Of a stretch of 64,000 nt of DNA, positions 1 through 64,000 are shown one piece after another (position 1 is the stretch's first letter; the number at the start of each line of letters is the position of its first letter). A model generated the notes under the pieces. That model worked only from the letters and a program-made list of their open reading frames with translations. It did not search any database and was not told the DNA's origin. The stretch comes from Octopus vulgaris (Eukaryota). The stretch covers positions 77,686,001 to 77,750,000 of the forward strand of contig OX597822.1 in the NCBI GenBank assembly GCA_951406725.2, written 5' to 3'. A program made the translations under genes and the position numbers.

Positions 1-67
1 GAGTATCCGGTGTAGATGGTGAGAACAGTGTTCACCGGTATTGGTGGTGGCGGTGGGAGGGCGGGCG

Positions 68-2093
68 CACCGCGCATTGGGAGAAGATGAGGTTTTAGGC
101 GGCAGAAAGAAGACAGGATTGAGATGAAATGCTTTGCGGTGTGTGAATAAGTTTTTGTGAGTGAAAGTTTTCATGCTTCTATGCTTCAGCTAGCATTTGA
201 GACGAATGACAACGATAACGCTATTAGATGGGGATACAATAATAATAAGGCTTGCAAAAACAATGAAAAGAGGAAACAGGTCGGGAACTTAGCTGATGTT
301 TTTCATCCTGCGGTATTGGCTAAGCCTGTGGAAGCGAGTGAAGGTGAGATATATACCGAGAGAGAGAGAGAGAGAGACAGTGAAAACAGAGGGAGAACCG
401 ACACCACATAGCGAGAGAGAGAGAGACATAGTGACACCGCGCATTGGGAGAAGATGAGGTTTTAGGCGGCAGAAAGAAGACAGGATTGAGATGAAATGCT
501 TTGCGGTGTGTGAATAAGTTTTTGTGAGTGAAAGTTTTCATGCTTCTATGCTTCAGCTAGCATTTGAGACGAAAGACAACGATAACGCTATTAGATGGGG
601 ATACAATAATAATAAGGCTTGCAAAAACAATGAAAAGAGGAAACAGGTCGGGAACTTAGCTGATGTTTTTCATCCTGCGGTATTGGCTAAGCCTGTGGAA
701 GCGAGTGAAGGTGAGATATATACCGAGAGAGAGAGAGAGAGAGACAGTGAAAACAGAGGGAGAACCAACACCACATAGCGAGAGAGAGAGAGAGAGAGAC
801 ATAGTGACACCGCGCATTGGGAGAAGATGAGGTTTTAGGCGGCAGAAAGAAGACAGGATTGAGATGAAATGCTTTGCGGTGTGTGAATAAGTTTTTGTGA
901 GTGAAAGTTTTCATGCTTCTATGCTTCAGCTAGCATTTGAGACGAAAGACAACGATAACGCTATTAGATGGGGATACAATAATAATAAGGCTTGCAAAAA
1001 CAATGAAAAGAGGAAACAGGTCGGGAACTTAGCTGATGTTTTTCATCCTGCGGTATTGGCTAAGCCTGTGGAAGCGAGTGAAGGTGAGATATATACCGAG
1101 AGAGAGAGAGAGAGAGAGACAGTGAAAACAGAGGGAGAACCGACACCACATAGCGAGAGAGAGAGAGAGAGAGACATAGTGACACCGCGCATTGGGAGAA
1201 GATGAGGTTTTAGGCGGCAGAAAGAAGACAGGATTGAGATGAAATGCTTTGCGGTGTGTGAATAAGTTTTTGTGAGTGAAAGTTTTCATGCTTCTATGCT
1301 TCAGCTAGCATTTGAGACGAAAGACAACGATAACGCTATTAGATGGGGATACAATAATAATAAGGCTTGCAAAAACAATGAAAAGAGGAAACAGGTCGGG
1401 AACTTAGCTGATGTTTTTCATCCTGCGGTATTGGCTAAGCCTGTGGAAGCGAGTGAAGGTGAGATATATACCGAGAGAGAGAGAGAGAGAGACAGTGAAA
1501 ACAGAGGGAGAACCGACACCACATAGCGAGAGAGAGAGAGAGAGAGACATAGTGACACCGCGCATTGGGAGAAGATGAGGTTTTAGGCGGCAGAAAGAAG
1601 ACAGGATTGAGATGAAATGCTTTGCGGTGTGTGAATAAGTTTTTGTGAGTGAAAGTTTTCATGCTTCTATGCTTCAGCTAGCATTTGAGACGAAAGACAA
1701 CGATAACGCTATTAGATGGGGATACAATAATAATAAGGCTTGCAAAAACAATGAAAAGAGGAAACAGGTCGGGAACTTAGCTGATGTTTTTCATCCTGCG
1801 GTATTGGCTAAGCCTGTGGAAGCGAGTGAAGGTGAGATATATACCGAGAGAGAGAGAGAGAGAGACAGTGAAAACAGAGGGAGAACCGACACCACATAGC
1901 GAGAGAGAGAGAGAGAGAGACATAGTGACACCGCGCATTGGGAGAAGATGAGGTTTTAGGCGGCAGAAAGAAGACAGGATTGAGATGAAATGCTTTGCGG
2001 TGTGTGAATAAGTTTTTGTGAGTGAAAGTTTTCATGCTTCTATGCTTCAGCTAGCATTTGAGACGAAAGACAACGATAACGCTATTAGATGGG
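68..2093. repeat. Tandem array, ~5.4 copies of a 367-375 bp unit containing two (GA)n tracts
   Basis: Units start with caccgcgcattggg at 68, 435, 808, 1183, 1556 and 1929. Copies differ almost only in (GA)n length plus two substitutions. The last copy is truncated at 2093. Confidence 0.97.
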
Positions 2094-2119
2094 CATAGAT
2101 TATTATTATTATTATTATT

Positions 2120-2157
<38 letters not shown>

Positions 2158-2588
2158 TAAGGCAGTGAGGTGGCAGAATCATTAGGATGGCAGATAAAAT
2201 GCTTAGCTGTATTTCATCCATTTTTACATTCTGAGTTCAAATTCCGATGATGTTGACTTTGCCATTCATCCTTTTGGGGTCGATAAATTAAGAACCAATG
2301 AAACACTGGGGTCGATGTAATCAGCTGGCTCTCTCCCTCTAATTTTCAGACCTTGTGCCTTTAGTAGGAAGGATTTAAGGCGGCAAGCTGGCAGAATCAT
2401 TAGCATGCTGGACGAAATACTTAGCAGTATTTCGTCCATTGTTATGTTCTGAGTTCAAATTCCATCGAGGTTGACTTTGCCTTTCATCCTTTCAAGGCCC
2501 ATCAAATAGGTACCAGTTGAGAACTGCAGTCAGTGTAATCACCTTAACCCCTTCCCCGAAATTGCTGGCCTTGTGCCAAAATTTCAAT

Positions 2589-2631
<43 letters not shown>

Positions 2632-2850
2632 AGTGTCAAGCTGGTAGAATTGTTTGCATGCTGAGCAAAATGCTTAGTGGTATTTCAGCCATCTTTATAT
2701 TCTGAGTTCAAATTCTGCTGAGGTCAACTTTGCCTTTCATCCTTTCGAGGTCGAAAAAGTAAGCACCGGCTGAACACTGTGGTCAGTGTAATTGACTAGA
2801 CCTCTCTCCCCAAATTTCAGGCCTTGTGCTTCCAGTAGAAAATTCGAAGA
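2158..2850 (+). mobile_element. Three head-to-tail copies of tRNA-derived SINE family B (~215 bp)
   Basis: Each has an A-box-like tggcagaatcattag, a B-box gagttcaaattcc, a central gactttgcctttcatcctttcggggtcgataaattaagtaccag (resembles the Meta/Deu-type SINE domain, from memory) and a tail ggccttgtgcc...agtagaaa. Dozens of copies occur in the window. Confidence 0.9.
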
Positions 2851-3085
2851 TTGTGCTTCACCACCTCATCCTAGGTCTTCCTGGGTCTACCTCTTCCACA
2901 GGTTCCCTCTACTGTTAGCATGTGATACTTTTTCATACAGCTCTCCTCATCCATATGCAGCACATGACCATACCAGCGCAGTTGTCTCTCTTGCACACCA
3001 CATCTGATGCTTCTTTTGTCCAACTTTTCTCTCAGGGCGCTTACACTGTCGTGCATGCACACTGACATTACACATCCAGCAGAGC
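2851..3085 (-). pseudogene. RTE-clade LINE C-terminal ORF fragment
   Basis: Translation ...IRCGVQERQLRWYGHVLHMDEESCMKK...VEGTCGRGRPRKT matches the RTE RLRWxGHVxRM...GRGRPRKTW motif. Confidence 0.88.
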
Positions 3086-3109
3086 ATACATACATACATA
3101 CATACATAC

Positions 3110-3175
<66 letters not shown>

Positions 3176-4194
3176 CTTTGCATCTGTGTTTGCTCCCCAC
3201 CATCACTTGAGAGTTCGGTAATAGAGACCCTTAGAATAAGTACTAGAATAGGTCCTGGGGTCGATTTCTTTGACGAAAGGTGATATTCCAGTATGGACGC
3301 TATCAAATGACTGAAACGTGTAAAAGAGTATTGTTTCAATTACATGCTTTCACTATGCTGCAAATAACAACTTGGTGCACTTGGTGCATGTATAGTGCTT
3401 TGTATTGTTTTTTTTTTATCTCTTTTGTATTTAAAATACTTTATATGTCATTCTGTTTTGTAATGTTAGATATATGTGTCACTTCTGATTTTTGGGTTTT
3501 ATCTTTCACTAAATGGCTTTGTATTTATTTTTATTTATACCATTCCCAAGTCACCTTTGATTATTGTTTATTATTTTTCTATTCTGTCCTCATATTTCTG
3601 GAATTTTTTTTTTTTTATATTTCCAGACAGTTAATTTCTTCATTTCTTTTAGAAATGTATTTTGTCATCTGTTGAAATTGATATGCCAATTAGGAAGCAT
3701 TTAATTTCCTAGTGGTCTTTAACAACATCTGGTCAATTTGTCTTCATTTACCTGTCTGTATCAGTTGGAATATCTGATAAAATGGCTATCAGGTTATTTC
3801 TCAAAATGGGTGTATTCTTTATACTGCCTCCTTTCTATCAGTATTTTGGTGTGCTTGCAGAATCATTAGAACAATGGAAGGAGTGTTTATTTCCAACTCT
3901 GTATGCACTGAGTTTAACTTCAACCAGGGTTAACTTTGCCTTTGATCTTTTGAAGACAATGGCATCAACTAATACTTTTCCCTCACAATTGCTGGCCTTG
4001 TGCCTAAATCAGAAACTATTGCTGTCAGCCAAAGGGACTGACCTATTTCTTTTCTTGGCTCAGGGCATATTTTACATATTCTTCCCTAAAATAGTTGAAT
4101 ATGATTTAGAGTGGTGGTCCCTAACCTGTCGGTTAAGATTGTTTGGTACCAGGTTGCACAGAAAGCATAAATCTTTAAAATTTATTTCTATTTT

Positions 4195-4418
4195 ATTGGC
4201 ACCATATAATAGCACCTGCACTGGTGTCACAGAAAAGGTCCCTAGAACACTCTGTAAAGTGGTTGGTGCTAGGAAGGACATCCAGCCATAGAGAGCACAC
4301 CAAAACAAACAATTGGAGCCTGGTGCAGCTCTTTGGCTTGCCAGCTCCTTGTCAAACAATCCAACCTATGTCAGCATAGAAAGCAGACATTAAATGATGA
4401 TGATGATGGTGATGATGT
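4195..4418 (+). mobile_element. Repeat family C: RTE 3'-tail-related SINE/LINE end with (GAT)n tail
   Basis: Motif gtggttggtgttaggaagggcatccagc...aacccatgccagcatggaaa...ttaaatgatgatg. It recurs at ~23920, 24330, 26050, 29200, 31325, 32050, 32285, 41545, 46760, 48520 and 63735, and directly follows RTE coding remnants at 29200 and 46760-47280. Confidence 0.8.
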
Positions 4419-4438
4419 AATATTTATGTATTATAAGG

Positions 4439-4653
4439 AAGGTGGCGAGCTGGCAGAAACGTTGCCACGCTGGGTGAAATGCTTAGCAGTATTTCGTCTG
4501 TCTTTATGTTCTGAGTTCAAATTCCACCAAGGTTGACTTTGCTTTTATCCCTTTGGGGTCAATAAATTAAGTACCAGTTGCATACTGGGGTTGATCTAAT
4601 CGACTGGCCCCACTCCCCAAAAATTTCTGGCCTTGTGCCTAGAGTAGAAAAGG
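4439..4653 (+). mobile_element. SINE family B copy with 19-bp target-site duplication
   Basis: atatttatgtattataagg occurs at 4420-4438 and 4654-4672, flanking a full SINE-B. Confidence 0.9.
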
Positions 4654-5253
4654 ATATTTATGTATTATAAGGCAGTGAGTTGGTAAATTTGTTACCATGC
4701 CAGGCGAAATGCTTAGCAAGATTAGGGATGCTCAGCTGGAGAGGGTTTCAAGGGACAAGCCTTTTACTTATTTTCATGTATCCTTTCAAGCACAGTAAAT
4801 CACCAGGAGCCTCAGTCCCCTGTCAACCTGTCTGTGAATCCCAACATTTGTAGATCCGTTCTCAAGCTAATGTAACATGTTTTTTTCCGAGTATGCACTC
4901 CTGAAATTGAGGGTGCATCTAATCTGTCCCCATGTTGTTTATGCCATTAAATAAGCCAACTTGTATGCCCTGTGTTTGCTTCTGTTAACCCTGATTGAGC
5001 AGATCTATGGTTGTTCTAACCATGACCATCCTGTTTACTTTCTTTATGCAAACAACTCACATAGCCAGCATTATCTAACATATCCTCTTTTTTCAGATAG
5101 TAGGAAGTGATTTGATTTTAGGAAGATTTGGCTGCTATTACCAACAGGTCAACCAGAATGGCTCATATTCGGTTGTTGCCATATTAGAGGAAGGTACTGG
5201 TGACGGCGCCAGTGTTAACAATGATTGCTGTAATACTGCAACTAAATTTGCAG

Positions 5254-5480
5254 TTGCTGCTGCTGCTGCTCTTCTTCTTCTTCTTCTTCTTCTTCTTCTT
5301 CTTCTTCTTCTTCTTCTTCTTCTTCTTCTTCTTCCACAATTACAACTAGTACCACTACTATTTCCAGCAGCAGTACCACCACCACCACCGCTGCCACCAC
5401 CGCCGGCACTACTACTACTACTACAGCTGCTGCTTCTACTATTTCTGCTGCTGTTGCTGCTGTTGCTGCTGCTGCTGCTG

Positions 5481-5525
<45 letters not shown>

Positions 5526-7190
5526 GTGCTACTATAACTACTACTGCAACTACTACTATTTCAAACACTAGTGTTGTTGTTTGCTCTGCTGCAGAGGCTG
5601 TTTTCAGTTTTGTGGTGTTGTGGTTGTTACCATAGTATTCAGACTGCCATTGCAGTTGCAGCTGCAACTGATTTCTGTTGCTGCTGCTTCTACAACAGGA
5701 CTCGCTGCTGCTGCTGCTTCTGTGTCATTGCTGATGCATGCAGTTAAGAAGTCTGAAGAAAGAGACATCACTAGCATTGTCGTCATCTGGGTGCACAAGC
5801 GTTCGTGTAGTAGTGGTAGTGGTGGTGGTGGTGGTGGTAGAAGTAGTGACGTTTGTGACAGTGGTGGTGGCTTTTGTAGTGGTAGTAGTAGTAGTAGTAG
5901 AAGTAGTAGTAGTAGTAACAACAGTGGTGGTGGAAGTAGTAGTAACAACTGCAATGGTGGTGGTGGTGGTGATGGAAGTAGTGATGTTAATAGCAGTGGT
6001 GGTGGCTTTGGTGGTGGTGGTGGTAGTAGTAGTAGTAGTAGCAGCAGTAACAACAGCAGTGGTCGTGGTAGAAGTAGTGATGCTTGTGGTAGTGGTGGTG
6101 GTATAAGCAGTGATGTTTGTGGCAGTGGTGGTGGCTTTGGTGATGGTGGTGGTGGTGGTGGTAGTAGTTGCAGTAGTAGTAACAACAGGAGTAGTGGTGG
6201 TGGTGGTGGTGGTATTATGATTATCGTCATTATTATTATTAGTACTAGTGGTGGGGTGGTGGTGGTGGCGGTAGTTGTCTGGTATCACTGTGTCAACTCT
6301 TCTCCCGCGGCTAGTGACCAGTGTAGATCAACAACAAAATATATGATGCTACCACTCAGAAACAGTTGTCATGACGACCATCACCTCTCCCATGACCAGT
6401 CACTGCAACTCCGCCATGCCACCGCCACCACCTTCGACCCCCTCACTCCCCGTCATCCACACCGACCACCTTTCTTTACCTGTCACAACGACCATTCTCA
6501 CCTGCCGTCATCATTTGACTACCATCTTCACCTGCTGTCATCACTATGTCGCTTTTCTTCTTCTTCGCCCACTGTCATCAGCAGCCAATATTTTCACATC
6601 TGCTGTCATCACAAAACACATCTTTGGCAATCTTGGGTCATAAGTCTGCTCAGTCAAGGATGACCTGGGGCTAAACAACTACTACTACTACTTCTACTAC
6701 TACTACTACTACTATGAGCATTGACAGCTGTTGTTTTGTTTTCACAACAATTTATCATTTATACATCCCACTACTATTGTCATAACGACGACGACCACCA
6801 CCACCTCCACTACTATCATCAGAACTTATTTCACCACCACCACCACTACCACCACCAATATTGTTACTCACAACCTCACCCCCACCATCACCACTGTGCT
6901 CACCACCACCACCACCGGCATCATAACCATCATCACAGCAGTGTCAGCATTGCTGGTACTCATTACAGCGCCCCCCACCCTCCACCCTGCCCCTTCCACC
7001 GGTATCATCACGAGTACTATCATCAACATCATCATCATCACGGCAGCTAATATACCATCACCACCACTGCACCACCATGTCACCGTCATTGACAGCCACC
7101 AGCCTCACATCCATCTCAATCTTTAACTGTTATAACCACCACTATCACCACCGCCGCCACCACCACCACCCCTGCAACCACCTGTTCCAC
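5254..7190. repeat. Compound trinucleotide microsatellite / low-complexity block (CTT, CTA, CTG, GTG/GTA, CAC/CAT)
   Basis: Direct inspection. It produces overlapping homopolymeric ORFs in most frames. Confidence 0.95.
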
Positions 7191-7534
7191 CTTCAAATTC
7201 TTTCTTATATCTAACAGCTCTTGCCGTTCCATTGTCCTACACCAACCATATCGGTGTCGTTGCTAGAATTGCAGCAAACATTCTCTCTCTCTCTCTCTCT
7301 CTCATCTGCTGATAATGTATGTATACCTGTCTTCTCTTTTGGCAACCTTTTGAGATACTCAGTTCTCTTTAGCAGTGCCATTTCACTTGCGGTGCTACAA
7401 ATGGTCACTTGGTTGTATGTAGGCATGGTGGGTGGGCGGTTTCCTCGTTACTTCTCATCACTTTTGAAGCAGAACCGTTTAACCATTTTTACTGACTGCT
7501 CTGGATTGCTGGTGCTGCTACTATTGTTTTTGTT

Positions 7535-7845
7535 CTTTTATTCTTTTACTTGCATCAGTCATTTGACTGCAGCCATGCTGGAGCACCACCTTTAGTCTAA
7601 CAAATCGACCCCAAGACTTATTCTTTGTAAGCCTAGTACTTATTCCATTGATCTCTTTTGCTGAACTGCTAATGTTACAGGGATGTAATTACACTAATAT
7701 TGGTTGTCAAGCGATGGTGGAAGTGGGGGGAACAAACACAGATACATATATATTGGCACCTTGGGCAAGTGTCTTCTGCTATAGCCTCAGGCTGACCAAA
7801 GCCTTGTGAGTGAATTTGGTAGACAGAAACTGAAAGAAGCCTGTC

Positions 7846-7889
<44 letters not shown>

Positions 7890-8228
7890 TTGTGTGCCTG
7901 TGTTTTTCCCTCCACCATCACTTGACAACCAATGTTGGTGTGTTTACATCCCTGTAACTTAGCGGTTCGACAAAAGAGGCTGAAAGTCCAGGGGGGAATT
8001 AGTTTGACTAAAGGCAGCGCTCCAGCATGGCCACAGTCAAATGACTGAAACACGTGAAGGAATAAAAGAATATATATATATATTTCAGTTTCCATCTCCC
8101 AAATCCACTCACAAGGCTTTGGTCGGCCCGAGGCTATACTAGAAGACACTTGCCACCAAAGATGCCATGCAGTGGGACTGAACCCAAAACCACGTGGTTG
8201 GGAAGCAAGCTTCTTACCACACAGCCAG
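7535..8228. mobile_element. Cluster of SINE family A fragments in both orientations
   Basis: Contains caccttgggcaagtgtcttc (CORE-like), gtgagtggatttggtagacggaaactgaaagaagcc, an internal (TA)/(TG) tract and the tail gctccagcatggccacagtcaaatgactgaaac. Confidence 0.88.
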
Positions 8229-8825
8229 TAGTTAATGATATTGTTGTAGTTGTTGTTGTTGTATAGCCTTGTTACTCTTTGCTTGGCCCCAGTCAAGCAT
8301 CTCAATGTCTTCAGGTAGTAGTTGAATCGGCAGAATGCGAGCAGTCCCAAAGGTCCACCTAAACAGACATCATTTATCCCATCTCTAGAATATTCAATGC
8401 AATGCAATATTACAATGATCATAATCGTTTTTTAGCCCCAGGTCAGCCCTTATCCAGTATATTTATGATCGAAAGCATTCTAGTCATAACTGTTCTGACT
8501 TTTTGTATATCCATGACTGCATTGTCCAGCAACACCATTAAATATCTTTTACTGTTGACTTGTTTCAGTCATTAGACTATGGCCATGCTGGGGTACTGCT
8601 TGAATTTTTAGTGGAACGAATTGACCCCAGTACTTTTTGTTTAAACATGGTACTTATTTTATCAGTCCTTTTGCTGAACCACTAAGTTACAGGGACATAA
8701 ACACACCAATACTGGTGAGTGGTGATGGGGGACAATCACAGACACAAAGGCACACACACACATGTAAATAATGTGTTTTTTTTTATACTTCTTTTATTTT
8801 TCAAAATTAAGATAAAATTCTTTTT

Positions 8826-9480
8826 TAATCTAAAATATACTCTCCTTCATTTTCCCCAATGCTCTTCCATCTCACTGGTATACTTACAAGGCTCCTCTTC
8901 CAAAATTCACTTGTCAATGATAAAATTGCTCTTTCAGTACTGTTCTGACCTCATCTACAGAATTCATATTTTCCATTCAAATGATTTTGAATACTGCAGA
9001 ATGAATGATAATCTGATGGGGCAATGTCCAGCGAATATGATGGGTGGGGCATTGTTTCCCATTCAAACTGCTCCAGCCTTTGGAATGTCATCCTCGTTGT
9101 ATGTGACCAAATATTATCCTGATGGAAGGGCACCTTTTGTCTTGAAACCAAAGATGGTCGTTTTTCTTCTAGCGCTCACTTAAGCCGCTTGCAGTAGATC
9201 TCATTTGGTTTGCGTTTAAAAGTTCAAAGTGGACTAAACCTTTCATATCCCACCAAACAGATAGCAACGCTTTACATGGGTAAAGACCTTTTTTAGCCTG
9301 GGGTACCGGTGTTTCTCCTTTCACTACCCACTGTCTTTGGCGCTTGACACTTTTATAGAGAAACCAATTCTTGTCACTATTCAGTCCAAAAAAAAGTTTG
9401 TTCATGAAACGTGACAACAAAGTAGAGCACACATTCACTCTCTGTGCACAATTAGGCTTGGAAAGTTTATGAGGAACTCA
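8826..9480 (-). pseudogene. Decayed mariner (DD34D) transposase, catalytic half
   Basis: Minus-strand motifs (W)VPHKLS, LSVWWDMKGLVHFELL, HPSYSLDIAPSDYHSF and C-terminal RWKSIGENEGEYILD*, with frameshifts and stops. Confidence 0.92.
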
Positions 9481-9544
9481 TCGACCAAATTGGATTTAGA
9501 TCGGGACTTTGAGCTGGTCAGTCTATGGGAATAATACCCTGTCT

Positions 9545-10725
9545 CAAACTATTGATGAGTATTCTTTGCTGTATGACATGGAGTGTTGTCCTCTTGAAAA
9601 ATAACAGTTTTTCAAAACTCCTGGATGCAATTTAGCAATTGATGGCTCTAAATCATCTGACAACATAGAAACATAGGTAGCTAAATTCATCCTTCCCTGA
9701 CATAAGAACATTTCTCTGGGTTCTGTGGCAGACATGAAGGCCCACACCATGATAGAACCTCCCCCTTGTTTTAAGGTTGGTACCAGAAGGTCAGCCTTAA
9801 ATGCTTTCCTAACTCTGTGAAGCACGAAAGTTGCACCAGATGTACCAAAAACCAGAGTAAAAACATAAAAAATAATATCAGCTTTATGTTGGATACATTT
9901 TTTTATATATTTTGGGCAAGAAACCAGTTACATTAAGTTTATATGTTGATTGAATACATGTACTATCTTACCTCATAGTTACTTTCATCAGACCATATGA
10001 CTTTTGACCATTGCTCACTGGTCCAATTTAAGTGGCTTTTGGCTCACTGAAGACGTTTTTCCATATTCGCTTCAGAAACTCATGGCTTCTTCCTGGCTTT
10101 ACAGCCTTTCAAACCATACTCTACAAGCCTCCTAACAGTTCTGGTTGATATTTATGAAGTATTTGTCTCGTTGAAGTTCGCACAGAGCTCCAATGATGTT
10201 TTTCTCCTGTTTCTGAGCAACTGATGAATGATGGATCTATCATCATAAAGTGATGTAACCTTTTTCATACCTGTTCTTTGTATTGTCTTCGCATCTTTTG
10301 TCTCTCCAAAGTGCTTGAGAGTTGTTTGCACCAAACATTGAGAACATTTCATCTTCTGAGCAATTTGTCTTTGAGATATTCCATCTTCACGATGAACTAC
10401 GATTTTACCTCACTCACACTCACTCAACTCCCCTGTTTTAGGCATTTTACTGTTTATTAACTGTATCTACAACATATTTTAACATAAAACTATGTAATAA
10501 TCAAGGAAACAATTTAATTTGGGACGTTGGTCTTACTCATAATTAGTTGCATATGTCCAGTACAGTATAAAAGTGGTAATTGATGCTAAAGGAGGATCAA
10601 CCAGATATTAAAACTAATGTATATTGTGAAATATACCATAATCTACCATGTGTTTGAGTTCCATTAACATTGAGACAGCATAACCCCAAAACATTGGGGT
10701 GGCCTAATACTTTTGGCCAAGGCTG
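9545..10725 (-). mobile_element. Decayed Tc1-like element, 3'-truncated, with an apparent intron and one TIR
   Basis: HTH region (10152-10352), WSKVIWSDESNYE, PTLKQGGGSIMVWA and FQEDNTPCHTAK are present. The terminal cagccttggccaaaagtattagg (minus) ends at 10725 next to TA. Confidence 0.88.
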
Positions 10726-10908
10726 TATATACATGGATATGAATTGTTTATAAATCAAATATATAAGTCAAAGCAAGTTGTTGGCTCTTTTGGTTTTTTT
10801 AATAATTTTTCATGTTATATTATATTATATTCATAGACTATTATGTTATATTATGAGATAAATAAATTATTGGATTGTCAATTGAATCTCTCTATTTAAT
10901 TTATTGTT

Positions 10909-10960
<52 letters not shown>

Positions 10961-12074
10961 CATACACATACATGCAACAGGCTTCTTTCATCTACCAAAT
11001 CCACTCACAAAGCTTTGGTTGGCCTAAAATATAGTAAAAGACACTTATCCAAGTTACCATGCAGTGAGACTGAACCCAGAACTACGTGGTTGGGAAGCAA
11101 GCTTCTTACCACACAGCCATGTCTTCATCTAGCTACAGTTTCTAGCTCATCAAAAGTCAATGCAGAGCTTAAGGATTGAACCCCTCACTGACATATAAAT
11201 ACAAAACTGCTTGCTAATAATGTATATGTTAGGATTTAAAGTTAGAACAGAAATTTAATATATTAATTGTTTTCATTCACCTGTAAAACAAAGAAATTTT
11301 GGTTTACCTTTAATTGCTAGTTGGATTATAATTACTGCCACAATCAAATTGATGATGTAATAGTCACACCTTTATTACAACCAATTAGCATTTAGTATTT
11401 CTCTCATCCACCCCTCAAAAAAAAAAAAGGGAAAAAAAACTTGGCTTTGTGCACAATTATTCTGTCTCATTAGACATTGCTATTAGCAATGAATCAACAG
11501 TAAGTTTAAGTTTTATCAAGGCTATTTGTCAGCTGTATCATTATCATAAATTAAGTGCAATTGTTTTCACAGGTGTGGCTGTGTGATTAAGATGCTTGCT
11601 TTCCAACCATGTGGACTCAGGTTCGGCTCCATTGCATGACACTTTGGGCATGTGTTTTCTACTATAGTCTCCTACTATAGCCTTGTGGTTGGATTTGGCA
11701 GATAGAAACTGAAAGAAGCTTTTTGTTTATATACTCTCGCACACCCACGCACATGCACATATAGGTAGACAAACAGGGAGATAGACAGACAGACAGACAA
11801 ACAGATAGATAGATAGACACAGACAGACAGATAGACAGACAGATAGATAGACATAGATACATGGACAGACAGACAGATGTATTGTGTGTACCTTAGTCCT
11901 CATATAGTATGATGGTTGTAAATGAGTGTCATCTTCATTCAAGCATCATCCTCCAGTTCCAATCTTCTGCAAAGACATGTCTTGCCATGGAGAAATATAA
12001 CTTTATTTGGAAACAGCTGAGGGTTGACAACCTTTCGGCCATCGAAAAAACAACAACAATGACCCATTTCTTTT

Positions 12075-12390
12075 TCCAGGGACCCCATTGATTCCTATTT
12101 TACTTGAGGGACCCTTAGGTTAAAAAAAAAATCTTATTATATCTTAATAATTAAATATTTTTTGGAATTGTATACTCTTTTACTTATTTCAGTCATGTGA
12201 CTGTGGCTCTGCTGGAGCACCGCCTTTAGTCGAGCAAATCGACCCCAGCACTTATTCTTTGAAAACCTAGTACTTGTTCTATCGGTCTCTTTTGCTGAAC
12301 CGCTAAGTTATGGGGATGTAAACACACCAGCATCAGTTGTCAAGCGACGTTGGGGCGACAAACACAGGCACACAAACATACACACACACA

Positions 12391-12464
<74 letters not shown>

Positions 12465-12802
12465 TATATACGATGGGCTTCTTTCAGTTTCCGTCTACCA
12501 AATCCACTGAAAAGGCTTTGGTCAGCCTGAGGCTATAACAGAAGACACTTGCCCAAGGTGCCACACAGTGGGACTGAACCTGGAACCATGTGGTTTGTAA
12601 GCAAGCTACTTACCACACAGCCACTCCTATGCCTATAAGCATAGATTATTAAAAAATTGTTAAAATATTTAGTGCATTGCAGAAGTACAACTGAACTATT
12701 GCTCATAAACTTTAGCAATAAAAATTTTATATAGACCCCCAAGAGTTATATGCCCCCCATCCCCACTACCAGTGTAATATGGACCCCAGTTGAGAACCAC
12801 TG
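12075..12802. mobile_element. hAT-like MITE remnant interrupted by a full SINE-A (12173-12635, minus)
   Basis: The right end gttgagaaccactg is the reverse complement of cagtggttctcaac, with repeated ggaccc subterminal motifs. A complete SINE-A lies inside. Confidence 0.65.
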
Positions 12803-13459
12803 ATGGTGATGATGTTGATCCCACTGCTGTCATCACCACCACATCATCTTCAACTGTAAAATTGAAACCCATTATAAGATTATTTCTTTCAAAGCTAGTT
12901 GGATATCTTTAACCATGTCTTTGAAACAGTCAGAAAAAAAGGAGTCCTGCAAGATGTGTATTCTCAAACTATTCGACCATTTCTGGAATTAATTCATACC
13001 ACTATAACTATGCACTCTTTAACTACACACTCAACCTTGATGTCTGATTTTCCTTTCTTGGCTGTTTGCTCATACATTCCGGAATTTACTTCTGTTACTG
13101 TTTTCCTTTTACCTTTTACAAGATTCAGTCATTGGATTGCAGCCAGGTCATGCTGGGTTCCACCTTGAAGGGTTTAATAAACATATTGATTTCAGTATTG
13201 AATTTTTTAAAGTCTGAGGTTTATTCTTTTGGTCACTCAAGCTAAACTGTTAAGTTTCAGGGATGTAAACAAACCAACACCAAGTGTCAATAAGTTGGTG
13301 GGGAAACAAACTAAAACACACACATAATGATGGGCTCCATACAGTGCTTTCTGACCAGATTCACTCTTGAGGAATTGGTTGGCCCAGGACTGACTGTAGC
13401 AGTAAGAAGTTTCTCAAGGTGCTACACATTGGGACTGAACCTGAAATCCCAGGGTTAAA

Positions 13460-13780
13460 ACTGGCCCTCTGTCAGTTATGATCATGAGGGTTCCAGTTGT
13501 TCTGATCAATGGAAGAACCAACTCATGAAATTAACGTACACATGGCTAAGCACTCCACAGACATATGTGCCCTTAAGGTAGCCCTGTGAGAGATTCAGCA
13601 TAACTCAGATTGTGACAAGGCTGGCCTTTAGAATTACAGGTAAAACTCATGTTTGCAAACTGAGTGAACTGGGGCAACATGAAATGAAGTATCTTGCTCA
13701 AGGATGCAGTGTATCACTAGGAATCCAACTCTTGACTTTACAATTATGAGCCAGGTAGCCTAACCATTATGCCACACAGC
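13460..13780 (-). mobile_element. SINE family D (tRNA head, ~330 bp)
   Basis: Homologous to 61055-61378. Minus-strand head tggcttagtggttaggg...gtgagttcaattcc...tgtgtccttgagcaagacact. Partial copies at ~26460-26635, 44810-44950 and 48125-48455. Confidence 0.8.
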
Positions 13781-14613
13781 CACACACCATTATGGAAACA
13801 TTTTCATTAATGTATCTTTAGAAAAGAGATTGTTGTTTGCATAAAGATTCTTTCACAAATCTGAGCTTGTCTAAATTAAAAGTGTCTTTCAGTATGTTGT
13901 ATTCCTTGTGTTTTAGTCAAATAGTTCTGTTGAAGTTCACATTTTTCATAAATTGATACTGAATCATTACAGATAAGACACACACAAAGTACACATACAC
14001 ACACAAACATACAAACACACATACACACACATGCAACACTCACACACACACACGCAACACTTACACGCATACAATTTCCTTTTACTTCGACGCATGGAAT
14101 AATTATCTGCCATCTTCCAATGAACAAAGAACTTCCACCAGCAACGCTTTTTCTGTTATCAGTATCAGCTATTACATAAGTGATTACTTTTAGACGCCTT
14201 TCAATCGTGATTTTAAATCTTTAATGAAAATTAGTAAATGAACAGTAAATATTGTCATCACCGTTATCATCATCATCATCGTCATCATCATCAGCTTTGT
14301 GTCAAGTATCATTTAACGTCCACTTTTCCATGCTTGTCTGGGTCAGATAGAGTTTATTGAGGTAAAACTTTTCTACAGTCGGGTACTCTTCCTGTCACCA
14401 ACCCTTATTTCCAAATGAGGTAATGTTTCCCTATGGCCAGACATGCTTCTGCCGGACACTGGAAATGAATGACACTGCTTGTATTACAGTGACACTCATT
14501 TACAAGTATCACATGATACCAAGAAAAAGGGACATAAACATACACTGCCCCTCCCCCCATACTCACACACACACACACGTTTATATATACAAAAATTATG
14601 ATATTAACTCCAT

Positions 14614-14698
14614 TGGCTTACATCTTTTTCTGCTATAGCTTCAATGCACTTATAGCTGATTGCTTGAATATCACCCTGTAGCTTCATCAGAGCTTCAA
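14614..14698 (-). ncRNA. Degenerate type I hammerhead-like motif with long stem II
   Basis: Minus strand reads gct CTGATGA agctac...tatagc a GAAA aagat GTA agc. Stem I is gct/agc and stem II is gcta/tagc plus ttcaagc/gcattgaa. Stem III is poor. Confidence 0.4.
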
Positions 14699-14948
14699 TA
14701 ACGAACCCGATTATTAATATCCCAATGCGTAAGCAATATATATATATATATATATAATTAAGAGTTTAGCGAAAAGTTGCTTCCCCACATACCGAAAATT
14801 TAGAAATAGCAGCCAAAAGACAGCTAATTCTTTTAACTACAAATATGACTCCACAGACAACAATATTTGTAACTCACATAGGCAAAAAGAAGATAATGGT
14901 TTTTCCATACCAAAACTACTTGGTAAAATTTGTTAATTATTTAATTAA

Positions 14949-15331
14949 CTAGCAGTATCGCCCGGCGTTGCTCAGGTTTGTAAGGGAAATAACTATAAAG
15001 CATTTTTAGAGAGTTATAGCTAAAAAATAGCAAAAAAATGGAAAAAAATGATGGTAAATTTTTTTGAGAGTAAAAAAAGGTGGAGTTGCGTCCCCTAGAC
15101 AGTTTGCGGTTTGTGTTTCTAATTCTCGACCCCATGTCGAATTTATTGATTTTTTTCAGAACTGGGGGAACTTTTCAAAATTTTCGGTGCGTTAGTTTTG
15201 AATTATGACATTGGGCTATGTGTGTGTCAAGTTTCATCAGAATCGGTTGAAAGCCGTGGTCAGGGTGAGGGTACAAGCAAACAGACACACAGAAACACGC
15301 ACAGACAAACTGCCGTTTATATAGAGAGAGA
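14949..15331 (-). mobile_element. Non-autonomous Helitron
   Basis: On the minus strand it begins TC (15331), ends CTAG (14952-14949), has the subterminal hairpin cccggcgttgctcagg, sits between A and T, and has no TSD. Confidence 0.85.
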
Positions 15332-15359
15332 TAATTCTTTACCCTATATCTGTAATGAG

Positions 15360-15391
<32 letters not shown>

Positions 15392-16117
15392 CAAAATTAT
15401 ATATATACAAAATTATATATATATATATATATCTACGTATACATATACATACATACATACATACATACATCAGGGTTCTTTTAGTTTCCGTCTACTAAAT
15501 CCACTGAGAAGGCTTTAATTGACCTAGGGCTGTAGTAGAAGACACTTGCCCAAGGTGCTGCATGGAACTGAACCCAAACCACATGATTCCAAAGCAAGCT
15601 TCTTGACCATAGAGCTATGCCTGCACAATAAGAGATTTTTTTTTTTTTTGTTAGCTGAAAAAAAAATAAAGATTACAAAGTATATTTTCCAATGATGAAT
15701 GTACAGAAACCAGCCTTGAAAACTAATGTGTAAAAGAAAATCTATTTAAGGAAAGAAACAGAGAGAGAGAGAGAACAAATGGTCAGGAAAAACAAAAACA
15801 ATAATGTGAAACCAATGGACACAAACACACTCGTCGCTTTGCCAGCTGTCAAGTTGATAGCACCGTCAGTTACAATTTTGACACGTTTGACTGTACTTTT
15901 TTGTATCAAGTGTGTTAACAGCATAGAATTTACCAGGGATATGGTGCATAGGCGTGAATATTGTACAATGACAGGAAAAACAAGTCCATGAAGACATTAT
16001 CAGGAAAAAGGGTTACACATATTTTTTCTCACACACACATATACCCACAAACACACACACATCTATACACACACCCCTGCATGTTTACACACACACACAC
16101 CTTTGTATGTATGCATT

Positions 16118-16307
16118 TATAATAATAAATACCGAAGATGGAGAGCTTCTTACAATGCAAAAATGGGAAAGTTAAGTAACATTTATATATTTCAAGTGAA
16201 GGGGCCAACATTTGATGATGGGCCTTTGTGCCTGAAATATATAAAGGTTACTTTCTTTGCCCTTTTTGCATTGTAAGAAGCCCTCTGTCTTCATTATTTG
16301 TTATTTT
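16118..16307. repeat. Inverted repeat (~90-bp arms) with degenerate hammerhead-like centre
   Basis: cttcttacaatgcaaaaa pairs with tttttgcattgtaagaag and tttatatatttca pairs with tgaaatatataaa. The centre reads ttTGATGA tgggc ctttgt gcct GAAAtatata aagg. Confidence 0.7.
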
Positions 16308-16584
16308 ACTTCTGTATCACAATGTTTCAAGCAAATTACTGTGCTTTCGATGTATAATATGCATTCTTTTTCACATTAAATAATAAACAATCCTGAACAG
16401 AGGGAGCATTGACGTAAATTCCATAGTTTTATTGCTATTGTAAAAAATTTACAAAAACGCCGTATTTTTGGAGTTTAGGAGGCTTGAGGGAGTAAATGGC
16501 CTTCAACATTTAAATTTGATTTGTCAAAATATTTTCGTCGCTTTGAGACTGTGACCTGTTCACTGACAAAATTTTGTGCTGCAT

Positions 16585-16808
16585 ACATCCGATCTGGAAC
16601 ATGGAGTTTCATCAGAATGAAAAAAATACATAAAATGAAAGAACAGAAAAGAAGAGCCCCGGGAGGAGGAATGAAGGGTTTCACTGCAAAATGGTATGAT
16701 TCAAATATATTAAGCCTTCATCCCTCTTCCCGAGGCTCTTCTTTTCTTTTCTTTTATTTTATGTATTTTTTTCACTCTGATGAAGCTCCGTGTTCCAGAT
16801 TGGATGTG
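16585..16808. repeat. Inverted repeat (~95-bp arms), each arm containing CTGATGAA
   Basis: catccgatctggaacatggagtttcatcagaatgaaaaaaatacataaaat...agaagagcc is mirrored by ggctcttct...attttatgtattttttcactctgatgaagctccgtgttccagattggatg. Confidence 0.85.
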
Positions 16809-17499
16809 TTACAAAATATGACAAATATTATTCTTAGAATTTTCCTTGGCAATACTGCAGGACATAGAAAGCAGAAACAGCTGTTAGATGGCATAGAGTT
16901 TTGTATTAAAAAATAATAATCGATGGTAGTCAATTGTTGTTGATGAAGATTTCTCCATTTTCTGCTTAATTTATATATATATATATATATATATATAAGA
17001 GAACGTTATTATTCTTTAAAACAATAACATTAGTGGCGGCGAATCTAAAAGCCATATAGACAAAATTAATTATATTTAAGATGTATAAATATGTTTATAT
17101 GTACTAAGGTACTACATAAGTACCTGCTCTGCTAAAAAATAGAAGTCAAAATACTCCTAAGCACAATAGGAAAACATTTTAGTAAATAAGAATAGCGTCT
17201 TACCTCTGCAAAGGATGCAGAAGGAATGTCAGTTAATCTGATATTATGGTTTTGAATTTAGTGCCAAAAGCACCTGATTCTCTTCAGTCAGATCTACAGG
17301 AGACATCTAATAGTATTCACCGCTACCATGCTTGTAATTCGTTTGAGTTCTCGAACACCATTGAAACAAACGAACCATGTGAAATTATTCATAAATATAA
17401 GAGAACATTGTTATTCCTAAAAATAATAATGTTAGGGGCTGCGAGCGTAAAAACCATATAGACAAAATTGATAATTATATATAAGATATATAAATATAT

Positions 17500-17888
17500 A
17501 GGCACAGGAGTCACTGTGTGGTAAGTAGCTTACTTACCACATGGTTCTGGGTTCAGTCCCATTGCGTGGAACCTTGGGCAAGTGTCTTCTACTATAACCT
17601 TGGGCCAACCAAAGCCTTGTGAGTGGATTTGGTAGGCGGAAACTGAAAAAAGCCCATCATATATATGTGTGTGTGTGTTTGTGTATCTGTGTTTGTACTT
17701 CCACCATTGCTTGACAACCAAAGTTGGTGTACTTACATCCTTGTAACTTAGCAGTTCGGCAGAAGAGACCAATAGAATAAGTACTAGACTTACAAAGAAT
17801 AAGTTCTGGGGCTGATTTGTTCAACTAAAGGTGGTGCTCCAGCATGGCTGTAGTCAAATGACTGAAACAAGTAAAAGAATAAAAGAAT
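17500..17888 (+). mobile_element. Full-length SINE family A
   Basis: Complete head-to-tail copy in a (TA)-rich site. Other near-full copies lie at 19470-19890, 22563-22945, 30683-31065(-), 33733-34170(-), 39200-39592(-), 49485-49887(-) and 54460-54820. Confidence 0.92.
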
Positions 17889-20789
17889 ATATATATATAT
17901 ATAAATACTAGGGTAATACATAAGCACCTGCTTTGCTAGAAATAGAAGTCAACATACTTCTAAGCCACAGAAGAATCGATGCACACTCACATATGTACAC
18001 AGTCACATGCATTCACACATATATGCAAGTGAGCACTGGATATGTTAGAAACAGTCATCAAATTTTCTCTGCCACCCACCACCCTGAAAACAATGACATT
18101 TTGAATTATGTCATCATAGAGGTAAAGATTGGATACTCAAGCATCTTTGCCCTGCTGCCCACAGTTCGTAGGTTAACTAACTTTTGCTATTGTAGCTTAC
18201 TTTTACACCTCAAGCTAAAAATAATTCAGCAAACAACAGTGAATGATATTAACGTATATGACAATTTAACACGTCACACATGGCAATTAGCACTGAAGAA
18301 ATTGCCAATTCCAATATACGTTTTGTTATAATAAACATATTTCGTTGTTAAAATCATTATGTATAAATAAATGGATTTCGTTGTTCAACAAAAATATCTT
18401 TGACAATAATCTTTCCATAGATGAAAGCGATAGAGAAATGGAAAGCTTAAATTAAAGAAATAGACAGCTTTAATATATCTTAGAGCTATAATAAATAAAA
18501 TTCAATTGCTACATGTTTCAATTGCTACATGTAATATGTTAAATTATGACATTTGCAGGAACTGCTGCATTTTCTTGTGCTATACATGGAAAAATCAGCA
18601 TGCCTACACAAGTGTTCCCCATCGCCCCTACACTGACTTTGTTTCCTCATAACTGTCTGAAAACTACATATTTTTTAATGAAATTTTCTACAAAGGTTCA
18701 GATGTGGCTGTGTAGCAAGAAGTTTGCTTCCAAAGCACATGGTTCAGGGTTCAGTACCATTGTGTGACACCTTGGGAAAGTGTCTTCTACTCTAGCCTCA
18801 GGCCAACCGAAGCCTTGTGAATGGATTTGGTAGACGGAAACTGAAAGAAATCCCATCATATATGTATGTATATACATACGTATATATGTATAAATTCATG
18901 TGTGTGTCTTTGTGTCTATCCCCCCCACCACTGCTTGACAACCAATGTTGGTATGTTTACATCCTTGTAACTTAACAGTTCAGCAAAAGAGGCTGATAGA
19001 ATAAGTGCTAGGCTTACAAAGAATATGAACTGGGATACACGACAACAGATTAAATAGATTAGCATTGGGCTTCTAGACACATGAGATCCCAAGTCAACTG
19101 CCCAGTGTACCCATGCCTGCAGATGGCACTGCATATGATCAAAGGCATTTAAGCCATGACAGTCCAATCTTATCACAAGCAAAGCATCTCAGGCTGCAAT
19201 AGACGTTTTCTCTCACTTTCTCTTTCTTTCTCTCTCACTCTTTCTCTCCCTCCCTCTCTCTTTCAAAATACACAACATAATTTAAGAGAGATTTGGCTGC
19301 TATTTATAGCAGGTCGAGCAACAGGAGATAGGATTCCCCTTATTTTTCTGGTCTTAGGTATCAGCAGGACTGAACCATGACCCATACATGCCCTAAGCAC
19401 TTAAATGATTTTGGTGCCCCCACATATATGTATATCAAAATATAAACCATAAAATGAATTTTTTTTCCCATAGGCATAGGAGTGGCTGTGTGGTAAGTAG
19501 CTTGCTTATGAACCACATGGTTCCAGGTTCATTCCCACTGCATGGCACCTTGGGCAAGTGTCTTCTACTATAGCCTCTGGCTGACCAAATCCTTGAGTGG
19601 ATTTGGTAGACAGAAACTGGAAGTAGCCCGTCATATATATGTATATATATATGTATGTGTATGTATTTGTTTGTGCGTGTGTATATGTTTGTGTGTCTGT
19701 GTTTGTCCCCCATCATCACTTGACAACTGATGCTGGTGTGTTTACGTCCCCTTAATTTAGCGGTTTGGCAAAAGAGACCGATAGAATAAGTACTAGGCTT
19801 ACAAAGAATAAGTCCTGGGGTTGATTTGCTCAACTAAAGGTGGTGCTCCAGCATGGCCTCAGTCAAATGACTGAAACAAGTAAAAGAGTAAAATGAAACA
19901 AGACTAACAGGAAGATGGAAAATAATGTTTATTTTTGTATAATAAACACTTAATATATTTGAAACATTTTCTCCTTTTTTTAATGGCTAAATGTTTGATC
20001 AGATCTTCACTGTGACACCATGAACACTTTGAAATTATATTTACAATCATGTAGACCACTTTGAATATTATTTTAACAATTATCATAATTTAAGGCAGGA
20101 TCGTTAGCATGACGGGCAAAATGCTTAGCGGCATTTTGTCCATGTTTGTGTTCTGAGTTCAAATTCCACCAAGGTCCACTTTGCCATAAGGTCTGAAATT
20201 TTGGGAGAGAGGACCAGTCGATTACATTAACCCCAGTGTTTCACTGGTACTTAGTTTACCATTTCCGTGGAACCCCACCTTCCTTTGATGGTCTAAGCAC
20301 ATGCTTATTTAGCTTAATGGTTAATCTAGCACTGGGTATCAGTGAGAAAGCAAAAAAAAAAAAAACAAACAAACTGTTGAGCTGCTTTTAACCCAATACA
20401 TAAATTATTCAGTGATTACACATGTCTCACGTTTATCTCTGTCCTCCATCTAATCCTGTCCACACTCGTCATACCATCAACGAACAATAGCTTCTGTGTC
20501 CTCAAGACTTCTTACTTTACTCACTTAAATGATACACAGTGAATAATTAAATTAAACTGGAGTAAAACTTATCTCAAAACCCGAAGACAAAAATTAAAAG
20601 AGAATAACAAACAGAGAAATGTGTAAAATGAATTTACAGATTCAAAACTGTTTACTAAAAGGAAACAGTTTCATAGATAAAGCATTCCTTTCTTTGAGTA
20701 TGTGTCTTCTCTTTCTGCCCATTCATATTTGAAGACAAAAATCAGAACATTTCTAAATGCTTTGCCTTTTTTTTTTTTTACTGTCTTTC

Positions 20790-21457
20790 CTAGCTTTATG
20801 GCTAACTTCTCCTTTACTTATCTCTCTCTGTCTCTTTCTCTATCCCAGTTTCTATCTCTCTCTTTCTTTCTCTATACATTCCCTTCTGTCTCTACATGCC
20901 CCCCACTCTCTCTATTTTGTCATCATTGTCTCTTTTTCACTCTCTCCTTCCTTCTCCATATCTTTTCATTTTTGCTGTTTCTCTCTCTTTCTCTCTCCCT
21001 CCCCCTCTCTTTATATATACATCTCCCTTTGTCACACTCTGTCTCTCTCACACAATCTCTCCTTCAATCTCTTTCTCCCTTCCTCTCCCTTTCTTGGTGT
21101 TTCTTTTTAGCTTTTCTTTCTCACAGCATGTCTTCACTTTATTTCCTTTTCACCATTCACTCTGATATATTTTCTGTTTATCTCTCTCTCCCTCTCTCTT
21201 TCCCTCGCCCTCTCTCCCCTCTTTTTCTTTGGCTCTCTCTCCCCTCTCTTTTTCTCTGCCTCTCTCTCCTCCATCCTCTCCTCTCTTTTTCTCTACATCT
21301 CTCTCCCCTCTCTCTCCCTCTTGCTCGCCCTCTCCCTCTTGCTCGCCCTCCCCCTCTCTCCCCTTCTCTCTCTTCTCCTCTTCTTTTTCTCTCCCTCCCT
21401 CTTCCCCTTTCTTTGCCTCTCTCTCCCTCTCTCCCCATCCATGTATGTTTTTTTTTA

Positions 21458-21496
<39 letters not shown>

Positions 21497-21620
21497 CTTA
21501 TATCTATGCTGCATTGTCTTTCTCTTTACCTCTATACACTTCGCCCACCATATCTCTCTCAACTCCCAGCCTCTCTCTCATCACTTCATGTCCTCCTTCA
21601 TACAATCTATATCCATTCTT
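20790..21620. repeat. Polypyrimidine (CT-rich) low-complexity tract
   Basis: About 800 bp dominated by ctct/ctcc. Confidence 0.93.
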
Positions 21621-22009
21621 TAATCTATTCCAATTACAGTGCTGGATAGGTTTCTTTTCTTTTTATGAGATCCATCATCGATTATGCCTGTCCTGCCCAA
21701 GCTCCCAGTATTTCTACAACAAATCACAACGAACTACAAAGAACCCAAAATAGAGTACTTTGCGTCATCATATACCACTTAAAAAACGAGCCCAAAATAC
21801 ACATGAAAGATCATTGAGATATGTGAGGGATATATATTTTCTGGTTGTAGTGATCACCAGCCTTCATAGACCTACCACTTACAAGAATGATTCCCCACAT
21901 ACATATACATACACACACAGATTCATACATCATTGAACAGCACTGTGCCATCTTAAGAATACAATATCTTTCCTTCATCCCATGTGTGTATGTATGTGTA
22001 TATATATAT

Positions 22010-22041
<32 letters not shown>

Positions 22042-22042
22042 T

Positions 22043-22510
22043 TAGAGTGGTTGTATACTGTCAACTTAACGTGACAGTAGGGGATTACACCACCGCTGTT
22101 TAGCCCTAGGAAGCATCGAAGCTTCCTGTCGGCTTCGACACATTTTCTGTGTCCTTATATATTTACGAAGGGGAGACAAATACCCCCAACAGCTAGGCCT
22201 GCATCTAGAGACACGCATGTTTCAGGGTCTTTGCCCATCATCGGTCTAGAGTAGCAGAAGCCTGCTAGCTGAAGATATCTGTCTCGACTTCGTAAACATA
22301 TATATCTAATTTTCAGTGAAGTTTATTCACTGATCACCAAAATCAGAAATATTAAATTTCTAAATATCTCATAGAGATATGTACGGTGGTGGGGCGATAG
22401 AGTGGTTGAATACTGTCAACTTAACGTGACAGTAGGGGATTACACCACCGCTGTTTAGCCCTAGGAAGCATCGACGCTTCCTGTCAGCTTCGACACATTT
22501 CCTGTGTCCT

Positions 22511-22517
<7 letters not shown>
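22043..22517 (-). mobile_element. Retrozyme-like element: 355-nt monomer plus ~120-nt terminal redundancy
   Basis: Direct repeat 22043-22162 / 22398-22517 (period 355), an internal hammerhead, many hairpins and (TA)n flanks. Confidence 0.75.
22204..22250 (-). ncRNA. Type I hammerhead ribozyme motif (core CCGAUGA, one mismatch to CUGAUGA)
   Basis: Minus strand reads TCTAGA CCGATGA t GGG caaaga CCC t GAAAC AT gc GT GTC TCTAGA. Stems I, II and III all pair. The GUC cleavage site falls between 22210 and 22209. Confidence 0.8.
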
Positions 22518-22549
<32 letters not shown>

Positions 22550-23232
22550 AAATATATGTGTACATGGCGTGGCTGTGTGGTAAGAAGCTTGCTTCCCAAC
22601 CACATGGTTTTAGGTTCAGTCCCACAGCGTGGCACCTTGGGCAAGTGTCTTCTACTGTAGCCTTGGGCCGACCAAAGCCTTGTAAGTGGATTTGGCAGAC
22701 AGAAAGAAGCTCGTTCTATATATGTGTGTGTGTTTGTGTATGTTTGTCCCCCTGCCATAGCTTAACAACCGATGCTGGTGTGTTTATGTCCTGTAACTTA
22801 GCAGTTTGGCAAAAGGGTGATAGAATAAGTACTGGGCTTACAAAGAACAAATCCTGGGGTTGATTTCTTCGACTAAAACCCTTCAAGGCAGTGCTCCAGC
22901 ATGACCACAATCAAATGAGTGAAACAAGTAAAAGAATAAAAGAATATATGTATACACATATGCACATATATGTATGACTATATCGTTGCTATTGTATCAT
23001 AGAGCCAAAGCATTGTCTTTTCTGAAAACAAAAACATAGTTTCACCATTCCATAGCAAAACCGTTGTACTACACTTTGACAATTTTTGATATCTTGGCAT
23101 CTAAAGCAGCTGGGGATACGATAGTTTGACCAAAAGAACTGGCTGTTGCAAACAAAACTAAATATTGAAAAAAGCGCATTTGCTCAAATTTGGACAAATT
23201 ACATAATAGCAAGAGTATATACATAAATATGT

Positions 23233-23385
23233 GTAGTTCTATATTTAAGAGATGAGGAATTATGTACATTATTTACATTTGACCGATATTTGTCCACAAC
23301 GTTTTGGTTGATATACCCTCCAGCCTTCATCAGGTGTCTTGGGAAAATTTCGAACCTAAGGTATTTTTTGATGTTGTTGTTATTA

Positions 23386-23427
<42 letters not shown>

Positions 23428-23690
23428 TCGCTGGAATCAAACTCGGAATCTTGGACTTATGGTGTAGTAGTTAAGAGTGCGGTGTACTAACCCCAAGATA
23501 CAGAGTTCGGTTCCAGTGACCTGAATAATTATAATAACAACAACACCAACTAAAAATACTTCAGGAATGAGAACCCAGGTTCAAAATTTCCCCAAGACAC
23601 CTGATGAAAGTTGGGGGTATATCAGCCGAAATGTTGTGTTAACAACAAGCAAAATGAGGAAAAATATCCGTCAAATGTAAATAATGTATA
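23233..23690. mobile_element. tRNA-headed, hammerhead-bearing SINE-like element as an inverted partial dimer (copy 1)
   Basis: The + monomer at ~23456-23690 has an A box tggtgtagtag, a B-box-like gagttcggttcc and an HHR at 23596-23640. It is preceded by an inverted, 5'-truncated copy at 23233-23455. Confidence 0.8.
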
Positions 23691-25364
23691 AGCGTGTGTG
23701 TATGTGTGAGCATCATTTAACAACCCTGTTTCTATGCTTGTATTGGTCAGGTGCAATTTGTTGAGGCAGATTCTCTCCATCCTGTTGTCCATTCTGTTGG
23801 CAACCCTTACTTGTTCTCAAGCAAGTTAATATTACCCAATGGCCAGATGGATTAAGCATGGAAGACTGGAAACAAACAGCATTGCTTGTGTTGCAGCAAT
23901 GCTCATTTACAACCTTATCATCATCATTTAATGTCAAACCATCCAACCATTGCTGGCTTGGGTTGGATGGTATGACAAGGAGCTGGTGAAGCTGAAGGGC
24001 TGCATCGGGCTCCAGTCATCTGTTTTGGCATGGTTTCTACAGCTGGATACCCTTCCTAACACCAACTACTTTACAGAGTGTACTCTGGGTGCCTTTTATA
24101 TGACATTGGCTCATATTTACCATAACTAGGGAAGTTCCTTTATTAACTGCCAATCGGACTTCAGTGTGATTTCATTACCTTAAGGCTGGAACATTACCTC
24201 CGATGGAGTGGAACAGCGTTTGAAAATACTGCCTAATGTTGTTTGGAAATATAGAAGTAAACACTTGTATCTGGACTGCCAATCATCAACAGATAAATCT
24301 CAAGTGCAGCATTGTCATCATCATCATCATCAATTAACATCCGCTTTCCATGCTGGCATGGGTTGCACAGTTTGACTGAAAATTAGTAAGCTAGGAAGCT
24401 ACACCAGGTTCCAATCTGATTTGGCATGGTTTCTACAGCTGGATGTCCTTCCTAATGCCAACCACTCCAAGAGTGTAATGGGTGCACTTTACGTGCCACC
24501 AGCACGGCACCAGCATCAGACACAACTACAAACAAAATACAGTAGTGAAAGTAATTGAATTTCTGCATATAACTTTATCTTGTTCCATTCTAAACAAAAC
24601 TGTCCAACGAATGGGAACATGGAAGTCTGAGTAACAGTTTTTGTGATATTTTTGCTGCTTTTTACTAAAGTATATGTGTGCATGTGTGTGTATGTATATG
24701 TATATATCTTTTTGAATCTAGTTGTATGTGTTTATGTGTCTAAGTGTGCGTCTATTTATATGTGCAAAGCCTAATGGTGTTTTAGCAACATCACTGCCTC
24801 TCCGTATATGTATATATACACACATATAGCAATATTTGTACGTATGTATGAAAATATATATGGACGTTTTCATGTGTGTGTGTGTATGTGTGCTATAACA
24901 AAATTAAATATTCTGAAGCAAATATTAAAGAGATCTCACCTAGGATTTGTTTGAAATATGCACTGAAACCAATTCAAATGAAGTTCTTTGAATATTATGA
25001 AATACTTGAATTCAATTTTCCAATTTTCACATCCAATATCTTGAAGAGGAAACATAATGCCTATTTGTCTTAAAACAGCAGTTACCCGTTGTACTTAAGT
25101 ACTTGTTGCTAGATTAAAGTACAGCTCTTGAGGGATTTCTTTAGTGTTACAATTTTATGTATACTAGTCTATACATGCACATGCACACTCACACACACAC
25201 ACACACACACAAATATACACACGCGTTTTTCCATATCTATGTATTTTATATATATATACGTGTTTGTATGTATGTATATATGTATATACGCACACATATC
25301 TGTATGTATATAATATATACACACACACACCCTCACATACGTGCATATATAAACACACAAATAT

Positions 25365-25399
<35 letters not shown>

Positions 25400-25434
25400 C
25401 ATATGTGTATGTGTGTGTGTGATAAATACATACG

Positions 25435-25483
<49 letters not shown>

Positions 25484-26666
25484 AGCGGCAGACTATGCTG
25501 ATGAGTTTGCAGATATTTATATTCGTAAATATTTACAAATGAAACATGGTACGTAGGTAATTGTTTTATTTCGTATATTTTCATTTGTCTAGCTCACTTT
25601 TACATTCTGGCGTTTGCTGAAATTTTTCTTGAGAACACTCTTCATGGTAAGGTGATTTGACATCAATCTTTAGCATATTAGGAATCCACTTTGGTGGTCA
25701 TTCCTATTAATTTGTATGTAATATATATATATATATATAAAATATATTTACAATGTAGATATGTATGTGTGTGTGTGTAAGCAAAACAATTGTTTCTTTT
25801 GAGAACTTGGTTACTGCTTGATTGCGCAATCACACAGAGTTTGTCACCAAATAATGAATGTCAGATCTGATTGAAGTTACAAAACTTAATGGGTTGCATT
25901 ACTGGTGAGGCGGCATTTGCTGCAAGAATTGTAGTCATTCTCTGTAACAACCAGTTGAATTTAAAAAGCTGTTGCACTTGGTCAGTATATGTTTTGCTAT
26001 GTCCATGGGTGCTTTCTACATGGTACCAGTACGAGTGGTGTTTATCGGTGCAGATGCCACATGAATAGCACTTTGTACACTCCTATAAAGTGGTTGACAT
26101 TGGAAAGGTCATCCAGCTGTAGAAACCATACCAAGACAAACTATGGAAGCTATTGTGGATCCTGCCCTTGCCAGCCCCTACCAAGCCATCTAACCCATGC
26201 CAGCATGGAAAACAGATGTTGAATGATAATGATGATGGGCAAGTACTAAAGGTGGCTGGATTACAATTGGAAGACCTCCACTCCTCCAGAAGTCAGTTGC
26301 ACAATAGTACTTCACGAGTTGGAGCAGAAAAAAAAAACTCGTGTGTGTTAATCATCATTGCCCCCCCCTCACCTTGACATTATTGTCTCAAGTCTTAGAA
26401 CTTGCAGGGATGGTTACCTGATTTCTATTGTATATAAGGAATCAGAAGCACTATATTCCCTCTGAACAGAATACCAGTCCATTGCAGGTTTATTCATTTA
26501 CAGATGAGCAGACTGATCCAATATAGAATAAAGTGATTTGTTCAAGAACACAATACATTGCCTCATCCAGGAATTGAAACTACAATCTCATGATTTTATA
26601 TGCAATGCCCTAACCATGAGGCCACACACTTTCACTGCAACACAAAAAACCAAAATATAAATGTTT

Positions 26667-27120
26667 ATTATTTACTTTATTTACATTTGATGGATATTAG
26701 TCCTCATCTTGTTTGTTATTAGCACAATGCTTCGGCTGATATACCTTCCAGCCTTCATCAGGTGTCTTGGAGAAATTTCGAACTTAGGTTCTCATTCCTA
26801 AGGTATTTTTTGATGTTATTATTATTATTCAGGTCACTGCCTGGAATTGAGCTCGGAACCTTGGGGTTAGGGGCCTGCGCTCTTAACAACTATGCCATAT
26901 GCCCGAATAATAGTAATATTAATAATAATAATAACATCAAAAAATACCTTAGGAATGAGAACCCAGGTTCGAAATTTCCCCCAAGACACCTGATGAAGGC
27001 TGGAGGGTATATCAGCCGAAACGTTGTGTTAGCAACAAACAAGATGAGGACAAATATCCATCAAATATAAATAATGTAAATAACGTACATAATTCCTCAT
27101 CTCTTGAATATAGAACTGTA
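26667..27120. mobile_element. tRNA-headed, hammerhead-bearing SINE-like element as an inverted partial dimer (copy 2)
   Basis: A full minus monomer at 26904-26667 plus a headless + copy at 26905-27120. The arms are near-perfect reverse complements and homologous to copy 1. Confidence 0.82.
26985..27030 (+). ncRNA. Minimal type I hammerhead ribozyme motif (Penelope-type)
   Basis: GACAC CTGATGA a GGCTG gagggtatat CAGCC GAAAC GTT GTGTT: stem I is gacac/gtgtt, stem II has 5 bp, and palindromic AACGTT stands in for stem III. Confidence 0.75.
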
Positions 27121-27574
27121 TTAAATAAAGGTTTATAAAGAAGCTTTGGTTTGACATAATGTGAAAGAATTACTTGTTGATGTCCATTGATCACAATGTA
27201 TACATGTTTGTGTTTGAGATTTCTCTGAGTTTTTTTCTTTGCGGAATCCAAAGCAGTTACTAACAATGTGACAAGGACCTTTTGTTTAAGTGTAAACACT
27301 TCATGAGTTTTTATGAATAAGTTGGTGTCTGGTGTGTTTATTTATGTTAATGTATGTGTGAATAAACCTGCATTTGTGTAATGGTTACACATGTTGCTTT
27401 AGTACACGAGTATGTGTGTGTTCCATTACTGTTCATGTGTGTATGCGTGTATGCCAATCCACTTGCTACTGTGTACATATGTTGGTTCTAGAAAATTCAA
27501 ATGGAGATTCCCTCAAGTGATTTGCAAATTACCCAGAATGACCAAAGCCTTGTGTGTTGATTTGCATCAACGTA

Positions 27575-27635
<61 letters not shown>

Positions 27636-28038
27636 TATAATAATATATAAAGAAACATTGGTTATAGAGCAAATATTAAATTTGAGTCAACGACTTTATA
27701 TATAACACCATACCTCAAACATTTAATCACATAAAGATCACCATGGTTCTTTAACTCATAAAAAAATACATATACATAAAAACAAAGAAGGTAAAAATAT
27801 ACATTCAAATAAAATACAAATAGAACGGCCTATCAAAAAGGTAAATATAAATGACTAAGAATTCGTAAATTACCAAAACTAATAGACAAAGATAAAGTAA
27901 ATGTCCGATGGCTAAAAAAGTTTTATCAAACGATTAAAAATACTTTTTAAAATATTTCAAAAAAGTTTCTTTACTCCCCTCCCAACTGTGCGTCCAAAGT
28001 TCATAAATAAACAGACTTCCACAGGTCAAATTCACACA

Positions 28039-28120
28039 CATCAATAGCCATTTCGGGAGCTCACCATTGCGGTTCAATTACACTGAAGTGCATCATGGCG
28101 ATGACCCCTTCATCAGGATG
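28039..28120 (-). ncRNA. Type I hammerhead motif with extended stem II
   Basis: Minus strand reads CATC CTGATGA a ggggtcatcgccat...atggtgagctccc GAAA tggct ATT GATG. Stem I is catc/gatg and stem III is the near-palindrome aatggctatt. Confidence 0.65.
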
Positions 28121-28696
28121 AACATGAAGCAGGAAACCCACACAGAGCAATATATACACACACACACATATACAAGCATACATACATGTATTCATATATA
28201 TATATATATACATACATACATACATGTACCTACGAATACACACACACTCATGTAGATGTAGCTGTGAGGTTAGGAAGCTTTCTTCCTAAACATGTGCACT
28301 TGGGTTTAGTCCCATGATGCAGCACCATAGGCAAGTGCCTTCTACTGTATCCCCTGGGCCAACCAAAGCCTTGTGTGTGGATTTCGTGGACAGAAACAAG
28401 TGAAAGAAGTCCCCACCCCATATATATAATGTCTGTGTGTGTGTGTGTGTACGCATGTGTATTTGTGTGCACCCTTGTCTTCACATCATGTTATATTTGT
28501 AAGCAAATGTTGTTTCATGAAAAATATGTTTGGCCATGGGAAGCATTACCTCCTTTGAAAACAAATGAGGGTTGGCAACAGGAAGAGCACGCAAGTATAG
28601 GATATCTACCTCAATAAATCCCATCTGAGGCAGGCATGCAGGAAAATGGATGTTAAATGATGATAACAATGTATGTACATATATGTGGTGGGTGGT

Positions 28697-28910
28697 ATGA
28701 GGGGGGGTGCTAAGAAGTTCATGACTTTGAATAAAAGAAAATACAGGAGTTAATTATGATTTTATTGAATATATTCCCCTCTCAGATTCACACAGATTCA
28801 CAGTGGTGCTTCACTTTTTCTAAGCCCTGTAAAAGAACTCGGAAGGTTGGGCCTCTAACCAGGCCTTTCACTAGACCCTTAAAGCCAGGAACTGTTCAGC
28901 ATCCTGTCAT
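28697..28910 (-). mobile_element. Internally deleted mariner (MITE-like)
   Basis: Degenerate TIRs tatgaggggggtgctaagaagttcatgacttt / aaagccaggaactgttcagcatcctgtcata. Minus-strand C-terminal remnant FLQGLEKVKHHCE..VNLRGEYIQ*. Confidence 0.7.
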
Positions 28911-28944
28911 ATATATATATATATATATACACATACATACATAG

Positions 28945-29448
28945 CTAGTTTGGTCATGTGCTGTAGATGGATGCTGAAAGTTCCATAAGGAAGTGTTGAT
29001 CTCGCTAATTAGAAGGAACATGCGGGAGGCCCAGGAAGGTATGAGAAGAAATACTGAAGAAATTACCTCAGGACACGGAACCTTTCAGGCAAGATGACAA
29101 AGGACCAAGATGTCTGGTACCTTGCTGTACTCAGGAAGCCTTGTATTCCACAGCAGACGTGTTAAGACCGGTCAACCTGGTGGTGAGGATTGACCTCAAG
29201 AATCCTGCATCAGTGCTAATGCCATGTAAAAGCACCCATGTGGTACCATGTAGAAGCACTTGTGTGGTGCTATGTAAAAGTACCCAACACACCCTGTTAA
29301 CTGCTTGGTATTAGGAAGGTCATCCAGCCATAGAAACCATGCCAAACCTGACTGGATCCAGGTGCAGCTCTCCAGCTTGCCAGCTCTGGTCAAACCGTTC
29401 AGCCCATGTCAGCATGGACAATGGACATTAAATGATGATGATGATGAT
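28945..29448 (+). mobile_element. 5'-truncated RTE LINE end with 3' tail
   Basis: Degenerate FGHVL*MD...EGTCGRPRK followed by the family C tail and (GAT)n. Confidence 0.75.
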
Positions 29449-29828
29449 CTATAGTCCCAAGTTGTTGGCCACTCTTTTGAAACTATGTACATGAAATTTT
29501 GCAGGAGGGCAGATCTTCGAGAACAATGTTATAAGTCCTGAGACAATTTGCGGTACGTTCTAACTTATTATGAATCCAGACAATGCTTTGAACTGTTGCT
29601 TGTTATTAATTAATGTGTTTGATTATAAGAAGAAAGAATTTAAAATATCTAGAATTTTCCAGAAATATATATGTATGATGTAACTCTCTTCATTACAGCC
29701 ATTTAGGTTTACACTAAAATATCAGAATTGTTTCTTTTTGTTTAGTTAAGATTTTTATGTGTTTAATTTTGCTTCCAGTTCAACTTATTCATGATGTTTA
29801 CTGTATTCACACACACACACACACACAC

Positions 29829-29870
<42 letters not shown>

Positions 29871-30229
29871 CATCTATGAGAGAGTGAGTTATAAATGTAT
29901 ATATCATATGTTTCAATGTGTGTGTGTATGAATGTGTGTGTGAGTGTGTGTGCTTGACATATGCAGTCACATGTTTGTGCATATATTACGTATTTATATG
30001 CATGTATATACACATATTTGTGTGGCAATGTATATATGTATATTTATGTCTCTGCTTTTATATATATACATATATATGTGTATGTGTGTGAGAGAGAGAG
30101 AGAGCACTTATGCAGAAGTGTGCTGAAGCCGTAACGTCTTTCTATTATATATATATGTGTATGTGTGAGTGTGTGTAATATTTGTATGTATATTTATAGA
30201 TATACATATATATATGTATATCTGTATAA

Positions 30230-30275
<46 letters not shown>

Positions 30276-33200
30276 ATGTATGTTATATAGTTGCTTTGTT
30301 GAAATTTCAAGACATTTTCTCTAAGCACCATTGGAGTTGTTTGTTTTGTACCAGGAAATGATGAAAAAAATATTCTAAGAACTGATGAACTGACACCCTG
30401 CTGTTGTATGTCTGTATACAATGACTGTTGTGGATCTTTTGTGGTCAGTGCTACATCTTATTTTTCATTAGCTAACGTAGTGGTCTCTATGCAGTTATTA
30501 ATAGACCTGCTAGAAATAATAGGTAAATCTTCCTCAAATCACTCCTAGCAAAGCAATGATATATTAGAATACTTAACATATGGAATAATTAAATGTCAAA
30601 TTTGAAATAAATTTGTAATTAGGGAGGAGCAATGTTTTTCTCTTATCTTGTCTTGACCTGCTAGAAATAACCACCAAATTCCTCTCTTTTACTCTTTTCA
30701 GTCATTTGACTGCAGCCATGCTGGAGTACCACCTTTAGTTGAGCAAATTGACCCCGGGACTTATTCTTTGTAAGCCTGGTACTTATTCTATTGGTCTCTT
30801 TTGCCAAACCGCTAATTGACGGGGACATAAACACACCAGCATCGGTTGTCAAGCAGTGCTAGGGGGACACACAAACACACACACGCACATATATATACAT
30901 ATATACGGCAGGCTTCTTTCAGTTTCTGTCTACCAAATCCACTCACAAGGCTTTGGTCAGCCTGAGGCTATAGTAGAAAACAATTGTCCAAGATGCCATG
31001 CAGTGGGACTGAATCAGGAACCATATGGTTGGTAAGCAAGCTATTTACCACACAGCCACTCCTCTCAGTTTTTTTTTTTTAAGAGATAGAATCTTGTACT
31101 CTCCACTTTTTTTTGTATTTTGCCTTTTCTGAGAACTTGAAAATTATTCAAGTCAATGAGTATGCCACCCAGTGTTCACTCAGAATGCTAGAAATAGCTG
31201 TGAAATTTCCCTCACATACACTCTACTATCTTAATCCTTTTGTTTCCATTTTTCTGTTTAAACTTTCTAGCTTTGTTCCTATTAATATTATTATATAATG
31301 AATCATTATTGATCATCATCATCATCAAACGTCTGTTTTCCATGCTGGCATGGGTTGGACGGTTTGACAGGAGCCAACAAACCAGGGGCTATGTCTGGCA
31401 CCTGTCTGGTTTGGCATAGTTTTTGTGGCTGGATGCCCTTCCTAATGCCACCACTTTACAGCATGGACTGAGTGCTTTTATGTGGCACCAGAAACATAAA
31501 TTGGCATGTTTTGATAGGCTTTAAGTTAAATTATTCTAAAACAGGAAACTTGTATCATAGATCTTAAGACAGTTTCAGGTGAATTGGTATAAAAAAAGAT
31601 AAGAAAGAAAGATTGATTGGATTATGTGATCTTGCATGTTTGCACTATACCTCAGGAAAAGACAAGCTGGTCATGGCTGGAATTCCCTTGGCCATTGGTT
31701 TGTTGAGTCTGGGCTGAATTGGAGTTAAATAGCAAATTACTAATTCTAATAGTTACGTGGTTGCGTTCCTTTTGAGCATTGGGCCTTATGGGGACAAAGA
31801 AGCACAGTCCCTTTTGAGCATGGGCCTTATAGAGACAAAGGGGCTGAGTTCTTTCGAGCATTGGGCCTTATCGAGGCAAAAAGGCTCAGTTCCTTTCAAC
31901 CATTGGTCCTCATGAAGGCAAAGTGGCTGAGTTTCTTTTCCACATTGGGCCTCACAGAGGAAATGACCGGGACCATTGGCATTATGTCATGCTTGAGTAG
32001 AAGACCCATCTAGCCAAGTAAAATCACAGTCATAGCAGATACTGGTGTCATGCAAATGGCACCCATGGTGGTGGCATGTAAAAGCACCAATTACACTCTC
32101 AGAGTGGTTAGCATTAGGAAGAGCATCCAGCCATAGAAAACTATACCAAATCAGACTAGAGTTTGGTACAGCCTTCCAGCTTGCCAGCCGCAGTCACACT
32201 GTCCAACCCTTATCAGCATGGATTATGGACGTTAAATGATGACAGTGATGATGATGATGATGATAACATGCATCACCATCACCATTGTTTAATGTCTATT
32301 TTCTCTGCTGGCATGGGTTTGACAGTCCAACAGGAGCTGGCATGGCCACAGACAATTCCAAGTTCCAACATCTGCTTTGGCATGGCTTCTACAGCTGGAT
32401 GCTCTTCCTAACACCATCCACTTCACAGAATATACTGGGTAGTATTTATGTGGCACCAACACCTGTGAGGTCACCAAACGACTTACAAGAGAAGACCCCT
32501 TAACTGAGACGTTGTAAATATTGAGGAAGGTAGCTTTATGCCAGGTAATGAGAAGTTAAAAATATGATCAAGAGATGGGAACAGGTTGCTTGCTGTAGAG
32601 AAAATACATGGTTACCCCTGCTGGTGAAGACATGCCAGAGTATACCCTCATCTCATAGGACGGTGAAAGTACAAGAAATGATACAGAAGAAAACATGATG
32701 CTGATATTGCACTAATTCATACAAACGTGAAATTTTGTCATTTCAGCAGCTATGTCAATCAGAATTTTATGACAGGCTTCTAAAGTCATCAAAATTGAAA
32801 ATATCAAAGAATTTGGAAATTATGAATTCTAATGGATTGCTAATAACCAATAATGAACTCTTCTAATATGTTTAGAACCAATTCAGATATGAAATTGTTA
32901 CAGTTTTTCCTTTTTTTTTATTCTTGCTGTGATGAAAAATTTACAAGTTTGTGACAAATTGAGGTGTTAGGTGAGGGGAGTGTGGTGTCAAAGAAATTTT
33001 TAAATTTTGCCATTTCAAAGAGTTTGAAAAACCATGAATTCTTTCAGGTGATTAAATTAGAATAATAATATCTTATTAATTAATTATTTATTCATATCTT
33101 GATGTGGTTGAACATTTACAGAAGAGACTTGAATGGATTAAGAATTTTTTTCAAAATCCTTACAAATACATACATACATACATACATACATACATGTATA

Positions 33201-33547
33201 TGTATGTACGGATGCATGTATGGAACAAAGAATGGCCGAACTTGAGATCTTGGGGAGAGAATGCAAATCGTTAATTCATGCATTACAAATGATCATAATA
33301 TCTGGAATTATAAAAATCTTCAAGACCTTCATCAGATTCAAAAGATGATGAACAAAACAAGATACTTTCCTTCACCATCTTGGTACCAAGTGGGTAAATA
33401 CAAATAAATTATCATCTTATTTGTATTTATATATACATTTTGACATTAAAAAAAAAACAAATGTTAGTTTGTTCATATTTATAAACACGTGGCTGTACAT
33501 TTAGCTTTAAAAAGAGTAAGAGAACAACATACATGCATACATACATA

Positions 33548-33733
33548 TAGTGATACCTCGACTATCGCAGGTGTTATGTTCCAAAACCTCCCACAGAAAT
33601 AATTAAAATATAAAAAAAAATATGAATACCTGTCGGCTGCAGAAACCCATGATATAAATTTACAAATATTAACCAGAAAAATCCATGTACTGAGTGAACG
33701 ATAGGTGAACCGTGACATAATGAGGGATTACAC
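33548..33733. mobile_element. pogo/Tigger-like MITE
   Basis: Degenerate TIRs tagtgatacctcgactatcgcagg / ccgtgacataatgagggattac resemble Tigger-type termini. Confidence 0.55.
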
Positions 33734-33953
33734 TCTTTTACTCTTTTACGTGTTTCAGTCATTTGATTGCGGCCTTGCTGGAGCACCGCCTTTAATCGAG
33801 CAAGTCGACCCCAGGACTTATTCTTTGTAAGCCTAGTACTTATTCTATTGGCTTCTTTTGGCGAACCGCTAAGTTATGGGGACGTAAACACACCAGCATC
33901 GGTTGTCAAGCGATGTTGGGGGAACAAACACAGACACACAAACATATACACAC

Positions 33954-34006
<53 letters not shown>

Positions 34007-34389
34007 CAATGGGCTTCTTTCAGTTTCTGTCTACCAAATCCACTCACAAGGCTTTGGTCGGCCCGAGGTTATAGTAGAAGACACTTGCCCAAGGTGCCAT
34101 GCAGTGGGAATGAACCCAGAACCGTGTGGTTGGTAAACAAGTTACTTACCACACAGCCACTCCAGCGCCTATACTGTACATATATACATGTATATAGAAA
34201 TATAAACAAACATCTGTTTTTTTATAAGCATTGAAAGATGTATTGTAAATACAAATAAATTATCATCTTATTTGTATTTATATATATATTTTGGCACTTA
34301 TAAAAAACAAATGTTAGTTTGTTCATATTTATATACACGTGACTGTACATTTAGCTTTAAAAACATCGAAAATGGATTAATTTGTCAGC

Positions 34390-34463
34390 AAGCAGTTTAG
34401 CGTAGTGGTAAAGCACTTGGTTGGAGTCTTCAAGAGATGTGGTTTCAAGTCTCATGGTTGTTT
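34390..34463 (+). pseudogene. Degenerate tRNA-like sequence (pseudo-tRNA or solitary SINE head)
   Basis: D-arm TAGCGTAGTGGTAAAGC, anticodon stem cttgg/tcaag and T-arm gtggtttcaagtctcat. The loops are irregular. Confidence 0.4.
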
Positions 34464-34860
34464 GTTGACAAATTTTTCTGCTTTGTAAGGGTAATTTACC
34501 CACTGTTTCTGCTGTTCTAACGGCATCAGCATTTGAATATAAATCATCATTTTATTTATATCGTACCATATATACATACATCATCATCACCTTGTACCTT
34601 TTTAACTGCCACTTGCATGGGTCTAACAGAATTAGCTGAGGCAAATTTTTTGCAACTGGATGCCCTTCCTGTTGCCAACCCTCACACTTTTCCAAATAAA
34701 ATAATATTTCTCAATGAAGTGACATGTTCTCACAGCAGATTGAAAATGAAGGATATTGCTTGCATGATGGCGATCTACATTTACAACTATGATATGAGGT
34801 CAAGGAGACAGTAACACATATGCACACACACACACATGTGTGTATAATTAAATGTCAAAC

Positions 34861-34972
34861 AATCTTAATTTTTCAAGTTGATCACATGAAGAAATGGTGT
34901 TCATCTCCATTTTTCAAAGTGGAGATGAACACCATTCCTTCATGTGATCAGCTTGAAAAATTGTTAAGATAT
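34861..34972. repeat. Near-perfect palindrome (~50-bp arms, 4-6 nt loop)
   Basis: tttttcaagttgatcacatgaagaaatggtgttcatctccattt pairs with aaagtggagatgaacaccattccttcatgtgatcagcttgaaaaa. Confidence 0.92.
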
Positions 34973-35569
34973 TAAGATATTTTCTTAACATGAAACCAAT
35001 GGTAGCCTTAATATACAAATAAAGTATGTGTGTGTTTGTGTGTATTAAAACAATCTCGCCATATATGTATGTATGTGTGTATGTATGTATGTATGTATGT
35101 GGTGAGCTTGTTTCAATTTCCATCTTCCATTCACATATCTTTAATCAGCCGAGAACTATAATGAAAGACCCTTGCCCCAAGGTGCCATGCAGTGGGCCTG
35201 ATCCCCAAACCATGTGGTTGGTAAGCAAACTTGCTTACCACAAAGCTATGCCTGCATCTAAGAACAAATATTGTAATAGACTTCCGTTTTATTTATTTCT
35301 GTTTTTTCTCATCAATGTTTACATCCTTTTCTAATAGACATCATTTTAAGATTTGCGTACATCATCATGATCATCTGCAACCAACAACAGTTGGAGTCTG
35401 GGAATCTTGTCCATCTGATCAATTCTCGTCATTGATCTCTATTTTCCTACAGTTTTATTAATTGTTTCTTCTTCAATTCTGTTTTCACCATTATGTTATT
35501 ATTCATCATTATGTTATCCTTTGTTCTGAGTCTTCCTGTAGTTTTCTGTTTTTTTCAATAACTTTCACA

Positions 35570-36900
35570 ATGACCAAATCATTCCTGCATGCCACCTATC
35601 CTTTCGACATACCAAAATATTTAATATTCTACCTGTCCAGTTCTTTAGCAAGACTCCATCCATTTCTTTATTTTCTAGTTTGCTCCAAGGCATACTGATT
35701 TGTCCTTTCTCTCTGTGCAGCTGATTCTTAACATTCTTCTAAAGCACCAAACTTGAAAACCCTCTCCCATTTTTCTGTCAGTATTTCGAAATCTAACACT
35801 TTAGATCCATGTGTTGCTACTGGAAATATCAGGGTGTGAAAATGTGCTACAATTTCAACCATTTTTTTTTCTTTCCTTTTACTTATTGGTGATTTTTTTT
35901 TTCCAATATGGTTTAAAGAGATAATAGCATATTTTGTTAAAGCATTTCTTCATTTTATCTCTTTACTTTCATCCCATTGATTTGTAATAATACTTCAAAG
36001 ATAGGAGAACTTATAGACTTCTATGACAGTTTGATTATCAATTATTATTGGATTATTTTGGTTAAATGTTTCTGAGATAATCATTGATTCAGTTTTGTCA
36101 AAATTAATGAATAAACAATATTCTTCACATTTCGTGTAACTTTCTCCATCAAAATCTTCAATTCTTTCAGTAACCATCAATAAAGAAAGCTAAAAATAAA
36201 TGAAACCTAAAGGCTGAAGGAATTTTCTTTTCCATAAAGTCTACAAGCTACTTCACTTTTGTATTTGGTTTGCAAGATTCTTGATGTGAAATTGTGTATT
36301 GAAATATATTTTGTTGTATGTCTGATGGGTTCATTACAGCAATGATAAACACATGCACTGGCTCTATTTCACTTGTTTATTATTTATTAGTCACTTGGTT
36401 AACTAGTTGACTAATCAATTCTTTGATTAATCATTCGGACAGTCAATCAATCTATAAATATACATATTTCACCAAATGTATAAAATATGATTCTTTGTAC
36501 TCAAATGGAGTTTGAAATTTTCCACAACAAAAACATCATAAGCAAAAAACTTAGATCCTAATTTCTCCACAGATAAACATAGCAAATTTGTGACTGTTCT
36601 TCCACCAATTTCAGCTGTACCTTCAAAACTTTCTAGACCTCTTCTCATTACATTTCTGCATAGATGTTTTATATAGAGAAGGTGAAAGGACAATCCTTGT
36701 CATAACTCTGCTCAATTTCAAATCACCAATTGAAGCTCACATTAGTTTTGACAGCTGCTATTTTCTGGAAATAAAGTAATTTTAGAAATTCTATAAAATA
36801 TTGAGAACATCCCATTTTTATAACCACAGACCATAATTTGTCATCAATAACACTGTCAAAAGTATTTTTGATCATCAATAAAAACCAATAAATTGTTATT
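35570..36900 (-). pseudogene. Old, fragmented RTE-like reverse transcriptase
   Basis: Remnants VMRRGLESFEGTAEIGGRTVTNL and INFDKTESMI...EVYKFSYL, interrupted by another repeat at ~36240-36460. Confidence 0.65.
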
Positions 36901-37274
36901 CACTATCCTCTTTAGTTTTCTGAATAACCTTCATTAAGTTAACATTTTTCCTACCAAGTTCATTCTGCTCTACATTTTCTTTTTAATTTTGTTACAACTT
37001 ATGTGCTTTTCCAGTTTTTTTAGTCATACATATGTTGTAGTTCAGTGTGTAAACTAATATATACTAATATATATAACTAATATATACTACCTACAGTGCA
37101 GACAAAAAGCATTACAAACAAAATAGTGGGAAAGATCTAGAAATATACTGGATTAAAAGAAGAGATATCAAGAATGTGAGAGAAGGCATGGTTTGTAACT
37201 GTGTGGTTTTGAGTTCCATCCCACTGTGTGTCACCTTGGGCAAGTGTTTTCTATATTGCCCAATACCTTGTGAG

Positions 37275-37590
37275 CAGTGGCAGACTGGCCAGGTTGCCAG
37301 CTTTCCCCATGGCAAGTGGGCCCCTGCGCCATTAGAATCCATATATGGGGCCCCATGTTAGTATCTAAGGGGCCCATTCCCTCAAGTTTGAGAATTTTTT
37401 ATTCACTCTTGGAAGAATGCATTAGTTCAGTCTGGCTATGCTTGTAGATAGTTCAAAAGAATACTTTTAACAACAAAAAAAAAATGAATTAAATTATAGC
37501 ATTGTAGTTGTGTGTGGGCCCCCCTTGTAGTTGCAGTTGGACCCCCTTAGTCTCCTGGCAACCAATATTTTTAGACCCAGTCTGCCACTG
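37275..37590. mobile_element. hAT-type MITE (316 bp) inserted into a SINE-A
   Basis: Perfect 14-bp TIR cagtggcagactgg/ccagtctgccactg and 8-bp TSD cttgtgag at 37267-37274 and 37591-37598. Confidence 0.93.
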
Positions 37591-38918
37591 CTTGTGAGTG
37601 AATTTGATAGACAGAAACTGTATCAAAGCCCATTGTGTGTGTGTGTGTGTGCGTGTGTTTGTTTATCACCTGCCTCACCCTTTGGCAGCCAGTTTTAGGT
37701 TTATTTACATTCCTATAAATTAGTGGTTTGGCAAGAGAGACTGATAGAATAAGTACCAGACTTCAAAAATAAGTAACATGGTGGTGGCCCAGCATGGTCG
37801 TAGTCCAGTGGCTGAAAACAAGTAAAAGACAGAAGATGGTTAGCATCAAAAATGGAACATTTACCAGTTATCATCAAAGCATTAGGTTCAAAGCATAGGT
37901 AATGGTGTGGCTGTGTGTTAAGAAGTTTACTTCCTAACCACATGGTTCTGGGTTCAGTTCTATTGCATGGCACCTTGGGAAAGTGGTTTCTACTATAGCC
38001 TCAGGCCGGCCAAAGCCTTGTGAGTGGATTTGGTAGAAGGAAACTGAAAAAAGCCTATTGTATATATGTATATATATATATATTTATTTATGTGTGTGTG
38101 TCTTTGAGTCTGTATTTGCCCCACCACCACCACCAGTAAATTAAGTCCACTTTTCTTCTTCAGTTTTCTATTTCTTCAACTAGAAATATGAAAGGATACT
38201 GAAATCAGCATAATTTGGCTGATGTTGGATTAAACTTCTAATCTGGAGAATTGCTTTTACTGATATCTTTGTAGAAAGTAGTATTGGAAATATTTGAGCA
38301 ACCTTTATATTTCTAGATGTAAAAACTGAATATAAATATTTATGAGTTGTGTCATTATCTTGAAGTGTATGAAAGAGAGTGAGAAGAGACAAAGTGAGAA
38401 GGTAAATGATGTTAGAAAGTGCTCTCTCACTGTGTTACTAAAAGCTATCTCATAGTAAATTAAAATCAGTTTTTTTTTATTAGATTATCTAGTTGAAATC
38501 TTCAAAACCACATTTTGATAAAAAAAAAAATATATTAAAATTAGAATTTTTAACAATTTTCTTGACAGTGTAGTCTTTTTTTTAGTAAAAGTTACATACT
38601 TACAATCAGCAGCTTTATTTGTAGCATAGATTATTATAATTTGCTTTATTGACACAATGTCAGAATCATTAGCATGCTGGGCAAAATGCTTTTAGCAGCA
38701 TTTCGCCCATCTTCATGTTCTGAGTTCAAATGCTGCCGAGGTCATATTTGACTTTCATTCCTTCAGAGTCAATAAAACAAATACAAGTTGAATACTGTGT
38801 TGATGTAACTGACTCCCCACCCCCTCCTTTAAAATTGCTGGCCCTGTGCCAAAATTTGAAACCAATATTTAATGAGACGCAATACTTATTTTTCTCTTTG
38901 GATTGCTATATTTCCCAG

Positions 38919-39153
38919 ATGCACCAAAAGACAGCTTCCATCCGTAAAAGCCACCTTCGCAGCAGCAACCTTCACCATTATGCCGCCATACTGTACACTG
39001 CAACCCAATGTACCTCAAATCTTGTGGGAATTTTACAACCTTTCAGCAGTTGTGGATTAAGAAGTCTGATGGTGGATGTTGTTTGTGGACACGGTCTAAT
39101 ATGGTTGAAAGTCATAGCAAGGAAAGCACAAGCGCTTCATTTGATTTGGGCCG
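38919..39153 (+). CDS. C7orf25: Coding exon of a UPF0415 / C7orf25-like (DUF1308 family) gene
   Basis: Acceptor tttcccag| and donor g|gtgagt bound 235 bp of open frame: MHQKTASIRKSHLRSSNLHHYAAIL...LMVDVVCGHGLIWLKVIARKAQALHLIWAG. From memory this aligns with vertebrate C7orf25 IKESHLQSTNL...[30 protein letters not shown]. Flanking exons were not found. Confidence 0.85.
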
Positions 39154-39819
39154 GTGAGTCAGCCATTGCTATTTTGTATTCTTGTTTTCTTCTTCTTTTT
39201 TTTTTTTTTACTTATTTCAGTCATTTGACTGTGGCCATGCTGGAGCACCGCCTTTTTTAGTCGAGCAAATCGACCCCAGGACTTATTCTTTGTAAGTCTA
39301 GTACTTATTCTATCGTCTCTTTTGCCGAACCGCTAAGTTACAGGGACGTAAACACACCAGCATCGGCTGTCATGTGATGTTGGGGGGACAAACACAGACA
39401 GATACACACACATATATATACATATATACGATGAGCTTCTTTCAGTTTCCGTCTACCAAATCCACTCACAAGGCTTTGGTTGGCCCGAGGCTATAGTAGA
39501 AGACACTTGCCCAAGGTACCACACAGTGGAACTGAACCCAGAACCATGTGGTTTGTAAGCAAGCTACTTACCACACAGCCACTCCTACGCCTATTTGTTT
39601 ATTTTTTTATTTATTTTTGGTTTTATTGTTTACTTTTCCTTTCTCTCCAAGTTTTTGATTTCTTCTTTTTTTTTTACCTTCGTATTTTGATTACAAATCC
39701 TGCTGAGATTAACTTTAATTATGTCTTTCTGAGAACACCTGAAATAGATTAAGTTGTGAGTGTTCCACATCCAAACTGTGTACCATTGTGGAAAAATTAG
39801 TAGTAGTAATAATAATAAC

Positions 39820-39858
<39 letters not shown>

Positions 39859-39861
39859 TGT

Positions 39862-40112
39862 GATTTCATTAATTTGCCACAAGGGTGAAGGATGAGGGGG
39901 ACAATACAAAAACAGACATAAAGTGTGGAGGTTTACATACAATGTAAAAAAGAGAAAAAAAAGAAAGTAAGCATAAACAGTATACACTAAAAAGAAGGGC
40001 CATATGCATAGCATATAAAGGTTTAAAAAAGAAAAAGGGCAGGAAGGATGATAGAGATGTGGCCCTCCTGATACAGGAAGGCCTCTAGGGATAATCAAGC
40101 AACGCCACTGTC
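39862..40112 (-). mobile_element. LINE 3'-UTR fragment embedded in (AAT)n
   Basis: Non-repetitive block between (AAT)n tracts. Its minus-strand end ttgtccccctc...cccttgtggcaaattaatgaaat is shared with SINE variants at 42413-42952 and with ~62500. Confidence 0.5.
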
Positions 40113-40166
40113 CAATAATAATAATAATAATAATGATAATAATAATATTAATAATAATAATAATAA

Positions 40167-40386
40167 TCCTTCCTACTGAAGGCACAAGGCCTGAAATTTT
40201 GAGGGGAGGGGACTAGTCAATTACATTGAGCCCCCCACCCCCAGTGTTTCACTGGTTCTTAATTTATCAATCTTGAAAGGATGAAAGGCAAAGTCGACCT
40301 TGGAATTTGAACTCAAAATGTGGGGACGGGTGAAATACCGCTAAGAATTTCATCCAGCGTGTTAACAATTCTGCCAGCTCACCACC

Positions 40387-40423
<37 letters not shown>

Positions 40424-40692
40424 TAATAATTATAATAATGATAATAATAATAATAATAACAGTAATAATAGTAATAATAATCCTTTTTGCTGGAAGCACA
40501 AGGCCTAAATTTGGGGGAAGGGATTAAGTCGATTACATCAATCCAGTGCATAACTGGTACTAATTTCATCGACTCCTAAAAAAATGAAAGGAAAAGTCGA
40601 CCTCAGTGGAATTTGAACTCAGAATGTAACGGCAGACGAAATACAGCTAAGCATATTGCCTGGTGTGCTAACAATTCTGCCAGCTCACTGCC
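40167..40692 (-). mobile_element. Two SINE-B copies separated by (AAT)n
   Basis: Reverse complement of the family B consensus at 40167-40388 and 40480-40692. Confidence 0.88.
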
Positions 40693-40718
40693 TTCTTCTT
40701 CTTCTTCTTCTTCTTATT

Positions 40719-40779
<61 letters not shown>

Positions 40780-40782
40780 TAA

Positions 40783-41342
40783 AAAATGCCCTGATGCAGT
40801 ACCAGGCAGTAGCTCTCATGGCTTCTGATCTTAACTGATTGGAAGTGTTATCATGTACATTGTTTTGTCTTGGTATAAAAAGATGGGCTACACCAAATAT
40901 TCTGCTCATTACCACAGATTTGCTTGTCAGTTGTTTGACCATAACCAGTTGAGCATGTCCCTTAGTGGCTGACGATATGTGCATCTCTGATCACGAGCAG
41001 AAGTAGTGGGGGAGCATCATAGCTATGTGTTGAGAGGGATTCTTTGGGGTTTGAATAATTCACCTATGGAAACATGGGTGGTTCTTTCAACATCCTTAAA
41101 CAACCCTTATTCAGGGACCTTTTGAGCGGGATGGGCTACTCAACCTGAAGAAAATTCTAACTGGGCCCCACCTGCAAGGTCATGTGCTGTTTATCTTGAT
41201 ATGAGATCACCATATCGCGCACATATGGTTGTGATGCATGTGCCTGGTGTACCCTTATCAGACGGGTAGTCATGATGGGTATATTGGGCTTCGTATATTT
41301 TACCCCAGTGTCACTTTGATGGCATGCACTGCTCTCTCACTC
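40783..41342 (+). mobile_element. 3' region of an R4/Dong-like LINE inserted in (AAT)n
   Basis: Homologous to 55940-56195 (there attached to an RLE ORF remnant) and to 60400-60812. All end ctgctctctca followed by (AAT)n. Confidence 0.75.
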
Positions 41343-41385
<43 letters not shown>

Positions 41386-42113
41386 TGTTGACAGGCGAGG
41401 TTGTGTGTTAAGAAGCTTGCTTCCCAACCACATGGTTTTGGGTTCAGTCCTACTGCATGGCATCTTGGGCAAGTGTCTTGGCTTGACCAAAGCCTTGTGA
41501 GTAGCTTTGGTAGACAGAAACTGAAAGAAACCTGTCATATATGTCTGTGGTCGTTGCCAGTGCTGCTGGACTGGCTCCTGTGCAGGTGGCTCATAAAAAG
41601 CACCATTTGAGCGTGGCCGTTGCCAGTAGCGCCTGACTGGCTGGCTCCTGTGCCGGTGGTACGTAAAAGCACCCACTACACTCTTGGAGTGGTTGGCTTT
41701 AGGAAGGGCATCTAGCTGTAGAAACTCTGCCAAATCAAGATTGGAGCCTGGTGCAGCCATCTGGTTCGCCAGTCCTCAGTCAAATCATCCAACCCATGCT
41801 AGCATGGAAAGTGGACGTTAAACGATGATGATGATGATGATGATGATGTGTCTTTCAATCTGTTTGCCCTCCCATCAACACTTGACAAACAGTGTTGATG
41901 TGTTTATGCCTCCATAACTTAACAATTCGGTAAAAGAGGCCATCAGAGGCCCTCGGAATAAATACTAGGCTTAAAAAAATAAGTGCTGGGATCGATTCGA
42001 CTAGACCTATTCAAGGTGGTGCTCCAGCAATTGACTGAAACAAGTAAAAGAATAAAGAATTTTTATATATTGTGAGAGAGATGACTTTCTCAACCCAAAG
42101 GGTTTTTTAAGCC

Positions 42114-43129
42114 AATATATTTACACACTAAGACAGCAAGCTGGCAGAAACATTAGCATCCCTGGTGAAATGCTTAGAAGTATTTCATCAATCTTTACGT
42201 TCTGTGTTCAAATCCTGCCGAAGTCAACTTTGTCTTTAATCTTTTCGGGGTCAATAAATTAAGTACCAGTTGCATACTGGGGTCGATCTAATCAATTGGT
42301 CCCTCCTCTCCCCAAAAATTTCAGGCCTTGTGCCTAGAGTAGAAAAAATATATTTACACACTCACATAGCAAGCTGGCAGAAACATTAGCATCCCAGGCG
42401 AAATGCTTAGCAGTATTTCGTCTGTCGTTATGTTGTGAGTTCAAATTCTGCCGAGGTCAACTTTGCCTTTCATCCTTTCGGGGTCGTTAAATTAAGTAAC
42501 AGTTACGCACTGGGGCCGATGTAATCGACTTAATACCTATGTCTGTCTTTGTTTGTCCCCTCTATGTTTAGCCCCTTGTGGGTAGTAAAGAAATAGGTAT
42601 TTCGTCTGCCGTTACGTTCTGAGTTCAAATTCCGCCGAGGTCGACTTTGCCTTTCATCCTTTCAGGGTCGATTAAATAAATACCAGTTACGCACTGGGGT
42701 CGATGTAATTGACTTAATACCTATGTCTGTCTTTGTTTGTCCCCTCTATGTGGGTAATAAAGAAATAGGTTTTTCGTCTGCCGTTACGTTCTGAGTTCAG
42801 ATTCCGCCGAGGTCGACTTTGCCTTTCATCCTTTCAGGGTCAATTAAATAAATACCAGTTACGCACTGGGATCGATGTAATCGGCTTAATCCGTTTGTCT
42901 GTTCTTGTTTGTCTCCTCTGTGTTTAGCCCCTTGTGGGTAGTAAAGAAATAGGCATTTTGTCTGTCTTTACGTTCTGTGTTCAAATTCTGCCGAAGTCAA
43001 CATTGTCTTTCATCTTTTTGAAGTCAATAAATTAAGTACCAGTTGCGTACTGGGGTTGATCTAATCACTTGGCCCCTCCCTCCAAATTCCAGGCCTTGTG
43101 CTTAGAGTAGAAGAAAATATATTTACACA
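42114..43129 (+). mobile_element. Compound SINE-B array with three internal 172-184 bp tandem units
   Basis: aatatatttacaca at 42114, 42347 and 43116. Internal units at 42413-42596, 42597-42768 and 42769-42952. Confidence 0.9.
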
Positions 43130-43186
43130 GTTATTTATAGCTTTGCTCTCTACTGTCAGAAAATGATATACACAGAGACACACACA

Positions 43187-43228
<42 letters not shown>

Positions 43229-43609
43229 CGCGCGCACACACTTAAATATAGAAATGAAACTGTCAAGAAATAGATTGGATCAATAGCTTCAAGATGAACA
43301 TAATAGAAAGTTAGTGGTCAGGTGACTAAACTTTAGGATCAGGTGGCCATCTTCTAGTCCAGCTCTGCTCTGTCTCTCACTCCCTCTCTCTCTCTCTCCC
43401 CCCTCTATTTCATTCTCTCTCCCTTCTCCCTCTGTCTTATATATTTACACACAGGTAAACTGACCCCTGTTGTTGACATTAGCCATTACGGTCATGTGAT
43501 CTCTTGTATCCCAACTTCAGCAGCTGCTTGACATTATCACCAACATTGAAATGTCACTGAAGGGTGTGGTAGATGCTTGAAGAGAACAAAGTTGTAAGAC
43601 AGGAGATGG

Positions 43610-43647
<38 letters not shown>

Positions 43648-43826
43648 GTAGTTGTACTGAGGGATGGTGAGTGGCTGCCTCTTTGATGTGGAAATGTTTG
43701 TTTTGTTGTTTGTTTAAACACTGACCAACCAAGTGTGGTCATTTCTTCCTGTTGGACAACTCCACCTATTTTTATGTGCCAACTAAGGAGCCTCTTTGTG
43801 GTTACTTGGATTACTAGATATGGCAG

Positions 43827-43877
<51 letters not shown>

Positions 43878-45289
43878 TCCCTCTAATCACTCCTTCCCAT
43901 TTGAAATAGAGAATTATATGGATACTCTGGTTTCTGATATCTTTTATTTTTTTAACTTGTTTCAATCATTGGATGCTCACCATGCTGGGGCACTGCCACC
44001 ACCACAACCACCACCATCAAGATTTGTTAATAATACTCTCACCTCAAAGGTGGCAGAATTGCTAACATGCCAGGTAAAATGCCTTTTTGCAGTTTGTCCT
44101 TCTTTACGTCCTCAGTTCATATTCCAGTGAGGTTAACTCGCCCTGTCCTCCCTTCAGGGTTGATGAAATAAGTGCCAGTTATGTACTGGGATTAATATAA
44201 TCGATTTAAACACTTCCCCCAAAATTGCTGGCCTTGTGCCCAAATTTAAAACCAATATTACTCTCACCTGTAATGCTTCTATTATCCATATCAACATCAT
44301 TCTAGAGCCAAGAAGGGAGTCTATGTAGGTACTCAAACTGCTAGAAATTGCAACCAAAACTTCTTCAATGCACACCCTCTTCTTAAATAATGAATTATAC
44401 ATTAGACAATATAGTGCCTGATGCACAAGAAGCCAGGTTGATAATAACTGCAATACTCTTGACCATAAATCTGCTAGACCAGGACTGGCGTGAACCTAAA
44501 GAAGAAAATCAAAGAAGTGCATTCATATGTAACAATAACCATAGTCAGCTCTTTCTAGGAAGTGGGTCACTAACAAGTGAAAAACCCAGAAAAATACTGT
44601 AATCTGTAGAGGGTTCTATGAGAAAAACTTAAAATTCTGCATCCAAGGTAGGTGACCCAGCTGTTATACATGTGGTAGTAAAAGCCATCTAAGGGCTTTC
44701 TACCATGCTTTTGCTCATTGTTTTTAGTGTTTATGTTGCTATGAGCAAACATAAACACATTCTTAGTTTTTCCACCTTTGATCCTGTGGGACATTGAGAG
44801 CTACATCAGCACTCAGCTGCTTCTCATTTTCAGCTGAGTCAATTAGAGCAACATTATATGAAGTGTGTAGCTCAAGGAAACAGTGTGCTACACAGTACAG
44901 GAATTAAACCCACAGCCTTATGATCATGTTCCCAATAGCCTAATTCGCCAAGTGACTACCAAAAAGTGTCTGCTATATAACTGTTTATAGTTTGTCTGGA
45001 GCTAAAAGGCTGAATTTCTTAAGACATCTAGAAGCTTTCTGAGAAACACGTGTGGTGTTTAGCAAACCATGGCTGATGATGGACCAGTATGAGCTGAGAA
45101 TGACTCATCTGCTAAGTTTTCTATTGATGGCAAGAGTGTACAAGTTTAGTCAGTATTCATGCGACATATCATTTGACCAAGTTGCAGATCTAGGTCGGGT
45201 ACAGGCCAAAGATCTGGAGCCATACACATAGGAACAACCCAGATGTTTACTGGTGGTAGAAGGACCGTATTGTTGAGTACTTTGATTAA

Positions 45290-45511
45290 CCTTTTCGTTA
45301 CCGTATTTATTTTGAGATGCTCTGTGTTTCAATCAATTAATTTTAAATATAACAAAGAATTTAGTAAAAGAACTTAGTTATCATTAAGCTAGTGTTGGGA
45401 ACATAAATTGTGACTAAGGTTTGGTGGAAGATATTAATTGAAAACTTATGAAAACAAGACATTTGTACTACAGAGCCAGAGGCGGTTTTGGCCGGGTTGG
45501 TATCAAAAGGG
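45290..45511. mobile_element. piggyBac-like MITE
   Basis: TTAA on both sides (45286-45289, 45512-45515) with imperfect TIR ccttttcgttacc / ggtatcaaaaggg. A related split copy may lie at ~31230-31600. Confidence 0.75.
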
Positions 45512-45533
45512 TTAAACTTAGCTCATGGGTTTT

Positions 45534-45565
<32 letters not shown>

Positions 45566-45741
45566 GTGGGGGCTAAATATTTTTGTTTCTTGAGTTTAAC
45601 TTTTTAATCCATTCATTGTTTTTTCCTCTTCCACTCTTTCTCCCCATTTCTTTTTTATATAACTTTGTCTAGGTCCACTGCTATTGTAATCCTCATGTTT
45701 TAAATTGTACTGTATATGAGAGCCCTTTGTTGCAAATACAG

Positions 45742-45867
45742 ACACTACTACTACTTCTACTACTGCCGCCTAGACCACCACCATCACTGCCACCACTACT
45801 ATTAATATTACTACCACTACTACTATTAATATTACTACCACTACTTCAACCACTACTACCACTGTTT

Positions 45868-45912
<45 letters not shown>

Positions 45913-46032
45913 TCACTGCCATTACTACCACTGCTACTACTACCAATTCTACTACTGCTGTTACTACTACTACCACTGCTATTACTGCTACTGTCATTAC
46001 TACTACTGCCAATACTACCACTTCTATTACTG

Positions 46033-46107
<75 letters not shown>
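45742..46107. repeat. (CTA)n/(CTG)n microsatellite block
   Basis: Direct inspection. Confidence 0.95.
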
Positions 46108-46436
46108 AGAGTGGTAACCATTAGAGTTCTGTCCCTTCTGGTACAGGGTTCAAAATTTCCAGTATCTACTCATCCTTTCTTCTTCATTCTGCTCTCTTTC
46201 CAGAACCAATAAATTAAATACCACCAAACAGCCCACCCCCGCCTCTCCTGCTCAATACTAATGTCGTTCTTTATTGGTGCAAGTAGTTTGCGCATATGGT
46301 CTGCGATAATATTTGAAATGTACGGTTTTACTTTCTTCTACGTTTATGACGATTTGTTCTGCAGACATTGCTAACATGCACAGGAGTGGTATAATCTATA
46401 ATGGCTTATTCCTCTTTCTCATGTTTGTGCTTACCT

Positions 46437-46475
<39 letters not shown>

Positions 46476-46713
46476 CTATGTGTGCTGTGAACATTGTAGA
46501 AGTGCCATATATAATTTCTAGTTGGTGATCTGGACTGGAGCAGCATAATCCATAATGGTTTTCCTATGTTTCTGTTTTCCATATATATATATATCCAAAG
46601 GATGTGTTATAATATTATTCCACAGCCGTATCAACAATCCAATAATACTATTTCACGTATACAAAAACAACCATACCAACATTCCAACATACTTCCATCA
46701 TCAGCTGCCTCAT

Positions 46714-46753
<40 letters not shown>

Positions 46754-46759
46754 TCATCA

Positions 46760-48105
<1,346 letters not shown>

Positions 48106-49445
48106 ATTTATTTATGTGTAGATGCATGGGTCAGTGGTTAGAGTGTCGAACTTACAATCATGAGTTTGTGAGTTCTAATCCCAGACTGGGCTGTGTGTTG
48201 TGTTCTTGAGCAAGACACTTTATTTCATATTACTCCAGTTCACTCAGTTGTAGAAATTGGTTCTAACATCACTGGTGCCAAGCTGTCTTGGCCCCTTTGC
48301 CTTTCCTTTGGATAGCATCAGTGTTGTAGAGTGGGGAGACTGATATGCATGGATGACTGCTGGTCTACCATAAACAACCCTTCCTGGACTTTGCCTTGGA
48401 GGGGAACTTTCCAGGTGCAATCCCATGGTCATTCAAGACTGAAGAGGGTCTTTAATATTTGTATTTATATATATATATATATATATATATAATACTTTTT
48501 TTCGTCTTGGTGACCCTGTCAGTGCAGGTGCCATTTAAAAGCACTCAGCCCACTCTGTAAAGTGGTTGGTGTTTGAAAGGGCATCCAGCTGTAAAAGCCT
48601 TGCCAAAACTGACTTCGCCTGTGCTTGTGCCACATAAAAAGCACTAACTCCACTCAGCTGAGTGGTTGGTGTTAGGAAGGGCATCCAGCTGTACAAACCC
48701 CTGCCAAAACAGTCACAGAAGTCTGGTGTAGACTTCTGCCTGGTCAGCTCTTGTGATACCATCCCACCCCACCCATCCTAGCATGGAAGACAGGATGTTA
48801 AACAATGATGAACATGAAACCCTCAGACTTTGATTTACTCTGTTATGTCTGCTAAATATTAATGAAAATATACTCATTTACGGATCATATTTTACCTTTT
48901 TGCATCAACATACCTATAGATATACCCTGTTTGTTTTGTGAATATTGTGGAAGTGCCATATATAATTCCTAGAATTATTTTGTCTTTTAATGCATGTATT
49001 TATATTATTGAGTTAGATGGTTAGTTATTACATTTTATATTCTTTGTTGTCACTGGAAAGAAAGAAAATGGTAGTTTTGGCAGGTGATTCTGTAAGTTCG
49101 TTGTTTCAGAGAAAGGCTTTTAAATGGTTGATGTTGCATTTAGAAGGTTGTACATCTTGTATGGTGAATAGAAGGAAGATGCCTAATAATATCTGCATCT
49201 TTTAAAGTTTGTGAATGTATATTTGTACATTGTACAGGTTAAAAAATAGTTATAGAAATTGGAAAGATCTCCATGGAGTACCACAAAGATTCTCTCTCTT
49301 CTCCTCTAGGAATTTCAAAGTCTACCTGGCTTCAGGTCCAGTCTCATTGCATCGCACATTGGAAAAGTGACTTCTACTACTATATCTCCAGGTCAATACC
49401 AGAGCCTAGTGAGTAAATTTGGTAGACTGGAACTGAAAGAAGCCT

Positions 49446-49486
<41 letters not shown>

Positions 49487-49894
49487 TTTTATTCTTTTAC
49501 ATGTTTCAGTCATTTGACTGCAGCCATGCTGGAGCACCACTTTTATTCAAACAAATTGACCTAAGGACTTATTCCTTGTAAGCCTAGTACCTATTTTATC
49601 ATCTATTTTGTTGAACAACTAGATTACAGGACATAAACACACCAACATCGGTTGTCAAGCAGTGGGTCGGACAAACACAGACTCACAGATATATACATAC
49701 ATACATATATATATGTATTTTCATAATGAGCTTCTTTCAGTTCCTGTCTACCAAATCCACTCCCAAGGCTATGGTCGGCCCGAGGCTGTAGTAGAAGACA
49801 CTTGCCCAAGGTGCCATGCAGTGGGACTGAACCCGGAACCATGTTGTTGAGAAGCAAGCTTCTTACCACACAGCCATGCCTGTGCCTATATATA

Positions 49895-50320
49895 CAGGTT
49901 GGACCAAAAGTTGGTTTACAGTTATTCAACTATCTCTTTTGCATTCATATATTAACAGTTTAGATTTTAATTATAAAAAAAATATGAAACCATTATTCTA
50001 TGCTAATTTAGTTAATTGTAAGATAGAAATTTAAATGTAATAAACTGAATTGCACTATAATTCTATTAACAGTAGCAAAAGGAATTTGAAGATTTTCGGC
50101 AATTTTTTGCTAGCTAAGACCAACCTCATACTGCCTCACAATATGACCTCTTTGAAAATCTGACAGTTCTGCTAAATTTTTTGTGCATGGCATGGTTATT
50201 CTTTGCAAATGTTTAATATAATGGCAACTGGAATGAAAAAGAATAATTACATTGTAAATTCTACACCACTGAAAGCCTATTAAGATGTTTAGAGCAGACA
50301 TTATGAAAATTAATAGTGTC
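49895..50320 (-). mobile_element. Internally deleted Tc1-like element (N-terminal HTH remnant)
   Basis: [45 protein letters not shown], plus a TIR-like ta-caggttggaccaaaagt at 49893. Confidence 0.7.
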
Positions 50321-50337
50321 TATTTACTTCCTGCATG

Positions 50338-50422
<85 letters not shown>

Positions 50423-50926
50423 AAATGCATGTGTGTTGTTGTCTCCTTGCTTTGACTTCAGGTGATAGTTGTAAGCGAGTGTCACTGTCATGCAAGCAGT
50501 GTCCATCATTTCCAAACTTCTGTAAAATCCTGTTTGATCATGGGGAAACATTACTTTGCCTGGAAACAGGTGAGAGTTGATGTCAGGAAGAGCATCCAGC
50601 CATAGAAAGTCTGCCTCAGCAAATTCCATCTGACCCATGCGAGCATAGAAAATTGGACATTAAAACAATGACCTTGTTTATTACATCTTTCGTTTTATCT
50701 TTTACTTGCTTCCGTCATTAGGTTGTGGCCATGCTGGGGCACCTCGTTGAAAAATTTTTAGTCGAATGTATTGACCCCCAGTACTTATTTTTTAAAGCCT
50801 GGTACTTATTCTGTCAGTCTCTTTTGCTGAACCACTAAGTTACAGGAGTGCAAACACACCAACACCAATTGTCAAGCAGTGGTGGTGGAGGGGATAAACA
50901 CAGACACAAAATCATACACACACATA

Positions 50927-51806
50927 CCGGGTGCAGTGAATAAACTGTTGTCTAAATTGCGCAAAAATGAAAATAACACTGACATATTTATATCCCATTT
51001 CCACAGATATATTTACCAAAACTACATAAAAATATCTTGAAATACTAAAGAGTAAATTTATTCAATAAAATCACCATTGGCTTCAACCACGACCTCCAGA
51101 AGGATTCGGAATCTCCTGCATCTCTTCTGGACAGTCTCCTTGTTTAAACTGATGAATACTGCCATAATCCTTGCCTTCAGTTCATCTTTGGTGTTACAAG
51201 GAGTTTTGTTGGTCTCTTGCTCAACTGTGCCCCACACATAATAATCAAGGGGGTTGCAGTCTGGGGAGTTATGTGACCAGATGTTATGGGCGATGTAGTC
51301 GCAGAAGTTGTCTGACAGCCATGACTGGGTTCTTCTACTTGTGTGGCATGGTGCAGAGTACTCTTGCTGACTGAGGGTCTTCCAGTAGTCACCCTATTGA
51401 CCCAGAGCAGCACTTCCTACTCCAGACACTTGATGTAGGCCTCCGTGTTGAGTTTGAGGTCATGTGGGGAGATGAATGGAGGTTAACGTCACCATCACTA
51501 ATGATCACTCCAAACGCCATGATGTTGACTGGATGTTTGATTTTTATCATTCTCGGTACATGTCCTTAGACACCCAAACACTCTGAAATGTTCATACTGG
51601 TGCTCCCGACACGAATATCAAGCAGTATAGCATGTTGTTTCCAAATTTCTGGCAGAGTGAATTGTGTCATGGTGCTGTTTTTTCTCACAGACGGTACCAA
51701 ACTGACCCTACCATACTGTATAGTCAACAAAATCAGAAAGAAACAGTGCACTTGCACAAAATAAAAAATATATATAAAATGGCAACAATTTACCCATCAT
51801 GCCCTG
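50927..51806 (-). mobile_element. Internally deleted DD37D (maT-type) Tc1/mariner transposon
   Basis: KHPVNIMAFGVIISDG and QQE(Y<D)SAPCHTSRRTQSWL...WSHNSPDCNPLDYYVWG, with 37 residues between the second and third catalytic positions. C-terminus VVEANGDFIE*, degenerate TIRs and TA flanks. Confidence 0.88.
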
Positions 51807-52189
51807 TATATATACAACGGGTTTCTTTCAGTTTCTATCTACCAGTTGCCTTTTTTTCTTTTGTGGTCAATAGAATAGGTACCAGTTTACTACTGGGGGT
51901 TGATGTAATTGTAATTGACTAGCCTCCTACATCTTAATTCCAGGCTTTGTACTTTTGTAGAAATAATTACCATTTATAAAGATAATGATAAAAAATATTA
52001 TAATAATTATTTTTATAATTATAATAATAATTATTATTTTTATAGGAAGACTAATTTAAATTCTTTATTTGATGGTTGTTTTCTGTAATTTCTTCCTCTG
52101 TAATTATTGTCAAATTTACCTCGTTGAATATTGACATCCAGATTTCAATACATTATGTCATACTATCCCTTCAGTTGATGGTCGTTAAA

Positions 52190-53040
52190 AAATTATGAAA
52201 TTAATTGATATAATTATGAAAGCAACAACGGCAACCAGAAATACACTGTAACTCATAAACATTCGCCACCACCTTTCACCATTCCCACCATGACCATCAC
52301 CATCACTATTACAACCAACATCACCGTCGCCACCACCATCACCACCACCAACAACATCAACGAGGATGACACAGCTAATCATGAGCAGCAGCAGCAACTC
52401 CATGGCAAAGAAAGTAAAATATTTAGACTATAAACATCAGCATCATCATCAGCAGCAGCAGTAGTAGCAGCAGCAGCATCAAAAGTTGAGAACAATAACA
52501 ACAAAGATAAACAGCCAGGAGGAAAACATTCAAAATTATAAAACAGCAGCAGCAACAGCAGTAGCAGCAGTAGTAGCAGCAGCAGCATTATCATCACCCT
52601 CAGCAGTAATACCAACATTATGAGTGACAACTAGAAAAATATTGAAAAACATAAACATTATCATTGTTGCCATTGTCAACCTCAACATCAGCATCATCAT
52701 CATCATCACCACTGCCATCATTGTCATCATCATCATCTTCATCATTGTCACCATTACCACCGTCATCACTGTCATTCTCATCAATGTTGTCGTTGTAGTC
52801 ATCATCATCGTTATCTTTAGCATTATCATCCCAACATCATTGACATCATCATCATCTTCGCCATCACCATCGCCATCACCAGCTCCACCCTCACTGCCAC
52901 TGCCACCACCATCACTACCATTATCACCTTCACCACCAACATTATCATCATTATCATCATCATCACCACCATGAAGAGCAGCACCATCACCGTCATCATC
53001 ATCATCAGTATTGTCATCATCCTCAGCAATAGCAATGTCT
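52190..53040. repeat. CAT/CAC/CAG low-complexity block
   Basis: Direct inspection. Confidence 0.92.
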
Positions 53041-53425
53041 GACAAAAAACAGCTAAGTTAGTATGAGTTAAAATGATTGGATACAATTTGTAGTGGTGTT
53101 AGTTGAGTGGTTTGTTTAGAAAAATCCAGAAACTTGAAGAGAAAAGGGGGGAGGAGGAGCAGGAGGAAGAAGAGCAGGAAATAAGAGAAAGAGATGACAA
53201 GAGAATTGACAGAGAGAGAGAGAGAGAGAGGGAAGAGATGAAATAATGGCAGAGAGTAAACGGTGGGAAAGAGAAATAAGAAAGAGAGAGAAGGGGAAAA
53301 TGAAGTGAAGAGAGAAAGAAAGAAAAGAGTGAAATGAAGAGGGGGGTGAGATTGGATAGCACTCACCAAATGGATATATATATATATATATATATATAAA
53401 GAGAGAGACAGAGAGATAGGCAGAC

Positions 53426-53482
<57 letters not shown>

Positions 53483-53569
53483 CAGAGGGAGGGAGAGAGA
53501 CTAACAAACAGAAACAGATAGATTCAAAGATAGACAGTTAGCAAACTAGGTTGATAGATAAGCAGACAG

Positions 53570-53875
53570 ACAACCAGCTAGTTAGATAGACCAACTGACA
53601 GATAAGATAGACAGATAACCAGCTACTTAGATAGACCAACTGACAGATAAGATAGATAGATAGACAGATAACCAGCTAGTTAGATAGACCAACTGATAGA
53701 TAAGATAGATAGATAGACAGATAACCAGCTAATTAGATAGACCAACTGACAGATAAGATAGATAGATAGACAGATAACGAGCTAGTTATATAGACCAACT
53801 GACAGATAAGATAGATAGATAGATAGATAGATAGACAGATAACCAGCTAGTTAGATAGACCAACTGACAGATAAC
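53570..53875. repeat. ~45-60 bp minisatellite (about 6 units) built within (GATA)n
   Basis: Unit accagctagttagatagaccaactgacagataag plus variable (atag)n. Confidence 0.92.
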
Positions 53876-55416
53876 AAGACAGATAGATAGACAGACAGAT
53901 AAGGAAATGTATATGCCACAGAATCTGGGAAACCAAGCTGTATGAGCCTATGGTTCAGAATGCACTTTTGACTCTCTGTATATTGCTAACAATGCACTCC
54001 CAACGAAGACTTTGTCCGACTAGTTGAAAGTTCTGCATTCCTGATAAAATTCCAGATGCCTGATGTCCAGTTTTAGTTTTTCCTTGGCCCAGGGCTGCAA
54101 AAAAAGAGCAACCACAGCCATGCCAAACACATGAATCATTGCAAGTTGCACCACCTTTGCACATGTCTGTACATCGATTATTGCAGGATACCAATCCCAC
54201 CTTGTTGTGGGCATTGACAGCAGATGACCTGCCAAGTCAGAGAAACATGACATTTCTACAAGAAGCAAAACAGCAGTTGCTCAAACTTGGTCAGACAGGC
54301 ACTGAGGAAAGGCACAAAAGTCAGGCCAATAAAGATATTTTTTGTATCTCAGGAGAACCATAATGACAATGATAATGACATATACTGATTCTAGTTCATT
54401 TCATTATTCTTCAATTGGTTAATTATTAAACCAACTGTAAAATGAATTGGTTAAATATTTAGATGCAGGAATGGCTTTGTGTTAAGAAGTTTGCTTTCCT
54501 GCCACATGGTTCTGGGTTCAGTCCCACTGCATAGCACCTTGCGCAAGTGTCTTCTACAAGGCCTTGTAAGTTGATTTGATAGATGGAAACTGAAAGAAGT
54601 CCATTGTATGTATGCGTATGGCTGTGTCTTTGTATCCATGTTTGTTCCCCACCACCACCACTTGAGAACTGGTGTTGGTGTGTTTACATCCCTGTAACTT
54701 AGCAGTTCAGCAAAAGAACAGGTACTAGGCTAAAAAAACAAAATTCTGGGGTTGATATATTCGACTAAAATTCCTTCAGTCATCGCCACAGTTGAATTAC
54801 TGAAACAGGTGAAAGATAAAAGAATCAGCTAATTGATCGTTTGATTAATTATTCAGTTAATCAATCAATCATAACCTGAAACTGACCTGGAGAGAGGATA
54901 TGTCATTGACGAGAACATGAATGGTGACAAAAGGTCTTTGACAAACATAACTGATTTACCAAATGATTAACCAAAGTCAATTACTTAATTGGTAAAATAG
55001 TCAACCAATCAACAAATATATAAAATGAAATGAATAGAACCAATGCATGTATTTATTGTTGGCACAATGACCTTCCCAAAATATGTTTCAGCACATGAAT
55101 TCATATCAAGAATCTTGCTGACTAAATATAAAATAGCAAAATATTTCCTTTTTTAGAATAGGCACAAGTTCAGATATTTTCGTGACTGAGATGGGGGGTG
55201 GTATTAGTCAATTAAATCCACCCCAATACTTTATTTGTATTTTATTTTATACCATCCCATCCTACCCCTTGATGATGGAAAGCAAGATTGGAACTCAGAG
55301 TACAAAGAGCCAAAACAAATACCAAAAGGCATTTTGACTGATGCTATAACCATCTTGTTAAGCCATTTCCCTTAATAATAATAATAATAACAACAACAAC
55401 AACAACAACAATAACA

Positions 55417-55448
<32 letters not shown>

Positions 55449-56193
55449 GGCTCATGTACTGAGAAGAGCATTATCGCTGTGAAAACAACATCCATCCATG
55501 AATTTATTTATTAATTTTTAAATACATATTTTATCTGTGAATTTGCACGTGTATTCTGGGAATGCATACAATGAGCTTCTCTGCCCTAGGTGTATGGAAA
55601 ACACTCAGCAAGAAACGAAAGAAAATTTGAAGAAAGAAGGAAAAAACATAATAGTAATAATAATAATAATAAAACTTCTGACACCCAGAAATGTAGAATC
55701 TGTGGAAAGAGTGTGGAAAATGTGATCCACTGGGTAAGTAGATGTGAAAGCCTTGCACAAAAAGAATATAAGTGCTGCCACAATAAAGTGTGTGTGTATC
55801 TTCATTGGTTCTTATGCCGTAAATACCAATATGAAATAACAGAGAACTGGTATGAGCATGTACCAGGTAAAGTTATGTAGGAGGACGGAAAAGTAACGAT
55901 ACTCTGGGACTATGATTTTCAGAAATAGGTATTTCATTATCATCCTTAAACATCCCTTATTCAGGGACCTTTTGAGCAGGATGGGCTACATGACCTAAAG
56001 AAAATTCTTACTGAGCCATATCTGCTAGGTCATGTGTTGTTTATCTTGATATGAGATCACCATGTTGCGCACGTATGGTTGTGGTGCATGTACCTGGTGT
56101 ACTCTTATCAGATGGATAGCTATGATGAGTATTTTGGGCATCGTATATTTGTACCCCTGCATCACTTTGGTTGTGTGTGCTGCTCTCTCACTC

Positions 56194-56195
<2 letters not shown>
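55449..56195 (+). mobile_element. R4/Dong-like RLE LINE remnants in (AAT)n
   Basis: AHVLRRALSL* plus UTR at 55449-55650. A second remnant reads CRICGKSVENVIHWVSRCESLAQKEYKCCHNKV...WYEHVP...ILWDYDF (CCHC zinc finger and RLE start), fused by deletion to a 3' UTR. Confidence 0.85.
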
Positions 56196-56228
<33 letters not shown>

Positions 56229-56239
56229 TAATAATAATC

Positions 56240-57217
56240 CTTTCCACTTTTGGCTTGAGAGGAGGAGGATGGTTGATTTTATTGACCTCCTTGCTCAACT
56301 GATGTTTTATTTCATCAACTCCAAAAGGATTAAGGGCAAAGTTAACCTCGGCATTATTTGATTTCAGGGGTCGACTTTGCCTTTCATCCTTTCAGGGTTG
56401 ATAAATTAAGTACCAGTGAAACACTGGGGTTGATGTAATCAACTGGTCCCCTCTCCACAAAATTTCAGGCATTGTGTCTTTAGTAGAAAGGAATATTATT
56501 TAGTTCTAATAAGGCAGTGAGCTGACAGAATCGTTAGCATGCTGGGCAAAATGCTTAGCAGCATTTCGCCCATCACTATGTTCTGAGTTCAAATTCTGCC
56601 AAGGTCGACTTTGACTTTCATCCTTTTGGGGTCGATAAATTAAGTACCAGTTACACACTGGGGTCGATGTAATCTACTTATCCCTTCCCCTCAAAATTTC
56701 AGACCTTGTGCCTTTAGTAGAAAGGATTATTTGATCTCAGAGCAACATCTGGCAGCTTGTTGCCTTAATGACAACAATAACAATAATCCTTTCTACTCTA
56801 GGTACAAGGCCCAAAATTTTTGAGGATGGGGAGTAGTTGATTAGATCAACCCCAGTACACAACTGGTACTTAATTTATCGACCCTGAAAGAGTGAAAGGC
56901 AAAGTCGACCTCGGTGGAATTTGAACTCAGAACATAAAGACAGACGAAATACTGCTAAGCATTTCGCCCAGCATGCTAAGTTTTCTGCCAGCTTGCTGCC
57001 TTACAACAATTACAATAATAACAATGGTTTAAAATTTTGGATAGGAGTTAAGTCAATTGGATCAACCCCAGTTGTGAACTGGTATTTGTTTTTATTCGCC
57101 CCAAAAGGATGAAGGGTAAAGTCAACTTTGATGGAATTTAAACTCAGAAAATAAAAACAAACAAAATGTCGCTAAACATTTTGTCCAGTGTGTTAATTCT
57201 TCAGCCACCTTGCCTCC

Positions 57218-57220
<3 letters not shown>
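56240..57220. mobile_element. Dense cluster of about five SINE-B copies in both orientations
   Basis: Family B motifs at ~56240(-), 56365(+), 56510(+), 56787(-) and 57030(-). Confidence 0.85.
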
Positions 57221-57252
<32 letters not shown>

Positions 57253-57276
57253 TATAATCCTTTCTGTTAAAGGATC

Positions 57277-60200
57277 CTGCCCGATGCCCAGAACCTCTCT
57301 GAGAATGTTGTCACTCTTGTCCTCCACTAATCCTCTAAACAACTCCAAGATGGAACTTCCTCCAACTGCATTGCCCAACTGGCCAAGGGCTGTGAGGGCT
57401 TGGAGACACTGCCTCTGTTTATGCCTGATCCAGGGCTGTAGCTCTATCAAGGAGATGAGCTGCAGAAAAGCACATCCAACAAACAGTAACCAAACCTGCT
57501 CACCATTAAGGTATCGCTGGATGTCGCAACTTTCGATGGACTAACTTCCTAAGTCGATCTCTGAAAGCTTGATGTGCAAGAAGGACACTTTCAGCTTTCA
57601 GTATCCAGGACCCTGCCTATGAAGCCTATCTGAGTCAACTGTACAGATCACAAATTTGTGGTCTGTATAGCTGATGAGTTTGAATTGTAGACAACCTATC
57701 TTTCCCTATCTGTTGGCCTACAAAATACCCTATTGAGATAAGATCTGGCTGACCCAATGCTGTTTGCTCTTGTCTACACTGGGGCGTCCAGGTAATCCAG
57801 TCTGAAATGATTGAGCTGGTTCGTGAGGCTTGTGCACCCCACTTTTCTATCCTCTAGCCCCCACCCAATCCACATGTGCATCCAAGATGATATTCCAGTC
57901 CCCCACTAACACTAAAGAGTGAGATATCCCTTGAAAGACCTCCAAGCATCTGAAGAAATCCAGTCGCCCAGATCCAGTTGGAGCATATACAGCAACCATT
58001 TAAAAGCACTACCTTCATTATCCAGGACCACCAACTTACTTTCTGGGTCCAGGAAGACTTACTGTATCTCGAGATCCAGGCTTGACTCAGAGATGCAAAG
58101 ATCTCAAAATCATCAAAAATGGGCCCTGAGGTGCATGTACCCATGACCCTGGTCTCACTGATGGCTATTACATCCAATTTCAGCAATCTGAGATCATTGA
58201 GCAAGCGACTTTGCTTCCAGGATGACCTTAGGCTTCGTACATTTATGTGACTTACTCTTAGCACCACTATATTGGCTTAAAAGGAAGGAAAGAAAGATGA
58301 GGATGCTACTTACCTTCCATTTCTTCATTGGGCTCCTTTGTAAAAGATGTCCCCCACCTATTTTCAATGTCTTCCCTTCATTATAAAATGGCCATCAGTT
58401 CTTTGTTGGCCCACCTTACTAACATGAAGTTAGCAACCCACATTGTTGTTCTTGTTGCACTTGTAGTGTGAGTTTCCTTTGGGGATTTTTTTCCTGTCAG
58501 CAGTGGGTTTTTGGTGTTTTTGGTGCTGCAGGAATTGTCTGAGTATCTGCATTTGTTTTGGGTGAATCTGTAGTTTCTTTATTATCTTGTTTTGGTGCAG
58601 GACAAGATGTCTCACCTCTGTGACTTCCTTTTGGATTTTTGGATTTACTCTGTTCTTCCTCCTCATCATCACTTTTCAATGTGGTAGAACCAGTGTCTCT
58701 TGCAACCTCCTTCTCTCTGTGTGGAAGTGAATTTGTTTTTGTATGTGTATCTTTTTCTGCATGTTTGTTTGAGAGAGATGGTGTTGAGCTTGGTTGCAAA
58801 GTGATGGTTTACGTAGTTGACCTCTCCAATGGTTTTCCTGCTGGTGCTGTTATTACCACGACCACTACTGTTACTATTTTTGCTGCTTTCCCTGTTGTTG
58901 GTGATGATCTTTCTACAGCAGGTGCTGTCTTTTGTTTTCCCAGTCTTGGTGTTGGTGTCAATGGAGGTCTATGGACCCCTGTACTTATTCGCTGAGGGCA
59001 GAATGCTTGTAGGTGTGTTGCTTCACCATAAGCAAAGTAATGAGGCCTTCTGCCCTCGGTGATCAAGGATAATTTCATCCCATCCTTGACGTGGACATGA
59101 TTTAGGATGTTCTCCAAGTCGTGTGGTCTTATTCGGATTAGCATTTCCAAATCCATCCCAGCCCAGTCTTGTCTTTGTGTCCGCTGGACTTTTAGGAGGA
59201 GGGTGTCACTGCCCTCCATGATCACACATCCATTGAGCCACCATATGTTGACACCTACTGTTATTCTGAGGATTCAAACTTCTGTTGTAGGATGGGTACA
59301 TTATGAGCTGGTCAGTTTTACAGGATCCCACTGAATGCTTCATGGCCAGCTCTTCTGTTCTAAAAAGTACCGAGATGGTTCCAAAACTTCAGGCCCTTTG
59401 AATGAATTCAACATGCTCTCTGATCCATCTCAGTGCCAGCTCCACTTTAAGGTGAGAGGGTTGTTCTGCTCTCCGAGACTGCACCGAGATGCACCTATAC
59501 TTTACTGTCCTACTCACAATTTCTGCCTCCATTTCGACTGGGATTGCAAGGCTAGCCCAGCTTTTTCTCTTTTCATGTGTTTGTGGTCCTGGCCTAACAT
59601 CTTTTTTGTTGAAGATATCTATCTCATAATACTTTTGCTGGCGTTTCATAGGTACTGCTGTAAAAGTACTTGTTCCGCTCTCACTGGTGATGGTGGTGGT
59701 GTAATTGTTCACATTGTTACTTCCAAATACACCCACCTCTCTGTTGCTGGTGTTGACATTAGTACTGGTTGTGTTCTCATCAATGTTTTTGTTGTCATTA
59801 TTCGTTCGGTTATTATTTTCTGTTAGGCTTCTCTGCTCCATGTTGTTGAAGTTGTTATTTTATGTGTTGATATCAGTTATCATGGTATTTTCCACATTAT
59901 TTCTGTTTGTGGAGTTGGTAGTTACATTTTTGTTGTCTATACGACTATCGAGTGATTGTGTGTTCTCCGTTGTGTCTCTTTTCTCTATCGTATTACTTCT
60001 TTGTTCTTTGCAGATAATTTTATCACTGTCCATAGGGTCTGTGGTGCTTTTAGATTCATTATCAATTTTGTACTCGAAATTGTTATTTGTGTCAGTGAAA
60101 ATTACATTTCCATGACTTTTCCTGCAGTCACAAATTGGTTTGTTTTGCATTAGAAAGTTACACCCCTCCATGACATTTTTTGATTGCAAACGTAAACATT

Positions 60201-60374
60201 TTGCAAATACTAATATTTGGGCACAAGGCCCAAATATTATTTAATTCTTTTTTCTGAGGACGAAGACTTATTGTCTAATACTCCCTTTTAAACAATAAAA
60301 TCAATGAAAACTGTAGTTTTGATAACAAAAATACATGTCAAGCTTCCAACAGTCTAGCCTTCCAACCGGAAGTA
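57277..60374 (-). mobile_element. Tx1/L1-like LINE, 5' half only (broken ORF1 plus APE endonuclease), RT missing
   Basis: ORF2 starts at 58267: MVLRVSHINVRSLR...DVIAISETR, then GDWN, SYLNR, TDHK and GPGY*KL. ORF1 remnant EGRRPHYFAYGEATHLQAFCP is a decayed CCHC knuckle. Multiple frameshifts. Confidence 0.88.
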
Positions 60375-60399
60375 TAATAATAATAATTATAATAATAAT

Positions 60400-60812
60400 G
60401 GGGGAGCATTATAGCCATGTTGGGGGAGCATCATAGCCATGCTGGAGGAGCATCGTAGCCATGCTGGAGGAGCATCATAGCCATACTGGAGAAGCATCAT
60501 AGCCATGTGTTGAGAGAAATTCTTTGGGGTTTGGATAATTCCCCTTTGAAAACATTGATGTTTCATTCAACATCCTTAAACAACCCTTATTCAGGGACCT
60601 TTTCAACGGGATGGGCTACTCGACTTGAAGAAAATACTAACTGCAGGGTCATGCATTGTTAATCTTGATATGAGATCACTGTGTCACACACATATGGTTG
60701 TGATGCATGTGCCTGGTGTACCCTTATCAAATGGGTAGTCATGATGGGTATACTGGGCTACATATATTTGTACCCCAGTGTCACTTTGATGGCATGCCCT
60801 GCTCTCTCATGC
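60400..60812 (+). mobile_element. 5'-truncated R4/Dong-like 3' region with five 22-bp repeats at its 5' junction
   Basis: ggaggagcatcatagccatgct occurs five times (60400-60507), then the sequence is colinear with 41010-41340. Confidence 0.82.
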
Positions 60813-61054
60813 AATAATAATAATAATGATGATGATGATGATGATGATAAACCCTTTCAAAATTGTAAATATATAAACAAACTTTTGACAAAATCTTAAC
60901 TTTTTGGACTTTGTCCTCCTTTTCTAGCAATACATCATTGCTAATCTTAAATAACGCTCATAGTAAAACATCCAGCCCGCTGTTACTTGAAGTCTCTAGG
61001 TGAGACTTGAAACAACTTCAAAAGCAACAACAATGAAAATTGTAAATAATAATA

Positions 61055-61378
61055 GGAGCACTCCATTGGTTACAATGACGAGGGTCCCAGCTGATACGAT
61101 CAACGGAACAACTTGCTCATGAAATTAACGTGCAAGTGACTGAGCAATCCACAGACACATGTACCCTTAACGTAGTTCTCAGGAAGATTCAGCATGACAC
61201 AGAGTGTGATGAGGCTGACCCTTTGAAATACAGGTACAACTCATTTTTACCAGCTGAGTGGACTGGAGCAATGTGAAATAGAGTGTCTTGCTCAAGGACA
61301 CAACGCGTCACCAGGAATTGAACTCACGACCTTATAATCTTGAGCCGAATGCCCTAACCACTAAGCCATGCACCTTCA
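61055..61378 (-). mobile_element. Full-length SINE family D
   Basis: tRNA-like head with A and B boxes on the minus strand, homologous to 13460-13780. Confidence 0.85.
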
Positions 61379-61392
61379 CAAATAATAATAAT

Positions 61393-61428
<36 letters not shown>

Positions 61429-61629
61429 CCTTCCTACTAAAAGCACAAGGCCTGAAATTTTGGGGGAGGGGACGTGTTGATTACATCAAACCCAGTTTCT
61501 CACTGGTACTTAATTTATTGATCCTGAAAGGATGATAGGCAAAGTTGACCTCGGTGGAATTTGAAAATCAGAACATAGCGACGGGCGAAATACTGCTAAG
61601 CGTTCTACCCAGTGTGCTAACGATTCTTA

Positions 61630-62450
61630 ATAATAACGATAATATTAATCTATGATAATCATGGCAACTGATATAATTTCAGTTATTATCATCATCATCA
61701 TCATCATCAATGTTTATATTATCACTGTTATCTTATTCATTCTTCTGATCATTGTCATCATCATCATCATCATCATTATCTTAGTTATAATTGTCCACAA
61801 CATATCATCATCATCATCATGCCAATATCCCTAATAATTGTCCCACACTCTCCTCCATCTCCTTCTCCGTCTTCTCATCATAAATCCAGCCTGTAGCTAC
61901 ATCTTCTTTACAACCCCCCACACCCACCCACCCACCCACCGCCTCCCTACTTCCTCATTACTCTCACCTCCCTCTCCATCTTCACCACCATGCCTCCTCC
62001 GCCCCCACCTCTCGCTTTCCCTCCTTCCCTCCCCCTCTCTCCTACTTCTTCCTTCAATAATAGAATGAATTGGTTTTTGAAAGTTTTCACTTAATGGAGT
62101 GGCTCAATTCCGTTTCATTAATGTCACATTATCGCCTTTACCACCACCACCACCACCACCACCACCACCATCACCACCACCACCATCACCATCACCACCA
62201 CCACCATCACCACCAACATCACATAACAGTAATGATAATAATAATAATTATGATGATAATAATAATTGTAATAACGATAATAATTCTTACAACAACAAGC
62301 GATAACAATTAACTAATATCAATATTAATAACAATTATAATTGTTTCTTACATTAAAAAAATATCGATTTCTCACATCATCATATTCAATATAATGATGA
62401 TGATGATGATGATGATGATAACATCAACGACAGCAATAATGGTGTTAACA
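61630..62450. repeat. CAT/CAC/AAT microsatellite and C-rich low-complexity block
   Basis: Direct inspection. Confidence 0.92.
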
Positions 62451-62689
62451 TTGCTATAAGAAAAGTGAAAACAAAGATGATGATGATAGTTTTTTTTTTT
62501 ATTAGCCACAAGGGCACAGAACTTTGGTGACAGTAGAACAGTAAAGAAAACAAATAGCAATACGGGTCCCAGATTTATGGATTCTTCATCTCTCTGTCTT
62601 TCAGTTTCTACCTACAACTTTTCTACAGATCGAACAGGCCCATCTACTTGAATGGATTTGTGATTTCTCTGCCTTCCTACTTATTAAGA

Positions 62690-63110
62690 CTTTGGTTTTT
62701 GCTAGGTTAACTCTAAGGCCTTTTGATTCTAGACCTTGCTTCCACACCTAGAACTTCTCTAGTTAAGATAGTAATTCAGCTATAAGAACAAGGTCATCAG
62801 CATAGAGGAGCTCCCAGGGGCAGCCTGTCTTGAATTCCTCTGTTATTGCCTAGAGGACTATGATGAAGAGGGGGCTGAGCACCGAACCTTGGTGAACCCC
62901 TACTTGTACCCTGAATTCTTCGCTGTCCTCATTGCGAACCATCACCTTACAGGTAGCATCCCTGTACAAAGCTTGTACAGGTCTCATCAACTCATCTATC
63001 CCTAGTTTCAGTATCGACCACCAGATAAGGGATTGGGGGACCCTGTCAAAGATTTTCTCCAAGTCAGCAAAGGCCTAGTAAAGAGGTTTATCTTTGGCTA
63101 TGTATTTCTC
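62690..63110 (-). pseudogene. RTE-clade reverse transcriptase core fragment
   Basis: FADLEKIFDRVP...VGVHQGSVLSPLFIIVL*AITEEFKTGCPWELLYADDLVLIAE. Confidence 0.92.
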
Positions 63111-64000
63111 ATACACAGAAAAGAGAGAGGAAGAGAAAGAGAGATTAAACAATTGCATGAAAAAACAATGAAGGAACACAGATGATGTGGACGTGCTCAA
63201 CCCTCATCACTTATCCAGAAATCATCACAGTTTCGTGCCATTATCTCTAACAAAACAATTACAAAAAGAAATGAAATAGAAAACAGCTATAAAAGTCTGA
63301 GGGGCATTCAAAGATAATGTTATAAAGTTGATGCCCAAATAAGGGGAAGAAATTATAGAGTAAAAATATCACATTTCAAGCATAGTCTTTGTTTCGATAC
63401 TAGAGCAAAGTTCTGGGAAAGATGGGAAAGAGACGAAAGGAGATAACAAAGAAACAAAGAGAGACAAGGAGAAAAATGCATGTGGGTTACATTAATGTCA
63501 ACTTTTCTATACTTTTACATGGGTCAGACAGAATTCATTTTGGCAAATTTTATGTAGTTGGATGCCCTTCCTGTCACCAACATTTTACCTGTTTTCACTG
63601 AAGATTGGACAGGAACTACACCTCTTGTATGACAGTGATGCTCATTTACAATCATCGTGAGACATCACAACAAGGATACATACACACACACATACACGTG
63701 TGTGTCTTTGTCTTGCAAGCTACTAGGTATCCTACTGGTGCTGGTGCCACATAAAAAGCAGCCAATACACTCTGTAAAGTGGTTGGCATCAGAAAGGGCG
63801 TCAAACAAGAGAAACCGTGCCAAAACAGACAATTGGTACTTGGTGCAGCTTGCCAGCTCCTGTCAAACCATTCACCCTATGCCAGCTAGGAAGGCAGATG
63901 TTAAATGATGATGGTGGTGGTGATGATATGTATATATATATGTATGTATATATGTGTGTGTGTATGCATGTTTTTATGTGTGTGTGTGAGTTTATATGTG

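Follow-up and report, generated by a model that had tools for sequence, protein, structure and literature searches.

A 478-nt insertion on the minus strand of the window (the whole 64,000-nt stretch of Octopus vulgaris DNA analysed here) is probably a 5'-truncated copy of a high-copy, non-coding retrozyme with a 355-nt unit, likely inserted by a Penelope-like element (PLE) from an RNA that was probably circular. The return of animal retrozymes to DNA has been a hypothesis based on their co-occurrence with PLEs and on terminal-repeat homology. In this family, the anatomy of the insertions itself carries the PLE signature and predicts two start positions on the RNA, one for each DNA end, so that a 355-nt RNA would suffice to test the retrozyme cycle directly, and with it how inverted and tailed PLE insertions originate. 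Judged from sequence, three features appear to be new: a branch in which a U4C core change is fixed, retrozyme ends confined to two exclusively paired sites, and a LINE with a retrozyme as its target.

The insertion in the window

The insertion occupies positions 22043..22520 (minus strand) as a single arm of 1.35 units. Unit positions (q) are counted on the hammerhead strand, from q1 at 22397 to q355 at 22043. The full monomer (22043..22397) is preceded upstream by a partial lap (q233-355; 22398..22520, minus strand) that differs from the full lap at 5/123 nt, one of these five differences falling in a column that is polymorphic in the family. The direct redundancy with a period of 355 described in the original prediction is present as a 123-nt repeat (22043-22165 versus 22398-22520, spacing 355) with 96% identity. 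The 3' end of the insertion lies at 22043, within the family end called site A below, and the 5' end is truncated within the unit's own TATATA, merging with the (TA)n of the target so that the last few bases are ambiguous. The (TA)n reported on either side of the element is found in both flanks, with a target microsatellite (TA)n(CA)n(TA)n on the left (22000..22042) and (TA)n(TG)n on the right (22521..22549); a target duplication of this copy would be masked by the (TA)n of the flanks. As had been noted, the element is free of ORFs (zero overlapping frames among those of at least 110 aa). The motif TATATAA (22155..22161, minus strand) may represent a TATA box, and across the family it is a frequent 5' joining point to (TA)n. 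The window copy contains one hammerhead only and is therefore unable to excise a monomer by itself; it is one dead-end, 5'-truncated retrozyme insertion. No further family member was found within the 64,000 nt. Elsewhere in the window, a frame matching DUF5614 (PF18474) at 38724-39257 (plus strand) is probably a host-gene exon, and positions 68-2097 hold a 373-bp tandem repeat (5.5 copies, 99% identity) that is unstructured (z +1.3) and lacks the hammerhead pattern.

The hammerhead and its predicted fold

A type I hammerhead lies on the minus strand at 22204..22250 (read 22250-22204), as originally described, with a 6-bp stem I (UCUAGA/UCUAGA, 22250-22245 with 22209-22204) and a GUC whose C17 is at 22210, the predicted cut being 3' of C17. 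The core reads CCGAUGA, with C3 at 22244 and the variant C4 (U4 to C) at 22243. Stem II has 3 bp, closed at its base by a U.U pair and followed by GAAAC, and stem III has 3 bp with a 4-nt loop. The description of a single core change was therefore correct for U4C and omitted the U.U pair under stem II. A loose hammerhead pattern, searched on both strands, has one match in the window versus 0.13 expected by chance and was matched in 12/100 shuffles, and an Rfam search reported no hammerhead at E<=1, only microsatellite-driven miRNA noise. The motif alone is thus weak, and the hammerhead in the window is accepted as real because the family data support it.

The predicted minus-strand fold has an energy of -147.1 kcal/mol (z -13.3, with 0/100 shuffles as stable), compared with -130.4 kcal/mol (z -7.5) for the plus strand and -138.5 kcal/mol (z -11.1, 60 shuffles) for the circular form, and 69% of the unit is predicted to be paired. 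The long rod capped by the hammerhead (22156..22302, minus strand) and every hairpin named beforehand recur in the predicted minus-strand fold. The pairing of caccaccg with cggtggtg, which had been taken as evidence for a circle because it would span the monomer junction, is a local helix around the hairpin at 22056-22079 that can form without a circle. The lowest-energy prediction does not contain the active hammerhead, whose stem III has a probability of about 0 in the circle fold and whose fold lies 4.5 kcal/mol above the predicted minimum.

Variation among copies is informative about which strand is folded. Polymorphic paired columns of the rod mostly toggle between A-U and G.U on the hammerhead strand, which marks the minus strand as the structured RNA. 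Within the C4 branch, one stem II pair is G-C in 71 cases and A-U in 52, a compensatory change. Among 11 hand-picked relatives, 92.6% of 121 hammerhead-stem cells pair and 8/11 stem pairs change on both sides (0/500 shuffles), although the relatedness of these sequences inflates the contrast. Stems kept by compensatory change indicate that the hammerhead fold is constrained. On the hammerhead strand, A>G changes also exceed U>C changes (142/12354 versus 95/12115; after collapsing, 125/9554 versus 86/9440, p=0.01). A-to-I editing could also produce this modest excess but is not claimed here, given that the signal comes from a small number of columns and would equally be expected from selection for G.U pairs.

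Family size and the state of the hammerhead core

A genome-wide search had been expected to reveal a multicopy unit, and it did so, with thousands of copies, partly tandem. The search of the 2.8-Gb genome gave 3430 first-look candidates, of which 40 were scored, and the best 30 loci are 92-100% identical to the unit; a 23-nt piece of the core has 255 exact genomic matches, and retrozymes make up ~0.1% of the genome. The consensus CUGAUGA that had been anticipated was not recovered, since the branch reads CCGAUGA. Genome-wide, the exact core pattern is found 647 times with C4 and 31 times with U4, and with this family state U4C gives no indication of damage specific to the window copy, which had been suspected of being catalytically dead. 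Among mapped laps, C4 is found in 117/129 and U4 in 10/129, a rate the same as at other CpG cytosines. In two places with closely spaced cores on opposite strands, one core has C and the other U, a split that fits later CpG decay.

Collinear sister subfamilies have the canonical U4 (200 matches; U4 in 97 of the 100 listed), and C4 probably arose as a derived state within the retrozyme family. A more distant sister family with a period of 360 (family 2; 2887 candidates) has a U3-A8 core and aligns with the unit at a score of 210 against a shuffle maximum of 111; in the match list, it ends at its positions 301 and 360. Members of family 2 (L176:4937-5490, plus strand; also L092, L020/L177 and L208-L227) display a minimal stem III, the same tail hairpins and a two-end pattern. 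The U4C branch, with hundreds of copies, beside canonical and U3-A8 sisters offers a natural comparison through which the importance of cleavage could be judged. The identical core substitution is known from a viroid hammerhead; according to the available part of the source, it strongly reduces activity in vitro, yet the viroid variant remains infectious (cited in Perreault et al. 2011, PMC3088659). Here, in contrast to the viroid variant, U4C has become fixed in an entire branch, with 647 or more copies in the genome.

Insertion ends and target sites

From 120 mapped loci, with five duplicates dropped, 124 insertions from 115 loci were obtained, one odd insertion being excluded from the end count. 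The outer 3' ends fall at one of two sites in 150/170 cases, namely site A (q344-3) or site B (q49-61), and a set unselected for full-length match gave 106/121. The two sites are 56 nt apart, and each follows a hairpin. In the window copy, site A (family 3' end no. 1) is an AC-rich single-stranded stretch at 22043..22054 (minus strand), 3' of the hairpin at 22056-22079, with a second copy at about 22398-22409 (minus strand); it is unpaired in the predicted fold and presumably serves as a start of reverse transcription. Site B (family 3' end no. 2), at about 22342 (minus strand), is internal in this copy, and the 56-nt tail between A and B (22342..22397, minus strand) contains two hairpins. The expectation of freely permuted copies was thus wrong: only the 5' ends vary, and the 3' ends are fixed at two sites.

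The combinations of ends are restricted as well. Inverted insertions, in which two arms are joined 5'-to-5' (n=47), comprise 33 with A/B ends and 14 with one known and one other end, with no A/A and no B/B, and the 76 single arms end at A in 36 cases, at B in 34 and elsewhere in six. Three further sets (tail-picked loci, a choice that favours B; an older subfamily; and canonical sisters) yielded A/B ends in 13/16, 9/12 and 2/5 inverted insertions, again with no A/A or B/B. This exclusive pairing suggests that each DNA end started at its own site on a shared RNA. Non-simple target duplications of at least 7 nt flank 33/124 insertions (control 6.9%), 17 of them being 11-13 nt long, and (TA)5 is found near an end in 45/124 insertions versus 149/1997 control positions.

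Together, the fixed A/B ends, 5' truncation, 11-13-bp duplications and (TA)n targets constitute the two-start "tail" signature of PLEs, and the variability of the 5' ends speaks against an LTR mechanism. The original suggestion of PLE-type copying is accordingly supported, with truncation, the inverted 5' arm, the tail (of 56 nt), duplications and AT-rich targets all present. In the accessible descriptions of PLE insertions, truncation, partial tandems, an inverted 5' copy and a tail at one end are reported (PMC8557442, PMC3846280). In the available part of an in-vitro study, a PLE protein cleaves the two strands of AT-rich DNA and elongates each of them, and it begins copying at a pair of internal RNA positions that delimit the tail, close to an AC-rich stem loop (PMC11167929). 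Endonuclease-bearing PLE insertions as described in these sources (PMC3846280, PMC8557442, PMC11167929) share with the retrozyme 5' truncation, 5'-to-5' inverted arms, a tail that may be present at one of the ends, two internal starts beside an AC-rich stretch, 8-14-bp duplications and AT-rich or (TA)n targets. In contrast to PLE insertions, the retrozyme has no coding frame and its unit closes on itself, and its tail measures 56 nt versus 30-40 nt in the PLEs covered by these descriptions.

The template and a proposed cycle

Several observations bear on the form of the RNA that was copied. Only 3/170 5' ends lie within 5 nt of the cut site (0/41 at tail-picked loci), and this lack of a pile-up indicates a template that was continuous there. 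Arms longer than 370 nt account for 46/175, the longest having three units, and two complete hammerheads occur in only 4/175. Laps of one arm differ at 85/485 polymorphic positions (17.5%) versus 2001/4850 (41%) in controls, inverted arms differ at 122/851 (14%) versus 3770/8510 (44%), and 20 rare variants are shared in 43 lap pairs versus 33 in 860 control pairs. Since laps within one insertion share variants, the earlier proposal that more than one lap was copied from one template is favoured. These comparisons favour a single circular RNA that was read for more than one lap and from sites A and B alike, with the reservation that homogeneous linear multimers would give similar likeness of laps and arms; given the retrozyme reading, a circular template is rather likely. 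None of the public runs listed is recorded as RNA; contigs of four runs (two guessed to be RNA, and contigs being unable to display circles) have a 3'-heavy unit depth, like probable DNA runs, and no joint in them reveals a circle.

The proposed cycle would begin with minus-strand (hammerhead-strand) transcription of a locus that has two hammerheads. Cleavage at both would free a monomer that is then ligated; in view of U4C and the U.U pair, this cleavage is probably slow or protein-assisted. A PLE protein, which probably acts as a dimer, would nick AT-rich DNA on each strand, with 11-13 nt between the nicks, and the reverse transcriptase-endonuclease of a PLE likely pasted the copies in. The two DNA ends would prime within one RNA, one at site A and the other at site B, and each cDNA would extend upstream through the sealed cut site, sometimes for more than one lap. 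The two cDNAs would then be joined 5'-to-5' (inverted A/B), or one would survive as a single A or B arm, as in the window copy. Within this cycle, the cleavage, the circle and the choice of PLE are inferred.

Alternative explanations

An unlikely, though substantial, alternative is that the same PLE machinery copies a linear multimer that stays uncleaved and derives from a few tandem source loci; the C4 hammerhead would then be weak or vestigial and a circle would not be required. Uncleaved RNA explains equally well why 5' ends are lacking at the cut site, two- and three-unit loci exist, and a damaging core change has swept the branch. In the available text of the in-vitro study, moreover, unprocessed RNA is the main substrate of the PLE protein, and hammerhead cleavage is dispensable for insertion (PMC11167929). 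The three-unit arm of locus L006 also fits a multimer: adjacent laps there have 35/355 differences and two subfamilies are mixed, which is not obtainable from one circle, and either an in-register template switch or a mixed source array would account for it. At this locus, the inverted arm is of the same subfamily as the 3'-most lap, whereas both inner laps come from a different one. Against a linear multimer, copying that truncates can only shorten units, yet 46/175 arms exceed one unit; sources with at least two hammerheads are rare (4/175), and none has more than three units; and compensatory changes in the stems have been kept inside the C4 branch.

The circular retrozyme must also be weighed against two readings in which the copies belong to another kind of element. 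That they are merely 5'-truncated terminal-repeat stubs of an autonomous PLE would explain why every insertion mark is PLE-type, and hammerheads are typical of PLE terminal repeats in the available account (PMC4209133). Upstream, however, the copies enter their own unit head-to-tail rather than a coding frame, and what lies downstream of site B is the unit itself and not a 5' UTR. No linked ORF other than those of inserted LINEs was found upstream of the copies, and the upstream DNA common to the 76 single-arm insertions consists of LINEs (10 loci) and one repeat (two loci). PLE protein fragments occur in seven searched loci, of which four were extended and none has a terminal repeat-ORF arrangement. 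Because the copies run upstream into their own unit and the shared flanks are not PLE frames, the stub reading is largely refuted and very improbable. An endogenised viroid-like replicon, meaning an infectious RNA circle captured by the enzyme of a host PLE, is hardly credible. Its appeal lies in the viroid-like size and pairing (69% paired), the many G.U-preserving polymorphisms and the viroid precedent for U4C (PMC3088659, as far as that source is available). It is opposed by a hammerhead on one strand only, versus both polarities in Avsunviroidae-like agents, by thousands of genomic copies where no DNA phase is expected, and by the coexistence within a single genome of several collinear subfamilies that have diverged to different degrees, which points to long residence; the core pattern was also unmatched in metagenome contigs, a weak argument.

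Relation to known retrozymes

The assignment to the animal non-LTR retrozymes is supported in that the family is multicopy, structured, hammerhead-bearing, non-coding and partly tandem; the predicted CUGAUGA consensus and free permutation were not borne out. The family combines a type I hammerhead and a 150-450-bp unit (period 355-366) in tandem or partial-tandem copies with a non-coding sequence and dispersed, multicopy insertions bearing target duplications longer than 4 bp. With the animal non-LTR retrozymes described in the available parts of Cervera and de la Pena 2020 (PMC7229834) and Li, Clavereau, Pollet 2026 (bioRxiv 10.64898/2026.07.22.740005), it shares a non-coding 355-365-nt unit, a type I hammerhead, tandem or partial-tandem copies, duplications >4 bp, a stable fold and co-occurring PLEs. 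Retrozymes are reported there from coral, mussel (350-390 bp) and axolotl (PMC7229834). The U.U pair at the base of stem II is also found in the axolotl HHR_Amex2, and an axolotl retrozyme with this pair is reported to cleave to 22% as a monomer (PMC7229834, available portion). In Xenopus, 8/9 retrozyme dimers remained uncleaved in vitro, and a PLE origin of retrozymes has already been argued (bioRxiv 10.64898/2026.07.22.740005, as far as its text is available).

Differences from the known animal retrozymes, to the extent that the two sources could be compared, include the family-wide U4C core, the prevalence of dispersed copies of 0.2-1.5 units rather than long arrays, the sequestration of the hammerhead in the predicted circle and the targeting by a LINE. 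The two fixed 3' ends and the exclusive A/B pairing are not described in the available parts of PMC7229834 and bioRxiv 10.64898/2026.07.22.740005. A literature search, which covered papers rather than the repeat databases Repbase and Dfam or the papers' supplements, returned no description of the 355-nt family, and the available part of PMC7229834 makes no mention of cephalopod retrozymes.

Candidate PLE partners

The genome contains 6136 candidate elements combining RT and GIY-YIG, of which 150 were scored, with their domains confirmed by Pfam. A very young family (L141-L150), the most active PLE here, has intact 781-aa RT+GIY-YIG frames with 95-99.5% identity and two 3' ends about 38 nt apart (a tail). 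It sits in (TA)n and bears a hammerhead-like motif whose core is U3-A8, as in family 2. Its linker motif, CX4CX2C, is what we take to be Neptune/Nematis-like, and it has a long terminal repeat with internal repeats. In a second PLE family (L152, L153), the core of the terminal hammerhead is CCGAAGA (U4C) with U.U under stem II, and the tail is ~30 nt. Among 40 PLE loci, none shares sequence with the unit or the tail, the only match there being to a sister retrozyme, and the 24-30 loci with the tail pattern all led to retrozyme bodies and to no partner PLE. At one locus, a piece made up of retrozyme and LINE has inserted into the decayed fragment of a PLE, with a near-identical 230-bp duplication on either side (L228:7393-7622 and 9104-9333).

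A LINE that targets the retrozyme

Among the single-arm copies, 10/76 start at q121-129 directly after common DNA ending in AATAAA. This DNA belongs to a LINE and a 1.6-kb relative, both of which sit about 65 nt upstream of the predicted cut site in the same orientation as the retrozyme. The target site corresponds to 22260..22280 (minus strand) of the window copy, where it is empty; in other copies it is duplicated, with target duplications of 14-17 bp in six loci. Inserts lying between both halves of a retrozyme measure 5449, 1647, 1661, 1658, 3455 (two tandem copies) and 1617 bp. Broken frames in the long insert encode a zinc knuckle, an AP endonuclease, an RT and zf-RVT (Pfam, assembled from pieces of two broken copies), and the short insert contains an ORF1-like frame with no Pfam match. 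The LINE is placed as L1/Tx1-like by its architecture, and a homologue search returned only unnamed LINE proteins.

The preference for this target is consistent across the genome. All 6/6 genomic matches to the 3' end of the long element (three seeds, three new) run into q121-122. For the short element, 30 of 61 matches to the 3' end were examined (seven of them seeds), and 20/30 lie at a retrozyme-type target, followed in 18 cases by the 355-nt family or close sisters, in one by family 2 and in one by another hammerhead-bearing relative; of the other ten, four continue into a target stub and another LINE copy and six into unrelated DNA. Hitch-hiking of one ancestral LINE insertion was considered and rejected, because the 5' junctions differ and the hosts span several subfamilies, which indicates that the insertions were independent.

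In the available part of Kojima 2015 (PMC4494074), LINEs of the Tx1 clade target U2, microsatellites, and DNA or LTR transposons, with Tx1L found in Tx1D, Keno in U2, Kibi/Koshi in microsatellites and Tx1-Mar in Mariner. The LINE described here shares with that clade the zinc knuckle of ORF1, the AP endonuclease-RT-zinc domain of ORF2, a fixed site in a multicopy target and a shorter relative with the same target. It differs from the clade as covered there in that the target is a ribozyme-bearing retrozyme, entered just upstream of the hammerhead in several subfamilies. A literature search yielded no report of a LINE targeting a retrozyme, and a LINE aimed at one would represent a new target class for site-specific retrotransposons. 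A combined scheme with three tiers of parasites, in which a circular RNA with a U4C ribozyme is copied simultaneously from both sites by a dimeric PLE enzyme and a dedicated LINE uses the retrozyme as a safe harbour, and possibly as a promoter and RNA-processing signal, is offered tentatively, as somewhat less likely than not.

At four loci (L275, L276, L270, L283), short and long LINE copies are stacked at one retrozyme target with a duplicated target stub between them. Downstream of a short LINE 3' end in L273 lies a more distant tandem hammerhead-bearing unit with a period of about 335. The window itself contains, at 57842-58058, an old fragment with 68% similarity to the retrozyme-targeting LINE.
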